Source: Escherichia phage BEU50. Taken from it: a DNA stretch of 64,000 nt. The DNA is taken from the sequence record OM632671.1. One strand, written 5' to 3'. This document shows, piece by piece, positions 1-64,000 of the stretch. A model generated the notes under the pieces. The model saw nothing but the letters and a program-made list of their open reading frames with translations, was not told the origin of the DNA and did not search any database. Numbering within the stretch: position 1 is the stretch's first letter; every line of letters begins with the position of its first letter. The position numbers were made by a program, and so were the translations under genes.

Positions 1-189
1 ACCGAAGAAGTTATTCGCAACCGCCACCCTGAAGTTCGTATCGATTCAGTACAAGATTCCAAGTTCTGGACAACTGAGCTTAATCTGAGCGGCCCTTATG
101 AAGCTGTTAAGAAGTTCATGGTTGAAGAATACTGCGAAGGCATGCACCCCGAAGACGCCAAGTTTTATGTCAATTTGATTAAAAAATAA
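1..189 (+). CDS. 3' end of an upstream gene (partial, hypothetical)
   Basis: Open frame from position 1 to TAA at 187-189; no recognisable motif. Confidence 0.4.
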   Translation, partial: TEEVIRNRHPEVRIDSVQDSKFWTTELNLSGPYEAVKKFMVEEYCEGMHPEDAKFYVNLIKK

Positions 190-218
190 TTTACAAACTC
201 TTGAGAGCAGAGTATAAT
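189..218 (+). promoter_or_regulatory. sigma70-type early promoter (-35 TTTACA, -10 TATAAT), copy A of a duplicated cassette
   Basis: TATAAT at 213-218; short inverted repeat GAGAGC/GCTCTC flanks the -10. Confidence 0.5.
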
Positions 219-237
219 GCTCTCGTTGGATAATAAA
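192..237 (+). repeat. 46-bp promoter-leader cassette, copy A (second copy at 26356..26401)
   Basis: 43 of 46 nt identical between copies. Confidence 0.6.
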
Positions 238-259
238 CCACCAATTGAAAGGTAATAAT

Positions 260-853
260 ATGAACACACTGAAGAAACTTGTTGAATTCATCCGCACTAA
301 ACTGGGTACTGCTATGGCTAAAAATCTGACTGTCGAAGAACAGTATAACGCAGCTGCAGATAAGTTGATTACCCAAATCAAAGAACTAAAAACGGCTTCT
401 GTTAAATCTATTAATGAAGAAAAACGTATTCGCGAACTTGTTAATGAAAAGAACAAGCAAGCCGCTTCTAAGGAACGTGAAATTCGTAAGCTCCTTGCTG
501 AAGGACAAGATGTTACTATGCATGCTAAGCTTGGTCTTCTGTATCGTCGAACTGCCGAACAACTTAATACAAAGGCTGACGGGTATGCCGCTATGCGAAT
601 TGAAATTGCTCGTAAGGTGGTTGAACTTGACGATGCTCGTCAGAACCTGGCAATCAAACTCGAATACATTCGTGAAACTCGAGCAGCCAATGCCCTTGGT
701 ATCTCTACGGCCGATGATGTAATTGAAATAGCTGCACTGACTAAGGTTGATATCGAAGACACTCTGACTCGTGTTGAAACGTTCAATGGCACTCCAGCCG
801 GCGTCGAAACCACTTCTGCTGATGTACAAGAATATATTAACTCTTTGAAATAA
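260..853 (+). CDS. hypothetical protein, predicted coiled-coil (197 aa)
   Basis: ATG 260 after GAAAGG; ORF-track start at 245 is TTG; charged heptad-like sequence. Confidence 0.55.
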
Positions 854-861
854 AATAATAC

Positions 862-883
862 GGAGGACTCCGGTCCTCCTTTT
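862..883 (+). terminator. rho-independent terminator hairpin
   Basis: GGAGGAC-tccg-GTCCTCC followed by TTTT. Confidence 0.6.
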
Positions 884-902
884 GGATAATAAAGGAGTTA
901 AC

Positions 903-1385
903 ATGCGAAACCAAAATAATGATATTGACTCAATGTTCGAAGAGTTCCGAGATAAGGTAAATCCACCTACGTCTTTAGTTGATTCATTACGATATGTTGC
1001 AACTGGACGTAAATGGTACTGGTCGTCTTCTTATGAGACCACCGAGAAAACGGCTAGCCATAGCAGAAAATCTTTATTAGCCCCAGGTATTATGATTCAT
1101 GATATCGGAGCTATTGCTAAACTAGTTGCAGACCATGATATTAGATTCACCGATTTCGTTGCTCCTACATGGTCTGTTTGTTGTTTAAACACTGAATGGG
1201 AAGCTCCAGATCGTACTCTTCTTCAGTTTGATTGGCAAACATGGCACACTGGTTCTCGTGCAATTAGTAACGGATGGCGTTGGTTCGGACGTGTATCTCG
1301 TAATACAGACCGAGTTAAAAAGATTACCAATGAAATTCGTGTCAATGCCCAAGTTTATCTGGAATTCCCTATGGAAGGTTGGTAA
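903..1385 (+). CDS. hypothetical protein (160 aa)
   Basis: ATG 903 after AAAGGAG; ORF-track start 882 is TTG. Confidence 0.5.
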   Translation: MRNQNNDIDSMFEEFRDKVNPPTSLVDSLRYVATGRKWYWSSSYETTEKTASHSRKSLLAPGIMIHDIGAIAKLVADHDIRFTDFVAPTWSVCCLNTEWEAPDRTLLQFDWQTWHTGSRAISNGWRWFGRVSRNTDRVKKITNEIRVNAQVYLEFPMEGW

Positions 1386-1876
1386 TGATTAACAAAACAT
1401 ATTGGTCTAATATAGACGATGGCGACGAAGGTATTTCGTATTATTCGGTAGATTGGACAGGATGTCCATCCTACTTAGTGAAACATATTTGCCAAGAATT
1501 TAAAATCGACCAGCCAGCAGGTATTATTGTGAACAGATACATTAATGGATATCAACCTATCGATGAAGTAATACGAACAACTCAAGCTGAGCTTGAAAAG
1601 TTTTTCAATAAGTGTCAATGGATAACAGGATGGATTATATTTGTACCGTCGGTATGGTTTTTTAGTACTAAAGTAAGTGCCTTTGCTGTACTAGATATTA
1701 TCGCTATCTTATTAGCATCTACTATCGTAAGTATTATTGGTGGTATTATTGGTGGAGGTACTATAGGCATCATTATTAATCTTGTTAAAAGTAGTTTACA
1801 AGAACATAAAGACAAGATAAAAGCCAAGAATAATGAAGTTGAACGTTTTATTACCGAATGCAGGAATTTGAGATGA
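1385..1876 (+). CDS. hypothetical membrane protein (163 aa)
   Basis: ATG overlaps upstream stop (TAATG); hydrophobic Gly/Ile-rich segment. Confidence 0.5.
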   Translation: MINKTYWSNIDDGDEGISYYSVDWTGCPSYLVKHICQEFKIDQPAGIIVNRYINGYQPIDEVIRTTQAELEKFFNKCQWITGWIIFVPSVWFFSTKVSAFAVLDIIAILLASTIVSIIGGIIGGGTIGIIINLVKSSLQEHKDKIKAKNNEVERFITECRNLR

Positions 1877-2109
1877 GTATAGCAATTTACATTAAATCAG
1901 AATCATGTGATAGTTATCTGTACACATATGATAAAGATGTGTCAGAAGAAAAAATCAAAGACGACCTTAATATGGACCTTGATATGTTCTGTCCTATTGC
2001 AGATTACAAACTTGCGGTCTCTAATAGTGAAAGTCCATCTAAAGAAACGCGCATTGAAGAATTTATGTCCGAATTAATGGCCAAATCATGGGACCGAGAT
2101 GATGAGTAA
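1873..2109 (+). CDS. hypothetical protein (78 aa)
   Basis: ATGA start/stop overlap with upstream ORF. Confidence 0.4.
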   Translation: MSIAIYIKSESCDSYLYTYDKDVSEEKIKDDLNMDLDMFCPIADYKLAVSNSESPSKETRIEEFMSELMAKSWDRDDE

Positions 2110-2557
2110 GAAAAATAAAGTGAAAGAACTATCAGCCGGTATTATTTTCCTTACCGAAGATAAAGAATTATTCATGGGGCGTGTAACTGGTTCTCGTCCT
2201 AAAGGTGCATTAGCTCATCGGTGGGATATTCCTAAAGGCCGTGTCGAACCTGGCGAATCTCCTATCGAAGCCGCTATTCGTGAATGCGAAGAAGAAACTG
2301 GGTTTACACAATATGACCCTGCCTTCCTGAAAGACCTAGGCGAACATCATTACTCAGACAATAAGAATATTCATCTGTTCCTATATACCATCCCTGTAGA
2401 GCACGAGCAATTCAGAAACAGTGTTTGTAATTCCTATCATACATTCCCAGACGGACGACAGATTCCTGAATTTGATGCATTCGCTTTAATTAAACCTTCT
2501 CAATGGGAATATGTAATGGGCAAATCATTATATAAGGTGCTCACCACCCTCCTATAA
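2099..2557 (+). CDS. nudE: Nudix hydrolase
   Basis: Nudix box GRVEPGESPIEAAIRECEEETGF; sits immediately upstream of e as in T4. Confidence 0.85.
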   Translation: MMSKKNKVKELSAGIIFLTEDKELFMGRVTGSRPKGALAHRWDIPKGRVEPGESPIEAAIRECEEETGFTQYDPAFLKDLGEHHYSDNKNIHLFLYTIPVEHEQFRNSVCNSYHTFPDGRQIPEFDAFALIKPSQWEYVMGKSLYKVLTTLL

Positions 2558-2565
2558 GTAATAAA

Positions 2566-2589
2566 TACCTCCTATAAACGTGGGAGGTA
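2566..2589 (+). promoter_or_regulatory. hairpin sequestering the e ribosome-binding site
   Basis: TACCTCC (2566-2572) pairs with GGAGGTA (2583-2589); loop TATAAACGT. Confidence 0.45.
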
Positions 2590-2591
2590 TT

Positions 2592-3080
2592 ATGAATATA
2601 TTTGAAATGCTTCGTAATGACGAAGGTCTTAGACTGACTTTATACAAAGACACCGAAGGCTTTTGGACGATTGGCATAGGCCATTTAGTAACAAAGAACC
2701 CGTCTTTAGCCGTAGCTAAAGCTGAACTTGACAGAATGATCGGACGTAAATGCAACGGTACAATTACCCTTGATGAGGCTGAAAAGCTATTTAATGAAGA
2801 CGTTGATAAAGCCGTTCGCGGAATCTTGGGTAATGCTAAACTTAAACCGGTATATGATTCTTTAGATGCGGTTCGTCGTTGTGCATTGGTCAATATGGTC
2901 TTCCAAATGGGTGTAGCAGGCGTCGCCGGTTTTACTAATTCTCTTCGTATGCTTCAACAGAAACGTTGGGATGAAGCGGCAGTAAATCTAGCCCAATCTA
3001 AATGGTATCGTCAGACACCTAATCGCGCGAAACGTGTAATCTCAACATTTAAAACAGGAACTTGGAAAGCGTATATATGA
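2592..3080 (+). CDS. e: lysozyme (endolysin)
   Basis: MNIFEMLR...GIGHL...[13 protein letters not shown] matches T4 lysozyme along its length; ORF-track start 2580 is GTG. Confidence 0.95.
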
Positions 3081-3358
3081 AAACATATAGTGAATTTTTA
3101 TCAGAATCTATTCTTAACGAAGCTACTGACACATTTGCAACTAAGCTAGGTGCAGCTTTGGTTGAAGCTGAAAGTCTATTAGCACGTATTTCTGAACTTG
3201 CTAGTAAGATAGATACTCGCAAATTTGAACGTACCAGCGATATCGCTAAGCTTGAAGCTTTGTTACGTATGTGCGATAAACCGGAAGAAATCGCTAAGAA
3301 CGGCTCGTTAATGAAACAACGTCTTGAAAAATATATTTCAGGCGCTTCAGAAAAATAG
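3077..3358 (+). CDS. internal-protein-like protein with capsid targeting sequence
   Basis: N-terminus [10 protein letters not shown] resembles T4 IP targeting sequence MKTYQEFIAE; ATG overlaps e stop (ATGA). Confidence 0.55.
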
Positions 3359-3359
3359 T

Positions 3360-3412
3360 GTTTACTTCCTCCAAGGACTTTGATACTATACATTCATCAA
3401 CTACTTGGAGGA
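3360..3412 (+). promoter_or_regulatory. early promoter inside inverted repeat (upstream of denV)
   Basis: GTTTAC 3360-3365; arms TCCTCCAAG (3367-3375) and CTTGGAGGA (3404-3412), distal arm is the SD. Confidence 0.5.
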
Positions 3413-3416
3413 AATT

Positions 3417-3830
3417 ATGACTCGTATCAATTTAACACTTGTTTCTGAACTGACTGACCAACATCTTATGGCTGAGTATCGTGAATTACCACGCGTATTT
3501 GGTGCAGTCCGTAAACATGTTCAAAACGGTAAACGTGTAAAGGATTTTAAAATCTCTCCAACATTTATCTTAGGCACAGGTCACGTAACATTCTTTTACG
3601 ACAAACTCGAATTTTTACGTTTACGTCAAATCGAGCTAATCGCTGAATGTTTGAAACGTGGTTTCAAAATCAAGGACACGACAGTCCAGGATATTTCCGA
3701 CATCCCTGCCGAATTTCGTAATAATTATGTCCCGTCCGAAGCGTCCATTGCGATAAGTCAAGCACGCTTAGATGAAAAAATTGCTCAACGTCCGACTTGG
3801 TACAAATACTATGGTAAATCAATTTACTAA
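3417..3830 (+). CDS. denV: endonuclease V, pyrimidine-dimer DNA glycosylase
   Basis: [12 protein letters not shown]...[11 protein letters not shown] matches T4 DenV; ORF-track start 3405 is TTG. Confidence 0.95.
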
Positions 3831-3836
3831 GGAAAA

Positions 3837-4097
3837 ATGAAAATGTATCAAGAATTTATCATTGAAGCAGATGCCAAAGGTCCTAAATTTAAAGTTAAAG
3901 CTTTCATTGGTGATGCGGAAGACTTTGGCTCATTAAAACGTAATGGGTATTCTTTCTTAGGTGGCGATGGTAAAGAAATCAACACCTATGCAAAACGTAG
4001 TGAAATTGCTTATGTTGTAGCAAGTCCTAAAGTAGATGTTGACGATATTGGATATGATTTTAACAACTTCGGAATTATTTCTGGCGGTAAAGCTTAA
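3837..4097 (+). CDS. internal-protein-like protein with capsid targeting sequence
   Basis: N-terminus MKMYQEFIIE. Confidence 0.6.
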   Translation: MKMYQEFIIEADAKGPKFKVKAFIGDAEDFGSLKRNGYSFLGGDGKEINTYAKRSEIAYVVASPKVDVDDIGYDFNNFGIISGGKA

Positions 4098-4100
4098 ATT

Positions 4101-4130
4101 GTTTACGCTTAAGTATTAATATGGTATAAT
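4101..4130 (+). promoter_or_regulatory. early promoter
   Basis: GTTTAC 4101-4106, TATAAT 4125-4130. Confidence 0.5.
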
Positions 4131-4160
4131 TACTCTATCAAAACAAACAAGGAAACAAAA

Positions 4161-4475
4161 ATGAAAACGTATAAAGAATTTATTGCAGAATCCGCCAACC
4201 AACGCGTTGAAGGTGGTTATATTTGGATTGAACAAGTTGAGCCACCGAGCCGCACTTCTACAGGTAAATGGAAAATTACTGTTGACGGTCCTGGTGGTAA
4301 ACGTAGGACTCTTAAAGAAATTAATGGGTACTATGAAGAAGCTCTTTCGGATGCAGGAACTTACATGATGCAAATCATGATTAAAAACCCTGAAAACCGT
4401 TTTGCAGCTAAAGTCTTCCGTCGTATTGGTAATAAACTTTATGATGCATACTCTAAAAACTTCCCTAAAGAATAA
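4161..4475 (+). CDS. internal-protein-like protein with capsid targeting sequence
   Basis: N-terminus MKTYKEFIAE. Confidence 0.65.
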   Translation: MKTYKEFIAESANQRVEGGYIWIEQVEPPSRTSTGKWKITVDGPGGKRRTLKEINGYYEEALSDAGTYMMQIMIKNPENRFAAKVFRRIGNKLYDAYSKNFPKE

Positions 4476-4500
4476 CATAAATTAAAACAATAGGAACAAA

Positions 4501-4830
4501 ATGAAAACATATCAGGAGTTTATCACTGAAGTTACATTATCTGCGGAACAGAAAGCTGCTATCGAAGAAGGTAAAAATCCCAAAGTAACATACAAAGTAA
4601 ATAGTAAAGGCGTTTTTGATGGCTTGGTTCAAGACCCTGAATTGAAAAAAGCTCTTTCTAAAACTAATGCGTACTTTGCTCCTAAATTTAACACAGCCGG
4701 TGTACTTATTGGATTGGATGTATTCAACTCTAAAGGTGTTCTATCTAATGCCTTTGGTTATGCCGCTAACAAAATTACCAAAGCCGCATGGGAATCCAAT
4801 ACCAAACAAGCTCAAAAGCCTAGAGTATAA
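4501..4830 (+). CDS. internal-protein-like protein with capsid targeting sequence
   Basis: N-terminus MKTYQEFITE. Confidence 0.65.
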   Translation: MKTYQEFITEVTLSAEQKAAIEEGKNPKVTYKVNSKGVFDGLVQDPELKKALSKTNAYFAPKFNTAGVLIGLDVFNSKGVLSNAFGYAANKITKAAWESNTKQAQKPRV

Positions 4831-5003
4831 TTCTTGCCTAATAAAGGGAAACGCAACCTCTCCTCATGAACGTCGAGTCCTCTGAGTGATGTACCTTTTC
4901 CAACCTGTAATAAGGTCGAGCGCAATGCGGTAATGGGTTTACATAGCGAGTCGAAGGACCTAACATGTGCCACGGAATGGCCCCAACCTAAAAGAGAAAC
5001 TAA

Positions 5004-5543
5004 ATGAGAACATTTTTAACTGGACCTTATCTATCCCTGATGAATGCTTTTACACACCATTCTGATGCTAGAGTAGAAGAAATTTGTAAGAACGGTTATA
5101 TCCCACCGTTTGAAGACGTACTCAAGCAGTACTGTACACTTCGTTTAGACGGCGGCAGACAATCAGGTAAATCGACCGCAGTAACTAATTTTGCTGCTAA
5201 TTGGCTGTATGACGGTGGAACAGTTATTGTTCTTTCTAATACTTCAGCTTACGCTAAAATTTCTGCAAATAACATTAAAAAGGAATTTTCTCGTTATTCT
5301 AGCGATGATATTCGATTCCGTTTATTTACTGATTCTGTTCGTAGTTTTATTGGCAATGAAGGTTCTAAATTCCGTGGATTAACGCTTTCTCGTATTCTGT
5401 ATATAATTGACGAGCCTATTAAAGCTCCTGATATGGATAAGATTTACAATGTCCACATTAAAACAGTACAGCACTGCTGCAAAAGCAAATATTGCATCGG
5501 CGGTAATGCTCGTCCTCAATTTTTTGTGATTGGAATGCAATGA
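5004..5543 (+). CDS. hypothetical protein with P-loop-like motif (179 aa)
   Basis: GGRQSGKST motif. Confidence 0.5.
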   Translation: MRTFLTGPYLSLMNAFTHHSDARVEEICKNGYIPPFEDVLKQYCTLRLDGGRQSGKSTAVTNFAANWLYDGGTVIVLSNTSAYAKISANNIKKEFSRYSSDDIRFRLFTDSVRSFIGNEGSKFRGLTLSRILYIIDEPIKAPDMDKIYNVHIKTVQHCCKSKYCIGGNARPQFFVIGMQ

Positions 5544-5848
5544 TGACCACTATTGAAGTTTTTGAGTATTGTTATAACAGCCCAGTATGCAATAAAAGGG
5601 CTCTTGTAGAAAATTATGAGATTTACCATTTTAAACCTAAACGATATCGTTTGACTAAAGGTCCGTTCGCAGGGCAGCAGGTTCTTTGTACTGCTCCTAA
5701 TGCACGGTTGATGACTAGTATTCCGCATTTCAAAATGGAATTTATTGATGGGCCATTTAAGGGATTAATCACTCAAAGTTTAATGGCGTTTAATTCCGAC
5801 CCATTTTTGATTAAAGAAAAATCTTGGATAAATTTATTTTCTAATTGA
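5540..5848 (+). CDS. hypothetical protein (102 aa)
   Basis: ATGATGA overlap with upstream stop. Confidence 0.45.
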   Translation: MMTTIEVFEYCYNSPVCNKRALVENYEIYHFKPKRYRLTKGPFAGQQVLCTAPNARLMTSIPHFKMEFIDGPFKGLITQSLMAFNSDPFLIKEKSWINLFSN

Positions 5849-5854
5849 GGTTAT

Positions 5855-6217
5855 ATGAAAGCATATCAAATTCTTGAAGGTGCACATAAAGGCACTATTT
5901 ATTTTGAAGACAGTACTCAAGCCCGGATTATTGTCTCTAAGACTTTTAAAGAAGACGCTATTGTAGACCCGGAAATTTTCTACGGTTTGCATGCTCGTGA
6001 AATTGAAATTGAACATCAACCTAAAGTTAAAATTGAAGGTGGTCAACACCTGAACGTTAACGTTCTGCGTCGTGAAACTCTGGAAGATGCAGTTAAGCAT
6101 CCGGAAAAATATCCGCAGCTGACCATCCGTGTATCCGGATATGCAGTTCGCTTTAACTCTCTGACTCCGGAACAGCAGCGCGACGTTATCGCTCGTACCT
6201 TTACTGAGAGTCTATAA
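5855..6217 (+). CDS. autonomous glycyl radical cofactor (GrcA/YfiD-like)
   Basis: C-terminal [59 protein letters not shown] with RVSGY glycyl-radical motif. Confidence 0.85.
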
Positions 6218-6441
6218 TGGCTAAATTGATTATAGAAGGGTCTGAAGATGTTTTAAAATGTTTTGCCGCCTGGTTTAGTTGCTCAGGCGAGCAATCATTC
6301 ATTGAAGCATTTAGAATGGGTGATATTACTGGAAACTATCCGACAACTGATATCACTGTACATGGATATGGTATTAATGAGCCTATCCAATTGGTCGAAT
6401 ATGACCTTGCCACCGATGAGGAAATTCCTTATGTCGATTGA
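6217..6441 (+). CDS. hypothetical protein (74 aa)
   Basis: ORF track. Confidence 0.45.
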   Translation: MAKLIIEGSEDVLKCFAAWFSCSGEQSFIEAFRMGDITGNYPTTDITVHGYGINEPIQLVEYDLATDEEIPYVD

Positions 6442-6697
6442 AGACATCAAAGGCTACAAGCCGCATACCGATGATAAAATCGGTAAAGTGAACGCTATTA
6501 AAGATGCTGAAGTCCGTCTTGGATTGATGTTTGATGCTCTGATTGAAGAAGCATATATCTTGAAAGAAAATGAAACAGAGCAACAAACCAAAGAAGATAT
6601 GGATGCAGTGCAGGCTCTTAAGTATGCTAAGCAACATCTAAAAGAAGCCAGCATGTGGGCATGTCGTGCGGTATTTCGACCTGAGGAAAAATACTAA
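6431..6697 (+). CDS. hypothetical protein (88 aa)
   Basis: Start moved to ATG 6431, which overlaps the upstream stop. Confidence 0.45.
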   Translation: MSIEDIKGYKPHTDDKIGKVNAIKDAEVRLGLMFDALIEEAYILKENETEQQTKEDMDAVQALKYAKQHLKEASMWACRAVFRPEEKY

Positions 6698-6912
6698 TGG
6701 CTTCTACTATTACTGGGTTATTGGACTTCCAAGAAAAGGTCAACAAAATTTGTAGTGAATACTTAAAGTATCTTGAAGAAGACCTTGAAGATTGTAAGGA
6801 AGAAGGCGAAGAAGACTATGCTGACCAGCGTCGCCGCCAAATCGAAGAGATGAGGCATTTCGCCAATATGGTATCTAAAGAATCTTGGGCTTTAACTCCG
6901 TTTTATCAATAA
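6697..6912 (+). CDS. hypothetical acidic protein (71 aa)
   Basis: TAATG overlap. Confidence 0.45.
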   Translation: MASTITGLLDFQEKVNKICSEYLKYLEEDLEDCKEEGEEDYADQRRRQIEEMRHFANMVSKESWALTPFYQ

Positions 6913-6916
6913 AGTA

Positions 6917-6967
6917 GTTTACTTCTCCTCTAGTTGTGTTACTATAGACCTGTCAACTAGAGGAGAA
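6917..6967 (+). promoter_or_regulatory. early promoter inside 14-bp inverted repeat (upstream of regB)
   Basis: GTTTAC 6917-6922; arms TTCTCCTCTAGTTG (6923-6936) and CAACTAGAGGAGAA (6954-6967). Confidence 0.55.
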
Positions 6968-6973
6968 ATCAAA

Positions 6974-7432
6974 ATGACTATCAATTCGGAAGTTTTTATC
7001 CGCCGTAATAAACTCCGTCGAATCTTTGAAACGGAGTTCCGCAAAATAAATGCCAGTATAAAAGACGCTGCAAAGTCTCTTGGACTACCAGGCTTTCATA
7101 TCAAGTATTCTCAACATCTCTTAGATCGTGCTATCCAGAGAGAAATAGATGAGAATTACGTTTTTGAATTATTTCGTAAAGTAAAAAATCATGTTAAAGA
7201 AGTTGCAGAATTTTTATCAATGCCGGCACGTCCAGATGTTGATGAAGATTTTGTCGAAGGTGTCGAATATCGCCCGGGCCGTTTAGAAATAACTGATGGA
7301 AATCTTTGGTTGGGACTTACAGTTTGTCGCGAAAATCCGGCATTCAAAATGAAGACTCTTCAATGCAGAATGGCTATTATTAACAGTAAACGACTACCAG
7401 GAAAAGCTTCTAAAGCAGTGATTAAAATCTAG
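6974..7432 (+). CDS. regB: RegB site-specific endoribonuclease
   Basis: MTINSEVFIRRNKLRR...YSQHLLDRAIQREIDE matches T4 RegB. Confidence 0.9.
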   Translation: MTINSEVFIRRNKLRRIFETEFRKINASIKDAAKSLGLPGFHIKYSQHLLDRAIQREIDENYVFELFRKVKNHVKEVAEFLSMPARPDVDEDFVEGVEYRPGRLEITDGNLWLGLTVCRENPAFKMKTLQCRMAIINSKRLPGKASKAVIKI

Positions 7433-7440
7433 AGGTAAAC

Positions 7441-7983
7441 ATGAGAAAAGCACTACTCGCTGGTCTATTTGCTCTTTCATTATCAGCACATAGCTCCGAG
7501 CATACTTTTAGTAATGTCCAACTCGATAACTTGAATTATGCTTATCAGTTTGGGGAACAGTTTTCTAAGGACGGAAAATTTAAAACGCATGAAAATATGC
7601 ATAAGAAAGGACTTGGATACATAATGGCCGCAATACTATGGCAGGAATCATCTGCCGGTATTAATCTTAAAGATAAGAAAGGTCACCATGCGTATGGAAT
7701 GTTCCAAAATTATCTACCAACAATGAGGGCAAGAATTAACCAGCTTGGTTATAATATGACTGATGCCCAAATTAAGAAAATGCTATCTAAGCGGTCTAAT
7801 TCAACCAGATGGGCTTATATCGAATTTTCTTATTGGTTAAATATACATAACGGGGATATAAGAAAAGCTATATCCTCATATAATGCGGGATGGAAGACAA
7901 GCGCTGGAAGTAAATATGCTTCTGAAGTCCTAGAAAAGGCTAATTACCTTAAATCAAATAAACTACTGGAAATAAAAGAATGA
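7441..7983 (+). CDS. secreted lytic-transglycosylase-like protein (SLT domain)
   Basis: Signal peptide; ILWQESS catalytic-Glu context and YNAG motif. Confidence 0.55.
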   Translation: MRKALLAGLFALSLSAHSSEHTFSNVQLDNLNYAYQFGEQFSKDGKFKTHENMHKKGLGYIMAAILWQESSAGINLKDKKGHHAYGMFQNYLPTMRARINQLGYNMTDAQIKKMLSKRSNSTRWAYIEFSYWLNIHNGDIRKAISSYNAGWKTSAGSKYASEVLEKANYLKSNKLLEIKE

Positions 7984-8327
7984 CCAAAATGTTGGCTTTA
8001 ATAGTTGGCTTGGTTTCATTTAACGCTCTTGCTAATACTACATATACTGATGTAACGGAGTATACAAACAGAACGGCGTCTGATTATTGTGGTAAAAGTC
8101 AAGAGTGTAAAGTAGATTTTTCACAAAAATTGTTATATGCGTATAAAGACGGAGAAAAAGATGGGGCGTCTAGTAGGTTCAAGGCGTCTACCTTAATTAA
8201 AAGATACTATAAAAAATGGCAAATATTAGAATGCTCTGTGGCGGAACCTAAAGATAAGGCAGCATGCAATTCTATGGTGGACCGTCTAGTTGACTCTTAT
8301 ACTAGAGGACTTGCAGCAAGTGATTAA
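7980..8327 (+). CDS. secreted hypothetical protein (115 aa)
   Basis: N-terminal signal-peptide-like segment, several Cys. Confidence 0.5.
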   Translation: MTKMLALIVGLVSFNALANTTYTDVTEYTNRTASDYCGKSQECKVDFSQKLLYAYKDGEKDGASSRFKASTLIKRYYKKWQILECSVAEPKDKAACNSMVDRLVDSYTRGLAASD

Positions 8328-8784
8328 AAACTATATCAAGGGCGATATTGTCGCCCTGTTTTCTAAAGGTAATAATATTGCTCATGGGTGTAATTGTTTT
8401 CATACAATGGGCGCCGGTGTAGCAGGCCAATTAGCAAAGGCTTATCCAAAAATTCTGGAAGCCGATAAACTTCAAACCGAATTCGGAGACAAGTCTAAAC
8501 TCGGGACTTATTCGGTTTATGAAAAATATTTTAAGACCCATAAAGCTTATTGCTTTAATCTTTATACACAGTTTGAGCCGGGACCTAATTTTGAGTACTC
8601 TGCTTTAATGAATTGTATAATAGAATTAAATGAATTCGGAAAGAATAAGATAATAAAGCCTGTAATTTATATGCCTAGAATTGGTGCAGGTATTGGTGGT
8701 GGAAACTGGGATATCATCGAAGAGATTTTAGATACGTATTCCACTAAACTAGAAATTGTGATTGTTGATTGGGAACCTAAATGA
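8320..8784 (+). CDS. macrodomain-like protein (ADP-ribose binding/hydrolase fold)
   Basis: IAHGCNCFHTMGAGVAGQL and IGAGIGGGNW resemble macrodomain motifs; no in-frame ATG before the motif, GTG 8320 proposed. Confidence 0.55.
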   Translation: MIKNYIKGDIVALFSKGNNIAHGCNCFHTMGAGVAGQLAKAYPKILEADKLQTEFGDKSKLGTYSVYEKYFKTHKAYCFNLYTQFEPGPNFEYSALMNCIIELNEFGKNKIIKPVIYMPRIGAGIGGGNWDIIEEILDTYSTKLEIVIVDWEPK

Positions 8785-8963
8785 AATTAACTAAAGAAGA
8801 GAAAGCTAAATTGTTCGAACTTATCCATGACCTATTGGATGAGCAAGCAGCCACCAATGCGTATGATGAATATGCTCCTTTAACAGATGAAGAATATCAA
8901 GCATTGATGGAATCATTTGACAGGAAAGAACAAGAACTCATTGACTACGTGAATTCACTATAA
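8781..8963 (+). CDS. hypothetical protein (60 aa)
   Basis: ATGA overlap. Confidence 0.4.
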   Translation: MKLTKEEKAKLFELIHDLLDEQAATNAYDEYAPLTDEEYQALMESFDRKEQELIDYVNSL

Positions 8964-8972
8964 GGGGCTCTT

Positions 8973-9554
8973 ATGGCTAGTTTAATTTTTACATATGCCG
9001 CTATGAACGCCGGTAAGTCTGCTTCATTACTTACTGCCGCACATAACTATAAAGAACGTGGCATGGGTGTATTAGTTCTTAAACCGGCTATTGATACTCG
9101 TGATTCAAAAGGTGAAATAGTCTCTCGTATTGGTATTCGTCAGGATGCCAATATAATTACAAAAGACATGGATATCTTTGAATTCTATAAATGGGCTGCA
9201 GCACAAAAGGATATTCACTGTGTATTTGTTGACGAAGCTCAGTTCTTAACTACTGAAAAGGTGTATCAACTTAGTCGTATTGTTGACGTATACAATGTGC
9301 CGGTAATGGCATATGGACTACGAACAGATTTTAAAGGTAATCTATTTGAAGGTTCTCAAGCATTAATGGCTATTGCCGATAAGCTTGTTGAACTTAAAGG
9401 TGTCTGTCATTGTGGTAAAAAGGCCACAATGGTAGCTAGAGTCACGGAAGACGGACTTCCAATTACAGATGGCAGTCAAATTGAAATTGGTGATACTGAT
9501 AGATATGTGTCATTATGCCGGAAGCATTGGAATGATTTGACAGGATTGTTATAA
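8973..9554 (+). CDS. tk: thymidine kinase
   Basis: NAGKSASLL P-loop, VDEAQFL, C-terminal Zn-ribbon cysteines. Confidence 0.95.
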   Translation: MASLIFTYAAMNAGKSASLLTAAHNYKERGMGVLVLKPAIDTRDSKGEIVSRIGIRQDANIITKDMDIFEFYKWAAAQKDIHCVFVDEAQFLTTEKVYQLSRIVDVYNVPVMAYGLRTDFKGNLFEGSQALMAIADKLVELKGVCHCGKKATMVARVTEDGLPITDGSQIEIGDTDRYVSLCRKHWNDLTGLL

Positions 9555-9557
9555 ATA
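9550..9557 (+). promoter_or_regulatory. late promoter core TATAAATA
   Basis: Exact TATAAATA octamer. Confidence 0.45.
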
Positions 9558-9581
9558 CTAATATCTAACCAAGAGGTATAT

Positions 9582-9794
9582 ATGCAGCAATTAAACGAAA
9601 GACAACTTCGTAATCTTACTGTAACCCAATTGGATGAAATCCGAAGAGAATTAGGACATTCTATTTCTCATTTAAACGAGGATATCCGTCAAACTGGTTC
9701 TAAAGCTGATTATACACGCAAGCGCAAGCTGGAAAAATACCTCACAGATGTTAAGGCCGTCCAAAGGCGAAAAATAAATACTGGCCAAAATTAA
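9582..9794 (+). CDS. hypothetical basic protein (70 aa)
   Basis: ATG after AAGAGG. Confidence 0.45.
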
Positions 9795-9806
9795 CAGGAG
9801 GCCTAT

Positions 9807-10109
9807 ATGGCCTTAAGAGCGATAGCTGTCATGGCGATGCTGGGGTTTTTTGCAGCAACAACTCCTATCGTTGGTACTGCATATGTTGACCCATATTTTG
9901 ATAACTTTATGGAATCAGGGATTAAAAACGTATATACTTTGTTTGAAATTCAAAATGTCGAGAATTCTGAAAAATTCTATAAGTATATGGCAAAGCATTA
10001 CAAAAATAGCCCCTGTGATGATGCATTTGAATGTCACGAACAAGGCATAAAAACTGCCAGACAATTTGCCGAGTTCATGAAAATAAAATTAGAGCCTACA
10101 TCTATCTAA
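9807..10109 (+). CDS. rI: lysis-inhibition regulator rI
   Basis: Signal-anchor N-terminus; DPxFDxFMESGI...KYM similarity to T4 RI; adjacent to tk. Confidence 0.8.
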   Translation: MALRAIAVMAMLGFFAATTPIVGTAYVDPYFDNFMESGIKNVYTLFEIQNVENSEKFYKYMAKHYKNSPCDDAFECHEQGIKTARQFAEFMKIKLEPTSI

Positions 10110-10115
10110 TTTACT

Positions 10116-10143
10116 AGCCCCTTCCGAAAGGTTGGGGCTTTTT
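10116..10143 (+). terminator. rho-independent terminator
   Basis: AGCCCC...GGGGCT hairpin followed by TTTTT. Confidence 0.6.
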
Positions 10144-10154
10144 GGCATCTATCA

Positions 10155-10205
10155 GTTTACTTCTCCTCAGGTTGTGTTATAGTAAACCTTACTTACTAGA
10201 GGAGA
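10155..10205 (+). promoter_or_regulatory. early promoter with imperfect inverted repeat
   Basis: GTTTAC 10155-10160, TATAGT 10178-10183. Confidence 0.45.
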
Positions 10206-10210
10206 ACGTT

Positions 10211-10390
10211 ATGACACGTAAAGAAAAAATTTCTAAGTTAATGTTTTTGATTGAAGAGTACGCTAATGCGGTATCTGATTGGGAAAATGCTCATGGTTGC
10301 GAAGATGGAGACATCGACATTAACAGAGCTATGAAAAAGATGGCTGATGCCCACACCGAATTGCAAATGTATGTTAACGAGATTATGTGA
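10211..10390 (+). CDS. hypothetical protein (59 aa)
   Basis: ATG 10211 after GAGGAGAA. Confidence 0.4.
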   Translation: MTRKEKISKLMFLIEEYANAVSDWENAHGCEDGDIDINRAMKKMADAHTELQMYVNEIM

Positions 10391-10397
10391 GGATATT

Positions 10398-10604
10398 ATG
10401 CTTTACGATTATACTGGAAAATCTGAAGACGGTGTACTTGAACTTTTACCTGAAAGCGCTGAAGATGATGATATGGTGGCGATGTTTTGTAAAAATGGCC
10501 CTGGGGATAAGGGATGGATTTATCTTCGTCAAGAAAATGACTTAATTGTTTTGGACCCTAAACAAGTTGAAGAACTTTATCAACATTTAAAACACAATCG
10601 GTAG
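10398..10604 (+). CDS. hypothetical acidic protein (68 aa)
   Basis: ATG 10398 after GAGGA. Confidence 0.4.
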   Translation: MLYDYTGKSEDGVLELLPESAEDDDMVAMFCKNGPGDKGWIYLRQENDLIVLDPKQVEELYQHLKHNR

Positions 10605-10642
10605 TTTACAACTTGGTAGGACTATGTTATAGTAGTCCTACC
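10604..10642 (+). promoter_or_regulatory. early promoter inside 9-bp perfect inverted repeat
   Basis: GTTTAC 10604-10609; GGTAGGACT (10615-10623) / AGTCCTACC (10634-10642). Confidence 0.5.
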
Positions 10643-10661
10643 AAAACAAATGGAGAACAAA

Positions 10662-10772
10662 ATGAAACTTTTGCTTATCGCTTATGTTGTAGTACAATAC
10701 AATTATCCGATGTTTACGTATAACATGGTAAATGGTGTAATGAATCTTATTGAAGCGAGTATGGTAAAATGA
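10662..10772 (+). CDS. small hydrophobic peptide (36 aa)
   Basis: ATG after GGAGAA; below ORF-track cutoff. Confidence 0.25.
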   Translation: MKLLLIAYVVVQYNYPMFTYNMVNGVMNLIEASMVK

Positions 10773-10869
10773 CCTGTGAAATGGATCTTATTTAATTTTT
10801 ATAGAAATCAGGTTGATGCTCGTCAGAATGATTTGGTGAATTTTGTTGAAACTTTAATTGGTGAATAAT

Positions 10870-11400
10870 ATGAAAACTGTAATTGAAACGACTGAGTTGT
10901 TTGGTGATTTATGTATCGAAAAACGTGGTTATGCGTACGTTCTGACGCAAGAAGATGATGTTGTTACTATTCTTCCTATGGAACTAGACAAGATTTTGAA
11001 ACTCAATCCACCAGGTCATGCATCTGTAATTAACATTGATGAAGACCTCCAAGTTCGTTTTTATCACGGACTTTATAGTGGGGTTAATATCGAAACCGAA
11101 GACGAATGTTTTTCTATTAATAATTGGAAAACATTTGTCACTAAGGTGAAAGAATTCATGGAATCTGAAACAGCCAAAAAGGCCAAACTTCAATGGGCTA
11201 AATGCCGTAATGCTTTTATTACAAATCAGGACCGCCCTGACTATACAACAGTCCTAGGCGTTAATCCTTCTTATGAAGATGGTGATGTCGTAGTTATTCG
11301 CCAAATTGATGACCTTCGTCAACATATCATTACATTAGACAAAGATGAAGCAGTTGCTCTTAAAGCTTATCTCGATTCTATTATCCCAACTTTGAAATAA
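10870..11400 (+). CDS. hypothetical protein (176 aa)
   Basis: ORF-track start 10858 is TTG; first ATG at 10870. Confidence 0.5.
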   Translation: MKTVIETTELFGDLCIEKRGYAYVLTQEDDVVTILPMELDKILKLNPPGHASVINIDEDLQVRFYHGLYSGVNIETEDECFSINNWKTFVTKVKEFMESETAKKAKLQWAKCRNAFITNQDRPDYTTVLGVNPSYEDGDVVVIRQIDDLRQHIITLDKDEAVALKAYLDSIIPTLK

Positions 11401-11409
11401 GGAATTATT

Positions 11410-11886
11410 ATGATTATCAATGAAAACTCTTGGCACTTTAAAATTTATGCCGCGTTCAATAGTACATGGAATCGTCCGAAAACGTTATGTGCTTATTTTT
11501 GGAAAACGTTTCTCCCGGTATTGGCTGCTTCAATTATTGGATTTGCGATTTTAGCAGCAGTCACAATCATTGGCCAGGAAATTTTAACTAAATTCTTTGT
11601 TTTTAGCAGTCTATGGACATTAGTTCTGGCTTCAATTGGTGTAGGCATTTTAATGGTAGCAGTCATGGCTTTTATTGCTACCGGGTTGGTAATTGGTCCG
11701 TCTTGGTTGTTAGACAAATATAACGACAGAAAATATTATAAAGAAATTGAGCTCATTGCACAAAACCAAGAACGAATTAAAAATGGACTTGAGCCTATTG
11801 AACGTAAGAAATCGATTATCGTTGAATTTTTAAAAGCTCGTAAAGCTAAAGTGTGTCCTACTCTTGAATACAAGCCAGGCAAATGA
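11410..11886 (+). CDS. hypothetical membrane protein (158 aa)
   Basis: Two hydrophobic helices. Confidence 0.5.
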   Translation: MIINENSWHFKIYAAFNSTWNRPKTLCAYFWKTFLPVLAASIIGFAILAAVTIIGQEILTKFFVFSSLWTLVLASIGVGILMVAVMAFIATGLVIGPSWLLDKYNDRKYYKEIELIAQNQERIKNGLEPIERKKSIIVEFLKARKAKVCPTLEYKPGK

Positions 11887-12665
11887 ATTATATCAAATGT
11901 TATGATGCAATAATTCAACGAGGAAAACTTAGAGGCAGTGATAAGTCTGAGTTGAATTATTATACTGAATCCCATCACATAATCCCTTCATGTATTGGAG
12001 GGAGTGATGACCCGAGTAATAAAGTTTTATTGACTGCCAGGGAACATTTTATCGCTCATTGGTTATTATCAAAAATTCACCCAAACTCTGAAGGATTGAT
12101 TTACGCTTACTGGGCGTTCTATAATTTAGGCGAAGATGCTTTAGGACGAAATCTTAAATTAACCTCAAGAGGCTATAAAGACGTAAGGGAAAAGTTTTCA
12201 GAAATTCACTCTAATAGAATGAAAGATATATGGGAATCACAAGAATATCGTGATAAGCGTTCAGCGACCATGAGCCTCCCTGAGATAAAGGCTAAAATGT
12301 CAGATTCTCAAATAGAGGCACAGAATAGACCTGAAGTTAAAGCAAAAATATCTACTGCTATCAAAGAGGCCTTTAAGAGAGATGATGTTAAAGAACGGCA
12401 TTCAAGAGCTGTTAAAAAGGCCCTAGATAATCCAGAAACTAAAAAGAGACAGTCTGAAGCGTCTAAAGCTAGACAACGAACTGGTAAACACTGGGAAGAT
12501 TATGATATGCTTTACGAACTTTGGATTAAATTGAATCGACCTAAGCGTGGGGCTTTCGGAACCCATATTAGTAAAATGGGTTATCCTAAATCAAATTACC
12601 AACGCTTAATATTACAGTTCATTGAAGATTATGAAAGGAAAGTGAATAATGAAAACGATTGTTAA
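11883..12665 (+). CDS. HNH homing endonuclease
   Basis: MNY N-terminus; HHIIPSCIGGSDDPSNKVLLTAREH motif; C-terminal NUMOD-like repeats. Confidence 0.8.
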   Translation: MNYIKCYDAIIQRGKLRGSDKSELNYYTESHHIIPSCIGGSDDPSNKVLLTAREHFIAHWLLSKIHPNSEGLIYAYWAFYNLGEDALGRNLKLTSRGYKDVREKFSEIHSNRMKDIWESQEYRDKRSATMSLPEIKAKMSDSQIEAQNRPEVKAKISTAIKEAFKRDDVKERHSRAVKKALDNPETKKRQSEASKARQRTGKHWEDYDMLYELWIKLNRPKRGAFGTHISKMGYPKSNYQRLILQFIEDYERKVNNENDC

Positions 12666-13635
12666 GGCTTACTTTGGTAGCCACCTTTATGGAACGTCTA
12701 CCCCTGAATCTGACGTTGATTTTAAAGAAATTTATGTCCCTCATGCTCGTGATATCTTGACCGGTAACGTTAAAGAACATATGAGCAAGAACACGAATAA
12801 CACATCTTCTAAGAACACAAAAGACGACGTGGACCATGAGTTATATAGTCTCAAATATTTCTTTAAACTAGCTGCAGATGGTGAAACTGTCGCATTAGAT
12901 ATGCTTCACACTCCACCAAGTCTAGTAGTTAAATCTGATTTGCCTGATGTATGGAAGTATATTCAAGATAACAGGTCTCGTTTCTATACCACTAACATGA
13001 AATCTTATTTAGGGTATGTCCGTAAGCAAGCTTCTAAATACGGTGTCAAGGGTTCTCGACTGGCTGTTCTTCGTCAAGCCCTTAAACGTTCTAATGAATG
13101 GGGACAATACTTTGATAATGGTGCAGTAATTCGTTTATCACATATGAAGAATGTTCTGCCTGTAGGTGAATTTGCTTCATGGGTTGAAACCGAAAACGAG
13201 AAAACAGGTAAGCAAACATTCTATAATCTGTTAGACCGTAAATTCCAAGATACGTTAACCAATAAAGAGTTCAATGCCATCCTGGTTAAACTGGAAGAGA
13301 ACTACGGTGAACGTGCTCGTAAGGCGGAAGCCAACGAAGGTATTGACTGGAAAGCATTGAGTCATGCATGCCGTGGTGGACTTCAACTATTGGAAATTTA
13401 CAAAACCGGCGACCTGGTTTACCCACTTCAGGATGCTCCATTTATTCTCGATGTTAAGCTTGGTAAACATACGTTTAAAACTGTACAAGAATTCCTAGAA
13501 GATATCGTTGACCAAGTTGAACAAGCATCAGAACAAGCCGCTAAGAACGGTATGCAACAAAAAGTAGATATGAGTTTCTGGGATGACTTCCTTGAACAAG
13601 TCTATCTCGAAAATCATAATTCTTACTATAAATAA
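12649..13635 (+). CDS. predicted nucleotidyltransferase (Pol-beta-like fold)
   Basis: YFGSHLYGTSTPESDVDF minimal NTase motif. Confidence 0.55.
   Translation: MKTIVKAYFGSHLYGTSTPESDVDFKEIYVPHARDILTGNVKEHMSKNTNNTSSKNTKDDVDHELYSLKYFFKLAADGETVALDMLHTPPSLVVKSDLPDVWKYIQDNRSRFYTTNMKSYLGYVRKQASKYGVKGSRLAVLRQALKRSNEWGQYFDNGAVIRLSHMKNVLPVGEFASWVETENEKTGKQTFYNLLDRKFQDTLTNKEFNAILVKLEENYGERARKAEANEGIDWKALSHACRGGLQLLEIYKTGDLVYPLQDAPFILDVKLGKHTFKTVQEFLEDIVDQVEQASEQAAKNGMQQKVDMSFWDDFLEQVYLENHNSYYK
13627..13634 (+). promoter_or_regulatory. late promoter core TATAAATA
   Basis: Exact TATAAATA upstream of the secreted ORF at 13667. Confidence 0.45.
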
Positions 13636-13666
13636 GTAGATAAATAACCATTAACTTGAGGTAAAT

Positions 13667-13948
13667 ATGAAAAAATTAGTAATTGGTTTATTCGCAGTAA
13701 TGATGGCATTCTCTGTTGGTGCTACCACAGGTGCTGCTGGCGGTAGTGCAGGAGCTGGTGGTAACCAGTCTTCTGGGCCTTCCAATGGTTCGGTAAATGC
13801 ATCACATTCTCAGGGTATTGAGAACATTAAATCAAGCTATATTAATAGCACGGCAGGTCAAGCAACTGAAGCATGGTCAAAGGGCCGAGTAGTTACTCGC
13901 TCCGTATTCTGTGATATGCCTAATTATGTTGCTAAGTGCGATAAGTAA
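13667..13948 (+). CDS. secreted Gly/Ala/Ser-rich protein (93 aa)
   Basis: Signal peptide followed by low-complexity Gly-rich region. Confidence 0.5.
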   Translation: MKKLVIGLFAVMMAFSVGATTGAAGGSAGAGGNQSSGPSNGSVNASHSQGIENIKSSYINSTAGQATEAWSKGRVVTRSVFCDMPNYVAKCDK

Positions 13949-13953
13949 ATGTG

Positions 13954-13973
13954 GGGACCTTCGGGTCCCTTTA
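13954..13973 (+). terminator. UUCG-tetraloop hairpin, weak terminator
   Basis: GGGACC-ttcg-GGTCCC then TTT. Confidence 0.45.
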
Positions 13974-13999
13974 GGGGGTTAAAATATTTTTAAAAAGTA

Positions 14000-14028
14000 G
14001 TGTACATGCTTTTAGGATATGTTATTAT
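14000..14028 (+). promoter_or_regulatory. early promoter
   Basis: GTGTAC 14000-14005, TATTAT 14023-14028. Confidence 0.4.
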
Positions 14029-14066
14029 AGACCTATCGAAACGAAATGAGTAAATTGGAGAATAAA

Positions 14067-15047
14067 ATGTTCAACGTTCAAATCAAAAAAGGTATCTATC
14101 GTAATAACGAAATCTCTGGTTCTTATGTTGCCACAAAGACATGGTTCCCGGCAAAGCTTAATCCTGAATGTTCCCACTTAGGTGATGGTAAAATTTTCGT
14201 TATGATTGATGGTTCTGAACGTGGAGTATGGGTCTTCAAATCAGACATCGTAATGGAAGGAGTTGAGACATCTCCAGTTTCAGTTGTTGAAAGCACTGAA
14301 GATATGAAAACTCGTATCAACAAACGCTTTAAAGTAATGAACATGATGACGAATGGCATTATCGATGGCAAAATTCGTTCACTCATTATTTCAGGTGCAG
14401 CCGGTATTGGTAAGACGTATTCTCTGGATAAAGCACTTAATAATGCTAATGATAATGGTTTCATCAAATACAAAAGCATTAATGGTAAAATCTCTGGTAT
14501 TGGCCTTTACGAACAACTTTGGCTCAACCGTGATGCATACAGCGTTCTCTTAATCGACGACGTTGATGTATTCTCAGATATGGACATCTTGAACCTTCTT
14601 AAAGCAGCATTAGATACCGGAGATAAACGCAAAGTTTGTTGGAGCACTGCGTCATCTTATCTCGATGATAAGGGTATTGATAAAGAATTTGAGTTTGAAG
14701 GTACTATCGTTTTCATTACAAACGTTGATATCGATAAAGAGTTAGAACGCGGTTCGAAACTTGCTCCGCACCTTCAAGCTTTAGTATCTCGTTCAGTGTA
14801 TTTGGACCTTGGAGTACACTCTAATGAAGAGATTATGGTTCGAGTTGAAGATGTAATATTATCTACTGACATGATGCAGAAACGTGGCCTGACGGATGCA
14901 GAAACGTATAAAGCATTGTCCTGGATGAAGGCTAACGTATCTCGTCTTCGCAATGTATCATTACGTACGGCTCTTTATGTAGCGGATTTTATTTCAACTG
15001 ATAAAGATGGTTGGGAGGAAATCTCTGAAGTAACTTTACTGAAATAA
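14067..15047 (+). CDS. P-loop NTPase of unknown function
   Basis: Walker A GAAGIGKT, Walker B LLIDDVD; ATG 14067 has the better SD. Confidence 0.55.
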   Translation: MFNVQIKKGIYRNNEISGSYVATKTWFPAKLNPECSHLGDGKIFVMIDGSERGVWVFKSDIVMEGVETSPVSVVESTEDMKTRINKRFKVMNMMTNGIIDGKIRSLIISGAAGIGKTYSLDKALNNANDNGFIKYKSINGKISGIGLYEQLWLNRDAYSVLLIDDVDVFSDMDILNLLKAALDTGDKRKVCWSTASSYLDDKGIDKEFEFEGTIVFITNVDIDKELERGSKLAPHLQALVSRSVYLDLGVHSNEEIMVRVEDVILSTDMMQKRGLTDAETYKALSWMKANVSRLRNVSLRTALYVADFISTDKDGWEEISEVTLLK

Positions 15048-15185
15048 GCTTATAGGAAGTTCTGAGGTAACAAAAGCCATAAAGATGAATAATCATATGG
15101 CTTACCTCAAAGAAGGACACCAGGAACCTACTGAGGGCATAGAAATATTTAAAAATAATGATGTACAAATCAAAGAGGATATGTT

Positions 15186-15473
15186 ATGGATTTTATGCAA
15201 AAAATTAAAGCCGCAGTCGAACTCTATGCTCATCGTATGGTTAGTTCTACAATGCAATATAGCGAGGAGGTTCGCCAGGACTCTTCCTTGAAAGGAAAAA
15301 CTAGAGCCTTAATTACCTTAGACCGTCTACAAAAGAATGCCATAGAGATGCTCCAGTACGACAAGGGTGTATATAAGAAAGAACAGGAAGAGAAACTTAA
15401 ATCTGAAAAATTACAAAAAATCCCGAAGTCTGTTTGGTTCAGTGGAAAAAATACCGAAAAAAGTTTCTTTTAG
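15186..15473 (+). CDS. hypothetical protein (95 aa)
   Basis: ATG after AGAGGA. Confidence 0.45.
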   Translation: MDFMQKIKAAVELYAHRMVSSTMQYSEEVRQDSSLKGKTRALITLDRLQKNAIEMLQYDKGVYKKEQEEKLKSEKLQKIPKSVWFSGKNTEKSFF

Positions 15474-15475
15474 TT

Positions 15476-15510
15476 GTTTACAAGGTCTATGGTTATGTTA
15501 TTATAGACCT
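15476..15510 (+). promoter_or_regulatory. early promoter inside 8-bp inverted repeat
   Basis: GTTTAC 15476-15481; AGGTCTAT / ATAGACCT; TATTAT 15499-15504. Confidence 0.5.
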
Positions 15511-15531
15511 ATCAACTACTGGAGGTAAAAC

Positions 15532-16059
15532 ATGAACGCTAAAGATATTTTCAACCTGGTAAATTATAACGACGGTAAATTTAAATCTGAAGCACAAAGC
15601 AAGTTCTTTAATGACGTTGCTTATGGTAACGAGATTACCGTGGACGGAGGTCAGATTTTCAAATCTCGCTGGAATTGGATTGTTATCATCGATTCAGTTG
15701 GAATTGTGGAAGTCTACAAAAACACTAACAAAAAACGTACATTATTCTGGTCTCGTGAAACTAACGAGCAGTACAAAAAGGATAAAGCATCTCGTTTATC
15801 CAAAGTAACCCAGGAAGATATCGAGTTTATCAAGAAAGATATCGAGATGTACGAAAATTTAATCGCTGAAGACCAGGCAGTACTCGATAAGTTTGATGAA
15901 ATTAAAGCTTCTCGTGAAATCCCTGACTTCATGAAAGAAACAGTAAACGAACGATACGCTCTCACTTCAGAACGTATTGCAAACTATACAAAACAGAAAG
16001 CAGAACGTATTAGTACTCTTCGGAAATTTGAAGAACGTTTAAAGACGGTTCACGCATAA
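15532..16059 (+). CDS. hypothetical protein (175 aa)
   Basis: ATG after GGAGGT. Confidence 0.5.
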   Translation: MNAKDIFNLVNYNDGKFKSEAQSKFFNDVAYGNEITVDGGQIFKSRWNWIVIIDSVGIVEVYKNTNKKRTLFWSRETNEQYKKDKASRLSKVTQEDIEFIKKDIEMYENLIAEDQAVLDKFDEIKASREIPDFMKETVNERYALTSERIANYTKQKAERISTLRKFEERLKTVHA

Positions 16060-16061
16060 AC

Positions 16062-16086
16062 GCTTTACCCAAGGACGGGTTATAAT
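16062..16086 (+). promoter_or_regulatory. promoter of the CCAAGGA-spacer subfamily
   Basis: GCTTTACCCAAGGACGGGTTATAAT. Confidence 0.4.
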
Positions 16087-16121
16087 GGTTTTGAGTTCCA
16101 ATTCAATCTGAGGAAATAGTT

Positions 16122-17117
16122 ATGAGCATTACATCTGATGCGGTAAAACATGAAATTAACGGTTTATGTGCTTCACAGATTAAAGTGTGGTTTAAAGACC
16201 ATAATGATCGCAGAGCACTTAATTATGAGCAAATTGCTATCCAAGTTCATCAATTACTGACTAGTAAATTTGATTTTCATATGCCGTCTGAAATCTATAC
16301 TAATCTGCCGCGAGCGCTTATTAAAGCGTGTAAAGGTTACGGAAAATCAATGGCTGATGGAATCTTCAGCGCGCTGAATAAACTTAACGTTCTGTCGATG
16401 ATTAACTCTAACAACATCCTGCGTAATCTAGGACGTACTGATTTGTTCGGTCGTGAACAGTGTAAAATGCCTTTGAAATGGATTGTTGCTCATCTTAACG
16501 AGAACCAAACACGTTTTATGGCCGTATCAGCACGCTTACAAATGGGTCTAGATCGTCAGATGAACTTTAAAACTCATCCATGTTATTCAGGTTCAACAGA
16601 CTTTTATAAATGTGAGCTTCAAAAGGTTGGTGGCAAAACTGTCTTAGTAGTTCGTGTAACGTTTGAAGGACGACGTCAAGGATATTTTAACCTAATCGGC
16701 TCTGGTCTTAAACATTGTGGATTTATCGACGAAGTTGATATCAAGCGAGACGGCACTGGATATCGTATTGGATATGTTTGTACTCTTAAAGAAGAGATTT
16801 CAGGACCAGCTCCAGGACTAAAAGATGTTAGATATAAAGATGAGCTCGTTGAAGAAATAAAAGAAGTTGAATATGATATCAACCAAGAAGATGCTCTTAA
16901 AGACCTTATTGATGAACTAAACCAAGACGTTATTCCGGTTCAGAAATTTGAATCAAAACATGCTGAGCAAATCAAATACTTTGAAGCTTTGATTAACGAA
17001 CTTAATGTAACTATTCAACAGACCGACGATGAAATCTCACGATTAGCAGGCTTAAACGGTAAAAATAAAACAGAACGAGCTAATCTTATTCAAGTAGTAA
17101 AACTTCTTAAGGAATGA
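16122..17117 (+). CDS. hypothetical protein with C-terminal coiled coil (331 aa)
   Basis: Own promoter and SD. Confidence 0.55.
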   Translation: MSITSDAVKHEINGLCASQIKVWFKDHNDRRALNYEQIAIQVHQLLTSKFDFHMPSEIYTNLPRALIKACKGYGKSMADGIFSALNKLNVLSMINSNNILRNLGRTDLFGREQCKMPLKWIVAHLNENQTRFMAVSARLQMGLDRQMNFKTHPCYSGSTDFYKCELQKVGGKTVLVVRVTFEGRRQGYFNLIGSGLKHCGFIDEVDIKRDGTGYRIGYVCTLKEEISGPAPGLKDVRYKDELVEEIKEVEYDINQEDALKDLIDELNQDVIPVQKFESKHAEQIKYFEALINELNVTIQQTDDEISRLAGLNGKNKTERANLIQVVKLLKE

Positions 17118-17146
17118 TGTACAACCAAGGATGGTTGGAGTATAAT
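17116..17146 (+). promoter_or_regulatory. early promoter, CAACCAAGGATGGTTGG subfamily
   Basis: TGTACA..CAACCA-agga-TGGTTG..TATAAT 17141-17146. Confidence 0.5.
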
Positions 17147-17172
17147 AAATTTTTCAACATGAGGAATATAAA

Positions 17173-18132
17173 ATGGCTTTTATTACACGTAGAGAACTTA
17201 TCAAAGAATTTACCTCGAACGCATATACTCCAGGACCTAATCCTATCCGTATGCCTGTAAAGACTCCTGAAGAGATTGAGGAAATCTGTTCATATTATGG
17301 GATTACTTCTCGTAAGTTTACTCAATTTGAATGCGTTACTAACACACCCGTTAAAGAGTTCATTAAAAATGGTGAGTTCAGCCGTTTATTAGCCAAACAG
17401 AAACTTCGTAATTTTTGTATTGGTGGTGAAGGACAATATTTCGCTAAGCAGTTCCGGAATAACCTTAACAATCTGATGGCCATTGCTTCTCGTATTCGTC
17501 CTCAAGCAATTAACATGAAACATTTGAAATATACTTACGATAAGTTAGAAATCATGGTTATCGGTGAGAACGAGTTCACTCTTACGTATAAACCTAAGAA
17601 TGATAACGTTGCTCGTGTATTCCACCAAGCGTTGGAAGTTTTAGGTGATAATATCCACCAGATTAAAGCAATTTATTCTCGTGAGCTTAATATTATCGAC
17701 CCTATCAAGAATAAGGGCCATATCGCTATCCAGGCTCGTGTATCTATTGGTAAAAAGGTTCCTGCGCCATGGTGGCACAAAGACTCTGAATACTATCAAA
17801 ATCTTAAAAAGGAAAATGCATTGTTTGAAGCATCGCTTACTGGGACCCCAATTGAACAGGCCGAAGTCCTAAGTGCTTATTCTACTTCGGGTAAATCAAT
17901 GTTTAAAGGTTTGCCAAATGTGTGCAAACTGTCTGCAGTAAAACTAAATGTTTCTAATGACCTTCTTCCGGCCGAAGATTACCGTTACAATCAAATCAAG
18001 GCCACTATGGACCAACTGTCTGTTGAACTTGACAAAGCACAAGCTAAGCTTCGTGATGCTCAAAGTGTTGTAACGAATCTCCAGTTGCAGTATTCTAAAC
18101 TTTTTAACGCAATGAATGCATTAAAATCATAA
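17173..18132 (+). CDS. hypothetical protein with C-terminal coiled coil (319 aa)
   Basis: Own promoter and SD. Confidence 0.55.
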   Translation: MAFITRRELIKEFTSNAYTPGPNPIRMPVKTPEEIEEICSYYGITSRKFTQFECVTNTPVKEFIKNGEFSRLLAKQKLRNFCIGGEGQYFAKQFRNNLNNLMAIASRIRPQAINMKHLKYTYDKLEIMVIGENEFTLTYKPKNDNVARVFHQALEVLGDNIHQIKAIYSRELNIIDPIKNKGHIAIQARVSIGKKVPAPWWHKDSEYYQNLKKENALFEASLTGTPIEQAEVLSAYSTSGKSMFKGLPNVCKLSAVKLNVSNDLLPAEDYRYNQIKATMDQLSVELDKAQAKLRDAQSVVTNLQLQYSKLFNAMNALKS

Positions 18133-18136
18133 AATA

Positions 18137-18166
18137 GTTTACAACCAAGGATGGTTGGAGTATAAT
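18137..18166 (+). promoter_or_regulatory. early promoter, CAACCAAGGATGGTTGG subfamily
   Basis: GTTTAC 18137-18142, TATAAT 18161-18166. Confidence 0.55.
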
Positions 18167-18194
18167 GAATCTATCTTAACGAGAGGAAAATATT

Positions 18195-19145
18195 ATGACA
18201 CGTTCACATTACATTGAATACTTTGCAGGTCTTATCGCTAACGTTCATGCCCAACGTGCTTCTGGTTCATTAGGATTTGATGTTCCACACCGAGATGTAG
18301 TAAGTGGTATTCTTCGAGATTTTGGTACATACATAGGCCAAGAAAATCATATCTGTAAAGATACTCAAAATGCGTATTCTCATTCGTTAGGGACGTTGCT
18401 TCAATGGTTCAAACGTTCTCGTTTATTATCTTCTACTGTAGCTCGCGATAACATTAAAAACTTTATGAAGCCGAGCTTTATTAAATCTGTGACATCTAAA
18501 ACCGATTTGGTTGAATTCACTATTGTTAATGATGTTAAAAAGACTCATTTGGCTGATTGGTTAACTACCATTCCTGAAACTAAATTTGCTGATAAATTTG
18601 CTTGTGAATTCAATAACCAAGTGAATATGCTTTTTAAACATTCTCGTAAATTATTCACAGGCGGCGATGATCGTACAAATAAAGTTCATGCTAAAGATTG
18701 GGTTACTGCAGTGTTCAAACCAACCGGTAATGGTACCGCATCATTATCAATTGATATTCAGGTTCCTTATTATTACTCACGTAATCTCGGCACCATGAAA
18801 GCTGAAGAAATTAAGAAGCACAATAAAACCATTCGTTCGCTGTCTTATAAACTTCGCATGATGTTAAGAATCATGGACGTGGTAGAAATGTATGATGAAA
18901 CCGAAGATAATGGTTCAATGTTATACAGTTCTCGCATTCAAATTAAGTTGAAGAACCCTAACGAGTATAAGCCTAAGCCTATTAAAGAGCCTAAAGCAGA
19001 AAAAGTTGATAACTTAAGAGAAGAACGCGAATATCTCAAATCTCGTCTGAAAGAAGTCGAAGCCCAGATTGCAGAACAAACTAAATCATTAAAAGCTCTG
19101 AATGCAAAAGCGGATGGTTTACGAAATGCCATTGAGGTTTTATAA
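18195..19145 (+). CDS. hypothetical protein with C-terminal coiled coil (316 aa)
   Basis: Own promoter and SD. Confidence 0.55.
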   Translation: MTRSHYIEYFAGLIANVHAQRASGSLGFDVPHRDVVSGILRDFGTYIGQENHICKDTQNAYSHSLGTLLQWFKRSRLLSSTVARDNIKNFMKPSFIKSVTSKTDLVEFTIVNDVKKTHLADWLTTIPETKFADKFACEFNNQVNMLFKHSRKLFTGGDDRTNKVHAKDWVTAVFKPTGNGTASLSIDIQVPYYYSRNLGTMKAEEIKKHNKTIRSLSYKLRMMLRIMDVVEMYDETEDNGSMLYSSRIQIKLKNPNEYKPKPIKEPKAEKVDNLREEREYLKSRLKEVEAQIAEQTKSLKALNAKADGLRNAIEVL

Positions 19146-19450
19146 TGAAACTACGTCTTTTAGAGGATATTGATATGAGCACTAATCATGACTTGGTTAA
19201 GTTTATTGACGATAGTTCAAAGATTGAATTTGTTCAGCGAGATAAAATCCACGGTGAAGAAGAGTTCGTTCCTCCGGCATGGAACGAAATCATGAAAATG
19301 GTTGAACGACGTGAAAATGCTGCCAAATCGGCAGCAAAACATCCATGTCCGGAATGTGGAACTATCCAAGTCCAACTGGTTAACTGGACCACTGATAACT
19401 TGAAATTGAAATGCCGTAAATGCTTCCACAAATTTGAGAGAACATTATAA
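19145..19450 (+). CDS. zinc-ribbon protein (101 aa)
   Basis: CPECG...CRKC motif. Confidence 0.5.
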   Translation: MKLRLLEDIDMSTNHDLVKFIDDSSKIEFVQRDKIHGEEEFVPPAWNEIMKMVERRENAAKSAAKHPCPECGTIQVQLVNWTTDNLKLKCRKCFHKFERTL

Positions 19451-19863
19451 TGAGATATAGCCTTCGTTGTTTTATTGCAGCTTTAGTTTTTGCCATCATT
19501 CCATTCATTTGGAACAGCCAGAATACTTACATGGAAACTAAAGTAATTCCTGTGGAGGTAGTGGAATTAATTTCAGGTCAATCTACAGGAAAATATTCTA
19601 AATTAGAATTTATTGCCGTCTATAAAGATGAGCAAGGACGAGTTTTTGACAGGCGTGTATCACCGTCGTTTTATACGCTTCTGAATAAAGGTGATACGAT
19701 AGCTATAGAAATTCGTGAGATGGATATCAAACAAACTACTAAAGATAACCTGATTTGGTTCTTTGGTACAGTGTTGATGTTCTCTATCGGTATCACAGGT
19801 TTTATTACATGTATTGTATTTGGTGTTGCATATTTAATCGATGAAAGGAAAAATAATGTTTAA
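19450..19863 (+). CDS. hypothetical membrane protein (137 aa)
   Basis: N- and C-terminal hydrophobic helices. Confidence 0.5.
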   Translation: MRYSLRCFIAALVFAIIPFIWNSQNTYMETKVIPVEVVELISGQSTGKYSKLEFIAVYKDEQGRVFDRRVSPSFYTLLNKGDTIAIEIREMDIKQTTKDNLIWFFGTVLMFSIGITGFITCIVFGVAYLIDERKNNV

Positions 19864-20119
19864 AGTGTACGGGTATGACTCTACTATTCACCGTTGTGTT
19901 TTCTGTGATAATGCGAAAAGATTGCTGACTGTTAAGAAACAGCCATTCGAATTCATTAATGTTATGCCAGAAAAAGGTGTGTTCGATGATGAGAAAATTG
20001 CTGAGCTTCTGGTTAAGCTTGGTCGTGAATCACAAGTCGGATTGACTATGCCTCAAGTGTTTGCTCCTGACGGAAGTCACATTGGTGGATTTGACCAACT
20101 GCGAGAATATTTTAAATGA
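19856..20119 (+). CDS. nrdC: glutaredoxin/thioredoxin NrdC
   Basis: MFKVYGYDS..CVFCDNAKRLL matches T4 NrdC; start moved to ATG 19856. Confidence 0.9.
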   Translation: MFKVYGYDSTIHRCVFCDNAKRLLTVKKQPFEFINVMPEKGVFDDEKIAELLVKLGRESQVGLTMPQVFAPDGSHIGGFDQLREYFK

Positions 20120-20451
20120 ACAATATTGATTTCGCCAAAGCATATAAATTTGTAGCAACTCTTCTCGGCCCTGACGCTCCTACTAAGCTTGAAGTTTTAA
20201 ATTTGATTCCGACTTCATTGGTTCGAGATGCTGAAATATGGACATGGGACGACCCAGCTGTTTGTGAAGACCTGTACATTCTGATGAATGACATGATGGT
20301 TAAAAAGCCTGAAACAATGGTTACTATTACTGTTGAAGAATATAATCGCCTACAAGCCATCGAAGAGCTTCTGTGGAATGTTGAATCTGATTTGCCGTCC
20401 GGACTAGAATCCTGGATTGATTATGAAGAGCTCGATAAGCTCCGCGGTTAA
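20116..20451 (+). CDS. hypothetical protein (111 aa)
   Basis: ATGA overlap with nrdC. Confidence 0.5.
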   Translation: MNNIDFAKAYKFVATLLGPDAPTKLEVLNLIPTSLVRDAEIWTWDDPAVCEDLYILMNDMMVKKPETMVTITVEEYNRLQAIEELLWNVESDLPSGLESWIDYEELDKLRG

Positions 20452-20579
20452 ACCGTGGTATTCGGCTCGATGGGAGACAGTCGAGCCAGACGTCGAAACA
20501 GTTTACAACGACGAAGAAACGTGTTATGATGAACCTTCAATAAATGAATTAATTAATATGGAAATGGGAAGAGATTATT

Positions 20580-20750
20580 ATGCAAGTTAAATTATTGTAC
20601 CGTTTATTAAAAAATGGCAAGCATGATTGGTATTTGCTTATTAAAACCGATCCGAATTTTTTCTCCGGACAACCATTTACAGTTCGTCCTACTAAACGTC
20701 AGCTTCGCAAAGCTAAACGTTCTCATCGTAACTTTTATAACGTTTACTAA
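20580..20750 (+). CDS. small basic protein (56 aa)
   Basis: Below ORF-track cutoff; Lys/Arg-rich. Confidence 0.3.
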   Translation: MQVKLLYRLLKNGKHDWYLLIKTDPNFFSGQPFTVRPTKRQLRKAKRSHRNFYNVY

Positions 20751-20759
20751 ATAATAAAT

Positions 20760-20787
20760 ACCCTTATCTATTTAAGGTAAGGGTTTT
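20760..20787 (+). promoter_or_regulatory. hairpin immediately 5' of the gene 49 start
   Basis: ACCCTTA...TAAGGGT stem followed by TTTT and ATG 20791. Confidence 0.4.
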
Positions 20788-20790
20788 ATC

Positions 20791-21262
20791 ATGTTATTAT
20801 CAGGCAAAATATAAAGAAGAAAAACAAAAATTTTATGATGCACAGAATGGTAAGTGTCCTATTTGCCACCGTGAATTAGACCCTGATGTTCAAGGTAACC
20901 ATCTTGACCACGACCACGAATTAAACGGGCCAAAAGCCGGTAGAGTTCGTGGATTACTCTGTAATCTGTGCAACGCAGCAGAAGGTCAAATGAAGCATAA
21001 GTTCAACCGTTCCGGTCTTAAAGGACGTGATGTTGACTACCTCGAATGGCTTGAAGCTCTTCTTGCTTATTTGAAACAAGATTATTCTTATAATAATATC
21101 CATCCTAATTTTGTTCCAGACAAAACTAAAGAGTTCTCAAGACTAGGTAAAGAGGAAATGATGGCTGAGATGCTTCAAAGAGGATTTGAATATAATGAAT
21201 CTGACACCAAAACACAGTTAATAGCTTCATTTAAGAAGCAACTTAGAAAGAGTTTAAAATGA
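20791..21262 (+). pseudogene. 49: endonuclease VII (gene 49) homologue with disrupted 5' reading frame
   Basis: ATG 20791 gives MLLSGKI then TAA at 20812; the homologous frame (YKEEKQKFYDAQNGKC...HLDHDHELNG...) runs 20807..21262 with no ATG before 20990. Confidence 0.6.
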
Positions 21263-23076
21263 CAATTGAAAAAGAAATTGAAGGATTGATTCATAAAACT
21301 AATAAAGACCTTTTAAACGAGAATGCTAATAAAGATTCTCGTGTTTTTCCAACTCAACGGGACCTTATGGCTGGTATTGTGTCTAAACACATTGCCAAAA
21401 ATATGGTCCCGTCTTTTATTATGAAAGCGCATGAAAGCGGAATTATCCATTTCCACGATATTGATTATTCCCCTGCTCTTCCATTTACTAATTGCTGTTT
21501 AGTAGATTTAAAAGGAATGCTTGAGAACGGGTTTAAGCTCGGTAATGCACAGATTGAAACTCCTAAATCAATCGGTGTTGCTACTGCAATTATGGCACAA
21601 ATTACTGCACAAGTTGCTTCACACCAGTATGGCGGAACGACTTTTGCTAATGTAGATAAAGTACTTTCTCCTTATGTTAAACGCACCTATGCAAAACATA
21701 TTGAGGATGCAGAAAAATGGCAAATCGCTGATGCGTTGAATTATGCTCAATCCAAAACAGAAAAAGATGTCTATGACGCATTCCAAGCTTATGAATATGA
21801 AGTAAACACTCTCTTTAGTTCAAACGGACAAACGCCTTTTGTAACAATTACATTTGGTACGGGAACTGACTGGACTGAACGAATGATTCAGAAAGCAATT
21901 CTGAAAAATCGTATTAAAGGTCTTGGTCGTGATGGGATAACTCCTATTTTCCCTAAGCTTGTTATGTTCATTGAAGAAGGTGTTAATCTTTATAAAGACG
22001 ATCCGAACTATGATATTAAGCAGCTTGCGTTAGAATGTGCAAGCAAAAGAATGTATCCTGACATTATTTCGGTTAAGAATAATAAAGCTATTACCGGTTC
22101 ATCTGTTCCTGTTTCTCCAATGGGTTGCCGTAGTTTCTTGAGTGTATGGAAAGATTCAACCGGTAATGAAATTCTTGATGGTCGCAATAATCTTGGTGTT
22201 GTAACATTGAATCTTCCTCGCATCGCGTTAGATTCTTATATTGGAACGCAATTTAACGAACAGAAATTTGTTGAATTATTCAATGAACGAATGGATTTAT
22301 GTTTTGAAGCTTTGATGTGTAGAATTAGTTCCTTAAAAGGAGTTAAAGCGACTGTTGCTCCTATTCTTTACCAAGAAGGTGCATTCGGGGTTCGTCTTAA
22401 ACCTGATGACGATATAATTGAGTTATTTAAAAATGGTAGAAGTTCAGTGTCCCTAGGATACATTGGTATTCACGAATTGAATATTCTTGTCGGTCGTGAT
22501 ATTGGACAAGAAATTTTAACTAAAATGAATGCTCATCTTAAACAGTGGACTGAAAGAACTGGATTTGCTTTTAGTTTATATTCGACTCCTGCTGAAAACC
22601 TTTGTTATCGCTTCTGTAAACTTGATACAGAAAAATATGGAAGTGTAAAAGATGTTACCGATAAAGGCTGGTACACTAACAGTTTCCACGTTTCAGTAGA
22701 AGAAAATATTACTCCGTTTGAAAAGATTTCTCGTGAAGCGCCATATCATTTCATTGCGACAGGTGGTCACATTTCTTATGTTGAACTTCCTGATATGAAA
22801 AATAACTTAAAGGGTCTTGAGGCCGTATGGGATTATGCTGCACAACATTTAGATTATTTTGGTGTTAATATGCCAGTAGATAAATGTTTTACATGCGGAA
22901 GTACCCATGAAATGACTCCTACTGAAAACGGATTTGTTTGTTCTATTTGTGGAGAAACTGATCCTAAAAAGATGAATACCATAAGAAGAACATGCGGCTA
23001 TCTTGGAACTCCTAGCGTTGTTCCATGGAATTTAGGTAAAATGAAAGAAATGGTAAAACGAGTAAAACATGCATAG
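21259..23076 (+). CDS. nrdD: anaerobic ribonucleoside-triphosphate reductase
   Basis: 605 aa; C-terminal Zn-ribbon cysteines and glycyl-radical motif RRTCGYLG. Confidence 0.95.
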   Translation: MTIEKEIEGLIHKTNKDLLNENANKDSRVFPTQRDLMAGIVSKHIAKNMVPSFIMKAHESGIIHFHDIDYSPALPFTNCCLVDLKGMLENGFKLGNAQIETPKSIGVATAIMAQITAQVASHQYGGTTFANVDKVLSPYVKRTYAKHIEDAEKWQIADALNYAQSKTEKDVYDAFQAYEYEVNTLFSSNGQTPFVTITFGTGTDWTERMIQKAILKNRIKGLGRDGITPIFPKLVMFIEEGVNLYKDDPNYDIKQLALECASKRMYPDIISVKNNKAITGSSVPVSPMGCRSFLSVWKDSTGNEILDGRNNLGVVTLNLPRIALDSYIGTQFNEQKFVELFNERMDLCFEALMCRISSLKGVKATVAPILYQEGAFGVRLKPDDDIIELFKNGRSSVSLGYIGIHELNILVGRDIGQEILTKMNAHLKQWTERTGFAFSLYSTPAENLCYRFCKLDTEKYGSVKDVTDKGWYTNSFHVSVEENITPFEKISREAPYHFIATGGHISYVELPDMKNNLKGLEAVWDYAAQHLDYFGVNMPVDKCFTCGSTHEMTPTENGFVCSICGETDPKKMNTIRRTCGYLGTPSVVPWNLGKMKEMVKRVKHA

Positions 23077-23088
23077 GGTTAAACACCA

Positions 23089-23721
23089 ATGAATTATGAC
23101 AGAATCTATTCAAATCTAGTTAATTCTGCTGAACACCCATCTAAGCCCCGTCAAACTAAAGCCGGGTATGAACTTCATCATATAATTCCAAGAAGCATGG
23201 GTGGTCCAGATGATTTAGACAACTTAGTATTTTTAACTTATAAGGCCCACTATACTGCTCACCATTTATTGGCTAAAATATATGGTGGAAAGATGTATGA
23301 TGCATATTGGATAATGAGTAATAGTAAGCATAGAAAAGTTACTTCTTCACAATACGCGTATGCAAAAGCTAAGAAATTTGAAAATCAGCGTGGCGCAAAA
23401 AGAAGCGATAAAACTAAGAAGCTAATGAGCATAGCTAGGTCTAAAGTAACTCTTCCTGATGATTTTGGAAAAAGGATATCTGATGGGCTAACAGGAAGAA
23501 CTTTGTCTACTAGTCATAAAGAGCATATCAAAAATAGTTCTAGAAATCGCTTTAACACCAAAACGGTTATTGGCTATTCACCAGACGGAAATACAATAGA
23601 ACTAACTGGAGCAACTGAAATAAGAAATGCAGGATTTTTTCATTCTGCTGTTTATAAATGTTGCAAAGGAATTCAATCTATTCATAAGGGATATACTTGG
23701 AAATATAAAGATGAATTATGA
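23089..23721 (+). CDS. HNH homing endonuclease
   Basis: MNYDRIY N-terminus; HHIIPRSMGGPDDLDNLVFLTYKAH motif; lies between nrdD and nrdG. Confidence 0.8.
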   Translation: MNYDRIYSNLVNSAEHPSKPRQTKAGYELHHIIPRSMGGPDDLDNLVFLTYKAHYTAHHLLAKIYGGKMYDAYWIMSNSKHRKVTSSQYAYAKAKKFENQRGAKRSDKTKKLMSIARSKVTLPDDFGKRISDGLTGRTLSTSHKEHIKNSSRNRFNTKTVIGYSPDGNTIELTGATEIRNAGFFHSAVYKCCKGIQSIHKGYTWKYKDEL

Positions 23722-24181
23722 TAGAATATACCCGTGCTGCTTTGTTAATGGTCCTGGATGCAGGGTCGTTCTCTTCGTCACTGGATGTTTGCATAAATGC
23801 GAAGGTTGTTATAATCGTAGTACTTGGAATGCTCGTAACGGACAGTTATTCACTATGAATACCGTTAAAGAACTTGCGTCCCATTTAAGCAAATCGTATA
23901 TCCAAGGCCTTACCTTAACCGGTGGTGACCCACTTTATCCACAGAACCGAGAAGAGATTTCAAATTTAGTTTCTTGGGTTAAAGCAAGATTTCCGGAGAA
24001 AGATATCTGGTTGTGGACAGGATATAAGTTTGAAGATATTAAACAGCTAGAAATGCTTAAATATGTTGATGTTATTATTGATGGGAAGTATGAGAAAAAT
24101 CTTCCGACTAAAAAGCTGTGGCGAGGATCAGATAATCAGCGACTTTGGTCAAATACCGATGGGGTGTGGAAACATGATTAA
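23711..24181 (+). CDS. nrdG: anaerobic ribonucleotide reductase activating protein (radical SAM)
   Basis: MNYDRIYPCCFVNGPGCR and CLHKCEGC (CxxxCxxC); ORF-track start 23627 is an upstream extension. Confidence 0.9.
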   Translation: MNYDRIYPCCFVNGPGCRVVLFVTGCLHKCEGCYNRSTWNARNGQLFTMNTVKELASHLSKSYIQGLTLTGGDPLYPQNREEISNLVSWVKARFPEKDIWLWTGYKFEDIKQLEMLKYVDVIIDGKYEKNLPTKKLWRGSDNQRLWSNTDGVWKHD

Positions 24182-24291
24182 ATTGAATTACATTATGGAT
24201 ACTATAAATGATATGATTTTTCGTTTTGGTCCAGAATTTTATTCGCAATATAGTTTAGTGCTTATCAATGCTTAGTTAATTAAGGGTAAAT

Positions 24292-24504
24292 ATGTATAAA
24301 TTTCGTAAAGGTTTAGCTGATTTTCTTACAACTGTAACATTCTTTTTGTTTATGGCAGTTGGAGCTATTTTTCTTATTCCTTTTACTGCTGTATTTTTCG
24401 TGATTAGTTTAATTTCTCCGGAAAAGGGTTTATCCTCCAGCGAATTCAATGAACGTTTGGACAAAATTACTAATAAACTGAATTCTGTTCTTGGCAAGGA
24501 ATAA
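24292..24504 (+). CDS. small membrane protein (70 aa)
   Basis: Two hydrophobic helices. Confidence 0.45.
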   Translation: MYKFRKGLADFLTTVTFFLFMAVGAIFLIPFTAVFFVISLISPEKGLSSSEFNERLDKITNKLNSVLGKE

Positions 24505-24506
24505 TT

Positions 24507-24815
24507 GTGGAACACAACAAGATTGAAATTTATGGCATCCCTGAAGAAGTAGGACGTTGTCCAGGATGTTATACTGTTACAAAACTTTTAAAGGAGCTCA
24601 ATGCTCCTTATACATTTTATAAAGTCCTCACTAATAATGGTAAGATTGAATATGACCGTCCTTTAATCGTATCTCTTGCTAAACGTGCAGGATTCACTTC
24701 ACTTAATATTCGTTATCCTGTCATATTTTTAAATGATAAGAAACAAAAGAATATTGCAGAGTTTAAAAAGTCCTTGATTTCATTAGGATATGACTCTGAT
24801 ATCATAGAAGATTGA
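24507..24815 (+). CDS. nrdH: glutaredoxin-like NrdH
   Basis: CPGC redox motif; GTG start; adjacent to nrdG. Confidence 0.75.
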   Translation: MEHNKIEIYGIPEEVGRCPGCYTVTKLLKELNAPYTFYKVLTNNGKIEYDRPLIVSLAKRAGFTSLNIRYPVIFLNDKKQKNIAEFKKSLISLGYDSDIIED

Positions 24816-24838
24816 CCAGGTGCCGCCTGGTCTTCTTT
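24814..24838 (+). terminator. rho-independent terminator
   Basis: GACCAGG-tgccg-CCTGGTC followed by T-rich tract. Confidence 0.55.
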
Positions 24839-24923
24839 ATCTCATTTCTAATATAATCCATTGGAATCTTCACTTCACTATCTCCTTGTGCCCCTCTCAA
24901 ATCGAAAATATTTTCATAAAACA

Positions 24924-24952
24924 GTTTACATCCTCAATAGACGTGTTAAGAT
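24924..24952 (+). promoter_or_regulatory. early promoter
   Basis: GTTTAC 24924-24929. Confidence 0.4.
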
Positions 24953-24980
24953 TAAACCATCTACTATAGAGGAAAATAAA

Positions 24981-25163
24981 ATGACAATTGAAGATAAAGA
25001 AATTAAGGTTGACCAGTACTATTCTGTCAACGGTAATGCAGTACAGATAACCAGAGTTTCAAGCCTGGATGTTTGGTACCGTTTAATCAAATATCCAGAA
25101 ATTGGCGAAATGCTTTGTGACCGTGGTATCTTCTGTTCAATTGCGAAGGAAATTAAGCCATGA
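24981..25163 (+). CDS. hypothetical protein (60 aa)
   Basis: ATG after GAGGAAAA; ORF-track start 24861 is TTG. Confidence 0.35.
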   Translation: MTIEDKEIKVDQYYSVNGNAVQITRVSSLDVWYRLIKYPEIGEMLCDRGIFCSIAKEIKP

Positions 25164-25408
25164 TTAGTTTAGATTCAAAGAAAGTTGTTCTAACCCTTAA
25201 AGTTAATGACGAGCGACCGGTATTCGTTACCATTTCCGATTTGCATGTTGAAATTGCTAATGGCGTTCGTACTTATCAAGCAAATAAAACTCAATGGGAT
25301 TATATCCCGATGTTGACGCTTACTCAGCGTTTAGAAGCAATTGGCCTTAAAGACCTTTCAGTAAGTGAAGTGAATTTTATCAAACGCATTGTATCAATCA
25401 ACCTCTGA
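25160..25408 (+). CDS. hypothetical protein (82 aa)
   Basis: ATGA overlap. Confidence 0.45.
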   Translation: MISLDSKKVVLTLKVNDERPVFVTISDLHVEIANGVRTYQANKTQWDYIPMLTLTQRLEAIGLKDLSVSEVNFIKRIVSINL

Positions 25409-25415
25409 GGTACTT

Positions 25416-25709
25416 ATGGGTAAAACATATCGTCGTAAAGATTTGAAAGTTCGCGATTACGACTATTTTGGTAAGCGTAAAGCTCCTGATGGTGTTAGCC
25501 ACAAAGACATGGTTGAAAACATTTTCCGCTCAGATAAATGGAAACGTATGAAAGGCGTTGATTCTGAAGTCAAGAATGAAATGAATCGACAACTCCGCAA
25601 AGAAGTTCGTAAGTTGAAAAAAGATGTTTACAGTAAAGAAGAGTATGATTATAATACTTCTCATACTGAAGCCAAACGTAAAGCTAACGAATGTTATCGT
25701 TACAGTTGA
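25416..25709 (+). CDS. hypothetical basic protein (97 aa)
   Basis: ATG after TGAGG; Lys/Arg-rich. Confidence 0.45.
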   Translation: MGKTYRRKDLKVRDYDYFGKRKAPDGVSHKDMVENIFRSDKWKRMKGVDSEVKNEMNRQLRKEVRKLKKDVYSKEEYDYNTSHTEAKRKANECYRYS

Positions 25710-25848
25710 GGAAATTATGAATATCAAACGCTGGCTTTTTAAGCAAGGGTTCTACACTTTAAATGCTACTCCAAAAGGCGATACAACTAAGTGGTCAGTA
25801 ACTGACTGGATTAAATTTATTGATGAAAATGGCAATTGGGAAATTTAA

Positions 25849-26049
25849 ATGAATCCTGAATCTATGTTATCTCAAAAACTTCGTGAAGAACGTGCCGAAT
25901 TCTTTGCCAATATGAAACTCAACGGTGTTGAGGATGAAGACTTCTTACGCTGGTTCTGGATTTACAAATACAAAGAATGCCAGCACGCTGTACTACTGAC
26001 TTGTGCAGTTATGTACGAAGGCTGGAAAGGCGCTAAAAAGTTCGGTTAA
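25849..26049 (+). CDS. hypothetical protein (66 aa)
   Basis: ORF track. Confidence 0.4.
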   Translation: MNPESMLSQKLREERAEFFANMKLNGVEDEDFLRWFWIYKYKECQHAVLLTCAVMYEGWKGAKKFG

Positions 26050-26058
26050 TAATGTACA

Positions 26059-26093
26059 ACGATAGGAAGACATGTTATTATCTTTCCTATCGT
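26059..26093 (+). promoter_or_regulatory. promoter-like element inside an 11-bp imperfect inverted repeat
   Basis: ACGATAGGAAGA...TCTTTCCTATCGT flanking CATGTTATTA. Confidence 0.4.
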
Positions 26094-26113
26094 CTTAAAA
26101 TGAGGAAAATATC

Positions 26114-26353
26114 GTGGCCCAAGAATTAGATTTTATCAAATTCAAAAAACACCTCGACGTTAAAATTGGGGATTCAATTGTTAGGATTGAGTATGACATT
26201 TTAACAGATGCTATTACTGTTAGTTGTGATGGAAATAGTTTCAGCTTCGATACAACCGAAAACAAGTACCCAATCTATAAAGGCATCTTTGATATGGGTG
26301 TTGATATTACTCCACGTGATACAAATTACTTACTTTTCATGCTTAAAAAATAG
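26114..26353 (+). CDS. hypothetical protein (79 aa)
   Basis: GTG start after GAGGAAAA. Confidence 0.45.
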   Translation: MAQELDFIKFKKHLDVKIGDSIVRIEYDILTDAITVSCDGNSFSFDTTENKYPIYKGIFDMGVDITPRDTNYLLFMLKK

Positions 26354-26382
26354 TATACAAACTCTTGAGAGATGAGTATAAT
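26354..26382 (+). promoter_or_regulatory. early promoter, copy B of a duplicated cassette
   Basis: GTATAC..TATAAT 26377-26382; inverted repeat GAGAGA/TCTCTC. Confidence 0.5.
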
Positions 26383-26401
26383 TCTCTCGTTGGATAATAA
26401 A
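26356..26401 (+). repeat. 46-bp promoter-leader cassette, copy B
   Basis: Near-identical to 192..237. Confidence 0.6.
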
Positions 26402-26419
26402 ATAACCGAGGAAAATAAT

Positions 26420-26752
26420 ATGTCTACTAAAATCAAAAACGTAGTTAATTCTTTCGCTTTCGATAAAGTTGTTGCTCTTCTGGAATCCGGCAATATTGTT
26501 ACTCCTCAAGTTCTTGACGCGTGGGAATTCCGTCTTTATGAAATCATGCAAAAACACGACCAGAAAATTGGACGTAATTCTATTCGTGAAATTCTAGTAC
26601 AATATATTCTTTCTGAATTTGACGTTGCTGCATTTGGTGTTGAATCTAAAGCTTATCAGAAACATGAAATCTCTGAAAAGACTATCCGTCGTATGAAAAA
26701 TCAACGTAAGAAAAAATTCGTTGACCTGAAAATTGTTAAGGCGGTAAAATGA
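26420..26752 (+). CDS. hypothetical protein (110 aa)
   Basis: ATG 26420 after GAGGAAAA; the ORF-track ATG at 26372 lies inside the -10 hexamer. Confidence 0.5.
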   Translation: MSTKIKNVVNSFAFDKVVALLESGNIVTPQVLDAWEFRLYEIMQKHDQKIGRNSIREILVQYILSEFDVAAFGVESKAYQKHEISEKTIRRMKNQRKKKFVDLKIVKAVK

Positions 26753-26976
26753 GCGTATTAACAGAAACTTTGATTAATGACCTGCGTCTAGCTGGTTACG
26801 AAGTTGGTACAAATAGCCTAGGTCTTCCTCAGATTGAAGGGCCTGGATTTATCCTAGAATATGAATTCAAACAATGGTGGTTATATGCTACGGTTGACGA
26901 TGCGTTGAATATTGATTTTGTTGACCAATTTGATTCGTTGGATGCTGCTCTTGAAGCAGCAAAGGAACTAGAATGA
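26749..26976 (+). CDS. hypothetical acidic protein (75 aa)
   Basis: ATGA overlap. Confidence 0.45.
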   Translation: MSVLTETLINDLRLAGYEVGTNSLGLPQIEGPGFILEYEFKQWWLYATVDDALNIDFVDQFDSLDAALEAAKELE

Positions 26977-27242
26977 AATTAACTCGAATCAGTATAACTG
27001 AAGAAAAGCTGGGCGAATTTTATGTTGACGAATACATGAAAGTCACGTATTTTCCATTCGTTAAAGGTGTTGGTTTTTGGGAAACTCATGTATCTCAATT
27101 AAACGAAGGCGACTATAACGAAACACATGAGAACTTTTTAGATTTTCTTTATAATGCCGGTCTTACTGAGCTTTATATCGATATCCATGAGTTCAAACGT
27201 TTAATGGAAAAAGTGTTTCAGGCTTATTGTTTGCTCCGATAG
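26973..27242 (+). CDS. hypothetical protein (89 aa)
   Basis: ATGA overlap. Confidence 0.45.
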   Translation: MKLTRISITEEKLGEFYVDEYMKVTYFPFVKGVGFWETHVSQLNEGDYNETHENFLDFLYNAGLTELYIDIHEFKRLMEKVFQAYCLLR

Positions 27243-27249
27243 TATCTCG

Positions 27250-27293
27250 TGCTTTAAGATAGGTCTCTAAATATTATGATATAATAGACCTAT
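27250..27293 (+). promoter_or_regulatory. promoter-like element with 8-bp inverted repeat upstream of gene 55
   Basis: TGCTTTAA box; ATAGGTCT / AGACCTAT arms flanking TATTAT and TATAAT. Confidence 0.4.
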
Positions 27294-27314
27294 GAATTGA
27301 GCCAAGAGGTACTT

Positions 27315-27872
27315 ATGACTGAACAAAAACCTAAAAATAACTATGTGAATAATAAAGAGCTTCTCGCTGCTATAATCGAGTGGAAAAAGGAGCTCTTAAA
27401 TAATAAAGACCCAAACAAAATTATTCGTCAGAATGATACCATCGGATTAGCAATTATGCTTATCGCCGAAGGCCTGTCCAAACGTTTCAACTTTTCAGGA
27501 TATACCCAGTCTTGGAAGCAGGAGATGATTGCAGATGGGATTGAAGCCTCTATTAAAGGTCTTCATAATTTCGACGAAACTAAGTACAATAACCCACATG
27601 CATACATAACTCGAGCTTGTTTTAATGCTTTTGTCCAACGTATCAAAAAAGAACGTAAGGAAGTTGCAAAGAAATATAGTTACTTCGTTCATAATGTCTA
27701 CGACAGTCATGACGATGATATGGTAGCGTTGGTAGATGAAACGTTTATTCAAGACATCTACGATAAAATGACGCATTATGAAGAATCCGCTTATAAAGCT
27801 CCTGGGGCTGAAAAGAAGGAAGTTGTTAGCGATTCGCCTAGTTTGGATTTTTTATATGAGGATGACAATTGA
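27315..27872 (+). CDS. 55: late-transcription sigma factor gp55
   Basis: 185 aa, [17 protein letters not shown]...[25 protein letters not shown] matches T4 gp55. Confidence 0.95.
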
Positions 27873-28071
27873 CATCTCTAACTATTTAGAAGAACCTTTT
27901 GACGAAGCAATCCCTTATTTGGTAAAACTGTTGGGTCGTGAATTTAAAATTAATTTTGACATCGACCCTTTGAACCCACATGACGTGTCATTTTCGATAA
28001 ATGGGACTCCGGTTGAGTATGAGTTCTGTATTGAAGAGGATGGGCGTTTTTATTTTAATTTAATGAGATAA
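27862..28071 (+). CDS. hypothetical protein (69 aa)
   Basis: Start chosen at ATG 27862, overlapping the gp55 end. Confidence 0.4.
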
Positions 28072-28072
28072 T

Positions 28073-28396
28073 ATGACTACCGAGATTATTGAAAATAAAG
28101 AAGCAGAAGATGCAGTAGCTAAAATGCTACAAGAAATCCAAAAGAAAAATGAAGCTGAAGCACGTAAAAAATCCGAAAAGATTCTTAAAAAGAATCGTTT
28201 TGAACTAAACCGTCTTTATGCTCATGCTCAAGAAGCAGCAATTCAAAACAACTTCGAAGCTTACGAATATGCTATTAAGAAATCTCGGGATATTCTACGA
28301 CAACCATATAATGACAAGTTAATTAAAATCCAGTGGGTTACTACTCGTCAGGCTATTGAGGACATCATTAATGGCGCTAGTTCAAACAAAGTTTAA
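28073..28396 (+). CDS. hypothetical protein (107 aa)
   Basis: ORF track. Confidence 0.5.
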   Translation: MTTEIIENKEAEDAVAKMLQEIQKKNEAEARKKSEKILKKNRFELNRLYAHAQEAAIQNNFEAYEYAIKKSRDILRQPYNDKLIKIQWVTTRQAIEDIINGASSNKV

Positions 28397-28577
28397 ACGT
28401 CTGAAGCTGAACGCAGGGTTCACCCTTAAATTGGGAGGTCCTCTTTGTGTTAAAATTTCTGAAAAGGAATATCACGACGGTTCTATTACAGAAATTTGTC
28501 CGCCTATTGTAAAGGCAGACCCAAAACAACTCGTGTGGGTCGATTCATTTCAAGTTAAGAAATGGTGGAAACGATGA
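28371..28577 (+). CDS. hypothetical protein (68 aa)
   Basis: ATG 28371 after GAGGA; ORF-track start is TTG. Confidence 0.4.
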   Translation: MALVQTKFKRLKLNAGFTLKLGGPLCVKISEKEYHDGSITEICPPIVKADPKQLVWVDSFQVKKWWKR

Positions 28578-28616
28578 GAGAAATTGATTTAGGCATTTTC
28601 TGAGAGGTGCTTATGC

Positions 28617-28790
28617 ATGACGAACGACCTGACCTCTGAAAATTTCGATAAAATCCGTAAAGGCAAAGCAGAAAGAATGAGACGTTTTAAAGAGTCTTAT
28701 GATAAAGCTAAAGCCGAAGGAACTATTACATACAAGCCCATTAGATTTAAAAGTTCAAATGAGCCTCTGTACGGTGTACTATGTGGATAG
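28617..28790 (+). CDS. small hypothetical protein (57 aa)
   Basis: ATG after GAGAGG; below ORF-track cutoff. Confidence 0.3.
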   Translation: MTNDLTSENFDKIRKGKAERMRRFKESYDKAKAEGTITYKPIRFKSSNEPLYGVLCG

Positions 28791-28814
28791 GAACTCTTCG
28801 GAGTTCCTTTTTTT
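28790..28814 (+). terminator. rho-independent terminator (UUCG tetraloop)
   Basis: GGAACTC-ttcg-GAGTTCC followed by TTTTTTT. Confidence 0.7.
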
Positions 28815-28837
28815 GCTTTATAAACGGATGATAAAAT
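28812..28837 (+). promoter_or_regulatory. MotA-box-like middle promoter upstream of gene 47
   Basis: TTTGCTTTA 28812-28820, then 11 nt, then TAAAAT. Confidence 0.45.
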
Positions 28838-28860
28838 GAATTAACTAATGAGGAAATAAT

Positions 28861-29880
28861 ATGAAAATTTTGCACTTAGGCGACTTCCATATCGGAGTCA
28901 AACAAGACGACCCATGGGTTCAAGATATTCAACGTGATGGTATTCGTCAAGCAATTGAATACTCTAAGAAACACGGGATTAAAACTTGGATTCAGTACGG
29001 TGATTGGTTCGACGTCCGTAAAGCAATAACACATCGTACAATGGAATTCAATCGTGAAATCGTTGATATGATTTCTAAAGCAGGCATTCACGTTCATGTC
29101 ACGATAGGAAACCATGACATGGCGTTTAAGAATACAATAACACCCAACACTGTTTCTGAATTGTTAACTCAATTTGAAAATTTTACTATTTACGAGCATC
29201 CAACTACTGTAGATTTTGACGGATGTCTTATTGATATCATTCCATGGATGTGTGAAGAAAATACAGGTGAAATCTTAGAGCACATCAAGACTTCTTCTGC
29301 AGCGTATTGTGTTGGGCACTGGGAACTGAACGGCTTTTATTTCTATAAAGGGATGAAGTCTCATGGGCTTGAACCTGATTTCTTAAAGACCTATAAACAA
29401 GTCTGGTCCGGCCACTTCCACACAATCTCTGAAGCTGCTAACGTCAAATATATTGGGACACCATGGACCCTTACTGCAGGTGATGAGAACGACCCACGCG
29501 GATTCTGGGTATTTGACACTGATGTTGAACGTATGGAATTTATTCCTAATGAAACAACATGGCATCGACGAATCACTTATCCGTTTAAAGGCAAAATCAA
29601 TTATTCTGATTATACTAATCTAGCCGTACGTGTTATAGTATCAGAAATTGATTCAGAGTTGACTAAGTTTGAATCTGAACTTGAAAAAGTAGTTCACTCT
29701 CTTCGTATGGTTTCTAAAGTTGATAACAGTGTTGAATCTGATGACGACCAGGAAATCGAGATTAAATCACTTCAAGATATCATTAAAGAATATATTGACG
29801 CGATTCCAGATATCTCAGACGAAGACAGAGAAGCGCTGGTCAAATATTCCAACGAACTTTATATTGAGGCAACACAATGA
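28861..29880 (+). CDS. 47: recombination nuclease subunit gp47 (Mre11-like)
   Basis: LHLGDFHIG, GNHD phosphoesterase motifs. Confidence 0.95.
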   Translation: MKILHLGDFHIGVKQDDPWVQDIQRDGIRQAIEYSKKHGIKTWIQYGDWFDVRKAITHRTMEFNREIVDMISKAGIHVHVTIGNHDMAFKNTITPNTVSELLTQFENFTIYEHPTTVDFDGCLIDIIPWMCEENTGEILEHIKTSSAAYCVGHWELNGFYFYKGMKSHGLEPDFLKTYKQVWSGHFHTISEAANVKYIGTPWTLTAGDENDPRGFWVFDTDVERMEFIPNETTWHRRITYPFKGKINYSDYTNLAVRVIVSEIDSELTKFESELEKVVHSLRMVSKVDNSVESDDDQEIEIKSLQDIIKEYIDAIPDISDEDREALVKYSNELYIEATQ

Positions 29881-30140
29881 CTTTAGATGAATTTAACAAT
29901 GCTGGACTCAGGCTTGAAGTTGAAATGGACGTTAAAGATGATGATGGATTCGAGAACACTATCAAGTATTGGATTGAGCCATTACGCGTTGAAGGCAATG
30001 AAGTTAAAGCAGTTCATGTCTGCACCGACTGGGCTGTATCCTTTAACTTCAACATTTTAGATAATGACACACCTAAATCATTGCGAGATATGGCTGTATC
30101 TTGTATTAAGGATGCATACTGTGAAGTTTTCGACATTTGA
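29877..30140 (+). CDS. hypothetical protein (87 aa)
   Basis: ATGA overlap with gene 47. Confidence 0.45.
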   Translation: MTLDEFNNAGLRLEVEMDVKDDDGFENTIKYWIEPLRVEGNEVKAVHVCTDWAVSFNFNILDNDTPKSLRDMAVSCIKDAYCEVFDI

Positions 30141-30156
30141 CATTAATGATGAATTC
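30108..30156 (+). repeat. diverged direct repeat, copy A (SD + GTGAAG start + first codons)
   Basis: AAGGA, GTGAAG and GA(C/T)ATTAATGA(T/C)GAATT in the same spacing as 30312..30358. Confidence 0.5.
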
Positions 30157-30327
30157 ATAGCAAACATTGATTATACCGAAGAAGATTCTAGATATGTTGG
30201 AATAATTTATATTACATCAAAAACAGCACAAGGCGTTGTTTGCATGGCTGAATTTGATGAATACTTTTTAGATTATGATGATATGATAGAATGGTCTAAA
30301 AGATACATTAAAAGGAATCTTTTGTGA
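30121..30327 (+). CDS. hypothetical protein (about 68 aa)
   Basis: GTG start with AAGGA SD; N-terminus duplicated at the start of the downstream HNH gene. Confidence 0.4.
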   Translation: MKFSTFDINDEFIANIDYTEEDSRYVGIIYITSKTAQGVVCMAEFDEYFLDYDDMIEWSKRYIKRNLL

Positions 30328-30358
30328 AGAATTTTAAACTTGATATTAATGACGAATT
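30312..30358 (+). repeat. diverged direct repeat, copy B, at the start of the HNH gene
   Basis: Collinear with 30108..30156. Confidence 0.5.
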
Positions 30359-31178
30359 TTTAATAAAGGAATTAGTTGAAAAATTAGTGTTGAGCGAAGA
30401 AGACGCCAAGTCTTACATTAATTTTATTTCTATGAATTCAACTGTTAAAACTCCGGGTAAAACGGAAGCACATCACGTGCTTCCTAAATCAATATTTCCT
30501 GAATATTTAAAATCTACATGGAATTTAGTTAATTTAAGTCATTTTAATCATTTCAAAGCACATTTCTTATTAGCAAAAGGTAAAAATGGAAAAATGCTAA
30601 ATGCTTTAAATAGAATGATGTCAGGAAAAACATATAAAAATTTATCTTTAGCCGAAGTTGATTTAATAGCTGCTGAATATAGTTTTATAAGACAAGATGT
30701 AAGTGACACAATATCAAAAAGGCTTCAACAATATTATTCAAATCCGCAAAATAGAAATGCTGCTAGAGAAAGGGCATTAAAATATTTTTCAGTAGCAAAA
30801 AATAGGAAAGATAACAAAGAAAGATTAAATAATTTTAAAACAAAACAAAAAATTTCAATGGCTTCAAGGGAATGGTTTAATAACGAAGAAAATAAAATTA
30901 AACACCAAAAGGCTGTTCGTGCTGCTTTATCAAAACCTGAATATAAAATAGCTATATCAAATTCAGTAGCTGCTAGTTGGAAAAATCCGGAGATTAGAAA
31001 AGCTCATATAGCATCTCGACGAAAAGGCTATCATTGGGATAATAAAGATAAATTGTATGAATTGTGGATATCATATAATCGTCCTAAACATGTGATGTTT
31101 AGGAAAATGTTAGTTAAGAATGGATATCCAATAGAGGCTTCATTACAGGCTTTAGTTAAAGAATTTTCTTCATTGTGA
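30324..31178 (+). CDS. HNH homing endonuclease inserted between genes 47 and 46
   Basis: GTG start; AHHVLPKSIFPEY...LVNLSHFNHFKAH motif; Lys-rich NUMOD-like C-terminus. Confidence 0.75.
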   Translation: MKNFKLDINDEFLIKELVEKLVLSEEDAKSYINFISMNSTVKTPGKTEAHHVLPKSIFPEYLKSTWNLVNLSHFNHFKAHFLLAKGKNGKMLNALNRMMSGKTYKNLSLAEVDLIAAEYSFIRQDVSDTISKRLQQYYSNPQNRNAARERALKYFSVAKNRKDNKERLNNFKTKQKISMASREWFNNEENKIKHQKAVRAALSKPEYKIAISNSVAASWKNPEIRKAHIASRRKGYHWDNKDKLYELWISYNRPKHVMFRKMLVKNGYPIEASLQALVKEFSSL

Positions 31179-31193
31179 ACAATTGGATACAAA

Positions 31194-32882
31194 ATGAAAT
31201 CATTTAAACTTAATAGAGTAAAATATAAAAATATAATGTCAGTTGGTCAAAATGGAGTTGACATTCAATTAGATAAAGTCCAAAAGACATTAATCACTGG
31301 TAAAAATGGCGGTGGTAAATCTACGATGTTAGAAGCCATCACTTTTGGACTTTTCGGCAAACCATTTCGTGATGTTAAGAAAGGACAAATCATTAATAGC
31401 ACGAACAAGAAAGAGCTCTTAGTTGAGCTTTGGATGGAATTCGATGATAAAAAATACTTCATTAGACGTGGCCAAAAGCCCAATATTTTCGAAATCTCCG
31501 TTGACGGTGTTCGTCTTGATGAATCTGCCAGCAGTCGTGACTTCCAAGAAGAATTTGAACGTAGCATCGGAATGTCATACGCGTCTTTTAAACAAATCGT
31601 TGTGCTTGGGACGGCAGGGTATACCCCTTTCATGGCTCTTAGCACCCCTGCTCGTAGAAAACTTGTCGAAGACCTTTTAGAAGTCGGCACACTCGCTGAA
31701 ATGGATAAAATCAATAAGTCTCAAGTTCGAGAACTTAATTCCCAGGGACAAGTTCTCGATGCCAAGAAAGATGGTGTTATCCAACAAATTAAGATTTATA
31801 ACGAGAATATCGAACGTCAAAAGAAATTATCTGGTGATAATGTAGCGCGTCTACAGAATATGTATGACGACCTAGCCAAAGAAGCTCGTTCATTAAAAGC
31901 AGAAATCGAAGAAGCTAATGAGCGACTACTTAATATCGTTCTTGATGAAGACCCTACTGAGGCATTCAACAAGATCGGACAAGAAGCATTCTTGATTAAA
32001 TCTAAAATTGACTCATATAACAAAGTTATTAAGATGTATCATGATGGTGGTACATGTCCTACTTGTGCATCACAGTTGCACCAGGGTGATCCTATTGTCT
32101 CTAAGATTACCGATAAGCTTCACGAATGTAATCACTCATTCGAGCAACTTACATGTCACAGAGATAATCTGAGTGTCCTAGTGGACGAATATAGAGCTAA
32201 TGTTAAGACTAAACAGGACCTTGCATCTGATATTCGTACCAAGAAACAAGCAATGATTGCCACTATTGATAAAGCTAAGAAAGTTAAAGCTGCAATAGAA
32301 CAAGCCTCGGCGGAATTTATCGACCATGCCGATGAGATAGCTTTGCTTCAAAAAGAACTTGATAAAATCATTAAAACAAAATCGGATATCGTTCTTGAAA
32401 AATACCATCGCGGTATTATCACAGATATGTTAAAAGATTCTGGTATTAAAGGTGCTATCATTAAAAAATATGTGCCTCTGTTCAACAAGCAGATTAACCA
32501 TTATCTTAAAATCATGGAAGCTGATTATGTGTTTTCTATTGACGAAGAATTCAATGAATCTATAAAATCACGTGGACGTGAAGAATTCAGTTATGCTTCG
32601 TTTAGTCAAGGTGAAAAGGCACGTATCGATATCGCATTGTTGTTTACATGGCGAGATATCGCTGAAAAGGTCTCTGGCGTTAGAATCAATACATTAATTA
32701 TGGACGAAGTCATGGATTCCGCGACTGATTCTGAAGGTATTAAAGCTATTTCAACAATTCTTAACTCTCTAACCGATGCAAACGTGTTTATAATTAGTCA
32801 CAGAGACCATGACCCACAAGCTTATGGACAACATCTTCAAATGAGCAAAGTTGGACGATTTACTGTAATGAAAGCCTCTTAA
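31194..32882 (+). CDS. 46: recombination ATPase gp46 (Rad50-like)
   Basis: Walker A GKNGGGKST, CPTC zinc hook, long coiled coil, C-terminal signature region. Confidence 0.95.
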   Translation: MKSFKLNRVKYKNIMSVGQNGVDIQLDKVQKTLITGKNGGGKSTMLEAITFGLFGKPFRDVKKGQIINSTNKKELLVELWMEFDDKKYFIRRGQKPNIFEISVDGVRLDESASSRDFQEEFERSIGMSYASFKQIVVLGTAGYTPFMALSTPARRKLVEDLLEVGTLAEMDKINKSQVRELNSQGQVLDAKKDGVIQQIKIYNENIERQKKLSGDNVARLQNMYDDLAKEARSLKAEIEEANERLLNIVLDEDPTEAFNKIGQEAFLIKSKIDSYNKVIKMYHDGGTCPTCASQLHQGDPIVSKITDKLHECNHSFEQLTCHRDNLSVLVDEYRANVKTKQDLASDIRTKKQAMIATIDKAKKVKAAIEQASAEFIDHADEIALLQKELDKIIKTKSDIVLEKYHRGIITDMLKDSGIKGAIIKKYVPLFNKQINHYLKIMEADYVFSIDEEFNESIKSRGREEFSYASFSQGEKARIDIALLFTWRDIAEKVSGVRINTLIMDEVMDSATDSEGIKAISTILNSLTDANVFIISHRDHDPQAYGQHLQMSKVGRFTVMKAS

Positions 32883-33595
32883 TGAGGCTTATATTTACAA
32901 TTATCGAAATGCCAACGATGCATATTAGCAGGGATCCCTATTTTATCGCAATGAGGACATTTAATTTTCTTGTCCTCTTTTTTCTTTCTGTTAGGATTTG
33001 ATTTACAGAATTTTATATGTGGCTTTAACGCCGATAACTTAGTAGTTAAGCCACAAAACGGGCAAGAATCTTCTTTCCAAATTTTCGTGGCCATGGTTTT
33101 AATTATTTTATCTTTTGTTTCTTGATCAAGTTTTACTATTTTAGGCGTTGGACCTTGTTTACAATTATCAAAATGCCAACGTCGCATGTTTCCTTCAGTT
33201 CCAGTTAAACCACAATGTGGACAGGTAATCTTTGGTTTATTTTTTGCAGACTCGGACATTTTCTTACGGGTTTCAGCAGTGAATTCTTTATTCTTTTGAA
33301 CTTCTTGATTCTTACGTCGAAGCCATCCAAATAATTTGTTTTTGCTTCTATCTGCTTTAGGAGATGATATGGTCATCATACGAGCGGCATATATTAAAGA
33401 GGCATTATCTGGATGGATTTTTACCAACAGTTGATGTGCCAAATAATGTTCTTCCGGTGTTAAGTCTACTAAGTTTAAAGCATCATCACTTCCACCTAAA
33501 CATTGTGGTATAATGTGATGACGTTCTGTATAACCATCTAAACTTCTTGATTTAGCATTGGTGATAAGCTTTTCGTATATTGAGTTATAATTCAT
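32879..33595 (-). CDS. HNH homing endonuclease (minus strand)
   Basis: MNYNSIY N-terminus; HHIIPQCLGGSDDALNLVDLTPEEH; C-terminal CPxCG zinc-finger repeats. Confidence 0.8.
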   Translation of the reverse strand: MNYNSIYEKLITNAKSRSLDGYTERHHIIPQCLGGSDDALNLVDLTPEEHYLAHQLLVKIHPDNASLIYAARMMTISSPKADRSKNKLFGWLRRKNQEVQKNKEFTAETRKKMSESAKNKPKITCPHCGLTGTEGNMRRWHFDNCKQGPTPKIVKLDQETKDKIIKTMATKIWKEDSCPFCGLTTKLSALKPHIKFCKSNPNRKKKEDKKIKCPHCDKIGIPANMHRWHFDNCKYKPH

Positions 33596-33672
33596 TTACT
33601 AAATCCTTATTTGATACAGCAACAGATAAATTGATAAACCTATTTATATTGCTTTAATCACGGAGATTTATA

Positions 33673-33864
33673 ATGGCGGAGTATTCAACCGGACAACATC
33701 TTCTCGTTGTCCCTGAAATTAAAAGATATGTTTTGACCAATACGTTTTCAGGTGAAGAACATATTGTTACTGAACAAATGCTCAAATCTGCTTTTAAAGA
33801 TGAGTATAATAAAATAATGTCTAATCGCAATTCCGCATGGACAGTTACCGACTTCTACGAATAA
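33673..33864 (+). CDS. hypothetical protein (63 aa)
   Basis: ORF track; upstream GCTTTA box. Confidence 0.45.
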   Translation: MAEYSTGQHLLVVPEIKRYVLTNTFSGEEHIVTEQMLKSAFKDEYNKIMSNRNSAWTVTDFYE

Positions 33865-33876
33865 GAGAGAAATAAT

Positions 33877-34293
33877 ATGTTTACTACTGCTAAAGGTTTC
33901 ACTGCTGCTGATCTGAAAGTTACTTCTATCCGTACTGACGCTAACCCACATAACCATAATCGTGTTCGTAAAGCATGGGTCCTGCATTGTGATGACGCAA
34001 GTGCTAAAAAACTCCAATCTTTGCCACAAGAAACTCGTTTTATGATTTATGGTTTTATTGATAACGATGTATCTGATATGTGGATTCATCTGATGCGTAA
34101 GCACTATAAAGATTCTATTGAAGCTGGCGGAAAAATCGTTCTTGATAAAGACGGTTCTGAGCGTCTGGAAGATTTCTATTGTGTTGATGCCGACGAACAA
34201 CTAATTGCAGCTGGCGAAATTGTTGCTTCTAAAATTCCAGAATATATTGAATCACTGCCTGAAGCTATTAAAAAGCAGATGGTTGCTGCATAA
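33877..34293 (+). CDS. rpbA: RNA polymerase binding protein RpbA (by position)
   Basis: 138-aa ORF immediately upstream of gene 45; assignment by synteny only. Confidence 0.5.
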   Translation: MFTTAKGFTAADLKVTSIRTDANPHNHNRVRKAWVLHCDDASAKKLQSLPQETRFMIYGFIDNDVSDMWIHLMRKHYKDSIEAGGKIVLDKDGSERLEDFYCVDADEQLIAAGEIVASKIPEYIESLPEAIKKQMVAA

Positions 34294-34335
34294 TAAATTT
34301 GTTATAAACTTTGAATTGTCTTGAAAGGAAATAAA

Positions 34336-35022
34336 ATGAAACTGTCTAAAGATACTATCGCTATTCTGAAAAACTTTGCCTCTATTAACTCCGGCATTCT
34401 GCTTAGTCAAGGTAAATTTATTATGACTCGTGCAGTTAATGGCACCACTTATGCGGAAGCAAATATCTCCGATGAAATTGATTTTGACGTAGCACTTTAT
34501 GATTTGAATAGCTTCTTAAGCATTTTGAGTCTAGTGTCTGATGATGCTGAAATTTCAATGCACACTGATGGCAATATTAAAATTGCAGACACACGTTCCA
34601 CAGTTTATTGGCCTGCCGCTGACAAGAGCACCATTGTTTTTCCTAATAAGCCAATTCAATTCCCAGTGGCTTCTGTGATTACTGAAATTAAAGCCGAAGA
34701 CCTTCAACAATTGCTTCGAGTTTCACGTGGTCTTCAGATTGATACAATTGCTATTACAAATAAAGATGGTAAAATTGTTATCAACGGCTATAATAAAGTT
34801 GAAGATTCTGGACTAACTCGTCCTAAGTATTCTTTGACTCTTACCGATTATGATGGTTCTAACAACTTTAACTTCGTAATCAATATGGCTAATATGAAAA
34901 TCCAGCCAGGTAACTATAAAGTAATGTTGTGGGGAGCTGGTGATAAAGTTGCAGCTAAGTTTGAAAGCTCTCAAGTAAGTTATGTTATTGCGATGGAAGC
35001 CGATTCTACCCACGACTTCTAA
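34336..35022 (+). CDS. 45: sliding clamp gp45
   Basis: 228 aa; MKLSKDTIAILKNFASINSGI...ALEADSTHDF close to T4 gp45. Confidence 0.95.
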   Translation: MKLSKDTIAILKNFASINSGILLSQGKFIMTRAVNGTTYAEANISDEIDFDVALYDLNSFLSILSLVSDDAEISMHTDGNIKIADTRSTVYWPAADKSTIVFPNKPIQFPVASVITEIKAEDLQQLLRVSRGLQIDTIAITNKDGKIVINGYNKVEDSGLTRPKYSLTLTDYDGSNNFNFVINMANMKIQPGNYKVMLWGAGDKVAAKFESSQVSYVIAMEADSTHDF

Positions 35023-35054
35023 GTCAAAGCTTTACGTTTATTGTGATACGTTTA

Positions 35055-35072
35055 TGGAGGAGAAATCCTCCA
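35055..35072 (+). promoter_or_regulatory. GNRA-tetraloop hairpin between genes 45 and 44
   Basis: TGGAGGA-gaaa-TCCTCCA. Confidence 0.45.
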
Positions 35073-35097
35073 GTTTAATGATAATGAGGAAAATTAC

Positions 35098-36060
35098 ATG
35101 ATTACTATCAATTCCAAAGAACACATTCTAGAACAGAAATATCGTCCTTCTTCCATTGACGAATGTATTCTGCCTGCGTATGACCATGAAACATTCAAGT
35201 CTTTAGTATCTAAAGGAAAACTTCCTCATATTATTTTGCACTCTCCTTCTCCTGGTACAGGTAAAACAACCGTAGCAAAAGCATTATGTAACGATATCAA
35301 CGCTGAAATGATGTTCGTCAACGGTTCTGATTGTAAGATTGATTTTGTGCGTGGTCCGTTAACTGCATTCGCTCGTTCAGTCTCAATGGAAGGCAAGCCG
35401 AAAGTTATCGTTATCGATGAATTTGACCGTAGTGGCCTTGCTGAATCACAACGGCACCTTCGTACATTCATGGAAGAATTCTCTAGTAACTGTTCTATTA
35501 TTATTACTGCTAACAACATCGATGGAATTATTGAACCATTACGTAGTCGTTGTCGAGTTATCGAATTCGGACGTCCAACCGAAGAAGATAAAATCTCGAT
35601 GATGAAGAAAATGATTCATCGTATGGTTGAAATCTGTAAGAACGAAAATATCGAAATCGCTGATATGAAAGTTGTTGCAGCTCTGGTTAAAAAGAACTTC
35701 CCGGACTTTCGTCGTACAATTGGACAATTAGACCAGTACTCGTCTAAAGGTGTTCTCGATGCAGGTATTCTGTCTATCGTAACTAATGACCGTGGCACAG
35801 TCTCTGATGTTATCGAAGCAATGAAGAACAAAGATATCAAACAACTTCGTGCATTAGCTCCAAAATATGCTGCAGATTATTCATGGTTCATCGATAAATT
35901 AGTTTCAGAATGTTATGACCAAGTTGCACCTGGTAAAAGTATTATTTCGCTTTACGAAATTGCAGGCGAAAATAATAAGTTTCATGGACTAGCTAGTAAT
36001 ATTGAATTACATGTTATGTATATGCTTCTTCAATTGACTTGTGAACTGACTTGGAAATAA
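35098..36060 (+). CDS. 44: clamp loader large subunit gp44
   Basis: AAA+ motifs GTGKTT, DEFD, SRC. Confidence 0.95.
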
Positions 36061-36061
36061 T

Positions 36062-36625
36062 ATGAACTTATTCGATGATGACGTCCGGCTTAACGAGCAC
36101 CAAATTGCATGGAAGTCTAATGACGCTGATGCGATTCAAAAATGTGCTGACATGTTTAAAGAAAAACCTGAGAATGAATTCTTTAAAATCATTAATGCTA
36201 TTAATGAAAAGAAATCTATGTCAATTGCTCAGGTCGACTACTCAAAATTTATGGTTGAGAACTCATTATCCCAGTTCCCGGAATGTATGCCAGCTGTTTA
36301 CATGATGAACTTAGTCGGTTCTGAATTAAGTGATGAAGCACACTTCAACTATATGATGGCGGCAATTCCGCGTGGTCGTCGATTCTCTAAATGGGCTAAA
36401 CTAGTTGAAGACACTTCAGAGTTACTAGTTATCAAACTGTTGATGAAACATTACACAATCAACATGAATGATGCTACCGAGTATAAGCGGCTCCTTGAAA
36501 AAAATAACAAGTTGCCAATAGTCCTTAAAGAACTGAAGGCCATGGTCACTGATGAGTTTCTCAAAGAAGTTACAAAAAATGTGAAAGAACAAAAACAATT
36601 TAAAAAATTAGCATTGGAATGGTAA
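36062..36625 (+). CDS. 62: clamp loader small subunit gp62
   Basis: Position and size between 44 and regA. Confidence 0.85.
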
Positions 36626-36627
36626 AA

Positions 36628-36996
36628 ATGATCGAAATTAAATTGAAGAACCCTGAAGATTTTCTGAAAGTCAAAGAGACTTTGACCCGTATGGGCATCG
36701 CTAATAACAAGGATAAAGTCCTTTATCAGTCCTGTCATATACTCCAAAAGCAAGGTAAATATTACATCGTCCACTTTAAAGAAATGTTGCGTATGGATGG
36801 ACGACAAGTTGATATCGATGGTGAAGACTACCAACGACGTGATTCGATTGCTCAGTTGCTTGAAGACTGGGGCTTGATTGTTATTGAAGACTCTGCTCGT
36901 GAAGATCTGTTTGGCCTGACTAATAACTTCCGTGTTATCTCTTTTAAACAGAAAGATGACTGGACTTTGAAAGCAAAATATACAATTGGTAATTAA
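36628..36996 (+). CDS. regA: translational repressor RegA
   Basis: 122 aa; MIEIKLKNPEDFLKVKETLTRMGIANNKDKVLYQSCHIL matches T4 RegA. Confidence 0.95.
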   Translation: MIEIKLKNPEDFLKVKETLTRMGIANNKDKVLYQSCHILQKQGKYYIVHFKEMLRMDGRQVDIDGEDYQRRDSIAQLLEDWGLIVIEDSAREDLFGLTNNFRVISFKQKDDWTLKAKYTIGN

Positions 36997-37000
36997 AGCA

Positions 37001-37020
37001 ATGGGACTTCGGTCCCATTT
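37001..37020 (+). terminator. UUCG-tetraloop hairpin, weak terminator or RNA stability element
   Basis: ATGGGAC-ttcg-GTCCCAT then TT; TATAAT follows at 37025. Confidence 0.4.
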
Positions 37021-37077
37021 GGAGTATAATAAGTTCATCAACAAACAAAAGACAATAACTCGTCTAAAGGAAATTAA

Positions 37078-39789
37078 ATGAAAGAATTTTACTTAACGGT
37101 TGAACAGATTGGTGATTCAATTTTTGAACGTTACATCGATTCTAATGGCCGTGAACGTACTCGTGAAGTAGAATATAAACCATCACTGTTTGCTCATTGT
37201 CCAGAAAGTCAGGCTACGAAATATTTCGATATCTACGGTAAACCGTGTACTCGTAAGTTGTTCGCTAATATGCGTGATGCCTCCCAATGGATTAAACGCA
37301 TGGAAGATATCGGACTTGAAGCACTTGGCATGGACGATTTCAAATTGGCGTATTTGTCTGACACTTATAACTATGAAATCAAATACGACCATACAAAAAT
37401 TCGTGTGGCTAACTTCGACATCGAAGTAACATCTCCGGATGGGTTCCCTGAGCCGTCACAAGCAAAACATCCTATTGATGCTATCACCCATTATGACTCA
37501 ATTGACGACAGGTTCTACGTATTTGATCTATTGAATTCTCCATATGGTAATGTGGAAGAATGGTCTATCGAAATTGCGGCTAAGCTTCAAGAACAAGGCG
37601 GTGATGAAGTTCCATCCGAAATTATCGACAAAATCGTTTATATGCCGTTCGATAACGAAAAAGAATTGTTGATGGAATATCTCAACTTCTGGCAACAGAA
37701 AACTCCTGTCATTTTGACTGGATGGAACGTTGAGTCATTTGATATTCCATATGTGTATAACCGAATCAAGAATATTTTTGGCGAATCTACTGCGAAACGT
37801 TTATCACCACATCGTAAAACTCGTGTTAAAGTTATCGAAAACATGTATGGTTCTCGTGAAATCATTACATTGTTCGGTATCTCTGTTCTTGATTACATTG
37901 ACCTTTACAAAAAATTCTCTTTTACCAATCAACCGTCGTATTCTCTGGATTACATTTCAGAATTTGAATTGAACGTTGGTAAACTGAAATATGACGGCCC
38001 TATTTCTAAGCTTCGTGAAAGCAATCACCAACGATATATTTCTTATAACATTATCGACGTGTATCGTGTATTGCAAATTGATGCTAAGCGTCAGTTCATC
38101 AACTTGAGCTTGGACATGGGTTATTATGCTAAGATACAGATTCAATCTGTGTTTAGCCCAATTAAAACATGGGATGCTATTATTTTTAATAGCCTTAAAG
38201 AGCAGAACAAGGTGATTCCACAAGGTCGTTCTCACCCAGTTCAACCTTACCCTGGTGCTTTTGTTAAGGAACCTATTCCAAATCGATACAAATATGTAAT
38301 GAGTTTCGACCTTACATCTCTGTATCCAAGTATTATTCGCCAAGTGAATATTAGCCCGGAAACAATAGCAGGAACGTTTAAAGTAGCTCCACTGCATGAT
38401 TATATTAACGCAATCGCTGAACGTCCTTCAGATGTGTACAGTTGCTCTCCTAACGGCATGATGTATTATAAAGACCGTGATGGTGTAGTTCCAACTGAAA
38501 TCACTAAGGTCTTTAATCAACGTAAAGAACATAAAGGTTACATGCTTGCAGCTCAACGTAATGGTGAAATAATTAAAGAGGCATTGCATAATCCTAATCT
38601 TTCTGTTGACGAACCATTAGATGTTGATTATCGTTTCGACTTCAGTGATGAGATTAAAGAAAAGATTAAAAAGTTGTCTGCTAAATCTCTTAATGAAATG
38701 TTGTTTAGAGCTCAACGTACTGAAGTTGCAGGTATGACTGCACAGATTAACCGTAAATTGCTCATCAACTCACTTTATGGTGCACTTGGCAACGTTTGGT
38801 TCCGTTATTATGATTTGCGTAATGCTACTGCAATCACAACATTTGGTCAAATGGCTTTACAGTGGATTGAACGTAAAGTTAATGAATATCTGAATGAAGT
38901 TTGTGGTACAGAAGGTGAAGCTTTCGTTCTATATGGTGATACAGACTCCATTTACGTATCTGCAGATAAAATTATTGATAAGGTTGGTGAATCTAAATTC
39001 CGTGATACCAACCATTGGGTAGACTTCTTAGATAAGTTCGCTCGTGAACGTATGGAACCTGCTATTGATAGAGGTTTCCGTGAAATGTGCGAATACATGA
39101 ACAATAAACAACACTTAATGTTCATGGACCGAGAAGCTATCGCTGGTCCTCCGCTCGGTTCTAAAGGTATTGGTGGATTTTGGACTGGTAAGAAACGTTA
39201 TGCATTAAACGTGTGGGATATGGAAGGAACCAGATACGCTGAACCTAAGCTTAAAATCATGGGTCTCGAAACACAGAAATCTTCGACTCCTAAAGCAGTA
39301 CAGAAAGCTCTTAAAGAATGTATTCGTCGTATGCTTCAAGAAGGTGAAGAATCATTACAAGAATATTTTAAAGAGTTTGAAAAAGAATTCCGTCAATTGA
39401 ATTATATTAGCATCGCGTCGGTATCTTCTGCGAATAACATTGCTAAATATGATGTAGGTGGATATCCAGGACCTAAATGCCCGTTCCATATTCGTGGAAT
39501 TCTGACGTATAACCGGGCTATCAAAGGTAATACCGATGCACCGCAAGTTGTAGAAGGTGAAAAAGTATATGTTCTGCCTTTACGTGAAGGAAACCCATTC
39601 GGTGATAAATGTATCGCATGGCCTTCTGGTACTGAAATCACAGATTTAATTAAAGACGATGTACTTCATTGGATGGACTACACTGTTCTCCTTGAGAAGA
39701 CATTTATTAAACCACTTGAAGGATTCACATCAGCAGCGAAACTCGATTACGAGAAGAAAGCATCTCTGTTCGATATGTTCGATTTTTGA
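37078..39789 (+). CDS. 43: DNA polymerase gp43 (family B)
   Basis: 903 aa; exonuclease and polymerase motifs (DIE, YGDTDS); sequence matches my recollection of RB69 gp43. Confidence 0.97.
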   Translation: MKEFYLTVEQIGDSIFERYIDSNGRERTREVEYKPSLFAHCPESQATKYFDIYGKPCTRKLFANMRDASQWIKRMEDIGLEALGMDDFKLAYLSDTYNYEIKYDHTKIRVANFDIEVTSPDGFPEPSQAKHPIDAITHYDSIDDRFYVFDLLNSPYGNVEEWSIEIAAKLQEQGGDEVPSEIIDKIVYMPFDNEKELLMEYLNFWQQKTPVILTGWNVESFDIPYVYNRIKNIFGESTAKRLSPHRKTRVKVIENMYGSREIITLFGISVLDYIDLYKKFSFTNQPSYSLDYISEFELNVGKLKYDGPISKLRESNHQRYISYNIIDVYRVLQIDAKRQFINLSLDMGYYAKIQIQSVFSPIKTWDAIIFNSLKEQNKVIPQGRSHPVQPYPGAFVKEPIPNRYKYVMSFDLTSLYPSIIRQVNISPETIAGTFKVAPLHDYINAIAERPSDVYSCSPNGMMYYKDRDGVVPTEITKVFNQRKEHKGYMLAAQRNGEIIKEALHNPNLSVDEPLDVDYRFDFSDEIKEKIKKLSAKSLNEMLFRAQRTEVAGMTAQINRKLLINSLYGALGNVWFRYYDLRNATAITTFGQMALQWIERKVNEYLNEVCGTEGEAFVLYGDTDSIYVSADKIIDKVGESKFRDTNHWVDFLDKFARERMEPAIDRGFREMCEYMNNKQHLMFMDREAIAGPPLGSKGIGGFWTGKKRYALNVWDMEGTRYAEPKLKIMGLETQKSSTPKAVQKALKECIRRMLQEGEESLQEYFKEFEKEFRQLNYISIASVSSANNIAKYDVGGYPGPKCPFHIRGILTYNRAIKGNTDAPQVVEGEKVYVLPLREGNPFGDKCIAWPSGTEITDLIKDDVLHWMDYTVLLEKTFIKPLEGFTSAAKLDYEKKASLFDMFDF

Positions 39790-39829
39790 TATAATGTCAT
39801 GGACGGTAAACTAATTAAATGAGAGAAAT

Positions 39830-40465
39830 ATGAAAACTACTCCTATTACTATCGCTATTGACGCAATCATAAAACAAGCTTCTTCTTTGGCCGCTATGGC
39901 CAAAGTAATTAGTCAAAACCCTGCTCGTTATAATGCTATTCTAGAAACTCTTCGACGCCCGGGACTTAGTAATTATGAAAGCCGAGTAATTATTACAGGT
40001 GTTGGTAAGAATGCTAATATTGCAACTAAAGCTTCTGAGACATTTGCTTCACTCGGTATCCCGAGTATGTACTTGAACACTGGGCATTATTCTCACGGTG
40101 ATGCAGGATTCATTGCGCCTAATGATGTGTTGATTCATATTAGTCGTTCTGGTAAAACTGAAGAAATGATAGGCGTGGCTAAGCATCTTAAAATGATTCG
40201 ACCGAACGTCAAACAGATTCTGTTGCATTGTAACCCAGACATTCCACAAGAAAATGAAGCCCTTTTTGATTACTCTTTCTGTACAGGCATCGCAGTAGAG
40301 GTTGATGAGAATTCTCTGGCTCCGACTATGTCCACTACATTGTTGTTAGCGCTTATCGATACGTTTGCTATCAACCTTTCGTCTGAACGTGGATTTACCT
40401 CTAATGACTTCCTTAAGTTCCACCCTGGTGGTGCACTAGGTGCCATGTTACGAGGCGAACAATGA
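39830..40465 (+). CDS. SIS-domain sugar-phosphate isomerase, KdsD/GutQ-like arabinose-5-phosphate isomerase without CBS domains
   Basis: ITGVGKNANIATKASETFASLGIPS, HGDAGFIAPNDVLIHISRSGKTEE, LAPTMSTT...FHPGGALG parallel the KdsD SIS-domain motifs. Confidence 0.75.
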   Translation: MKTTPITIAIDAIIKQASSLAAMAKVISQNPARYNAILETLRRPGLSNYESRVIITGVGKNANIATKASETFASLGIPSMYLNTGHYSHGDAGFIAPNDVLIHISRSGKTEEMIGVAKHLKMIRPNVKQILLHCNPDIPQENEALFDYSFCTGIAVEVDENSLAPTMSTTLLLALIDTFAINLSSERGFTSNDFLKFHPGGALGAMLRGEQ

Positions 40466-40605
40466 AAGCAATAACAATAGGACTTTTACTATTGATGCTT
40501 GTCATGACTATCTACTGGAGCTTAACGGCTCCAGTAATGATTCCAACACTTGTAATTGGATGGATTATGATTGGACTACAAGCAAAGTATGAATGCTTTA
40601 ACTAG
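40462..40605 (+). CDS. small membrane protein (47 aa)
   Basis: ATGA overlap with the isomerase stop; two hydrophobic segments; below ORF-track cutoff. Confidence 0.3.
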   Translation: MKAITIGLLLLMLVMTIYWSLTAPVMIPTLVIGWIMIGLQAKYECFN

Positions 40606-40646
40606 AATAGTGTACAATACTCCTACTTACCAATGAGGACCACAAC

Positions 40647-42332
40647 ATGAAAAAAGCTGTTATTCTTGGTGCTGGACTGGCAACTCGTTTATATCCAATT
40701 ACTCACCATATTCCTAAGGTGCTTGTTAACTATAAACAAGACACTATTCTGAGCAATTTGTATACAATTTATTCTGACCTAGGCGCAGATGAAATTATTG
40801 TAGTAGTTCATTCAAAATTTGCTGAAACTGTTCGAGCTTATTGTGAGCAAGAAGGGTTCAATGTGACTATTCGTACAGTTGATGAAGCGTATGGTTCTGC
40901 TTATGCTCTTGCTAAATTACACAAAGATTTAGACGGCCATAATGTAATTGTTAACTGGTGTGATATTATTCCGGATTTTGGTTCATGGTCTTGGAATGTT
41001 AACGCAATCTATGTTAAGGGTGACGAATGTCGATATAATTTCGACGGTGAAAATATCACTAACGTAGGTTCAACAGGTGGTAATGTTGTAGGAATTTATC
41101 AGTTCAAAGACTGGGAATTCTATATGGGTTCTACTGATGAGGAAATTCATGAATACTGCAAAGGACGTGATTTCGTAGAATTCCTTTACGGCAGCGCATT
41201 CAATAAATCAGAGCTTATGAATCTAATTGATTTAGGTGATATGCCTAAACTTGAAAAAGCTCATGAAGTTCGTGAACTTAATCGTAGTTTTAATGCAGTT
41301 GAAATTGGTGAAGAAACTGTAACTAAATTCGCATTAACCGAACAGGGCCGAGCTCTTCAGAAAGATGAGATTTCGTGGTATTTGAAAGTGAAATCAGATT
41401 CAGTCCCTCAGTTAGTTTCTGTTAATGAAAATAACTTTGAAATGGAACGCATTAAAGGTAAGCCGGCATTTGAATATATTAAATCCAAATCAAGTCTTGC
41501 TCGTCCACAAATTGTTGATGCAATTTTAGATGCACTGAAATTCAGCACAGACACTTATTTTGTAAGTCCTGAAACTGTTCGTCGTGATTTCACTAAAGAA
41601 TTCTATACGAAAGTTATTGATCGTTGTGAAAGCATTCAACCATTGATTGATTCATTTGGTAAAATCACACATGTGAACTACACTAAGATTGGACGTCTGA
41701 AGCCAATGCTGAAACAAGCTTTAGAACACCTTATTCGTTATCATAACCGTTCTCAGGGACAGTACTCTGTTATTCATGGTGACCCGAACTTCAGTAATAC
41801 TATGATTACTGATAACGGCGAAGTCAAATTTATCGACCCTCGTGGATATTTTGGCGAAACCAAGATTTACGGGCCAAAATTGTACGATGAAGCTAAAGTG
41901 CTTTACGCTGTTTCAGGTTATGATGAATTCAATGCTAATCCGACCTGGGGACAGTTTACTATTGATGAAACAACTTGTAATGTGACTATTAACATCAATC
42001 CATTAGTTTACAAATATGGAAAGATGAGTTCGTTTAACGAGTATCATCATTTGGCAGTGGCAATTATCTGGATTGCATTAGGTGGTTATTTCAAGAATAA
42101 TCCACTTAAAGCGGTAGCCGCATATTATAAAGGTATGGAACTTCTGACTAAGCAATTACGTAACATGGGCCGTGTACTTCAGGACGGCTCTATTAGTTAT
42201 GACGTAGCAGAACCTGTAACGGCTACTCTGATTACAAAAAATCCTGGTAAATGGGTACTAACTGATAAAGAAACTGGTGTTTCCTATCGTCCAATCGGTG
42301 GCGATATCACTCATCAATGGGAACGAATTTGA
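40647..42332 (+). CDS. bifunctional sugar-1-phosphate nucleotidyltransferase / sugar kinase
   Basis: N-terminal ILGAGLATRLYPIT NTP-transferase motif; C-terminal VIHGDPNFSNTMITDNGEVKFIDPRGYFG kinase catalytic loop. Confidence 0.7.
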   Translation: MKKAVILGAGLATRLYPITHHIPKVLVNYKQDTILSNLYTIYSDLGADEIIVVVHSKFAETVRAYCEQEGFNVTIRTVDEAYGSAYALAKLHKDLDGHNVIVNWCDIIPDFGSWSWNVNAIYVKGDECRYNFDGENITNVGSTGGNVVGIYQFKDWEFYMGSTDEEIHEYCKGRDFVEFLYGSAFNKSELMNLIDLGDMPKLEKAHEVRELNRSFNAVEIGEETVTKFALTEQGRALQKDEISWYLKVKSDSVPQLVSVNENNFEMERIKGKPAFEYIKSKSSLARPQIVDAILDALKFSTDTYFVSPETVRRDFTKEFYTKVIDRCESIQPLIDSFGKITHVNYTKIGRLKPMLKQALEHLIRYHNRSQGQYSVIHGDPNFSNTMITDNGEVKFIDPRGYFGETKIYGPKLYDEAKVLYAVSGYDEFNANPTWGQFTIDETTCNVTININPLVYKYGKMSSFNEYHHLAVAIIWIALGGYFKNNPLKAVAAYYKGMELLTKQLRNMGRVLQDGSISYDVAEPVTATLITKNPGKWVLTDKETGVSYRPIGGDITHQWERI

Positions 42333-43078
42333 TACATTATCTCTACAAAACTACTAATCTTATAAACGGTAAAGTTTATTTAGGAATGCACTCGGCTGAA
42401 GAAGCCGAGCCTTTAGATTTATATAAAGGTTCTGGTAAATTATATAAAAAGGCTGAAAGGAAATACGGTAAGGAAAATTTTCTTAAAGAAATCATTTCCT
42501 ACCATAGCTCAAGAGAAGAATTAAAAATAGCTGAAAAGGCTCTAATAACATTAGACATAGTTAAAGACCCGAATTATTACAATCTTAAAACTGGTGGCGA
42601 AGGTGGTTCTGACGGGTTATCCCAAAGGTCCAAGGATAAAATTTCTAAGGCAAATAAAGGACGTTTAGTTGGTGATAAAAACCCAAGATGGGGTAAAACT
42701 TTGTCAGCTGAATCTATAGCTAGGGGTAAAGAAAAGCACAGGAGGTATGGTAAACCTGCATTACATGGTCTAAAGATTAATGTAGATGGCAAATATTATG
42801 AATCCTGTCGGGAAGCGGCTAAAGATTTGGGTATATCTTCTGCCACGATTCAAAAGAGAGTAAAATCGCCTAAATATCTTAATTATCGATATCAGGACGA
42901 AAGCAAAAATGCTCACAAGTCTCAAAAATTTGTTAAAATAAACGAAAATTACTATGAATCTCTTAGGATAGCTGAAAAGAAAACGGGTATTCCTAGAAAG
43001 CGTATAGCTGATAATATTAAAAATTCTATTGAAGGATATTGCTATGAAACCATTACATCTTTGCGTGGACGTCGATGA
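42317..43078 (+). CDS. GIY-YIG homing endonuclease (Seg-like)
   Basis: IHYLYKTTNLINGKVYLGMH GIY-YIG motif; C-terminal NUMOD/HTH-like region; overlaps both neighbours. Confidence 0.75.
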   Translation: MGTNLIHYLYKTTNLINGKVYLGMHSAEEAEPLDLYKGSGKLYKKAERKYGKENFLKEIISYHSSREELKIAEKALITLDIVKDPNYYNLKTGGEGGSDGLSQRSKDKISKANKGRLVGDKNPRWGKTLSAESIARGKEKHRRYGKPALHGLKINVDGKYYESCREAAKDLGISSATIQKRVKSPKYLNYRYQDESKNAHKSQKFVKINENYYESLRIAEKKTGIPRKRIADNIKNSIEGYCYETITSLRGRR

Positions 43079-43418
43079 TTGTATAACAGAGTGGAATAAC
43101 AATCGTGATTACGTGAACTTCAAACCAGACGTCGAAATGGTGTCTGCCATTAATGCCCTGTATGAGGCAGGGCATACCATAACGCTTTACACTGCTCGCG
43201 GTATGAAGTCAGTAGGTCCTGGTCGTATAGCAATTGACATTCTCCCAAGTCTGATTCAGAACTTGGCAAACATTGGCTTGAAGTACCATAATTTGCTAAC
43301 ACATAAACCAGTATATGATTGGATTATCGACGACAAAGCTATGCGTCCTGACGAATTCAAAGCTCTTATGAATAAAGGCGAATTCGAAACATTTAAATCA
43401 TATAAACCGAATCTATAA
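43044..43418 (+). CDS. HAD-superfamily phosphatase
   Basis: DVDDCIT motif I, downstream T, K and IIDD motifs; ORF-track start 43029 is TTG. Confidence 0.6.
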   Translation: MKPLHLCVDVDDCITEWNNNRDYVNFKPDVEMVSAINALYEAGHTITLYTARGMKSVGPGRIAIDILPSLIQNLANIGLKYHNLLTHKPVYDWIIDDKAMRPDEFKALMNKGEFETFKSYKPNL

Positions 43419-43464
43419 TAATTTAAGTAAGACCTGCAAAAACCATCGCATCAATTAACGTGAG

Positions 43465-44637
43465 ATGCAAAAAAAAATGAATACTTTTAAAATCGGAACG
43501 AATTTTGATTTAGCTCTTCTTGATAAAATCGTAGAGCTCAATAAAACTTATCCTAATAGCTTGATAAACGAAGTATACGGCTCTACAAGAGAAATGGCTT
43601 TTGTAGCAGCCAGACCTGATTTTAGGCTTCCTGACGTTGACAAAAAGATGTTAGAAGATTACGTTAAACGTTGTAACGAATTAGGTATTTGCTTTAACTA
43701 TACACTCAACACGATAAATCCTGGTTCAAAAAGAGAACTAGTTGAGTGGAAGAAGAAAGCTATTCAGGATTATGTTCAGTATCTTTGGTCAATAGGCGTA
43801 TGGCGTATTACTATCGCTAACCCTGTTGTTATGGAAATTGTTCGTGAAGTCAATAAAGACATTGAGATTGAAGTTTCAACAATTCTACATGTCGATGCTG
43901 TAACTCAAATCAAATACTTGCATGACCAATATAATATCAAAAAGGTCTGCTGTGGAATTCATAAGAACCGTTCAGTTTCTTTCCTGAAGCGTGCAGCAGA
44001 GTTTTGCAATAAGAACAATATAATATTTGAAGTTCTTGTAAATGAGTTCTGTTCTAATGCTGGTAAAGGGTATACAACACATTGTAGCTATCGTGACTCT
44101 TGCTATATTTTCCATAGTACTGATGTTACAGCTGATGATGCTAAATCCTTAAACGGATATCCAATGCAGCACTGTATTAAAGCTCGTGATACAGACCCAT
44201 TTAACTGGTTGAGAACTCGTTTTGTTCGTCCTCAAGATTTGAAACTTTATAATGATATTGGTATCACTCAATTCAAAGTTTCAGGACGTACAGGTAGCAC
44301 AGACTACATTTTGAAAGTTCTTGAAGCATACGCTTCTGAAAAGTTTGAAGGTAATTTGTTAGAACTGTGGAAGCCTTTAGAGACTATTTTCACTCTTGAA
44401 AACGAAACTGAGTTTTCACATACGGTAAATATTGAAACCTCTTTGTTAGATGGCTTTTTAGAAAAAAGGTGGTTCAGACATCCAGATTTCGATTGTGCTA
44501 ATGAAATCTGCGGGACGACGTGTACATATTGTGAAAGATATTATAAACGTCAGTTATCTAAAAATGGGTTATCAGAAAATTCTATATCTATTATTGATAT
44601 AACTAACTCTGACGACGCTTTGAGGTACCCGGAATGA
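43465..44637 (+). CDS. hypothetical Cys-rich protein, possible Fe-S enzyme (390 aa)
   Basis: C-terminal CANEICGTTCTYC (CxxxCxxC within it) plus CSYRDSCYIF; family not assignable by eye. Confidence 0.5.
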   Translation: MQKKMNTFKIGTNFDLALLDKIVELNKTYPNSLINEVYGSTREMAFVAARPDFRLPDVDKKMLEDYVKRCNELGICFNYTLNTINPGSKRELVEWKKKAIQDYVQYLWSIGVWRITIANPVVMEIVREVNKDIEIEVSTILHVDAVTQIKYLHDQYNIKKVCCGIHKNRSVSFLKRAAEFCNKNNIIFEVLVNEFCSNAGKGYTTHCSYRDSCYIFHSTDVTADDAKSLNGYPMQHCIKARDTDPFNWLRTRFVRPQDLKLYNDIGITQFKVSGRTGSTDYILKVLEAYASEKFEGNLLELWKPLETIFTLENETEFSHTVNIETSLLDGFLEKRWFRHPDFDCANEICGTTCTYCERYYKRQLSKNGLSENSISIIDITNSDDALRYPE

Positions 44638-44873
44638 TTTCTAGAAAAACTTTTAATTATAAACTTAATGAAGAGATTTTGACTATGAAACTGAACACCA
44701 ACGAACAAATTCTTAAAAAGGCCCTTATGGGCCTGTTTGAAACCAAAGCGGCTAAAGTGATTAAAGAACCTATTCAATTGGAATACTATGCTGATGCATT
44801 TCTTCATAGTGTTCTTGGAAGTATCGATGCTGAAGCTTTACGTTATATCAACATTGCCAAGAAATTCAAATAA
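44634..44873 (+). CDS. hypothetical protein (79 aa)
   Basis: ATGA overlap. Confidence 0.45.
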   Translation: MISRKTFNYKLNEEILTMKLNTNEQILKKALMGLFETKAAKVIKEPIQLEYYADAFLHSVLGSIDAEALRYINIAKKFK

Positions 44874-44896
44874 GCTTTACGAATTGAGTATATAAT
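44873..44896 (+). promoter_or_regulatory. middle-promoter-like element upstream of the gene 42 homologue
   Basis: AGCTTTA box, 11 nt spacer, TATAAT 44891-44896. Confidence 0.35.
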
Positions 44897-44915
44897 AAAT
44901 TGTATTGAGGTAAAC

Positions 44916-45632
44916 ATGGGAAAACATAACACAATGAAATATATCAAAGCCGCAGATTTTCAAGCCGCATTTAAAGCAGTCAATCGTGAAATTTTAGAAA
45001 ACCCGGAATTCGTAACTGATTCTCGTATTGGGCGTTGTAATGAAATTGGGTCTATGACAGTAGTTGTTGACACTCCATCATCATTCAAAATGACCGACCC
45101 ACGTATTAACCGCATCTCTTATGAATATGCCGAAGACTTCTGGAAGTTTATGATTTCTGGTGGTACCAACGCAGAAGAAGCGTTTAAGGCATATCCTAAT
45201 GTCGCTAAATTTATTTCTAAACCAAAATCAGATGTTTTGCCGGCGAACTTCAACACTTTCTATGGTCCTCGCATTGCGGCCCAATTACCAGCTCTTCTAA
45301 AAGAACTTAAAGAGAAGCCTAACTCTCGAAGAGTTGTGTTCCAAATTCTAGAAAGTTCTGATCAGGCTTTGCTTGATTCAGACGAAACGCTTGAATATCC
45401 ATGTACTGACTCAGTGACTTATTATATTCGTGATGGTAAGCTTTATACCCACTGTCATATGCGTTCTCAGAACTGTGCTGTTGTTATGCAGTTGGATTTT
45501 TATCTCCAAGGAAAATTACTTCATTATATCGCTAACGAATGTGGTGTAGAAGTTGGTGATTATACTCATACCATGGTAAGTGCCCATGTGTTTGAACGTG
45601 ATTTTGATTATGTTAAAGGATTCCTTGACTAA
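44916..45632 (+). CDS. 42: thymidylate-synthase-family deoxypyrimidylate hydroxymethylase (gene 42-like, divergent)
   Basis: PNSRRVVFQI, CTDSVTYYIRDGKLYTHCHMRSQN and SAHVFERDF parallel T4 gp42/ThyA catalytic regions, with low overall similarity to T4 gp42 as I recall it. Confidence 0.65.
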   Translation: MGKHNTMKYIKAADFQAAFKAVNREILENPEFVTDSRIGRCNEIGSMTVVVDTPSSFKMTDPRINRISYEYAEDFWKFMISGGTNAEEAFKAYPNVAKFISKPKSDVLPANFNTFYGPRIAAQLPALLKELKEKPNSRRVVFQILESSDQALLDSDETLEYPCTDSVTYYIRDGKLYTHCHMRSQNCAVVMQLDFYLQGKLLHYIANECGVEVGDYTHTMVSAHVFERDFDYVKGFLD

Positions 45633-46531
45633 TGGCTATTTTCCGCGTACCTATTTTGAGTATGCGGTCTTATGAAACTGGACAGTATGCCATCCTTAAG
45701 GATGGCAACTTCCAACTTCATTTGCACCGTGCTAATCCAGGTGATGTGATTACATATCCACGTAATGCATCCGATATTAAAGAATGTGAACGTCTTTTCC
45801 CAGAATTTAAGTTTGTTCCATTATGGTATAAAGATAACGCGTATAACACTCGTAAATATTTCTGGTCTGAAAATGAATTTGTGGTTGATTCATTAATCGC
45901 TTATTATGATTGTGATTTTCTAATCACAGATATCACTGGATACGACGGCGCTTTTGATGTAGAATTCAATTTCAATATCACTGCAGACCCTAATAAACCA
46001 CGTTTTTATATTGACGAATTCTTAAAAACCGACATGTTGTCGGTTAATCGTTCAATCCAAACAACTGTGTTGAATAAACGTCAAAAGGAAGTGCTGGTTA
46101 ACGCAGGTGCAGATGGTAATAAGATTATCATAACCCAGAAAGTTATACGTCCTTCCATCATGCAGCGTCTTGTAGGTGATTTAGCTCCTATTCATCTAGA
46201 TGGTATTTTTCATCCATTTCGAATTAGTGACCCGTGCTATCGGTTTGAACAAGTGGTTGAATGTGCAATTCAATTAGGCCAACCGCTTTATATAACCGAT
46301 CCAAATAATAGCTTCGACAGAAATAAGTATCCTGAAGAAGCGCTGATTCGAATTTTTAAACCAACTAAAACTGAGTACTATCAAATTCTTAAAGGACGTC
46401 CGAAGATTCAATATTTCGAAAATCCTGAAGAAGTATTCCATCCAGGTCTTGGTGAGTTCATCTACTTTAATGCTTTAATTTCTTCACCGTATAATATACC
46501 TAAATACGAAGATGTCGTAATCGAGGAATAA
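45632..46531 (+). CDS. hypothetical protein in the beta-glucosyltransferase position (299 aa); candidate DNA sugar transferase
   Basis: No recognisable motif; placement between gene 42 and uvsX only. Confidence 0.45.
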   Translation: MAIFRVPILSMRSYETGQYAILKDGNFQLHLHRANPGDVITYPRNASDIKECERLFPEFKFVPLWYKDNAYNTRKYFWSENEFVVDSLIAYYDCDFLITDITGYDGAFDVEFNFNITADPNKPRFYIDEFLKTDMLSVNRSIQTTVLNKRQKEVLVNAGADGNKIIITQKVIRPSIMQRLVGDLAPIHLDGIFHPFRISDPCYRFEQVVECAIQLGQPLYITDPNNSFDRNKYPEEALIRIFKPTKTEYYQILKGRPKIQYFENPEEVFHPGLGEFIYFNALISSPYNIPKYEDVVIEE

Positions 46532-46532
46532 A

Positions 46533-47081
46533 ATGGCTAAAATTATTTTAGTAGATGGCCCGGATAATGCTGGTAAAACAACTTTCATTAATGACATAAT
46601 GGAAATTAGTGAAAGATATGTAAAGATTGATTTCCCTAAACGAACAGTTGATGGACGTTTCGATGTTAAGTCTCGAAATGAAGTTGGCTGTTTCGAAACG
46701 ATGTTGAATTATTTAGACCCTACTAAGATTTATCTGTTAGACCGTGGATATATTAGTAACTGGGTTTACGGACGTATTCGACAAGATGCGGACTCTGTTC
46801 TTGACGTTTATGAACAGGATTATGTTCGTCTTTGCCAAAACCATGATGTGTTCACAATTATTTTAACACGTAACGAAATGACTGAAAGTTTTGAAGACGA
46901 CCTTATTACTTTGTCTTCATTCGGTTTTAATACAGTCATTTCACATTTTGAAGAGTTTGCAATTCATAACAAAATCCAAACGTATCAATTACTTAATCAT
47001 GATGGTGCTAACAAAGTTATAGGATTTAATGCAAGCGAACGTAATGTTTTGATTACAGAAATCATCAAATGGGCTCGTTAA
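46533..47081 (+). CDS. P-loop nucleotide kinase (thymidylate-kinase-like)
   Basis: Walker A VDGPDNAGKTT and DRGY (DRY-like) motif. Confidence 0.6.
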   Translation: MAKIILVDGPDNAGKTTFINDIMEISERYVKIDFPKRTVDGRFDVKSRNEVGCFETMLNYLDPTKIYLLDRGYISNWVYGRIRQDADSVLDVYEQDYVRLCQNHDVFTIILTRNEMTESFEDDLITLSSFGFNTVISHFEEFAIHNKIQTYQLLNHDGANKVIGFNASERNVLITEIIKWAR

Positions 47082-47101
47082 GAGCCATTTAAAGTTTTAA
47101 A

Positions 47102-47126
47102 TGCTGTATAACCCTTAGTATATAAT
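47102..47126 (+). promoter_or_regulatory. middle-promoter-like element upstream of uvsX
   Basis: TGCTGTA box, 12 nt, TATAAT 47121-47126. Confidence 0.35.
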
Positions 47127-47179
47127 CATCTTATCTTTTAAACATGAGTAAAATATAATGATGCCTATGGAAAAATACA

Positions 47180-48352
47180 ATGTCTGATTTAAAATCTCGT
47201 CTGATTAAAGCTTCTACTTCTAAAATGACTGCAGACTTGACTAAGTCTAAGCTGTTTAATAATCGTGATGAAGTCCCTACTCGTATTCCGATGTTGAATA
47301 TTGCATTAGGTGGTGCACTGAATGCAGGGTTGCAATCAGGCTTAACTATTTTTGCTGCTCCTTCTAAACACTTTAAAACGTTGTTTGGGCTGACTATGGT
47401 TGCAGCGTATATGAAGAAATATAAAGATGCAATCTGTTTGTTTTATGACTCAGAATTCGGTGCTTCAGAATCTTATTTTCGTTCAATGGGTGTTGATTTA
47501 GACCGTGTAGTTCATACTCCGATTCAATCTGTCGAACAACTTAAAGTCGATATGACTAATCAGCTTGACGCTATTGAACGCGGTGATAAAGTTATTATCT
47601 TTATTGACTCGATTGGTAATACTGCATCTAAGAAAGAAACCGAAGATGCATTGAACGAGAAAGTTGTAGGTGATATGTCTCGTGCTAAGGCACTTAAATC
47701 TCTGTTCCGCATTGTGACTCCTTATCTGACTATTAAAGATATTCCATGTGTTGCAATTAACCATACAGCAATGGAAATCGGCGGATTGTATCCTAAAGAG
47801 ATTATGGGCGGTGGTACAGGTATTCTTTATTCTGCCAACACGGTATTTTTTATCTCTAAACGTCAGGTTAAAGAAGGTACAGAATTGACCGGTTATGACT
47901 TCACGTTGAAAGCAGAAAAATCTCGCACAGTTAAAGAGAAATCTACTTTCCCGATCACGGTTAATTTTGATGGCGGTATTGACCCATTCAGTGGCTTGTT
48001 AGAAATGGCAACTGAAATTGGTTTTGTAGTTAAGCCTAAAGCCGGTTGGTATGCTCGCGAATTCCTTGACGAAGAAACAGGTGAAATGATTCGTGAAGAA
48101 AAATCATGGCGTGCTAAAGCTACTGATTGTGTAGAATTCTGGGGACCTTTGTTTAAACACAAACCTTTCCGAGATGCAATTGAAACTAAATATAAACTAG
48201 GTGCTATCTCTTCTATTAAAGAAGTTGATGACGCTGTTAATGACCTTATTAATTGCAAAGCAACAACTAAAGTTCCGGTTAAAACTTCTGATGCTCCGTC
48301 TGCAGCAGATATAGAAAACGACCTTGACGAAATGGAAGATTTCGATGAATAA
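47180..48352 (+). CDS. uvsX: RecA-like recombinase UvsX
   Basis: 390 aa; RecA-fold Walker motifs; acidic C-terminus. Confidence 0.95.
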   Translation: MSDLKSRLIKASTSKMTADLTKSKLFNNRDEVPTRIPMLNIALGGALNAGLQSGLTIFAAPSKHFKTLFGLTMVAAYMKKYKDAICLFYDSEFGASESYFRSMGVDLDRVVHTPIQSVEQLKVDMTNQLDAIERGDKVIIFIDSIGNTASKKETEDALNEKVVGDMSRAKALKSLFRIVTPYLTIKDIPCVAINHTAMEIGGLYPKEIMGGGTGILYSANTVFFISKRQVKEGTELTGYDFTLKAEKSRTVKEKSTFPITVNFDGGIDPFSGLLEMATEIGFVVKPKAGWYAREFLDEETGEMIREEKSWRAKATDCVEFWGPLFKHKPFRDAIETKYKLGAISSIKEVDDAVNDLINCKATTKVPVKTSDAPSAADIENDLDEMEDFDE

Positions 48353-48686
48353 TCTCGATGATTTAAATCTAGAAATCGTTGATGAATCCCCTTCTTCGGA
48401 AGGGGAAGACATTCGCAAAGAACGAGTGTTTAATGAATCTCTTAAAATTATCCGTTCAGCAATGGAAAATGTCATTCAAGAGATTCTGATTACACTTGAA
48501 GACGGTTCCCATCATATAGTCTATATTACAAAACTAGACTGGGTTGATGGTAAAATCGTAATGGACTTTGCAGTTCTTGACCAGGACAGAAAAGCAGAAC
48601 TTGCACCACATGTTGAAAAATGTGTTACAATGCAAGTACAACAAGCTTTTAATGAACGAACCAAGAAAAAATTTAAATTCTTTTAA
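48345..48686 (+). CDS. 40: gp40 head vertex assembly chaperone (by position)
   Basis: Between uvsX and 41 as in T4; start overlaps the uvsX end. Confidence 0.55.
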   Translation: MNNLDDLNLEIVDESPSSEGEDIRKERVFNESLKIIRSAMENVIQEILITLEDGSHHIVYITKLDWVDGKIVMDFAVLDQDRKAELAPHVEKCVTMQVQQAFNERTKKKFKFF

Positions 48687-48695
48687 GGAGTTATC

Positions 48696-50138
48696 GTGGT
48701 AGAAATTATTTTGTCTCATCTAGTATACGACCAGGCTTATTTTTCTAAGGTCTGGCCTTATATGGATTCTGAGTATTTTGAGCGTGGACCGGCAAAAAAC
48801 GTCTTTAAAATTATAAAGAGCCACGTTAACGAATATAATGCAATGCCATCTATCAATGCATTAAAGGTGGCTTTAGATAACAGTTCTTTAACTGAAGCCG
48901 AATATAAAGGAACTTCAGACCTAATTGAAAAATTGGCTGATACTCCTGAAGACCACGAATGGTTGGTTAAAGAAACTGAGAAATATGTCCAGCAAAAAGC
49001 GATGTATAATGCTACATCCAAAATCATTGAGATTCAGTCTAATGCTGAACTACCTCCAGAACAACGTAACAAGAAAATGCCTGATGTAGGAGCTATTCCT
49101 GATATTATGCGTCAAGCACTTTCAATTTCGTTTGATAGTTATGTTGGACATGACTGGATGGAAGACTACGAAGCACGCTGGCTTTCTTATCTAAATAAAG
49201 CACGTAAGGTCCCGTTCAAATTAAACATTCTGAATAAAATCACTAAAGGTGGTGCTGAAACAGGTACACTAAACGTTTTAATGGCTGGTGTTAACGTTGG
49301 TAAATCTTTAGGCCTTTGTTCACTTGCTGCAGATTATCTTCAAACAGGTCATAATGTTCTTTATATTTCCATGGAAATGGCTGAAGAAGTTTGCGCTAAG
49401 CGTATAGATGCAAACATGCTTGACGTATCACTTGATGATATCGATGATGGTAACGTATCTTATGCTGAATATAAAGCCAAGATGGAAAAATGGCGTTCAA
49501 AATCCACATTAGGACGTTTAGTAGTTAAACAGTATCCTACTGGTGGAGCTAATGCTAATACATTTCGTGCATTGCTTAATGAGTTAAAACTTAAGAAGAA
49601 CTTTGTGCCATCTGTAATCATGGTTGATTACTTAGGTATTTGTGGGTCTTGTCGTATCAGAGTTTACACTGAAAATAGCTACACATTAGTTAAAGCTATC
49701 GCAGAAGAACTTCGTGCATTAGCAGTAGAATCTGAAACAGTTCTATGGACTGCAGCTCAAGTAGGACGTGCAGCATGGGATGCTTCGGATATGAACATGA
49801 GTGATATTGCAGAATCAGCAGGTTTACCAGCAACGGCAGATTTCATGTTGGCCGTAATTGAAACCGAAGAACTTGCACAAGCTGAACAACAACTTATCAA
49901 ACAAATCAAATCACGATATGGTGATAAGAATAAGTGGAATAAATTCCTGATGGGTGTACGTAAAGGCAACCAGAAATGGATTGAGATTGAGCAAGAAGGC
50001 ATGAACACACCTAACACAGTAAATGAAAACGCAGGTGCTCAGATGCGTCAGGCAGAGGTGAATCGTACGGAACGCGTAGGTAAAGCCAAAGCAACACGGG
50101 CTGACCTAGATAGCTTAGCCAATGAGTTAAAATTTTAA
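48696..50138 (+). CDS. 41: replicative DNA helicase gp41 (DnaB-like)
   Basis: GTG start after AAGGAG; MVEIILSHLVYDQAYFSKVW...GVNVGKSLGL Walker A. Confidence 0.95.
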   Translation: MVEIILSHLVYDQAYFSKVWPYMDSEYFERGPAKNVFKIIKSHVNEYNAMPSINALKVALDNSSLTEAEYKGTSDLIEKLADTPEDHEWLVKETEKYVQQKAMYNATSKIIEIQSNAELPPEQRNKKMPDVGAIPDIMRQALSISFDSYVGHDWMEDYEARWLSYLNKARKVPFKLNILNKITKGGAETGTLNVLMAGVNVGKSLGLCSLAADYLQTGHNVLYISMEMAEEVCAKRIDANMLDVSLDDIDDGNVSYAEYKAKMEKWRSKSTLGRLVVKQYPTGGANANTFRALLNELKLKKNFVPSVIMVDYLGICGSCRIRVYTENSYTLVKAIAEELRALAVESETVLWTAAQVGRAAWDASDMNMSDIAESAGLPATADFMLAVIETEELAQAEQQLIKQIKSRYGDKNKWNKFLMGVRKGNQKWIEIEQEGMNTPNTVNENAGAQMRQAEVNRTERVGKAKATRADLDSLANELKF

Positions 50139-50144
50139 TAAAAA

Positions 50145-50164
50145 GGAGACTTCGGTCTCCTTTC
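50145..50164 (+). terminator. rho-independent terminator (UUCG tetraloop)
   Basis: GGAGAC-ttcg-GTCTCC then TTTC. Confidence 0.55.
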
Positions 50165-50167
50165 GGG

Positions 50168-50197
50168 GTTTACATCTTCCTCTAGGCATGATATGAT
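50168..50197 (+). promoter_or_regulatory. early promoter
   Basis: GTTTAC 50168-50173, TATGAT 50192-50197. Confidence 0.45.
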
Positions 50198-50226
50198 GTA
50201 CTTACACCAACCAAGAGGAAAACATT

Positions 50227-50601
50227 ATGAATATGTCTCAAGCAATTTTTACTGCAATCACCGAAAACACAACTGTTGAAGTAGTTTCTCCACTGGCAAC
50301 CTACGTTATTCTTGCTCCTAAAACTATTGTATCTCGTATGGAAAACATGGGCAAACGTATCGTACAAATAGTTGGAGCCGGAAATCAAAAACTTGATTAT
50401 CTACGAACCATCAAAGCTTATGAACATTTCCAACTCGAAAAAGGTTCTCCTATCCAGGTAGAACTCGTAAATGGTGATATCGTTCGAGCAATGTTCCATC
50501 ATTTCTATGCATTGAATGACCCATCTAAAGCGGTTCGTTTAATTGCATACGATGCAAACCAAAACGAAATCAACGCAGATATATCTAAATTACGTTTTTA
50601 A
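50227..50601 (+). CDS. hypothetical protein (124 aa)
   Basis: ATG after AAGAGGAAAA. Confidence 0.5.
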   Translation: MNMSQAIFTAITENTTVEVVSPLATYVILAPKTIVSRMENMGKRIVQIVGAGNQKLDYLRTIKAYEHFQLEKGSPIQVELVNGDIVRAMFHHFYALNDPSKAVRLIAYDANQNEINADISKLRF

Positions 50602-50650
50602 GTTTACTTCTCCAGTAGTTGTGTTATTATAGATCTATCAACTACTGGAG
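50602..50650 (+). promoter_or_regulatory. early promoter inside 12-bp perfect inverted repeat
   Basis: GTTTAC 50602-50607; CTCCAGTAGTTG (50610-50621) / CAACTACTGGAG (50639-50650); TATTAT in the loop. Confidence 0.55.
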
Positions 50651-50656
50651 AACAAA

Positions 50657-50974
50657 ATGAAAACCATCGATTGTAAAGCAGAATTTAAGATTTTTTATCA
50701 CGGTTCAAGTAGTTCAGCTAACATCGAAAACATGCTTTGTCCTCCTGAGGAAACAGGAGTTCTGTCTGAAACTGGACGTAAGAAAAACTTGGATCGTGTA
50801 TTCTTTACTGAAGATATCGGTTTAGCAAAGATTTATGCAGGACGAGCAGCACGCTCTTATGGAGGTGAACCACGTCTCTACCGAGTAATTTCTCCGGTAG
50901 ATGTAGTTCAAATGAATGATACTAAAGGCGCTACAGTTTATCACGCTGAATGGGCATTTTGCGAGGAAATATGA
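50657..50974 (+). CDS. hypothetical protein (105 aa)
   Basis: ORF track. Confidence 0.5.
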   Translation: MKTIDCKAEFKIFYHGSSSSANIENMLCPPEETGVLSETGRKKNLDRVFFTEDIGLAKIYAGRAARSYGGEPRLYRVISPVDVVQMNDTKGATVYHAEWAFCEEI

Positions 50975-51159
50975 GCAAATTAACTAAAGTTACTTTTATC
51001 GGTTGGTTTAAAAGCGGTGAGATGTTCACTAAAGATATGATGTTATCAGGTGATCGCGAAGAAATCGAGTGGGTTACGGTACAACTTGCTGAAGTGAACA
51101 AAGCATTAGTTAAAGCATTTGTTAATGACGAGAAAGTTTTCGAAGCAGATTTTCGATAA
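50971..51159 (+). CDS. dmd: Dmd-like antitoxin (inhibitor of host RnlA/LsoA RNase toxins)
   Basis: VTFIGWFKSGEMFTKDMM...AEVNKALVKAFVNDEKV resembles T4 Dmd; ATGA overlap. Confidence 0.75.
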   Translation: MSKLTKVTFIGWFKSGEMFTKDMMLSGDREEIEWVTVQLAEVNKALVKAFVNDEKVFEADFR

Positions 51160-51172
51160 TTTTAAAATAACT

Positions 51173-51202
51173 GTTTACAAGCCCCACATACTGTGTTACT
51201 AT
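51173..51202 (+). promoter_or_regulatory. early promoter
   Basis: GTTTAC 51173-51178, TACTAT 51197-51202. Confidence 0.45.
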
Positions 51203-51230
51203 CTTTCTATCAACTACAGAGGAAATTGAA

Positions 51231-51599
51231 ATGAAAAAATTAATCGCTTTAGCAATGGTATTCGGATTAACCGGATGTGGTGCCCATGGCTTTATCCCTA
51301 ATAACGTTGGCCAACTGATTTACAATCCGAATGTTAAACAGTACGACCAACCTAAAGTTGAAGTGGAAGACCCGGTTACTGTAGGTAATCGAATGATTCA
51401 AGCTGATGCCCATGCTCAACGTTATCGTGACTCTGATACTGTAGCATTGTCAAAAGAACAACGCGTTAAAGAACATTGCTTACAGGCTACTGAAATCGCA
51501 TTCATTCGCTATGTTGAAACAACTGGTAAAGAGCCTACCCAGAAACAAATAGCGAATAACTACGTCCAGTGTATTGAACGTTTAAACAAATTTAATTAA
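51231..51599 (+). CDS. predicted lipoprotein (122 aa)
   Basis: Signal peptide ending LTGC lipobox. Confidence 0.5.
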   Translation: MKKLIALAMVFGLTGCGAHGFIPNNVGQLIYNPNVKQYDQPKVEVEDPVTVGNRMIQADAHAQRYRDSDTVALSKEQRVKEHCLQATEIAFIRYVETTGKEPTQKQIANNYVQCIERLNKFN

Positions 51600-51660
51600 T
51601 TGGTTTACACCAAAGTTAAAACAAGATACTATAAACATAACAAATCAAGAGGAAATTAAC

Positions 51661-51909
51661 ATGGAATTATTCGTAGCTAGTTCAGTAGCAGTTTTAATCG
51701 CAGGTATTGGTTCAATCATCATTTACATGTTGCCTTGGGTAATCGCACTTATTCGTGGCACAAAAGGCACAACAGCAATCTTCTTTGTATCTTTACTCTT
51801 TAACTGGACGATGGTTGGTTGGATTGGAACTTTAATTTGGTCTATCGTTGCCGAAAAGAAATCTGCTCAGCAGCCTCAACAAGTAATTATTATTCGCGAA
51901 AAAGAATAA
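51661..51909 (+). CDS. small membrane protein, superinfection-immunity (Imm)-like
   Basis: Two TM helices with a GW-containing loop. Confidence 0.45.
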   Translation: MELFVASSVAVLIAGIGSIIIYMLPWVIALIRGTKGTTAIFFVSLLFNWTMVGWIGTLIWSIVAEKKSAQQPQQVIIIREKE

Positions 51910-51913
51910 ACTT

Positions 51914-51948
51914 GTTTACATTATAGATGGACTATAGTATAGTAGTCC
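51914..51948 (+). promoter_or_regulatory. early promoter with inverted repeat
   Basis: GTTTAC 51914-51919; GGACTA / TAGTCC arms. Confidence 0.45.
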
Positions 51949-51972
51949 TATCAAATCAACTAAGGAGTTAAA

Positions 51973-52266
51973 ATGAAAAAGTTATCATTGGCAGCAATCT
52001 TACTTGCAGTATCATGTGCACCGGCTCCAGTTACGGCAGGTTATGATAAAGACCTCTGTGAGTGGTCAATGACTGCAAATCAAGAAGATGTTGAACAACA
52101 AATCTTCTCTGATATCATGAACATCACTAAACGAGACCGTCCTAATATGGTTAATAAAGTTGTTGAACAACTTAAGTCTGGCGGTATCATGCAGTACAAC
52201 TATGTTTTGTATTGTGACCCTAATTTCGATAACAAAGATATCGTAACCGAAATCACAGGTGAATAA
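51973..52266 (+). CDS. sp: Spackle-like periplasmic superinfection-exclusion protein
   Basis: 97 aa with signal peptide; AGYDKDLCEWSMTA...GGIMQYNYVLYCD matches T4 Sp as I recall it. Confidence 0.7.
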   Translation: MKKLSLAAILLAVSCAPAPVTAGYDKDLCEWSMTANQEDVEQQIFSDIMNITKRDRPNMVNKVVEQLKSGGIMQYNYVLYCDPNFDNKDIVTEITGE

Positions 52267-52267
52267 T

Positions 52268-52918
52268 ATGATTTATTATATGCACAAAAATGCGCCATTT
52301 AAATATGGTAAATTTCCTAATGCACAATGTTATAATATAACGCCGAATGAAAATAATAACGGATACCATCTCGGTGTAATTTTTGTAATTGTTAAAGATA
52401 ACGAAATCGTTGCCTGGGCAGATTTTAAAGGTACAACATATGACGTTAATCCTGTGCCTTTCACATATTACAATATAATGGATTTGGCATATGATTATAA
52501 TTGGTTTAATCATGACACGTTGGCTCATATTGAAGGTGTAGGATTTGACATCTCTTATTCTAGTTATTCATTATGTCCTATGAGCCGAGCTCACGGTAAA
52601 GATGCATCATATCTTTCAATTCGGAAACGTGTAAACTTCAAACGTAGTACAGAGTATGTTGGTGGACTCTTTGTTAAAGATAATAAAATAACCCGTATTA
52701 GTTATCCTCTAAGTGTAGGCCAAAAAGATGTTGATGTTGATTTGGACTTAACTGAAAATAACATTAATCGTATTGCTTCTGTATATTTTGATATCGATGA
52801 AAAAATTGTAGTGTGTGGATATGAATTACCACCTGAAGAAAAGGCTGAAGCAATTGAAGTCGAATTAGAAATTTCTGTTGATGACCAAATATTTAATGCA
52901 TTTATGAATCGAGGTTAA
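52268..52918 (+). CDS. hypothetical protein (216 aa)
   Basis: ATG after AGGTGA; ORF-track start is GTG. Confidence 0.5.
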   Translation: MIYYMHKNAPFKYGKFPNAQCYNITPNENNNGYHLGVIFVIVKDNEIVAWADFKGTTYDVNPVPFTYYNIMDLAYDYNWFNHDTLAHIEGVGFDISYSSYSLCPMSRAHGKDASYLSIRKRVNFKRSTEYVGGLFVKDNKITRISYPLSVGQKDVDVDLDLTENNINRIASVYFDIDEKIVVCGYELPPEEKAEAIEVELEISVDDQIFNAFMNRG

Positions 52919-52919
52919 A

Positions 52920-53117
52920 ATGACTACTGCAATTTGCACTGGTTCTAAAATTAGTGTTTTTACAAGTTTTGAAGATTATGAAGTTGTTTCAAAACACCAA
53001 TGCCATATTAGCGTAAAAGCTAATGACGGTGTAATTTGGAATATTCCACAGTATGAAGGCACTACATATGAAGTCACAGATATAAATGGTGACAAAGCGA
53101 TCTTTGTAATTGATTAA
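52920..53117 (+). CDS. hypothetical protein (65 aa)
   Basis: ORF track. Confidence 0.4.
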   Translation: MTTAICTGSKISVFTSFEDYEVVSKHQCHISVKANDGVIWNIPQYEGTTYEVTDINGDKAIFVID

Positions 53118-53136
53118 ATATACTCAGGAGGTACCT

Positions 53137-53604
53137 ATGGGTATTATTAACACTGCAATAGATTCTGTTTATGCATATAAGTTTATTCGACTAATGCAAA
53201 AACCTTTTACCGAATGGAAAGCATACGAAGCCAAAATCATCGATGAACGTGGAAGTGTTCTTAAACGTCCTTCTACTCCCGAAGAAAAAGCGGCGTATAC
53301 ACCTTTTCATGCTTCAGTTCGTTCAATGAAGCGAATGATGAGCACTGTTCCGGGTCTTAATGGAATGGCCTCAATGATGTCTGCCTGGAGTGCTGTAGCT
53401 TCACGCTATAACATTACGGAAGAACAACAGAAAGAAATATTTAAAGAACTCCCTTTATTTGAGGATATGGTTGCTGGTGATTCAGGCGGCAGTCCTCAAG
53501 CTATTGCATCAGGAACAACTACAGGTGCAGTCGTAAATAAAGGTCCAGACCAAATTCCTTCCAAGAAAAGAAAGCGAATTAAAGTAAATATTAATAAGTT
53601 GTGA
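53137..53604 (+). CDS. hypothetical protein (155 aa)
   Basis: ATG after CAGGAGG. Confidence 0.5.
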   Translation: MGIINTAIDSVYAYKFIRLMQKPFTEWKAYEAKIIDERGSVLKRPSTPEEKAAYTPFHASVRSMKRMMSTVPGLNGMASMMSAWSAVASRYNITEEQQKEIFKELPLFEDMVAGDSGGSPQAIASGTTTGAVVNKGPDQIPSKKRKRIKVNINKL

Positions 53605-53610
53605 TATGAT

Positions 53611-53632
53611 GGCCTTAAATTAATTTAAGGCC
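53611..53632 (+). promoter_or_regulatory. perfect 22-bp palindrome upstream of gene 61
   Basis: GGCCTTAAATTAATTTAAGGCC. Confidence 0.4.
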
Positions 53633-53645
53633 TCTGGAGAATACT

Positions 53646-54668
53646 ATGGCTGAATGGATAGATAATGAATTTGCTTATCGTGCGTTTTCTCACCTCCCTC
53701 GTTTTAGACAAATCAATAATTCAAGCACATTTAAATTAACGTTTCGTTGTCCAGTTTGTGGCGACTCTCAGACAGATGCAATGAAAGCTCGCGGTTGGTA
53801 TTATGGCGGTACTCCTGGTAATGTACATTGCTATAACTGTCAATACCACAATACAATTTCCGGATACTTAAAAGAGTATGATGAAGAGCTTTATCGCGAA
53901 TATCTAATGGAAGTTCGTAAAGAAAAAGCTAGAATGGAACCAAAGATTGAAAAGGTTCCTGAAGCTAAGCCAGAGCCAGAGAAAAAGACTATAAATTCTT
54001 TGCCGTCTTGTTCTCGTCTGGACAAGTTGCCTGAAGAGCATCCTATTGTGAAATATGTTAAGTCTCGGTGTATTCCTAAAGAATCATGGAACAGATTATG
54101 GTTCACATTAGAATGGCCCAAATTGGTCAACAAGATTCAACCTGGTACGTATAAGAAAGAGATTCCAGAACCACGTTTAGTGATTCCTATTTTTAATAAA
54201 GATGGGAAGGCCGAGTCATTCCAAGGACGTGCACTTCGTAAAGATGCTCCTCAGAAATATATCACTATTAAAGCGTTTGAGTCTGCAACAAAAATTTATG
54301 GTGTTGAACGTGTTAAGGAAGGAGACGTCTGGGTAATGGAAGGCCCTATTGATAGTTTATTCATACCCAATGCAATCGCTATTACAGGCGGCTCAATAGA
54401 TTTAGATGTGGTACCATTTAAAGAACGTCGGGTATGGGTAATGGATAATGAACCTAGGCATCCGGATACTATAGCTCGCATGAAGCGATTAGTTGATGCA
54501 GGCGAACGTGTCATGTTCTGGGATCGAGCTCCATGGAGATCAAAGGATGTGAATGATATGGTAATGAAAGAAAATGCAACACCACAAGAAATTTTAGAAT
54601 ATATGAAACAGAATATTTCAAGTGGGTTGCATGCTAAAATGAGATTATCTCGTTATTCGAAGATTTAA
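53646..54668 (+). CDS. 61: DNA primase gp61
   Basis: Zn-ribbon FRCPVCGD...HCYNCQYH; strong match to T4 gp61 throughout. Confidence 0.95.
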   Translation: MAEWIDNEFAYRAFSHLPRFRQINNSSTFKLTFRCPVCGDSQTDAMKARGWYYGGTPGNVHCYNCQYHNTISGYLKEYDEELYREYLMEVRKEKARMEPKIEKVPEAKPEPEKKTINSLPSCSRLDKLPEEHPIVKYVKSRCIPKESWNRLWFTLEWPKLVNKIQPGTYKKEIPEPRLVIPIFNKDGKAESFQGRALRKDAPQKYITIKAFESATKIYGVERVKEGDVWVMEGPIDSLFIPNAIAITGGSIDLDVVPFKERRVWVMDNEPRHPDTIARMKRLVDAGERVMFWDRAPWRSKDVNDMVMKENATPQEILEYMKQNISSGLHAKMRLSRYSKI

Positions 54669-54853
54669 ACAAGCCCTATAATAGCAAAGGCCAAATCAAC
54701 TACAGTATCCAATGGAACAGAAGGAACTATAATACCATGGGCAACTAACAATGGTGCAATCCCGAAGTTCCATGAAATAATGCCACCTACAACTATTGCA
54801 GTTTTCTTTTTATTGCCTTTAATAGCGTTGATTAACGATGGAAGTTTAAACAT
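54665..54853 (-). CDS. small membrane protein (62 aa, minus strand)
   Basis: Hydrophobic; ORF track only. Confidence 0.35.
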   Translation of the reverse strand: MFKLPSLINAIKGNKKKTAIVVGGIISWNFGIAPLLVAHGIIVPSVPLDTVVDLAFAIIGLV

Positions 54854-54941
54854 AATATCTCCTTAGTTACCTATTATTTATTACGCTTTATAAAATTAAT
54901 GTTAGAATTAACTCTCTTATACTGAATTGAAAGGAAAAATA

Positions 54942-55463
54942 ATGGCACACTTTAACGAATGTTCACAACTTATTTCTGGTGTTGATAAAGCAGAAGAAGC
55001 TTATTTTAATGCTCTGATTCACGAAGATAAAGACCCACTGCAGGTAATGCTTGATATGCAGAAATCTTTACAGGTTCGTCTGGCAAATGACAAGCCTGAA
55101 CATAACAAACATCCTGATGAATTGGCCACTGCTGGTGATGTTGTTGATTGGCTGCGTAATCAGAAAGATTATATTGATGATGAATTCCGTGAACTGCTGA
55201 CTTCACTTGGTGGTATGAGCAATGGTGAGAAAACCGCTAGCTCTGTATGGAAGCCATGGAAAGCACAACATGCTGAATATCGAAATCGTCGTATCGATGA
55301 ACTGTCTCCTGAAGACCAGCTTGAAATTAAATTCGAGATGATTGATATCCTCCACTTTGTTCTGAATATGTTCCAAGGTCTGGGTCTTTCCGCTGAAGAA
55401 ATCTTTAAACTTTACTACTTGAAAAACCAACACAACTTTGAACGTCAGGATAATGGTTACTGA
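54942..55463 (+). CDS. 56: dCTPase/dUTPase gp56 (MazG-like)
   Basis: MAHFNEC start as in T4 gp56; ORF-track start 54927 is TTG. Confidence 0.9.
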   Translation: MAHFNECSQLISGVDKAEEAYFNALIHEDKDPLQVMLDMQKSLQVRLANDKPEHNKHPDELATAGDVVDWLRNQKDYIDDEFRELLTSLGGMSNGEKTASSVWKPWKAQHAEYRNRRIDELSPEDQLEIKFEMIDILHFVLNMFQGLGLSAEEIFKLYYLKNQHNFERQDNGY

Positions 55464-55469
55464 TTAAGT

Positions 55470-55477
55470 TATAAATA
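55470..55477 (+). promoter_or_regulatory. late promoter core TATAAATA upstream of soc
   Basis: Exact octamer about 30 nt before the soc ATG. Confidence 0.55.
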
Positions 55478-55508
55478 CACCTGTAATTAAACAACAAAGG
55501 AGTTAATT

Positions 55509-55745
55509 ATGGGTGGTTACGTTAATATCAAAACCTTTACACATCCGGCTGGTGAAGGCAAAGAAGTTAAAGGTATGGAAGTTTCTGTACCGTTTGAGAT
55601 TTATTCAAACGAACATCGGATTGCAGATTCTCATTACCAAATCTTTCCATCAGAAAAGGCAGCTTATTCTGATGTCGTTTCTGATGCAGCAACTTGGAAA
55701 ACTAAGAACGCTGCAATGTTTACCCCTACACCAGTAAGTGGTTAA
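55509..55745 (+). CDS. soc: small outer capsid protein Soc
   Basis: GYVNIKTF...HYQIFPSEKAAYS resembles T4 Soc. Confidence 0.85.
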   Translation: MGGYVNIKTFTHPAGEGKEVKGMEVSVPFEIYSNEHRIADSHYQIFPSEKAAYSDVVSDAATWKTKNAAMFTPTPVSG

Positions 55746-55753
55746 ATAATTTA

Positions 55754-55781
55754 AGGAATCCTTCGGGATTCCTTTTTTTTT
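55754..55781 (+). terminator. rho-independent terminator (UUCG tetraloop)
   Basis: AGGAATCC-ttcg-GGATTCCT followed by nine T. Confidence 0.75.
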
Positions 55782-55790
55782 GTTTCTACA

Positions 55791-55820
55791 GTTTACATCC
55801 ACTAAAAACTGTGTTAAGAT
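55791..55820 (+). promoter_or_regulatory. early promoter
   Basis: GTTTAC 55791-55796. Confidence 0.4.
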
Positions 55821-55848
55821 ATTCTTACTTACTCAAGAGGAGAACAAT

Positions 55849-56076
55849 ATGTTAAATCGTTGGATTAAACCTAATAACACATTAGGTGCTTTGATTGCTC
55901 AAGAAGTTTCATTGAAATACGGTCTTGGATATTACGATGATGTAGTCGTACACTCATTCATGATGGATGGTGAAGACGTCAAATTTAATGCCGAAATCCG
56001 TTGGGATGATGGTGGTGTTCGTTTTGTTCGAGGAACAATTAATGCTTACGATACTGAAGAAGTTGTTTGCTGTTAA
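55849..56076 (+). CDS. hypothetical protein (75 aa)
   Basis: ATG after GAGGAGAA. Confidence 0.45.
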   Translation: MLNRWIKPNNTLGALIAQEVSLKYGLGYYDDVVVHSFMMDGEDVKFNAEIRWDDGGVRFVRGTINAYDTEEVVCC

Positions 56077-56089
56077 ACCAGGCGAAGGT

Positions 56090-56290
56090 ATGATGCCTAT
56101 TCCTGATACACATGAAAAGGCTTGGGAATACATTGGTGACGGCATGATAGAAGAAGTTGTTCGTCCAAAAACAAAACATGTTAATGCTTCAAGCTCTTCA
56201 AGTTATAATCATTCATACGTATCGTCTTGGCCTGGTGATTCTGGGTCAAGTTATTCTGATTGTGGTTCAAGCTCAGGGAGCTGCGAATGA
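56090..56290 (+). CDS. hypothetical Ser-rich protein (66 aa)
   Basis: ATG after GGCGAAGG. Confidence 0.4.
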   Translation: MMPIPDTHEKAWEYIGDGMIEEVVRPKTKHVNASSSSSYNHSYVSSWPGDSGSSYSDCGSSSGSCE

Positions 56291-56466
56291 ACAAGATAGT
56301 TAAATGGTTTAAAAGCTGGGACGATGGTGTCGGTCCAGAAGATTGGCTGGATGTTCTTGAAGAGAATATGGCTAAAGAATTCCAGAAACATGAAGAAAAG
56401 CTCGTCGAAGATGAAGGCGAACGTATTGTAAAACTTTATATGGGTGAACCATCGAGGAAATTATAA
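56287..56466 (+). CDS. hypothetical protein (59 aa)
   Basis: ATGA overlap. Confidence 0.35.
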   Translation: MNKIVKWFKSWDDGVGPEDWLDVLEENMAKEFQKHEEKLVEDEGERIVKLYMGEPSRKL

Positions 56467-56930
56467 TGGATGCTATGTTATTTAAAATGTATTTGCTTGA
56501 AGCCAAGTCATTTAAACATATACCAGTGGAAGATAAGACTCCACTAGAAATAGCTATTCTCATTAACAAAAGTCTAAATAATCCGCAATATATCGTAGAA
56601 GAATTCTGCAAATTGCAGATTCCTAAAGGTTACAAAATTCGTGTAGAGCGAGTTGGAGCTATTACTCATTCTAAAAATTCTCCGTTTAGTCTTGAAGAAG
56701 GCATAAAGGACTTAGGTTATGAATCTACGGAAAATGCCGTTTATGTGAATCCTGAAAAGCGTTTAGACTTGTTTGAAAAGCGAGACCATAAGTATTTTGC
56801 CAAAAAATACTTTATTACATCATTAGCAGATTTAATCCATTTGCAACGAGCTATTTGGAAATTTTTTAAGACAAAAGGTGTAGCGCTAGAAACATTCTCC
56901 GAGCAGCCTAGTTTTTATTTAGGTGAATAA
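56466..56930 (+). CDS. hypothetical protein (154 aa)
   Basis: TAATG overlap. Confidence 0.5.
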   Translation: MDAMLFKMYLLEAKSFKHIPVEDKTPLEIAILINKSLNNPQYIVEEFCKLQIPKGYKIRVERVGAITHSKNSPFSLEEGIKDLGYESTENAVYVNPEKRLDLFEKRDHKYFAKKYFITSLADLIHLQRAIWKFFKTKGVALETFSEQPSFYLGE

Positions 56931-56931
56931 T

Positions 56932-57111
56932 ATGGACCTTATGAGTATGTTTGACGAGCCTGAAGTTGAGGCTCCTAAAGTGCATCGTAGTGAACTTGTT
57001 GATGAACTAGATAGTATTATACAACGACACGGCTTTAGTTTACCTGTTGAAGCCCTGAAAGACCTTGCCTCTTATTATGACGACCCTCCGCCATGGAGTC
57101 CTTGGAAATGA
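56932..57111 (+). CDS. hypothetical acidic protein (59 aa)
   Basis: ATG just after upstream stop. Confidence 0.35.
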   Translation: MDLMSMFDEPEVEAPKVHRSELVDELDSIIQRHGFSLPVEALKDLASYYDDPPPWSPWK

Positions 57112-57272
57112 AAGAGAAATTTAAAGAGAAATTCTTACTAGAAATCAAGGAAAAAGACTTTGAGACATGGTATCGAATGGTGAAAGGGTTGACATTGCTT
57201 TTTAAAGCATCCTTATTCATGTTAGAACAACCTGGTCCTGATGGTCCTTTAGTAGGAAAGCTTAAAAAGTAG

Positions 57273-57300
57273 TTTACATTCCCTCCTCTCGTGTTATGAT
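57273..57300 (+). promoter_or_regulatory. early promoter
   Basis: GTTTAC 57273-57278, TATGAT 57295-57300. Confidence 0.45.
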
Positions 57301-57327
57301 AGGCTTATCTTTAAATGGAGGTCTATC

Positions 57328-57909
57328 ATGACATGTCAATCTGAACTTCAAGAACGTGAATACCTAACAAATCTGATTGATAGCAAATTCACCCGCCAAG
57401 AACAAAACATTCTCTGGGCTTGCACCGATTCTAAGGAAGACCCGGATTTCCACTATGAATTAGACCATCTTGTTCGTAAGCATATGACTTCTACAGTACC
57501 AGTAGAACTCTACCGTGGTGTAACTCCAGAAGAAGTAGAACGTCTTTCCCTTCTTTCTGTTGGATGCCATTGGTCTCCTGGACGAGTAACATCGTTCACA
57601 ACTGATTTCAGTACAGCTCGTCAATTCTCCGGGAGTTGGGAATATCAGACGTACACTATTCTTAGTCTCAGGAATGCTCCATTCATTTTTGATTACTACC
57701 AAAACATGATTAACATTGTACTTGCCGGAAAGAACCCTAAGCATGTTATGGAAGAAACTCGTATCGATGTCCTAGATATGATTGAATCTGAACAAGAGTA
57801 CATGGTCTCAGGCATCTCTCGATTTGAGATTGTGGAAATTGAAGACTTAGAATATGACCCTTTATCTCGATTATACAAAATCATTCATTTGAAAATGTTG
57901 AATTTTTAG
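57328..57909 (+). CDS. ADP-ribosyltransferase, ModB/ModA-like
   Basis: YRG (Arg), STS-like segment and EQEYMV (ExE-like) motifs; paralogous to next gene; between soc and dda. Confidence 0.65.
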   Translation: MTCQSELQEREYLTNLIDSKFTRQEQNILWACTDSKEDPDFHYELDHLVRKHMTSTVPVELYRGVTPEEVERLSLLSVGCHWSPGRVTSFTTDFSTARQFSGSWEYQTYTILSLRNAPFIFDYYQNMINIVLAGKNPKHVMEETRIDVLDMIESEQEYMVSGISRFEIVEIEDLEYDPLSRLYKIIHLKMLNF

Positions 57910-57938
57910 TGTACAAACTCTTCCGATGATGATATTAT
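57909..57938 (+). promoter_or_regulatory. early promoter
   Basis: GTGTAC 57909-57914, TATTAT 57933-57938. Confidence 0.45.
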
Positions 57939-57966
57939 ACCTTTATCAACCACAGGAGAAACCTAA

Positions 57967-58575
57967 ATGTTTATGCCGTATAACGAGTGTGAAATTGAAG
58001 AAATGGTTCGTCGTGCTCAAAACCCCGAATATCAAGATGTATTGCAGTACGAAATTGATAGTCAATTCAACGATAATGAACAAAGCATCCTTTGGCAGTG
58101 TATGGAAAACAAGCCAGACTGTATTCAACAGGAGTTAAGTTCAATCGTTCGTAGAAATTGGACGTCTTCTGTTCCTGAGACAATGTATCGTGGAATCTCT
58201 AAGAAAACTATGGCCACACTTGATGATAAAGGCATTGGTAGTATTATTAAATTTGACAGAGTAATGAGCTTCAGCCCAGTGTTCGGTGTAGCACGTAACT
58301 TTGCTTCGTATAATTTTTACGGAACATTTAATATGTTCTGCATCAAAGATGCACCATTTGCTTTCAACTTCCGTGAACATATGCTTAACATGATTCTGGC
58401 CGCGCCATCTTGCGAGTTCAATGGAGCTTTCCCTGAAGCGACAAGACGGTCTAATGCTAGACTTATATCTGACGAATGTGAATTTATGCTCCCTATAGGG
58501 ACTACACTGCGTGTAGATTCTATTATTCAAGATGGACGTTATACAATCTGGAATCTATCTATTGTCAGTTACTGA
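57967..58575 (+). CDS. ADP-ribosyltransferase, ModA/ModB-like
   Basis: YRGIS, SFSPVFGVA, ECEFMLP motifs; paralogue of the preceding gene. Confidence 0.65.
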   Translation: MFMPYNECEIEEMVRRAQNPEYQDVLQYEIDSQFNDNEQSILWQCMENKPDCIQQELSSIVRRNWTSSVPETMYRGISKKTMATLDDKGIGSIIKFDRVMSFSPVFGVARNFASYNFYGTFNMFCIKDAPFAFNFREHMLNMILAAPSCEFNGAFPEATRRSNARLISDECEFMLPIGTTLRVDSIIQDGRYTIWNLSIVSY

Positions 58576-58649
58576 CTGAATTGGAATAACCGGATGGAAC
58601 TCAGAACCATTATAACACATAAAAAATTAAAGCATTTTACGAAAAAAGA

Positions 58650-58678
58650 GTGTACACTACCTGAGGGCATGATATTAT
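58650..58678 (+). promoter_or_regulatory. early promoter
   Basis: GTGTAC 58650-58655, TATTAT 58673-58678. Confidence 0.45.
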
Positions 58679-58727
58679 AAGCTTATCAGCTAAATGACCT
58701 AACGTCCGTAAGACAGAGGAAAATATT

Positions 58728-59474
58728 ATGTTATCAAATAATAAAATTAACAAAATCAATCGTCGTCTTGACCACACCAGAGCTTCTGCGAAGAGACGCT
58801 CTAAGGATTTTAACTTAGACTTTAATTACCTTAAAAACATTCTTGATCAAAAGGTCTGCGCTTACTCAGGTGAATCTTTTAATAACTCTGTTGAAGGTGA
58901 GAAATTATCCTTAGAACGTTTTAATAATGATATAGGCTACATTAAAGGTAATGTTATCCCAGTTAAGAAAAAATATAACACGGCTCGTTCTGATTTAACA
59001 TTAGAAGAACTTATTGGGAAACGTGATGCCATTGCAAGACGTATCGCTAATCCTTCTGTCAGTAAAGTAGAGAAACTTAATCTTGACGAGAAGAAATGGG
59101 CCCAAATTAAAAAGGTTTATGATACTATTTTAAAAATCCGAGCAAAACGTGAAAATCGTGTTAAGCATATGGCGAACATGATGAAAAATCAACCTTTATC
59201 TAACGAATCTAAACTTAGAATTGTTGCTTTGAAAGCACGCATTAATGGCTCACATCAAGCACTAGGCCATGAACTTACTAAACTCAACGTTCTTCTTAAA
59301 GGCTCTGACTGGAAAACTAAAACTAAATTAACTGACGCTGAATCGCTTTTCGATACATATGATAAAGTTATCCAAGGTCTGCAACGTTTTGAAAAGATTG
59401 GTTTCATTGGTAAATTAAAATTGAAACGTGGCTTACCACTTAGCGCATCATTATTCCAACTGATTAAAGGTTAA
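58728..59474 (+). CDS. srd: Srd-like protein (by position)
   Basis: 248-aa basic protein between the mod genes and dda; synteny only. Confidence 0.5.
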   Translation: MLSNNKINKINRRLDHTRASAKRRSKDFNLDFNYLKNILDQKVCAYSGESFNNSVEGEKLSLERFNNDIGYIKGNVIPVKKKYNTARSDLTLEELIGKRDAIARRIANPSVSKVEKLNLDEKKWAQIKKVYDTILKIRAKRENRVKHMANMMKNQPLSNESKLRIVALKARINGSHQALGHELTKLNVLLKGSDWKTKTKLTDAESLFDTYDKVIQGLQRFEKIGFIGKLKLKRGLPLSASLFQLIKG

Positions 59475-59476
59475 TT

Positions 59477-59788
59477 ATGGTTTATGTATATGCAATAGTT
59501 TATCGAGATATGGAAGGATTTACTGTCCCGGTTCCACTTGATGAGCATCGTCCTGCAGTATTTTTTAGAAAGGATATTGCAGATAAAGTTTTCGATACTT
59601 TGAAAACACAGTATAAAACAGATTTAAAAATGGGAGTTCTAAGAATGGTCGAAACTCCGCGTAAGTTCTGGTTTAATAAGCTTGAAATGAAACACGTTAA
59701 ACTAGATGCGGAGACGCAAAGATTGTATCAACGAATCCTGGACACAGGCCGTATTGTTAGTATTCCAATTGCAGGGACTTTACGATGA
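59477..59788 (+). CDS. hypothetical protein (103 aa)
   Basis: Immediately upstream of dda. Confidence 0.5.
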   Translation: MVYVYAIVYRDMEGFTVPVPLDEHRPAVFFRKDIADKVFDTLKTQYKTDLKMGVLRMVETPRKFWFNKLEMKHVKLDAETQRLYQRILDTGRIVSIPIAGTLR

Positions 59789-61098
59789 CATTTGATGATT
59801 TGACTGAAGGTCAGAAAAACGCCTTCAACGTTGTTATGAACGCTATTAAAGAAAAGAAACATCACGTAACTATTAATGGGCCTGCTGGTACAGGTAAAAC
59901 AACCCTTACTAGATTCATCGTTGAAGCCCTTATTTCTTCTGGAGAATCAGGTATTATTTTAGCAGCCCCTACACATGCTGCTAAAAAGGTTCTAAGCAAA
60001 CTTGCTGGTCAAGAAGCATCGACTATTCATAGCATTCTTAAAATCAACCCAACTACATACGAAGAAAACGTATTGTTTGAACAGAAAAAGGTTCCCGACT
60101 TAGCCTTGTGCCGTGTACTGTTATTTGATGAAGCGTCAATGTGCGACCGTTCTCTGTTTAAAATAATGTTAGCTAGTATCCCTAAATGGTGTACAGTAAT
60201 TGGAATCGGCGACCGATGCCAGATTCGACCGGTAGACCCAGGCGAATCAACTGCGTATCTAAGTCCTTTCTTCACTCACAAAGACTTCGTGCAATGCAAC
60301 CTTACAGAAGTTAAACGTAGCAATGCACCAATTATTGATGTTGCGACTGATATTCGTAATGGCAAATGGATTTACGATAAAGTAGTTGATGGGCACGGTG
60401 TTCATGGATATACAGACCTTAAATCGTATATGATGAACTATTTTAACGTTGTTAAAACTCCTGAAGACCTTTTCGAAAATCGAATGATGGCATTCACAAA
60501 TAAGTCAGTGGACAAGTTAAATTCAATTATTCGCCGAAAACTTCTTGAAACAGAAAAACCATTTATTAAAGACGAAGTCATTGTTCTACAAGAGCCATTT
60601 ACTAAGACATATAAGCTAGATGGTAAAAATATGACCGAAATGCTTTTCAATAACGGGCAATTCGTTCGTATTCGAGATGCTGTAGAAACGTCTACATTCG
60701 TTAAAGCACGTGGTGTTTCAGGCGAATATATGATACGATACTGGAATCTTACAGTAGAAACATATGGGGATGATGAAGAATATATCCGCGAAGATATAAA
60801 GGTTATTTCTTCTGAAGAAGAGCTTTATAAATTCAATTTGTTTTTGGCTAAGACTGCAGAAACATACAAATTCTGGAATAAAGGTGGTAAAGCTCCATGG
60901 AGCGAATTCTGGGATGCTAAACGTATGTTCACTAAGGTGAAGGCACTACCTGTATCAACCTTCCATAAGGCCCAGGGTATGTCTGTTGACACGGCCTTTG
61001 TTTATACACCGTGTATCCATTATGCTGATTCAGAATTAGCTAAACAGTTATTGTATGTCGGCACGACTCGTGGTCGTTTTGACGTCCATTTTATTTGA
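59785..61098 (+). CDS. dda: Dda DNA helicase (SF1B)
   Basis: Walker A GPAGTGKTT, Walker B LLFDEASM. Confidence 0.95.
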   Translation: MTFDDLTEGQKNAFNVVMNAIKEKKHHVTINGPAGTGKTTLTRFIVEALISSGESGIILAAPTHAAKKVLSKLAGQEASTIHSILKINPTTYEENVLFEQKKVPDLALCRVLLFDEASMCDRSLFKIMLASIPKWCTVIGIGDRCQIRPVDPGESTAYLSPFFTHKDFVQCNLTEVKRSNAPIIDVATDIRNGKWIYDKVVDGHGVHGYTDLKSYMMNYFNVVKTPEDLFENRMMAFTNKSVDKLNSIIRRKLLETEKPFIKDEVIVLQEPFTKTYKLDGKNMTEMLFNNGQFVRIRDAVETSTFVKARGVSGEYMIRYWNLTVETYGDDEEYIREDIKVISSEEELYKFNLFLAKTAETYKFWNKGGKAPWSEFWDAKRMFTKVKALPVSTFHKAQGMSVDTAFVYTPCIHYADSELAKQLLYVGTTRGRFDVHFI

Positions 61099-61107
61099 GA
61101 GAAAATT

Positions 61108-61785
61108 ATGAGCACTGATGTTATTATAGATTTTGAAACATTCGGCAATACATCAAAAGCGGCTGTTATTGACCTTGCGGTTATTGCATATAATTCCGAC
61201 CCTGAAGTTGTTGAATCATTTGAAGAACTTGTTCAACGAGGTAAGCGAATTAAATTTAATTTAGCTTCTCAGAAAGGGAAGCGAGTTTTCGCTAAATCCA
61301 CTATGAAATGGTGGAAAGAACAATCGGCTGAAGCGCGTAAAAACTTGGCTCCGTCTGAAGACGATGTCACTACGCTTGAAGGCATTAAAATCTTTTTAGA
61401 CTATTGCCGAGCTAATAAAGTTGACCAATGGAAATCACAGATGTGGTGCCGTGGTATGAGCTTTGACTTCCCGATCTTGGTCGATTTGATTCGTGACCTC
61501 TATCGTGATGAAGGTGTTCTTGAACCAGATATTGATACTGATAAATTAGAACCGGTTAAATTCTGGGCTCAACGCGATATTCGTACGGCAATCGAAGCTT
61601 ACTCTTTGACACGAGGATTAAGTATGTGTCCATTACCGATGGGTACGCTAAAAGGATTCGTTGCCCATGATAGTATTCATGATTGTGCTAAAGATATTTT
61701 GATGTTAAAATATGCTCAGCGTTATGCGCTTGGCCTTGAAGATGTACCTGAGAATCCTGACCCGTTAAGTGTAAAACAGCGATAA
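61108..61785 (+). CDS. dexA: exonuclease A (DEDD family)
   Basis: IIDFETFG...AHDSIHDCAKDI matches T4 DexA. Confidence 0.85.
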   Translation: MSTDVIIDFETFGNTSKAAVIDLAVIAYNSDPEVVESFEELVQRGKRIKFNLASQKGKRVFAKSTMKWWKEQSAEARKNLAPSEDDVTTLEGIKIFLDYCRANKVDQWKSQMWCRGMSFDFPILVDLIRDLYRDEGVLEPDIDTDKLEPVKFWAQRDIRTAIEAYSLTRGLSMCPLPMGTLKGFVAHDSIHDCAKDILMLKYAQRYALGLEDVPENPDPLSVKQR

Positions 61786-61789
61786 AACA

Positions 61790-61819
61790 GTTTACAACCA
61801 AGGACGGTTGGAGTATAAT
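61790..61819 (+). promoter_or_regulatory. early promoter, CAACCAAGGA subfamily
   Basis: GTTTAC 61790-61795, TATAAT 61814-61819. Confidence 0.55.
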
Positions 61820-61850
61820 CTTTCTATCTTAACCAAACAGGAAAAACATT

Positions 61851-62345
61851 ATGAATATCAATACTACGGCTACTTACATCCTGAAAGACGAAAAACAAAT
61901 CAACTGGTACGGTGCTTCAGTGAGAGCTTATGAAAAGTTTTGTGAAATTTTAGGTGCCACTCAAGGTAATAGTTTCACTATTGTTAACTTCATCAAACAA
62001 GCTGAAGGCCCTTGGTTATTCTTAGAAATTAAAAATTCATACGGTACAATTTCTACTACCGCCCTTCCAAGCACCGACTTTGAACTGTTGATTGAAGAAG
62101 TAGAACCCGGTAAAGACATCTGTATTGATATGGATATCGCTTGTATGTACGGTACTCTGATTAAGCCTATTGAGCCTACTGATTTGTTGTGTAAAGCTGT
62201 TTCAATTCGACGTCCGTTCGCAGGTCCAGTGAGTGGATGGGTAACTGATCAATGGATTGAAGACGGTGTTGAACTTCTGAACGTTGTTCATGCAGGTGAT
62301 TTTAGTGTAGTTCCACGTAGTGCTGTGGTTAATATCCTTAATTAA
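61851..62345 (+). CDS. member of a tandem paralogous family (164 aa)
   Basis: Shares C-terminal GWVTDQWIEDG...LNVVHAGDFSVV with the next two genes. Confidence 0.55.
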   Translation: MNINTTATYILKDEKQINWYGASVRAYEKFCEILGATQGNSFTIVNFIKQAEGPWLFLEIKNSYGTISTTALPSTDFELLIEEVEPGKDICIDMDIACMYGTLIKPIEPTDLLCKAVSIRRPFAGPVSGWVTDQWIEDGVELLNVVHAGDFSVVPRSAVVNILN

Positions 62346-62346
62346 T

Positions 62347-62378
62347 GTTGTACATCCAAGGATGGATGGAGTATAGTG
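62347..62378 (+). promoter_or_regulatory. early promoter, CCAAGGATGG subfamily
   Basis: TTGTAC..CCAAGGATGGATGG..TATAGT. Confidence 0.45.
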
Positions 62379-62407
62379 AATTCAATTTAAACAAAGAGAG
62401 AAAAATT

Positions 62408-62863
62408 ATGATTACTATTGGTGAAATTAAGCGTGTATCGTCTGCATCTCGTTCTAAAGCTGCAGGTCGTCTAGTTGAAGTGGTAGGACTTCGTACTAAT
62501 GGTACTGGTCGTGTTAAAGAAGTTAAAGTTCGAATCATTCCTAGTTCTGGAAAAACTGAAACTCAGTACGCTTACGTAAGTCCTAAATTTTTGGAAACTC
62601 CTGTGAGCGCTCATTTTGCTTCTACTGAACCTAATGCACAGTTCAAATGGGCCCTTTGCAAAGGTGTTGAATTCCAGACGGATAAAGAATTTGACTTCAT
62701 CGATGAATACGGTTATCCAAGCAAAACTGATACTATGTGTGGCTTCATTAGTGACCAATGGGTTGAAGATGGTGAAAAGTTATACAATATCGTATTCTTA
62801 GGTGACTTCCGAGTTGTTAAAGAATCTGAAATCACTCGCTATGTGTCTCCTCGTAAAGCTTAA
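62408..62863 (+). CDS. member of a tandem paralogous family (151 aa)
   Basis: GFISDQWVEDGEKLYNIVFLGDFRVV; ATG 62408 after AGAGAG. Confidence 0.55.
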   Translation: MITIGEIKRVSSASRSKAAGRLVEVVGLRTNGTGRVKEVKVRIIPSSGKTETQYAYVSPKFLETPVSAHFASTEPNAQFKWALCKGVEFQTDKEFDFIDEYGYPSKTDTMCGFISDQWVEDGEKLYNIVFLGDFRVVKESEITRYVSPRKA

Positions 62864-62872
62864 GGAATTATT

Positions 62873-63292
62873 ATGAATATTGTAAATCTCTCTACAGGTG
62901 ATTATGTATATGTATCCGTTGCTTCTCGCTCTAAAGTTGCCGGGAAGTTGGTTGAAGTTCTTTCTGTGAGTGATCCGGTTTTTGGACGTAACGAAGTTAA
63001 AGTTCGTGACGCTGATGGTAACATTGGTTATGTCTCAAGCCAATTCATTGAACCAGAAGAAAAAGCGTTCAAATGGGGACTATGCAGATCAGTTTCTGTT
63101 GAAAAAGACCATGAATTCACTATTGCTGCGGCAACTGATGGAACACCGTGGAAAACTAAGCAAATCGCTGGATTTATTAGCGACCGTTGGGTAGAAGATG
63201 GTGTTAAGCTTTATAACATCGTTTTCGCTGGACAGTTCATGGTAGTTCCTGAATTCCAAATTAAAAAATATAGCCCAGCTGCTTTCGCATAA
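62873..63292 (+). CDS. member of a tandem paralogous family (139 aa)
   Basis: GFISDRWVEDGVKLYNIVFAGQFMVV. Confidence 0.55.
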   Translation: MNIVNLSTGDYVYVSVASRSKVAGKLVEVLSVSDPVFGRNEVKVRDADGNIGYVSSQFIEPEEKAFKWGLCRSVSVEKDHEFTIAAATDGTPWKTKQIAGFISDRWVEDGVKLYNIVFAGQFMVVPEFQIKKYSPAAFA

Positions 63293-63296
63293 AGTT

Positions 63297-63345
63297 GTTT
63301 ACTTCTCCTCTGGTTTTGGTATTATAACCATATCAACCAGAGGAG
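63297..63345 (+). promoter_or_regulatory. early promoter inside 11-bp perfect inverted repeat
   Basis: GTTTAC 63297-63302; CTCCTCTGGTT (63305-63315) / AACCAGAGGAG (63335-63345). Confidence 0.55.
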
Positions 63346-63351
63346 AATAAT

Positions 63352-63876
63352 ATGTTAGTTTACCGCGTAGAACGTAGTTTTTGTACTCAACGTGAATCAT
63401 TACCAGGAATTGCTATCGAAGACGGTAAAGCCGTCAGAATTTGGGAAACCTCTTGGAATAAAGAACCTCGCTCACCATACGGTTGGTCGGGCACCGACAA
63501 CTCTGAAGAAACATGGGAGTTCCTTGATAAACATGGAATAATCTCAGGTAATTTCTACCATCACGGCGACAACTATAACGTCCCTAATCGTCCTACAGTA
63601 AATGAAGACAAACTCCTTGAACAAAATATCTTAAGATACTATAGAATTGAGCACACATTTGAATTGAGTGAAGATTGGGCTCAAGGGTTCTATTTTGGAT
63701 TTGAAAGTGTTGACGCGGTTTATGCATGGTTTGATGACCAGGTGGATGTTGAACTCTTGAAAGCTAAAGGATACTACATCGCGGTCTATGAAGCACCTGA
63801 TTTCATCCTCGGAAGTTGTCAATTAATGTTCAGACGTTCATTGGCAGAACAAGTTGATTTTATTTTGCTAAAATGA
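63352..63876 (+). CDS. hypothetical protein (174 aa)
   Basis: ATG after AGGAGAA. Confidence 0.5.
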   Translation: MLVYRVERSFCTQRESLPGIAIEDGKAVRIWETSWNKEPRSPYGWSGTDNSEETWEFLDKHGIISGNFYHHGDNYNVPNRPTVNEDKLLEQNILRYYRIEHTFELSEDWAQGFYFGFESVDAVYAWFDDQVDVELLKAKGYYIAVYEAPDFILGSCQLMFRRSLAEQVDFILLK

Positions 63877-63910
63877 TGTACAACAACTATGGTCTATGAT
63901 ACTATAGACC
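63876..63910 (+). promoter_or_regulatory. early promoter with 7-bp inverted repeat
   Basis: ATGTAC; GGTCTAT / ATAGACC arms; TACTAT. Confidence 0.45.
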
Positions 63911-63933
63911 TATCAAAACAAGAGGAGAATATT

Positions 63934-64000
63934 ATGAAACGTCAAATCATTAAAAACGTAACTACTGATTCAAACATCGATGAGTTTGAAGATGTTCTGT
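63934..64000 (+). CDS. 5' end of a gene truncated by the window edge
   Basis: ATG after GAGGAGAA; open to the end of the window. Confidence 0.4.
   Translation, partial: MKRQIIKNVTTDSNIDEFEDVL

Follow-up and report, generated by a model that had tools for sequence, protein, structure and literature searches.

Near-identical predicted early promoters with a spacer hairpin border genes gained or lost in relatives of an RB69-like phage

Four near-identical sigma70-type promoters, each with an inverted repeat in its spacer, sit exactly at the edges of genes gained or lost in related phages. They lie in the window analysed here, 64,000 nucleotides of Escherichia phage BEU50 (OM632671.1), an RB69-like T-even phage (Mosigvirus). 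The four promoters match the published PeSL (promoter-early stem-loop) cassettes and appear to be a further case of them. Each element probably combines a sigma70-dependent early promoter, a hairpin in read-through RNA and a substrate for recombination.

The four sites share a 29-bp core of the form T(T/G)TACA-N17-TATA(A/G)T, starting at 17118, 18138, 61791 and 62349, and every core contains the spacer inverted repeat CA(A/T)CCA-AGGA-TGG(A/T)TG. The elements are as follows, with the cores in register.

17118..17146, + strand: predicted early promoter P17118; -35 TGTACA at 17118-17123, 17-nt spacer, -10 TATAAT at 17141-17146; core TGTACAACCAAGGATGGTTGGAGTATAAT
17122-17137, + strand: P17118 spacer hairpin, CAACCA-AGGA-TGGTTG
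18138..18166, + strand: predicted early promoter P18138; -35 TTTACA, -10 TATAAT at 18161-18166, hairpin at 18142-18157; core TTTACAACCAAGGATGGTTGGAGTATAAT
61791..61819, + strand: predicted early promoter P61791, 6 nt past the dexA stop; -10 TATAAT at 61814-61819; core TTTACAACCAAGGACGGTTGGAGTATAAT
61795-61810, + strand: P61791 hairpin; A.C at the loop-closing position gives a 5-bp stem and an AAGGAC loop
62349..62377, + strand: predicted early promoter P62349, before motB; -35 TGTACA, -10 TATAGT at 62372-62377; core TGTACATCCAAGGATGGATGGAGTATAGT
62353-62368, + strand: P62349 hairpin, compensatory variant CATCCA-AGGA-TGGATG
16064..16086, + strand: probable decayed relative; hairpin ACCC-AAGGAC-GGGT at 16067-16080, followed directly by TATAAT at 16081-16086

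A scan of the window for CAACCAAGGATGGTTGG with up to three mismatches returned only 17122, 18142, 61795 and 62353, all on the + strand. The first two matches are exact, the third has one mismatch (T->C) and the fourth has two, which are compensatory (CATCCA..TGGATG). These 4 hits compare with 0.14 expected, and none of 100 shuffles reached four. Relative to the core at 18138, the other three copies are identical at 28/29, 28/29 and 25/29 positions. A sequence-only reading had reported near-identical cores with a spacer hairpin at these four sites, which holds after coordinate corrections of 1-2 nt.

From their sequences we infer that the four sites are active as sigma70-type promoters early in infection. 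The -35/17/-10 scores are 10-11 of 12, and P18138 is the top sigma70 match of its region (11/12); its site carries a 'promoter' annotation in phage NBG1. A/T-rich tracts, judged by eye, precede the -35 (ATCATAAAATAG, GCGATAAAACAG, CTTAATTAATGT), and the SD-ATG of the next gene follows 26-31 nt beyond the -10. Each element occupies a 55-65-bp gap separating co-oriented early genes; the -35 of P17118 directly abuts the TGA stop (17115-17117) of the upstream ORF. The 5' arm of the hairpin overlaps the -35 hexamer, its first two bases being the CA of TTTACA. The GTTTAC-type -35 and TATAAT-type -10 of T4-type early promoters are present, whereas the extended -10 TGn of T4-type 'uber' promoters (Hinton 2010) is absent, GAG preceding the -10 at 4/4 sites. 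In this genome the pattern is usually the reverse: at most of the remaining early promoters TGT or TGA precedes the -10, while the four sites combine a perfect -10 with no TGn. The sigma70-type assignment made in the earlier reading thus stands, and the RB69 orthologues had previously been predicted as early promoters.

The genes around the four promoters are these.

16122..17117, + strand: 331-aa ORF, phrog_2257, downstream of the probable decayed element
17173..18132, + strand: 319-aa ORF, DUF7235, phrog_2351, between P17118 and P18138
18195..19145, + strand: 316-aa ORF, nrdC.3-type, phrog_1435, predicted to be served by P18138
61108..61785, + strand: dexA-type exonuclease; the P61791 hairpin would sit 9 nt past its stop in read-through transcripts
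61851..62345, + strand: 164-aa ORF with a MotB-like C-terminus, phrog_2333, between P61791 and P62349
62408..62863, + strand: motB, 151 aa, PF17613 E=7.7e-38, predicted to be served by P62349

The ORF at 17173-18132 together with one promoter copy (1020 bp) is absent from p000v, FL31 and metagenome contig L072. In p000v exactly 1020 bp are missing, and the junction joins the upstream flank of P17118 to the downstream flank of P18138. Likewise, the ORF at 61851-62345 and one promoter copy (558 bp) are absent from JK45, RPN187, S143_2 and metagenome contig L058; in JK45 the 558 bp are missing between P61791 and P62349, with the junction inside the promoter. The two metagenome contigs are independent and carry the p000v-type (L072) and JK45-type (L058) junctions. 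In both natural variants, p000v and JK45, the crossovers can be placed in the promoter core. Cores are 28/29 identical, similarity ends abruptly in the flanks, and the flanking proteins show little or no relationship. These observations support promoter-cassette copying and recombination as the source of the near-identity of the cores. The idea of a homing-endonuclease target was rejected because no such gene adjoins either locus in the annotation of phage a20, the closest complete genome (169 kb).

The central 10-mer CCAAGGAYGG occurs in 8 copies in a20, all on the early strand and all in promoter spacers (8/8 each), and nowhere else in the 169 kb. All eight have at least two additional flanking Watson-Crick pairs, and these covary. 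Eight hairpins of the form stem-AAGGAY-stem were counted, where shuffles gave 0.93+-0.92. In a set of 13 different family members, which are paralogues linked by descent and so represent few independent events, 92% of stem cells are paired versus 66% in shuffles (0/500), and the covariation score is 0.587 versus 0.134 (0/500). One stem pair is realised as AU, UA, CG, GC and GU among family members. Scans of the IMG/VR and JGI metagenomes with the stem positions left free provided an unbiased check with few T-even contigs, including two wobble variants but not numerous enough for counting across a wide phylogeny, and with unrelated hits as negative control: T-even copies form 5-6 of 6 pairs, most unrelated matches 0-3. 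Where only one arm of the stem has changed, the sense strand pairs as a G.U wobble and the DNA palindrome is lost; this is so in the variants CAGCC..GGTTG and CTTCC..GGAGG, which retain their G.U pairs. Half-sites AACC/GGTT, ATCC/GGAT, CACC/GGTG and ACCC/GGGT stand side by side in one genome, so that complementarity is kept and sequence is not. The distance from hairpin to -10 ranges over 0-5 nt across the family, and that to the -35 also varies. The family is conserved in genomes of Mosigvirus, Dhakavirus and Tequatrovirus, and the motif is present in ~250 genomes.

Stems of 5-6 bp are the MFE or centroid prediction at the four sites. Folding energies (-6.2 to -8.6 kcal/mol, z -0.4 to -2.1) are thermodynamically unremarkable, and such z-scores are unconvincing by themselves; it is covariation that supports the hairpin structure, for which the functions given here are proposals. 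The inner CC/GG pairs and the loop are invariant among the CCAAGGAYGG copies, so conservation could come partly from sequence-specific recognition or from plain common descent. Quasi-palindrome templated mutation, familiar from T4 genetics, could restore complementarity without selection. An intrinsic terminator was rejected: downstream of the stem comes GGAGUAUAAU and not a U tract, and no + strand terminator-like call falls at these positions. Rfam returned no match at the gathering threshold for the whole window and none at E<=1 for 15900-18400. A literature search for the motif as a string found unrelated primer sequences only.

What the hairpin does at the RNA level allows several readings. 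Its selected role might be RNA processing, the hairpin and the following GGAGUAUAAU forming a RegB/S1 endonuclease site, with GGAU in the loop perhaps another; cleavage would part the cistrons on either side, and the upstream message would then have a protective hairpin at its end. Between early genes, RegB cleaves at GG*AG/U, and the phage encodes a RegB-type endoribonuclease (a20_227). The G.U-compatible one-sided changes also suggest structure at the RNA level. Against the strong-site consensus GG*AGRAYARAA (PMC3014915), GGAGUAUAAUA/G/C at the four window sites (GGAGUAUAAUN) matches 8-9 of 11 positions, but positions 5 and 10 are mismatched. Moreover, GGAG is missing in the wider hairpin family, the CACC class having GGTGATACTAT and the T4 rIIA.1/nrdC.4 class TGTGGTATAAT, and the loop base Y is not constant, so that both GGAU and GGAC occur. 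RNA processing of this kind is an unlikely explanation. It is similarly improbable that the CCAAGGAYGG hairpin, as read-through RNA or as DNA, is a specific recognition element linking a subset of early units in a post-transcriptional or recombinational circuit. The binder might be a factor of phage or host, for instance RegB/S1, a protein of the MotB family or one that acts in recombination. If this were true, the hairpin would tie early units including the motB paralogues into common control and would be no passive passenger.

Spacer conservation is not peculiar to these promoters. Among 50 candidate early promoters surveyed genome-wide in a20, 24 fall into six clusters of similar spacers, and 26 spacer pairs are identical at 12/16 positions or more versus 0.12 expected. 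Embedded inverted repeats are enriched across the spacer-conserved early promoters: perfect stems of at least 7 bp occur in 15/50 a20 early promoters, against 2.7+-1.6 in shuffles. The sequence-only reading had taken spacer conservation as a distinguishing mark of the four promoters, and had named equal conservation in early promoters genome-wide as the finding that would make it a generic feature; this is largely what was found. The four promoters are not a special regulon. Since the genome contains six spacer-conserved subfamilies, no shared regulator is needed to account for the CCAAGGAYGG one.

A shared regulator, also proposed in the earlier reading, would require the conserved spacer to act as an operator: a DNA-binding protein of phage or host, MotB being one candidate, would read the palindrome around CCAAGGAYGG and co-regulate a small regulon. 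The invariance of the 10-mer in eight promoters and its restriction to them fit such a role, two of the copies drive motB-family genes, and T4 early promoters carry additional conserved positions of unknown role (PMC2988021). However, the shifting distances of the hairpin to the -10 and -35 would be poorly tolerated by an operator that acts in fixed geometry with RNA polymerase, and differing half-sites coexist, complementarity rather than sequence being retained. The two wobble variants break the DNA palindrome yet keep their G.U pairs, and the five further subfamilies show that no special regulator is required. The four sites and their relatives do not have what an operator would show, a palindrome constant both in sequence and in its place within the promoter. 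The operator is thus decidedly unlikely, and a shared regulator is not supported.

The likeness of the copies could also be a neutral leftover of recent tandem gene-plus-promoter duplication, with spacer and repeat functionless. The copies are adjacent and co-oriented, and the motB-like genes are paralogues, as the earlier reading had supposed: both tandem dexA-proximal genes belong to the MotB family. In addition, T4-like nrdC.3 and nrdC.4 are both phrog_1435, and the ORF at 17173 shares a weak phrog_26858 match with nrdC.4, a faint hint of a link between the ORFs at 17173 and 18195; these relationships indicate that an ancient gene-plus-promoter duplication did happen. However, BLASTP finds no similarity among the three ~320-aa ORFs, which belong to three different PHROGs, and for that at 16122-17117 no similarity to either of the others was detected. 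On these grounds duplication of the genes was rejected as a complete account. The proteins behind P17118 and P18138 are without BLASTP similarity, yet their cores are 28/29 identical with sharp edges, and decay would erase a 29-bp non-coding stretch long before proteins diverged this far. One core also serves both nrdC-region ORFs and, 44 kb away, the unrelated motB-family genes, and compensatory stem changes exist. A neutral leftover is therefore very unlikely. Of the recent duplication once proposed, copying of the promoter cassette with recombination survives, given the indel junctions inside the core, while the downstream ~320-aa genes are not close paralogues. Of the three tandem ~320-aa ORFs, only two have an intact promoter of this type, and the three are not recognisable paralogues. 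Chance or a composition artefact, for which the modest folding energies and nothing further speak, deserves practically no credence in view of the excess of motif hits and hairpins over expectation and their conservation in three genera.

The sequence near 16062 (CTTTACCCAAGGACGGGTTATAAT), described earlier as a looser version of the promoters, retains the hairpin and a perfect -10 but lacks a usable -35 spacing. There is no -35 at 16-18 nt from the -10 at 16081-16086; AAACGC stands at the -35 place and TTTAC is only 11-12 nt away from the -10, so the element is probably a decayed promoter. The T4-like nrdC.4 promoter GTTTACTTTACCACAAGGATGTGGTATAAT has the same layout and can be aligned with it by eye, as a possible orthologue.

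The PeSL-type reading of the four elements may be put together as follows. Right after infection, host RNA polymerase would use T(T/G)TACA-17 nt-TATAAT, as the sequence suggests. Transcription would start about 7 nt beyond the -10, so that the leader would be about 20 nt long and include a Shine-Dalgarno sequence. The spacer inverted repeat would lie outside the promoter's own transcript and be present only in read-through RNA from upstream promoters, in which, 4-10 nt past the upstream stop codon, it may form a hairpin with a stem of 4-6 bp and the loop AAGGAY. There the hairpin would most likely attenuate transcription weakly, protect the 3' end or take part in processing. The near-identical cores of 27-47 bp are also dispersed direct repeats and, as the natural variants show, a substrate for recombination. 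Homologous recombination of the phage would delete, insert or swap a gene between two copies, and recombination between copies would also maintain their likeness. The 27-47-bp promoter cassette would thus be both an expression signal and a recombination handle, so that a gene between two copies would arrive already expressed and be precisely losable. The two loci provide a sequence-level example, in RB69-like phages, of how T-even phages reshuffle accessory early genes. They also call for caution in annotation, as promoter-spacer conservation in these phages is no evidence of a regulon.

The sites themselves have a history in RB69, where Pe:52042, Pe:51019, Pe:8947 and Pe:8387 (Nolan et al. 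2006, PMC1524935, Additional file 3) are orthologous and HMM-predicted, Pe:51019 corresponding to P18138, Pe:8947 to P61791 and Pe:8387 to P62349. Their spacing is 1023 and 560 nt in RB69 versus 1020 and 558 nt in the window, and a 31-mer maps to RB69 8904-8933. Nolan et al. gave coordinates and an overall logo; the portions of their text searched do not mention subfamilies, the hairpin or the association with indels.

Five positions of the stem-loop have been described in PeSLs, and that between -35 and -10 is among the two most frequent. For RB49/phi1, Arbiol et al. (2010, PMC2839356) demonstrated mini-circles as well as crossovers that fall within PeSLs, and Comeau et al. (2014, PMC4122927) extended the findings to T4/PST and KVP40/nt-1. 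Like the RB49/phi1 PeSL, the window elements have an A/T-rich lead, a sigma70 -35/N17/-10 with an embedded stem-loop, and then SD and ATG; both also come in many near-identical copies in hyperplastic early regions, with indels between close relatives whose crossovers fall inside the element. The -35 is TTGACA in the RB49 PeSL versus TTTACA/TGTACA in the window. In RB49 the stems consist of a G-run and a C-run, with demonstrated termination of transcription, whereas the window stems are mixed, 4-6 bp long, with an AAGGAY loop and no U tract; the 'effective terminator' property of the G/C-rich stems may not apply to them. The T4/PST PeSL (PMC4122927) is of the type AGNA-loop-TCNT with TTTACW-N17-TAYWAT, in the same phage subfamily and with the same promoter consensus as the window; Mosigvirus genomes lie outside the PeSL analyses of that paper as far as its published text shows. 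By comparison, the window hairpin lies wholly upstream of the -10 and has another stem and loop (CCAAGGAYGG). The AGNA..TCNT type is also abundant in the window, for example TAGGACTA-tgttatag-TAGTCCTA at 10605 and 51915.

In T4 itself, the rIIA.1 promoter TAGTTTACTTTACCACAAGGATGTGGTATAAT has a stem, an AGGA loop and a stem between -35 and -10 directly past the upstream stop codon, as in the window, but its stem is ACCACA/TGTGGT and, as in the nrdC.4 promoter, abuts the -10 with no GAG spacer. A 30-mer of this promoter recurs identically before nrdC.4 in T4-like phages, a reuse at two distant loci. The four promoters thus extend the PeSL model to another genus and to an AAGGAY-loop class of stem-loops that is present in T4 too.

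Four matches to CAACCAAGGATGGTTGG with up to three mismatches were found in a scan of the window, all on the + strand, against 0.14 expected; four were reached in none of 100 shuffles. A sigma70-type promoter, T(T/G)TACA-17 nt-TATA(A/G)T, surrounds each match and is named here by the first base of its -35.

Promoters, with core identity to the 18138 copy, downstream gene, and position of the GGAG directly 3' of the hairpin plus -10 box (reading GGAGUAUAAU)
17118, + strand: promoter P17118, match at 17122, 28 of 29 nt; ORF 17173-18132 (DUF7235, phrog_2351); GGAG segment 17135-17147
18138, + strand: promoter P18138, match at 18142, reference copy; ORF 18195-19145 (phrog_1435, nrdC.3 type); GGAG segment 18155-18167
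61791, + strand: promoter P61791, match at 61795, 28 of 29 nt; ORF 61851-62345 (MotB-like C-terminus, phrog_2333); GGAG segment 61808-61820
62349, + strand: promoter P62349, match at 62353, 25 of 29 nt; motB, 62408-62863 (PF17613, E=7.7e-38); GGAG segment 62366-62378

The inverted repeat, CAACCA-AGGA-TGGTTG, runs from the -35 hexamer, whose C is its first base, to 3 nt short of the -10. The 61795 copy has a T-to-C change at the loop-closing position, and the 62353 copy carries a double compensatory change (CATCCA..TGGATG). These promoters lack TGn and their -10 is perfect, in contrast to most early promoters of the genome. The near-identical cores with a spacer inverted repeat described in the sequence-only reading are thus real. 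The looser version that it placed at 16062 keeps the hairpin (ACCC-AAGGAC-GGGT) and a perfect TATAAT, but no -35 lies at a workable distance, its place being taken by AAACGC, so that the best reading is decay of a former copy.

Megablast of 16000-19500 matched 517 phage records, headed by the closest complete genome, Escherichia phage a20 (98.9%), and then by further RB69-like T-even phages (Mosigvirus). The early-gene strand, + in the window, aligns with the minus strand of a20 (143140-80124). The first locus is the nrdC.x block, with the RB69 ORFs nrdC.6, nrdC.5 and nrdC.3 under the megablast match; the second comprises dexA followed by three MotB-family genes in a row (61851-63292; 164, 151 and 139 aa), the first of which matches the MotB model by its C-terminal ~70 residues only. 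Compared with a20, the window is replaced or expanded at 23012-24008 (996 bp vs 358 bp) and 30035-31187 (1152 bp vs 316 bp), and has at 10128-10260 one copy of a ~127-bp unit, a whole early promoter (TTTACTTCTCCTCAGGTTGTGTTATAGT) plus the start of the next ORF, that is tandemly doubled in a20 (132374-132632). ORF 14046-15047 (+; 333 aa, phrog_1250) shows weak P-loop/AAA (AAA_22, AAA_16, nSTAND3) and HTH_37 matches, all below Pfam cut-offs.

The motB-type genes are true paralogues. The three ~320-aa ORFs show no similarity to one another by BLASTP; one faint link is phrog_26858, matched at about 1e-3 by both ORF 17173 and T4-like nrdC.4. Unrelated genes at a distance of 44 kb thus have the same 29-bp core in front of them. 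Because adjacent cores are identical at 28 of 29 positions while their proteins have diverged beyond recognition, and because similarity ends at the core edges, neutral inheritance from duplication cannot account for the sequence pattern.

An unbiased 10-mer scan of a20 identified eight copies of CCAAGGAYGG, all on the early strand and within promoter spacers, and all with at least two further complementary pairs per side; a hairpin scan of a20 gave 8 versus 0.93+-0.92 in shuffles.

Family members of a20 beyond the window
32154: copy, CATCCAAGGACGGAT, 18-nt spacer
40798 and 143449: copies, CACC-AAGGAT-GGTG, -10 TACTAT
upstream of rnlA: relative, TACCACAA-gga-TTGTGGTA

The nrdC.4 promoter of T4-like phages reads GTTTACTTTACCACAAGGATGTGGTATAAT, and the region upstream of their nrdC.3 has AGCC-AAGGAT-GGCT-CGGAGTATAAAT, without a -35. 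The nrdC.3 element of one such phage, KMB40 (L076 1340-1400), has AGCC-AAGGAT-GGCT followed by CGGAGTATAAATC, likewise with no -35 box, and its TATAAAT is similar to the T4 late-promoter core TATAAATA; re-use of this half-element is possible, as is plain decay. The 30-mer ACCACAAGGATGTGG of the T4-like nrdC.4 promoter is present in 784 phage records, and its T4 copy lies directly 3' of the gene 60 stop codon, upstream of rIIA.1. T4 and its close relatives carry this identical promoter twice, at the widely separated rIIA.1 and nrdC.4 loci (hairpin ACCACA-AGGA-TGTGGT; copies at T4 2429-2458, locus L083, and L076 300-330), and T4-like phages of Klebsiella and Raoultella contain related 26-nt matches. 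JS98-like phages have CATCC..GGATG upstream of an nrdC.3-type gene whose protein starts MTRTEY.

In a loop-anchored, ungapped alignment of 13 distinct family members, 92.3% of stem cells are paired versus 66.1% in column shuffles (0/500), and the covariation score is 0.587 versus 0.134 (0/500), values that reflect few independent events because the members, paralogues and orthologues, share descent. With the partner shifted by 1-3 columns, pairing falls to 18-51%. Counted from the loop, the third pair occurs as AU, UA, CG, GC and GU and the fourth as AU, CG and UG; CCAAGGAYGG copies are invariant in the loop and in the inner CC/GG pairs. Patterns with a free stem recovered two one-sided variants, CAGCC..GGTTG (L030) and CTTCC..GGAGG (L018, L024, L064), both with a G.U wobble on the sense strand; the former is the intermediate expected between AACC/GGTT and T4-like AGCC/GGCT. 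Quasi-palindrome templated mutation, a T4 phenomenon, could restore symmetry without selection. The hairpin energy is ordinary (-6.2 to -8.6 kcal/mol, z -0.4 to -2.1), the four hairpins have no U tract and no terminator-like call in a consensus scan, and Rfam gave no match over the whole window at gathering threshold and none over 15900-18400 at E<=1.

Promoter-like early-strand sites with SD-ATG downstream in the assembled a20 genome amount to 50 candidate early promoters, a number similar to the 58 predicted for RB69. Compared over the 16 spacer positions adjoining the -10, 26 pairs of candidates share at least 12, versus 0.12 in shuffles, and six clusters hold 24 of the 50, one being the four sites considered here.

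Examples of other spacer clusters
ACTCTTGAGAGCAGAG: three copies in a20, window copy at 190
TCTCCTC.GGTTGTGT: five copies in a20
..GGTAGGACTATGT: seven copies in a20

Of the 50 promoter regions, 15 contain a perfect inverted repeat of 7 bp or more (2.7+-1.6 in shuffles), in most cases straddling the -10, and 10 contain a stem of 8 bp or more (0.86 in shuffles). Given the six clusters and this excess, hairpin-bearing, spacer-conserved subfamilies are a general property of early promoters in this phage. The special status that the sequence-only reading gave to spacer conservation, which it regarded as stronger here than in ordinary sigma70 promoters, is thus largely lost. The second tight subfamily (window 190-218, +; a20 142951, 70037 and 39393; consensus T(T/G)TACAAACTCT(T/C)G(A/G)GAGCAGAGTATAATGCTC(T/C)C) has its -10 enclosed by a 7-8-bp stem, GAGAGCA..TGCTCTC, with compensatory GAGAGC/GCTCTC and GGGAGC/GCTCCC variants within one genome. 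Early promoters at 10605-10650, 26053-26100 and 51915-51960 (+) carry long perfect inverted repeats that span the -10; examples of this arrangement are TTGGTAGGACTA-tgttatag-TAGTCCTACCAA (12 bp) and ACGATAGGAAG..CTTCCTATCGT (11 bp).

Clear natural evidence exists in Mosigvirus for cassette gain and loss bounded by promoters. With 16600-18700 as megablast query, phages p000v and FL31 cover 53% in two pieces spanning 1081 bp. The p000v junction (...CTTAAGGAATGA-TGTACAACCAAGGATGGTTGGAGTATAAT-GAATCTATCTTAAC...) joins the P17118 upstream flank and -35 variant to the P18138 downstream flank, with the crossover within a 27-nt identical stretch; exactly 1020 bp, ORF 17173-18132 plus one promoter, are missing. 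At the dexA/motB locus, megablast indicates that 558 bp are absent from JK45, RPN187 and S143_2, the order in JK45 being dexA, a single canonical promoter and the motB leader. Two unrelated metagenome contigs (L072 and L058) have the same two junction types. Between genera, P61791 is also the boundary at which megablast similarity starts (query 641-644, window 61840-61843) or stops (596-597, 61795-61796). The sequence data show a real repeat family with a covarying stem, and place indel junctions within the core.

Host sigma70 polymerase would fire the four promoters at once after infection. The hairpin would be present only in read-through transcripts, 4-10 nt past the upstream stop codon, where it would probably act as a weak attenuator or as an end-protecting or processing structure, and the phage recombination system would excise, insert and homogenise cassettes via dispersed 27-47-bp identities. 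A partly overlapping reading, of minor weight, takes the GGAG 3' of the hairpin as a RegB/S1 site in read-through RNA, in which GGAGUAUAAU agrees with 8-9 of 11 positions of the strong-site consensus GG*AGRAYARAA (PMC3014915). A dedicated DNA-binding regulator shared by the four promoters is unlikely because the register of the hairpin varies, half-site variants coexist and the stem carries wobble changes; the feature is real and was correctly spotted, but does not amount to a novel regulon.

Promoter-early stem-loop cassettes (PeSLs) were defined in RB49/phi1 (Arbiol et al. 2010, PMC2839356) as composite intergenic cassettes of an A/T-rich lead, sigma70 promoter, stem-loop and SD-ATG of the next gene. 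Of five positional subclasses, the commonest have the stem-loop over the -10 or between it and the -35. The same study demonstrated that the elements act as promoters and terminators, and found crossovers within them and excised mini-circles. PeSLs were extended to T4/PST (AGNA-loop-TCNT stems, TTTACW-N17-TAYWAT) and to KVP40/nt-1, 'degraded' half-elements included (Comeau et al. 2014, PMC4122927). The AGNA..TCNT type is that of the window's -10-straddling repeats (10605, 26053, 51915). RB69 orthologues of all four sites were already predicted as early promoters (Nolan et al. 2006, PMC1524935). The present elements differ from PeSLs in their short mixed-sequence stem, conserved AAGGAY loop and lack of a terminator-like tail, but share every sequence-level criterion of PeSLs; at that level they are well-delimited PeSL-type elements in Mosigvirus, of a kind already known.

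Follow-up and report, generated by a model that had tools for sequence, protein, structure and literature searches.

Three consecutive genes of nearly equal length in Escherichia phage BEU50 raise the question of whether they are related to one another, and of what they might do. They are located in a stretch of 64,000 nucleotides (OM632671.1), which is called the window in the following. The first-pass annotation had described them as three ~320-aa open reading frames, each with its own promoter of one subfamily and with a C-terminal coiled coil, but with no obvious similarity to each other or to known proteins. It had further proposed that they could be diverged paralogs, forming a family of accessory proteins that can be exchanged.

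Three members of the nrdC.3-nrdC.6 segment

The window belongs to a Mosigvirus, i.e., an RB69-like T4-type phage, and Mosigvirus genomes match the region with 98-99% identity. The three reading frames were found on the plus strand exactly where they had been annotated, i.e., ORF1 at 16122-17117 (331 aa), ORF2 at 17173-18132 (319 aa), and ORF3 at 18195-19145 (316 aa). Each is preceded by a GAGGAA ribosome site (16110-16115 in the case of ORF1), and no open reading frame longer than 68 aa is present on the opposite strand within ORF1-ORF3. The stop codon of ORF3 overlaps the start of an nrdC.2-like gene (TAATG). The gene order matches that of the T4 nrdC.3-nrdC.6 region, and in both phages the array lies between the homologs of nrdC.8 and nrdC.2. 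The two phages differ in the size of the array, which has three members in BEU50 and four in T4, and in the place of the nrdC.7 homolog, which is found at 19450-19863 in BEU50 and elsewhere in T4. The flanking proteins of BEU50 and T4 are 78-83% identical, whereas the identity is 30-58% for the three ORFs. The locus represents nrdC.3-nrdC.6, a variable segment of this T4-type (Mosigvirus) genome. This segment has been annotated for long, and the three ORFs are assigned to it as further members.

The claim that the three proteins resemble no known proteins had to be given up, because ORF1, ORF2, and ORF3 turned out to be distant homologs of T4 NrdC.6, NrdC.5, and NrdC.3/NrdC.4, respectively. 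ORF1 has a significant full-length match to the profile of the NrdC.6 family (phrog_2257, E 3.8e-127), and BLASTP with T4 NrdC.6 yielded an E value of 1e-18 at 30-34% identity. Its assignment to Pfam PF26899 was made via the precomputed annotation of its relatives, namely of a 99% identical cluster representative (P0001) and of all 108 relatives. ORF1 differs from the T4-type proteins by an additional acidic stretch of about 32 aa, inserted at residues about 237-268, which they lack.

ORF2 is a member of the NrdC.5 family (Pfam DUF7235, PF23882), which it matches over profile positions 1-307 of 307 with 410.1 bits (E 8.2e-123; the gathering score is 30 bits). T4 NrdC.5 matches the same model with 420.6 bits (E 5.3e-126). 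The two proteins are about 25-30% identical (BLASTP E 1e-8), have the same genomic position, and share a C-terminal coiled-coil tail with the end ...KL..A...LK. In contrast to T4 nrdC.5, ORF2 has an early-type promoter of its own. ORF3 belongs to the NrdC.3/NrdC.4 family (phrog_1435, E 1.6e-105). It is 56-58% identical to T4 NrdC.3 (E 9e-121), it also matches T4 NrdC.4 (E 1e-4), and it falls into one single-linkage cluster with these two T4 proteins.

Apart from T-even phages, the word-indexed sequence searches retrieved relatives solely from contigs that carry an E. coli or Shigella label but are phage-like. A HMMER search with ORF3 against 1.84 billion representatives returned only four matches. 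These were proteins of the NrdC.3 type, fragments, and a single coiled-coil hit, with no distant relatives among them. Sequence searches of the PDB with the three proteins gave only matches at chance level, the NCBIfam search gave nothing meaningful for the ORFs, and the Rfam search of 15400-19600 gave no RNA family.

The AF2 model of ORF1 has a mean pLDDT of 70.8. It consists of a helical domain (residues 1-141, block-mean pLDDT about 80-93), a strand-strand-helix-strand region (162-221), a linker of low confidence (223-277), and two C-terminal helices (281-307 and 313-330). A Foldseek comparison of this model with the PDB yielded no match with an E value below 0.02, and the TM-scores were below 0.25. 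The model of ORF2 is poor (pLDDT 45), but it also contains a long C-terminal helix. The heptad-like tails comprise residues 281-330 of ORF1 (16962-17114), residues 267-318 of ORF2 (17971-18129), and, defined by the heptad score, about residues 263-316 of ORF3 (18981-19142), all on the plus strand. The score was a simple hand-made one, not COILS, and in each protein the window of 28 residues that scored best was C-terminal (281-308, 271-298, and 274-301, respectively). The z values in comparison to shuffled sequences were 3.7, 3.8, and 5.5, while the controls from neighboring genes reached at most 2.6. The periodicity extends over at least four heptads in predicted helix, with AF2 helices at this place for ORF1 and ORF2, in agreement with the coiled coils proposed before.

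Repeated promoter-like elements and a covarying spacer hairpin

As had been annotated, a promoter-like element can be predicted from the sequence upstream of every ORF. The elements of ORF2 (17118-17146, plus strand, TGTACA-N17-TATAAT) and ORF3 (18138-18166, plus strand, GTTTACA-N17-TATAAT) correspond to the T4 early promoter pattern with a GTTTAC-type -35 box, a 17-bp spacer, and TATAAT. They match the sigma-70 consensus at 10 and 11 of 12 positions, respectively, and the latter is the best match in a 9.5-kb scan. At the place equivalent to that of the ORF3 element a promoter has been annotated in phage NBG1. The two elements share an identical stretch of 27 nt, TACAACCAAGGATGGTTGGAGTATAAT, with copy A at 17120-17146 and copy B at 18140-18166. 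The pattern GTTTAC-N18-TATAAT with at most one mismatch is found 12 times in the window, compared with 0.85 expected occurrences, and all 12 are on the plus strand.

In middle promoters activated by MotA, the consensus (a/t)(a/t)(a/t)TGCTT(t/c)A is followed after about 12 +/- 1 bp by a TAnnnT -10 box. The element of ORF1 (16058-16086, plus strand) contains a MotA-box-type aaaCGCTTTA (16058-16067), a 13-nt spacer, and TATAAT (16081-16086), and it therefore fits a putative T4 MotA-box middle promoter rather than a -35/-10 early promoter. Its Mot-box core matches at six of seven positions, with a C replacing a T; TGCTT is also cited as a Mot box in a published study (PMC4122927). The same arrangement, with 12-13 nt between Mot box and -10 box, is seen again in further T4-like phages, where it precedes nrdC.6 or nrdC.7. 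The ORF1 element has retained the spacer core CCAAGGACGG, which it has in common with the promoters of ORF2 and ORF3. This 10-mer is present in five copies in the 64 kb (0.08 expected), each of them in a promoter spacer, and thus the proposed promoter subfamily is real. The proposal requires one modification, i.e., the ORF1 copy appears by its sequence to be a shortened, middle-type variant. The fourth copy (GTTTACAACCAAGGACGGTTGGAGTATAAT, 61790-61819, plus strand) is located upstream of an ORF of 164 aa, which belongs to another tandem array of paralogs, and the fifth copy (TGTACATCCAAGGATGGATGGAGTATAGT, 62348-62377, plus strand), which has a compensatory change in the stem, is located upstream of the next paralog of that array.

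The spacers of all three ORF promoters contain a hairpin with the common sequence CCAAGGAYGG. In the ORF2 promoter it has the structure CAACCA/AGGA/TGGTTG (17122-17137) and is followed by GGAG, the ORF3 promoter has the same hairpin and GGAG, and in the ORF1 element it has the structure ACCC/AAGGAC/GGGT (16067-16080). The AGGA loop is conserved and the stems covary: 90.7% of the cells were paired, compared with 62% in shuffles, and compensatory changes were found in four of six pairs. The thermodynamic z-scores of the intergenic RNAs were not significant with the exception of that of ORF2; it is the covariation that supports the hairpin.

Cassette loss and allele exchange in related phages

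A comparison of genomes had been recommended to search for cassette-like replacement at this locus, and such replacements were indeed found. In the Mosigviruses AV110 and F27 the gene for ORF2 is precisely absent. At the junction, the promoter of ORF2 is fused to the leader of ORF3, and the fusion point lies inside the 27-nt promoter repeat. In two sequenced Tequatroviruses, REP4 and PD112, an ORF3-type central domain resides in a T4-like backbone. NrdC.3 of REP4 is 89% identical to ORF3 and only 63% identical to T4 NrdC.3, while its flanking genes are 93-98% T4-like, and the breakpoints of the exchange are located inside the nrdC.3 gene. PD112 is in addition devoid of nrdC.4, and other genera have a single large member. 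The alleles of the three ORFs are also differently distributed in the phage collection (152, 132, and 511 records).

The elements resemble the PeSL/PmSL cassettes of T4-like phages, which likewise combine repeated TTTACW-N17-TAYWAT early promoters, a Mot-box variant, and a stem-loop, and which also reside in a hyperplastic region at the boundaries of insertions and deletions (Arbiol et al. 2010, PMC2839356; Comeau et al. 2014, PMC4122927). In BEU50 the repeat is indeed at such a boundary, as exemplified by the AV110/F27 junction. The position of the stem-loop is different, however: it is just upstream of the promoter in the published PeSL figure legends, but inside the -35/-10 spacer in BEU50. 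A description of a spacer-internal covarying hairpin in this form was not encountered, and the distinction from PeSL is based on the published figure legends.

Relationship and possible function of the three proteins

The three genes might be unrelated, i.e., one promoter cassette could have been recruited in front of different genes, which would coincide in size and coiled-coil tail and have separate functions. In agreement with the first-pass annotation, BLASTP among the three proteins revealed no similarity (E > 3), and they are placed in three separate families in Pfam as well as in PHROGs. Coiled coils converge easily, and tail homology could not be established with a leave-one-family-out HMM built from the last 32 residues, which was weak and missed the ORF1 family. 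The direct hhalign comparison of deeper profiles of the ORF1 and ORF2 families gave a probability of 0.2%, and therefore the links of ancestry depend on intermediate families and stay below a probability of 95%. These links nevertheless argue against unrelated genes. After trimming of the coiled coils, the NrdC.5 and NrdC.3/NrdC.4 families matched with 89.7%, with the signals in matching order, whereas the values were 5.8% for NrdC.6 with NrdC.3/NrdC.4 and 22.8% for NrdC.6 with NrdC.5, the latter with aligned regions out of order. Merged intermediate profiles from families of other T4-like phages matched the NrdC.6, NrdC.5, and NrdC.3/NrdC.4 families with 82%, 87%, and 93%, respectively, compared with at most 5% for the controls, and in these alignments the regions keep the same order. 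After removal of the last 65 residues, the best outside matches of each family HMM among the ~1,100 proteins encoded at these loci were other families of the set (E 2e-5 to about 0.1), with the exception of one profile (f68), for which an unrelated family ranked second. NrdC.3 and NrdC.4 are clear tandem paralogs at one locus, and an N-terminal motif, TR..(Y/L)I..F, is common to NrdC.3, NrdC.4, and ORF2. Structure prediction had also been suggested as a check. In a Foldseek search of BFVD the ORF1 model matched an intermediate family (f75, IME523) with an E value of 1.5e-6, and this family is in turn linked to NrdC.3/NrdC.4. The model also matched other 300-335-aa proteins of T4-like phages. 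The TM-scores were low (0.25-0.55), as multi-domain models in which the linkers are flexible would lead one to expect. The model of ORF2 cannot be relied on, and because of its low pLDDT its BFVD matches are mere hints; the order of its secondary structure elements agrees with that in the ORF1 model. One ancestor for all three proteins is thus probable rather than proven, as judged from profiles and models, in line with the proposed diverged paralogous family, and an independent origin of the three genes appears unlikely. A further candidate member, the f30 family with proteins of about 260 aa at this locus in other genera, showed no link to the set and was discarded.

Two further explanations concern the function. 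The proteins could form one hetero-oligomeric complex via their C-terminal coiled coils and fulfil one joint task, e.g., a DNA- or RNA-associated one. The genes are adjacent and alike in length, a heptad tail is present on each protein, and ORF2 and ORF3 both are basic with a pI of 9.4. Co-transcription is possible, because there is no terminator-like site between the ORFs on the plus strand. However, the members are lost and gained independently, as the absence of ORF2 in AV110 and F27, the absence of nrdC.4 in PD112, and the single large member in other genera illustrate, and their alleles differ in distribution. Furthermore, T4 NrdC.5 works in trans when it is expressed alone, i.e., nrdC.5 by itself enables a T4 deletion mutant to infect E. 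coli that carries dsr1 (PMC9391042). A joint complex is accordingly rated as improbable. Still far less credible is a role as thioredoxin-related proteins of redox or nucleotide metabolism, although the product name "Thioredoxin" is used in many GenBank records and nrdC and nrdD are nearby. Pfam and NCBIfam yielded no match to a thioredoxin or glutaredoxin family, the ORF1 model consists largely of helices and matched nothing in the PDB, and NrdC proper is encoded by a separate ORF at 19841-20119 (92 aa, 87 aa from the likely start). All annotated genes from nrdC.10 up to and including nrdC are called "thioredoxin" in AV110 and F27, which points to a transfer of the name from "nrdC.x", and the label was rejected as far as the sequence allows.

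The reading that we prefer, and regard as fairly probable, is that the three are promoter-equipped, exchangeable, probably related early or middle accessory genes with a presumed anti-defense function. T4 nrdC.5 is an early gene that counters the sirtuin defense Dsr1 (Srikant et al. 2022, PMC9391042), and the Dsr1 sensor is reported to recognize major capsid proteins (PMC12803255). The nrdC.3-nrdC.6 segment would be an array of early/middle accessory genes with promoters of their own. Each protein would begin with a short N-terminus that is conserved, continue with a fast-diverging globular center in which a strand-strand-helix-strand unit comes after a helical bundle, and end in a coiled coil, which probably drives oligomerization. 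Each gene would move together with its promoter, and the repeated promoter elements may act as recombination points, which would account for the gain and loss of whole cassettes and for the swapping of central domains between phages. The proteins may be early inhibitors of host immune proteins, with the variable central domain picking the target; for example, ORF2 could block the Dsr1 sensor ahead of the appearance of the capsid protein. The transfer of the anti-Dsr1 function to ORF2 is uncertain, because the identity to T4 NrdC.5 is only about 25-30%. A further point against the preferred reading is the strong basic charge of ORF2 and ORF3 (net +12), which would also suit nucleic-acid binding. 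For the proposed kind of action there is a functional analog, DSAD1, which is described in two reports as a phage protein that binds and blocks the SIR2-type, NAD-depleting defense protein DSR2 (PMC10981675, PMC11087589). DSAD1 has a different target and stems from a different phage group, and a sequence or structural relationship was neither found nor is it claimed.

A wider version is tentative, and we consider it possible but doubtful. It holds that NrdC.3-NrdC.6 and the proteins of 300-390 aa that occupy this place in other T4-like phages are one modular family of immune-sensor blockers, with a constant N-terminal stub, a C-terminal coiled coil, and a hypervariable central domain that chooses the defense. 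The family would have been diversified by gain and loss of cassettes and by domain swaps, guided by the promoter-embedded AGGA-loop hairpin, which would itself function as an element of regulation or recombination.

If the three proteins are paralogs of the anti-Dsr1 protein T4 NrdC.5, ORF1, ORF3, and their many alleles are candidates for new anti-defense functions in T-even phages, which are workhorses of phage therapy. The NrdC.3 allele swaps are natural experiments on specificity, since T4 and REP4 differ in the center while the ends are conserved. The exact deletion of ORF2 at the 27-nt promoter repeat illustrates clearly how accessory genes are shuffled in these phages, and the covarying spacer hairpin is a small candidate element of regulation or recombination that can be tested.

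The ORFs and their relatives in T4

The window is a T4-type phage genome in the orientation opposite to the T4 map, and region 16000-19300 has 98-99% identity to Mosigvirus (RB69-like) phages, e.g., a20, JK36 and mar005P1. The three consecutive ORFs of about 320 aa that the first-pass annotation had described were found exactly as described: ORF1 (16122-17117, 331 aa), ORF2 (17173-18132, 319 aa) and ORF3 (18195-19145, 316 aa). All three are encoded on the + strand with a GAGGAA ribosome site 6-8 nt 5' of each ATG, and they are flanked by homologues of T4 nrdC.8 (15532-16059) and nrdC.2 (19145-19450). The 90%-identity cluster of ORF3 (316 aa) also lists NrdC.2 proteins of 101 aa, which may reflect fusion variants that read through the TAATG overlap, or else a clustering artefact.

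The proteins had been thought to resemble no known proteins, and this was not the case. ORF1 is distantly related to T4 NrdC.6 (30% identity, E 1e-18, with the annotated T4 record) and ORF2 to NrdC.5 (25% identity across 308 aa, E 1e-8), and ORF3 can be assigned to NrdC.3 (56% identity, E 9e-121), with a match to NrdC.4 as well (E 1e-4). Pfam DUF7235 matches ORF2 (E 8e-123) and T4 NrdC.5 (E 5e-126) over the full length, PF26899 is assigned to the ORF1 family in precomputed annotation, and each ORF has a separate PHROG of unknown function. The families are uncharacterised save one member, and the three ORFs had no match among solved structures, Pfam domains of known function, NCBIfam or Rfam. 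Genes of these types are already annotated in hundreds of genomes, and the site belongs to a region of T4-type phages well known as hyperplastic. The label 'thioredoxin', widespread in GenBank, was rejected, as it is a name transfer from 'nrdC.x' without sequence support; the sole thioredoxin there is a 92-aa ORF (19841-20119; 87 aa from the likely start). In AV110, F27, moha and other records every gene from nrdC.10 to nrdC is labelled in this way, apparently also by transfer from the gene names.

In the T4 reference (NC_000866), an alternative frame at the 3' end of nrdC.6 (7997-8130) encodes ...DDEIFRLSGLSSKAKSEREKLIKIVDLLKS, the tail conserved among the 296-aa homologues, and reaches the nrdC.5 ribosome site. 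To judge from the sequence, a frameshift near the 3' end seems to be present in the reference nrdC.6 (275 aa).

Exchange between phages

The firmest result of the analysis is that ORF1-ORF3 are exchangeable, as had been proposed for accessory genes; it was borne out by the loss of ORF2 in two phages and by the alleles of two others. In the Mosigviruses AV110 and F27, ORF3 directly follows ORF1, without ORF2. The junction consists of the predicted ORF2 promoter through TATAAT and then an ORF3-type leader, which in AV110 is identical to that of the window. An identical stretch of 27 nt is present in the ORF2 promoter (17120-17146) and the ORF3 promoter (18140-18166), and the junction structure is the outcome expected from recombination inside this repeat. 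The phage collection contained 152 records with ORF1-type, 132 with ORF2-type and 511 with ORF3-type DNA, and the three genes have separate histories.

The next example was Tequatrovirus REP4, whose flanking proteins have 93-98% identity to T4. Its NrdC.3 has 89% identity to ORF3, but only 63% to T4 NrdC.3: it resembles T4 in the first ~60 and last ~30 residues and ORF3 in the centre. The same NrdC.3 pattern was seen in PD112, which also lacks nrdC.4. Such domain-level allele swaps appear to be undescribed in the literature searched. Between the window and T4, flanking proteins have 78-83% identity, compared with 30-58% for ORF1-ORF3.

Further differences and conserved genes were observed nearby. 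A homologue of T4 nrdC.7, a predicted membrane protein (41% identity), occupies 19450-19863, with the nrdC.2-like gene on one side and nrdC on the other; the T4 gene is placed between nrdC.8 and nrdC.6, immediately 3' of the MotA-type promoter, and the difference is a gene displacement inside the same region. A mobD-like homing endonuclease ORF (11883-12665, 260 aa), upstream of the nrdC.11-like gene, is present in the window and in T4 and missing at that place in near-identical relatives. Two neighbours, an nrdC.11-like RlaP-type nucleotidyltransferase (12649-13635; PF10127, E 1e-12) and an nrdC.10-like AAA/STAND-like ATPase with weak P-loop matches (14046-15047), have 78-80% identity to T4 and are conserved far above ORF1-ORF3.

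Probable common ancestry and possible function

The absence of obvious similarity among the three proteins was verified by BLASTP (E > 3), and direct comparison of deeper ORF1-family and ORF2-family profiles gave 0.2%. Because the direct tests failed, 19 T4-like loci were collected from IMG/VR, and all ORFs were clustered. The interval from nrdC.8/9 to nrdC.2/nrdC always contained one to four proteins of these families, about 270-390 aa long. The clusters were NrdC.6 (C6), NrdC.5 (C5), a single cluster of NrdC.3, NrdC.4 and ORF3 (C34), and three families from other genera (f75, f106, f68). The last 65 residues were trimmed for HMM and hhalign tests, and the HMM database held about 1,100 proteins. 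The best outside matches of the trimmed HMMs were other families of the set (f75 to C6, E 2.4e-5; C34 to f75, 2.7e-3; f68 to C6, 4e-3), with the exception that an unrelated family took second place for f68. Trimmed hhalign comparisons gave 89.7% for C5-C34, 76% for f75-f106 and 69% for C34-f106, with controls at 5% or less. A merged profile of f75, f106 and C34 gave 82.5% against C6 and 86.8% against C5, and one of f75, f106 and f68 gave 93.1% against C34 and 81.7% against C6. The merged profiles reach all three window families, and the order of the aligned regions matches.

In the AF2 model of ORF1 (mean pLDDT 70.8), residues 1-141 form a helical domain modelled with confidence, and the rest comprises a strand-strand-helix-strand unit, a linker of low confidence and helices at the C-terminus. 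In BFVD the top match of the model was the ORF1 family itself, followed (E 1e-6 to 1e-4) by uncharacterised proteins of 300-335 aa from T4-like phages of Enterobacter, Acinetobacter and Klebsiella; the Enterobacter match (IME523) is a member of f75 (82% identity). The model also matched a 308-aa Tequatrovirus protein (E 4e-3), by length and label alone probably an NrdC.3. The ORF2 model was poor (pLDDT 45) and has the same order of elements as ORF1. The models lend common ancestry some support. In addition, NrdC.3, NrdC.4 and ORF2 have a common N-terminal TR..(Y/L)I..F motif. It is very likely that ORF2 and ORF3 share an ancestor, and probable that all three do. The observation of the first-pass annotation was confirmed, and its interpretation as a diverged paralogous family is supported by the trimmed and merged profiles, hhalign and the ORF1 model matches. 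NrdC.3, NrdC.4, NrdC.5 and NrdC.6 as one likely diverged family appear to be undescribed in the literature searched.

The proposed C-terminal coiled coils were corroborated by a simple heptad score that was calibrated against shuffles. The best window was at the C-terminus of ORF1, ORF2 and ORF3 (z 3.7, 3.8 and 5.5), and also of T4 NrdC.3, NrdC.4 and NrdC.5; three neighbouring control genes scored under the threshold. AF2 predicted long C-terminal helices for ORF1 and ORF2. The tail end in most families roughly follows (Q/E)R.KL..A(L/I)..LK, but a tail HMM missed the ORF1 family when families were left out one at a time and is too weak as proof.

The only experimental datum for these genes concerns T4 nrdC.5. 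Neither ECOR17 nor dsr1-carrying MG1655 supported plating of a T4 clone without it, and plasmid-expressed nrdC.5 alone restored plating (PMC9391042); a 2026 preprint reports recognition of phage major capsid proteins by the sensor domain of Dsr1 (PMC12803255). ORF2 has only about 25-30% identity to the tested NrdC.5. ORF2 and ORF3 are strongly basic. As the best reading we infer that the array would encode early-made inhibitors of host immune proteins; target choice would fall to the variable centre, and oligomerisation to the coiled coil.

Promoters and the spacer hairpin

Each ORF had been assigned its own promoter of a common subfamily. Predicted elements were found upstream of all three, and they have a spacer core in common, but the ORF1 element is of a different type. 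The ORF3 element (18138-18166, +; GTTTACA-N17-TATAAT, 11/12 to consensus) was the best-scoring site in a 9.5-kb promoter scan, and the ORF2 element (17118-17146, +) is TGTACA-N17-TATAAT. The ORF1 element (16058-16086, +), aaaCGCTTTA followed by 13 nt and TATAAT, fits a MotA-box middle promoter rather than a -35/-10 pair, judged by its layout. Other phages, T4 among them, have this layout 5' of nrdC.6 or nrdC.7, and in more distant T4-like phages it precedes the large ORF at the same position. Separately, a perfect GTTTAC-N18-TATAAT (19117-19146) is located within the last codons of ORF3 and extends to TAATG, where the ORF3 stop and the start of the nrdC.2-like gene overlap; this sequence may serve the downstream genes as an internal promoter or may be a chance match.

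The spacer core, CCAAGGAYGG, has five copies in 64 kb (0.08 expected), every one in a predicted promoter spacer; the remaining two are at 61798 and 62356, and further T4-type early promoters of the window differ in having unrelated spacers. The core forms the loop and the inner part of the stem of a small palindrome, whose stems vary by copy and phage with complementarity kept (CAACCA/TGGTTG, CATCCA/TGGATG, ACCC/GGGT, CCACA/TGTGG, GCCA/TGGC, TACCA/TGGTA). The resulting hairpins with an AGGA/AAGGAY loop (16067-16080, 17122-17137, 18142-18157, 61796-61811 and 62354-62369) lie within the -35/-10 or MotA-box/-10 spacers of five predicted promoters, and early-type copies have GGAG 3' of the stem. 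In nine distinct copies, partly obtained by a scan that demanded a stem, 90.7% of cells paired, versus 62% when shuffled and 18-41% with the partner slid, and two-sided changes were seen in four of six pairs. This covariation favours base pairing in a single strand over a sequence-specific binding site for a dimer. The hairpin may serve in RNA processing, in transcription control or as a recombination site.

For T4-like phages, repeated promoter/stem-loop cassettes (PeSLs) have been suggested to act as points of shuffling (PMC2839356, PMC4122927). The window elements are alike in being repeated early promoters at insertion/deletion boundaries with a Mot-box variant, and differ in that the hairpin is inside the spacer, whereas the PeSL stem-loop is upstream. 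The covarying spacer hairpin appears to be undescribed in the literature searched.

A second tandem array, downstream of dda-like and dexA-like genes, comprises ORFs 61851-62345, 62408-62863 and 62873-63292 (164, 151 and 139 aa), which are mutually paralogous (BLASTP E 1e-10 to 1e-32). The first two are preceded by predicted promoters of the CCAAGGAYGG subfamily.

Follow-up and report, generated by a model that had tools for sequence, protein, structure and literature searches.

Gene 49 of Escherichia phage BEU50 (OM632671.1), the gene for endonuclease VII, is split between two reading frames by the absence of two nucleotides close to its start. Ribosomes that initiate at the AUG at 20791 terminate after seven codons, and the rest of the protein is encoded in the +1 frame. 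At the break, the sequence combines the short states of two natural gene 49 alleles, one carried by RB69-like phages (Mosigvirus) and one by T4-type phages. Our preferred reading, to which we give about even chances, is that the frame break is a real, recent and lineage-private 2-nt loss at the junction of these two alleles. Positions below refer to the window, the 64,000-nucleotide stretch of DNA that we analysed.

The split reading frame of gene 49 and its leader

Three features define the state of the coding sequence:
20791–20814, plus strand: truncated frame from the authentic gene 49 start; product MLLSGKI, then TAA
20810–21262, plus strand: gene 49 body in the +1 frame, endonuclease VII residues 8–157; DNA 100% identical to that of phage a20
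20990–21262, plus strand: internal ORF of 90 aa, with GAAGG 5 nt before its ATG; dimerisation domain only

The start codon (ATG, 20791–20793) is followed by TTA TTA TCA GGC AAA ATA and the stop codon TAA (20812–20814), just as a sequence-only reading of this DNA had described. That reading also had the adjacent frame running open to 21262 with no ATG before 20990, and both our translation and the ORF listing agree. Translated from 20810 to 21262, the body reads YKEEKQKFYDAQNGKCPICHRE...QLRKSLK* and is stop-free inside. A search upstream of 20810 for an in-frame start in the body frame found none. The frame is open from 20777, but only through the codons GTA AGG GTT TTA TCA TGT TAT TAT CAG GCA AAA, none of them a start, so the body has no start codon upstream. 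Past the upstream stop, the earliest ATG, GTG or TTG of the +1 frame is the ATG at 20990. By Pfam search, the 90-aa ORF that opens there is without the zinc-binding and catalytic region, and an exact-protein look-up of this truncated product gave no record anywhere.

The body belongs to a broken gene 49 and is not chance ORF noise, as its matches to Pfam and to T4 structures indicate. The 20810–21259 translation matches PF02945 (Endonuclease_7; E = 1.3e-19) and PF09124 (Endonuc-dimeris; E = 1.2e-32), and it aligns end to end over residues 8–157 with the T4 endonuclease VII structures 1E7D, 1EN7, 1E7L, 2QNC and 2QNF (E = 6e-91). These matches bear out the sequence-only assignment of the gene to endonuclease VII gene 49. 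The body has the two-domain architecture of the family, a His-Me finger zinc-binding N-terminal domain and a C-terminal dimerisation domain, and the gene occupies its conserved place between the pin/DUF7279 genes and nrdD. The window departs from the family in one respect: relatives encode 157 aa in an uninterrupted ORF of ~157 codons from the conserved ATG, and here that ORF stops after seven.

The full-length 18-kDa enzyme would consequently not be produced at normal levels. At most, a 90-aa dimerisation-domain fragment of ~10.5 kDa may start at AUG 20990. Active enzyme would have to come either from a rare, unprogrammed +1 slip of the lysine tRNA on GGC-AAA-A, with MLLSGK-YKEEKQ... as its product, or from a co-infecting phage acting in trans.

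Comparison with T4 gene 49 (NC_000866) places the defect in an otherwise familiar setting. The gene and its neighbourhood (DUF7279 or pin gene, gene 49, nrdD) are the same, the window body is ~90% identical to T4 gp49 over T4 residues 8–157, and both phages have an identical hairpin covering the Shine-Dalgarno sequence, abutted by an (A/T)ATAAATA late-promoter motif. The difference is that the window's full-length frame is broken at codon 6. T4 gene 49 presumably yields 18- and 12-kDa products, as two nested coding sequences in the T4 record suggest. The internal GTG start of T4 (codon 53, NP_049693) is GTT in the window (20945–20947), in a20 and in RB69, so the sole internal start here is ATG 20990 (codon 68 in T4 numbering). 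In RB69-like phages, any nested gene 49 product must accordingly start elsewhere than at the T4 site, for example at this ATG.

Upstream of the start codon lie three further features:
20753–20760, plus strand: late-promoter motif AATAAATA; a20 and RB69 have TATAAATA, while T4, NRG-P0074 and mobC-carrying T4-type phages have AATAAATA
20760–20784, plus strand: RNA hairpin with a 10-bp stem (ACCCUUAUCU/AGGUAAGGGU) and loop AUUUA; −12.5 kcal/mol, z ~ −3
20784–20787, plus strand: run of four T between the hairpin/Shine-Dalgarno and the ATG; a20, RB69 and T4 have three T

Judged by its sequence, the leader is a T4-type late-gene arrangement, in which a hairpin covers the ribosome-binding site and a predicted late promoter starts transcripts inside the 5' arm of that hairpin. 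The promoter motif spans −13 to −6, with A or T common at −13 in RB69-type phages (PMC1524935). Motif spacing from the same source predicts a late transcription start near 20766, within the 5' arm. The 3' arm holds the gene 49 Shine-Dalgarno sequence (AAGG at 20774–20777, AAGGG at 20779–20783), and the entire hairpin sequence is identical in T4, RB69 and a20. Translational repression through sequestration of the ribosome-binding site is credited to Barth 1988 in PMC2988022. The hairpin also scans as terminator-like and is annotated as a terminator in NRG-P0074. The sequence-only reading had correctly seen a hairpin directly upstream of the gene, though it had drawn it to 20787, three nucleotides beyond its end.

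Several smaller observations concern this leader. The A at 20753 lets AUAAUAA (20751–20757) pair with UUAUUAU (20794–20800, codons 2–3), which in long transcripts would enclose the hairpin and the AUG in an outer helix (minimum free energy −15.1 kcal/mol, vs −12.9 kcal/mol for a20). We considered and rejected a scenario of three hits on gene 49 in which the T-to-A change at 20753 kills the late promoter, since T4, NRG-P0074 and the mobC donors all read AATAAATA. The extra T is probably harmless: an RB69-type contig (L031, ENA ERZ28641811 scaffold_90, positions 1395–1415) has a 2-nt insertion, GGGTATTTATC, between its Shine-Dalgarno sequence and ATG together with an intact gene 49, which argues that spacer length is tolerant. 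Farther upstream, small ORFs at 20116–20750 lie in the 49.1–nrdC.1 neighbourhood. In T6, this region includes the OLD defence inhibitor Gp49.2 and is amplified under OLD pressure (PMC13096335).

Two natural alleles and a probable T4-type donor

The lesion itself is confined to 14 nucleotides:
20803–20816, plus strand: lesion GGCAAAATATAAAG; the RB69-type allele minus GC (20805/20806), equally the T4-type allele minus TT (20808/20809)

The backbone of the window is that of a Mosigvirus, 96–99.5% identical to RB69-like phages, with phage a20 as its nearest relative (98.7% over 24 kb). RB69-type relatives begin gene 49 with ATG TTA TTA TCA GGC GCA AAA TAT AAA and have the N-terminus MLLSGAKYKEEKQ; aligned, their codons 5–9 are GGC[GC]AAA[--]ATATAAAG (GGC GCA AAA TAT AAA, G-A-K-Y-K). 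The T4-type allele of contigs L009 and L012, with the N-terminus MLLTGKLYKEEKQ, is GGC[--]AAA[TT]ATATAAAG (GGC AAA TTA TAT AAA, G-K-L-Y-K). The sole difference between the two is a pair of compensating 2-nt indels, 3 nt apart, with zero mismatches between them. Relative to the RB69-type GGCGCAAAATATAAAG of its relatives, one of the two GC units in GCGC is missing from the window at 20805/20806; relative to the T4-type GGCAAATTATATAAAG of L009 and L012, it lacks TT at 20808/20809. Deleting GC from the a20 allele or TT from the L009/L012 allele yields the window's 14-mer exactly in each case. The window thus holds the short state at both indel sites, a net change of −2 nt that puts it out of frame.

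This comparison refines the sequence-only account. Its claim of a 2-nt deletion stands, as both allele comparisons give two missing nucleotides. The site it proposed, between GGCAAAA and TATAAA, lies near the TT gap when the T4-type allele is the reference, but against the RB69-type allele the gap is the GC at 20805/20806. The natural comparator is the RB69-type N-terminus, and not the T4 N-terminus alone. Slippage in the A-run is not the better description; a hybrid of RB69-type and T4-type states is. The recombination context, with its T4-type states at 20753 and 20784–20787 and the mobC tract downstream, was beyond the reach of that account.

The 5' end of gene 49 is naturally variable. Natural gp49 N-termini already differ at positions 3–7, and the indel pair that separates the RB69-type (L001/L004) from the T4-type (L009/L012) alleles at 20803–20816 implies an earlier compensated frameshift at that spot. 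In JK45, an RB69-like genome, the 5' end of gene 49 is T4-type and the body RB69-type, so exchange of allele types at this end of the gene occurs in nature.

Signs of such exchange surround the lesion. Between 19352 and 21428, apart from a difference at 20212, the window and a20 disagree at just three places, all of them around the start of gene 49: T to A at 20753, an added T at 20784–20787 and the loss of GC at 20805/20806. All three are states of a single T4-type allele, in that A at 20753, four T, and GGCAAA without the GC co-occur in contigs L009, L010 and L012. These contigs had been retrieved only because one of their encoded proteins matches the window's 210-aa HNH protein exactly. Three local differences that all match one allele are not expected from random errors or mutations. 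The four-T leader is the T4-type allele of SHFML-11, SHFML-26, BCPSen_003, a48, L009 and L012, and it is rare (6 records from 4 phages among 692). We also considered the three changes as a private cluster born of poor consensus and rejected this, two of the three being known allele states.

The same lineage carries a larger block of T4-type DNA a short distance downstream, as well as a second HNH-like ORF farther on:
21259–23076, plus strand: nrdD, intact, 605 aa; first ~170 bp (to ~21428) as in a20, 21430–22250 a patchwork of the parental types, 3' part T4-type
22999–24222, plus strand: central part of the imported T4-type tract; all 1,224 bp match BCPSen_003 with 0 mismatches, BCPShso_001 also identical
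23089–23721, plus strand: mobC, a free-standing HNH homing endonuclease gene, 210 aa; absent from a20
30324–31178: second HNH-like homing-endonuclease ORF, 284 aa, GTG start; upstream of gene 46, in the gene 47–46 interval

T4-like sequence reaches left to ~22260 and a20-type sequence resumes from ~24250, making a tract of ~2 kb; mobC sits inside it, 2.3 kb downstream of the gene 49 lesion. The gene shares 99.5% identity with the T4 copy and 100% with the copies in the Tequatroviruses BCPShso_001 and BCPSen_003, and it was found in 31 records only. Two of the four four-T phages, SHFML-11 and BCPSen_003, carry a mobC that is 99.8–100% identical to the window's. A homing endonuclease gene that is present in the window, absent from a20 and enclosed in a donor-identical tract is the configuration expected of co-conversion. 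Homing with co-conversion of flanks is known among T-even phages for the td intron, SegG and mobE (PMC2988022). The window resembles these cases in that mobC is central in a donor-identical tract with recipient-type flanks and ragged mosaic edges, and differs from them in that its gene 49 patch stands apart from the mobC tract.

The donor-identical tract with its a20-type flanks and the fine mosaicism of nrdD together indicate that recombination with such donors happened in this lineage. On the strength of these alignments, the lineage is a Mosigvirus with acquired T4-type DNA. A donor of this kind is also the most likely source of the T4-type states around the start of gene 49, and the patch they form may be linked to the mobC event across the intervening DNA. 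As to the second HNH-like ORF (30324–31178), it is absent in a20, is present and annotated in NRG-P0074, and had no Pfam match at E <= 0.01.

In our preferred reading, an a20-like Mosigvirus would have acquired T4-type DNA comprising mobC with ~2 kb of flanks, the patches in nrdD and the states at 20753 and 20784–20787, and the 2-nt loss would have arisen as the RB69-type and T4-type alleles recombined. Possible routes are a switch in the 3-nt AAA between the two indels, pairing on GCAAA out of register, or two small heteroduplex loops that were repaired separately.

Several findings weigh against a recombination junction. First, a20-type sites at 20790, 20799, 20800 and 20802 interleave with the donor-type states, so at least four switches would be needed within ~60 bp. 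Second, the patch lies ~620 bp from the nearest T4-type patch in nrdD, and the gene body between them, with >85 informative sites, is purely a20-type. Third, gp49 is described as essential in T4 (PMC2993671), where its main role is to clear DNA branches during packaging (PMC3016281). A search of the 64-kb window for a replacement resolvase found none, the window being collinear with a20 apart from the two HNH homing-endonuclease genes; a second nuclease that resolves junctions has been reported for RB16 and Aeromonas phage 65. We also looked for a suppressor-type change in uvsX (fdsA in T4 genetics) and found none; the window's UvsX is 100% identical to that of RB69. With gp49 essential and UvsX wild type, a null allele should be strongly counter-selected. 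Finally, the hybrid allele appears in no other record or contig examined, and the loss of a single unit from GCGC is also plausible as slippage or as a consensus error.

Alternative origins of the two-nucleotide loss

The alternative that survives best is a consensus artefact. Here the true gene 49 would be intact (GCGC or AAATTATAT; GGCGCAAAATAT or GGCAAATTATAT), and two bases would have been dropped in sequencing, polishing or consensus building, for instance by per-site calling on a mixed or heterogeneous sample. We regard this as a serious possibility, though less likely than the recombination reading. In its favour is the singularity of the lesion. Across several hundred related records, none exceeds 96.5% identity to the window's 91-nt gene 49 start, which means that the 2-nt loss is absent from all of them, as is the combination of states found in the window. 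The lesion is likewise absent from 10 further contigs that share the upstream gene, all of them with an intact 157-aa gene 49. Neither the exact lesion nor the combination TTTT+ATC had a match in IMG/VR, GTDB genomes or JGI metagenomes, and a search of other phages for reciprocal or similar hybrid gene 49 alleles found none. An error would also fit the absence of the truncated 90-aa product from the records, the zero decay of the gene 49 body relative to a20, the essential role of gp49 in T4 alongside a UvsX free of suppressor-type change, and the error-prone context of a dinucleotide repeat adjoining a hairpin.

The quality of the surrounding sequence argues the other way. Across the 64 kb, every indel against a20 that is not a multiple of three is either intergenic or compensated within a few bases, except the one in gene 49. 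Among 149 ORFs matched to a20 ORFs, one is truncated, and that one is gene 49 (157 to 90 aa). Random sequencing indels would mostly strike coding DNA, yet none is seen elsewhere in the ~150 ORFs, which points to a consensus of high quality with a very low error rate. Nor is the neighbourhood of the lesion a low-quality patch, the A at 20753 and the TTTT being genuine alleles of other phages. A mixture of alleles should also have flipped 20790, 20799–20802 and the 85+ informative sites of the gene body, and none is flipped. Since neither parental allele contains junction words such as CAGGCAAAATAT, a k-mer-graph assembler presumably could not have made them from two mixed phages. An error that copies half of a natural allele difference, beside genuine donor-type states, would be a coincidence.

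Independent de novo slippage, in which one GC was lost from the GCGC of the RB69-type allele in an event unrelated to the nearby recombination, is in our view quite unlikely. A change from (GC)2 to (GC)1 is a classic slipped-strand event, and both flanks of the deletion are of the RB69/a20 type (TCA GGC on the left, AAAATATAAAG on the right). Against this, the sole coding indel in 64 kb would by coincidence have fallen 18 nt from a rare donor-type indel and matched the donor state. The panel of four comparison genomes sharpens the point: the window has only three indels private to it, and two of them lie within 19 bp here. Recombination and slippage lead to the same sequence and are indistinguishable from sequence at this site. 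A search within the window for an ectopic template or quasi-palindrome behind the lesion found no second copy of the mutant 10–12-mers.

The sole other indel that separates the window from all four comparison genomes is an extra T at 26083–26085, in an intergenic T-run upstream of a 79-aa ORF (26114–26353). This ORF has a GTG start in the window and in NRG-P0074 and an ATG in a20; its protein is otherwise identical.

An evolved, programmed +1 frameshift at AAA-AUA-UAA that yields normal amounts of endonuclease VII is highly improbable, its features of a shift site being outweighed by a lack of conservation and of any dedicated stimulator. In +1 frameshifting of the prfB/Ty1 type, a P-site codon able to re-pair is followed by a slow codon or a stop. 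The window has a comparable series: an AAA-A on which the codon can re-pair, then a less common codon, then a stop. GGC-AAA-A (20803–20809) is the only plausible +1 slip site, where the lysine tRNA in the P site could move from AAA to the overlapping AAA with full pairing. Next in the 0 frame comes AUA, the Ile codon used least, followed by a stop; a weak Shine-Dalgarno-like AGG lies just upstream, and the shifted product would differ from the natural N-termini by being one residue shorter. Unlike in the prfB/Ty1 cases, however, this site arose from a private deletion in an otherwise intact gene and is not conserved: all relatives examined have an uninterrupted ORF, and none provided a second example. 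Downstream, the sequence is the same as in unshifted relatives, so no dedicated stimulator has evolved. The hairpin is a conserved element that covers the Shine-Dalgarno sequence upstream of the AUG, which is the wrong side to stimulate a frameshift. AUA, called rare in the sequence-only reading, occurs at 9.1 per 1000 codons (12% of Ile codons) and is not very rare, and relatives have a tRNA with a CAU anticodon. In-frame AAA-AUA is not avoided in the window's genes (10 observed vs 9.6 expected), and AAA-AUA-U occurs twice. The sequence-only reading had offered a sequencing error, a genuine mutation and a +1 shift, a reasonable set from which the first two still stand and the third is unsupported. 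Low-level unprogrammed slippage is another matter, and from the sequence GGC-AAA-A may permit it.

Implications for gene 49 and mobC

The gene, hairpin and promoter are the well-known T4 gene 49 arrangement, and the lesion is an ordinary private frameshift; nothing here is a new kind of element. Gene 49 of this phage should be flagged as frameshifted (a possible pseudogene or an error) and not annotated as expressed by ribosomal slippage.

Should the lesion prove real, it would illustrate from nature how fine-scale recombination between phage genera causes collateral damage close to a homing-endonuclease insertion, and it would help to gauge the amount of endonuclease VII that a T-even phage requires. 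We consider it unlikely that the window comes from a viable T-even phage that lives with a real lesion on trace endonuclease VII, made by unprogrammed +1 slippage, or on none. Were this so, the "essential" packaging resolvase would be needed in very small amounts only, or could be bypassed.

The two alleles also recall hybrid incompatibility through compensated frameshifts, in which a recombinant that inherits one half of a +2/−2 pair is non-functional. Gene 49 fits in having two functional alleles that differ by a +2/−2 indel pair. It differs in that the window's indels lie only 3 nt apart, in a single genome. If the lesion is real and the phage viable, compensated-frameshift alleles would form a small hybrid-incompatibility barrier between Mosigvirus and Tequatrovirus.

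The mobC tract is of interest in its own right. Table 1 of PMC2988022 lists the activity and target of MobC as not determined, and the tract is a natural homing product for this endonuclease. Its position brackets a possible MobC cleavage site at the 3' end of nrdD or the 5' end of nrdG.
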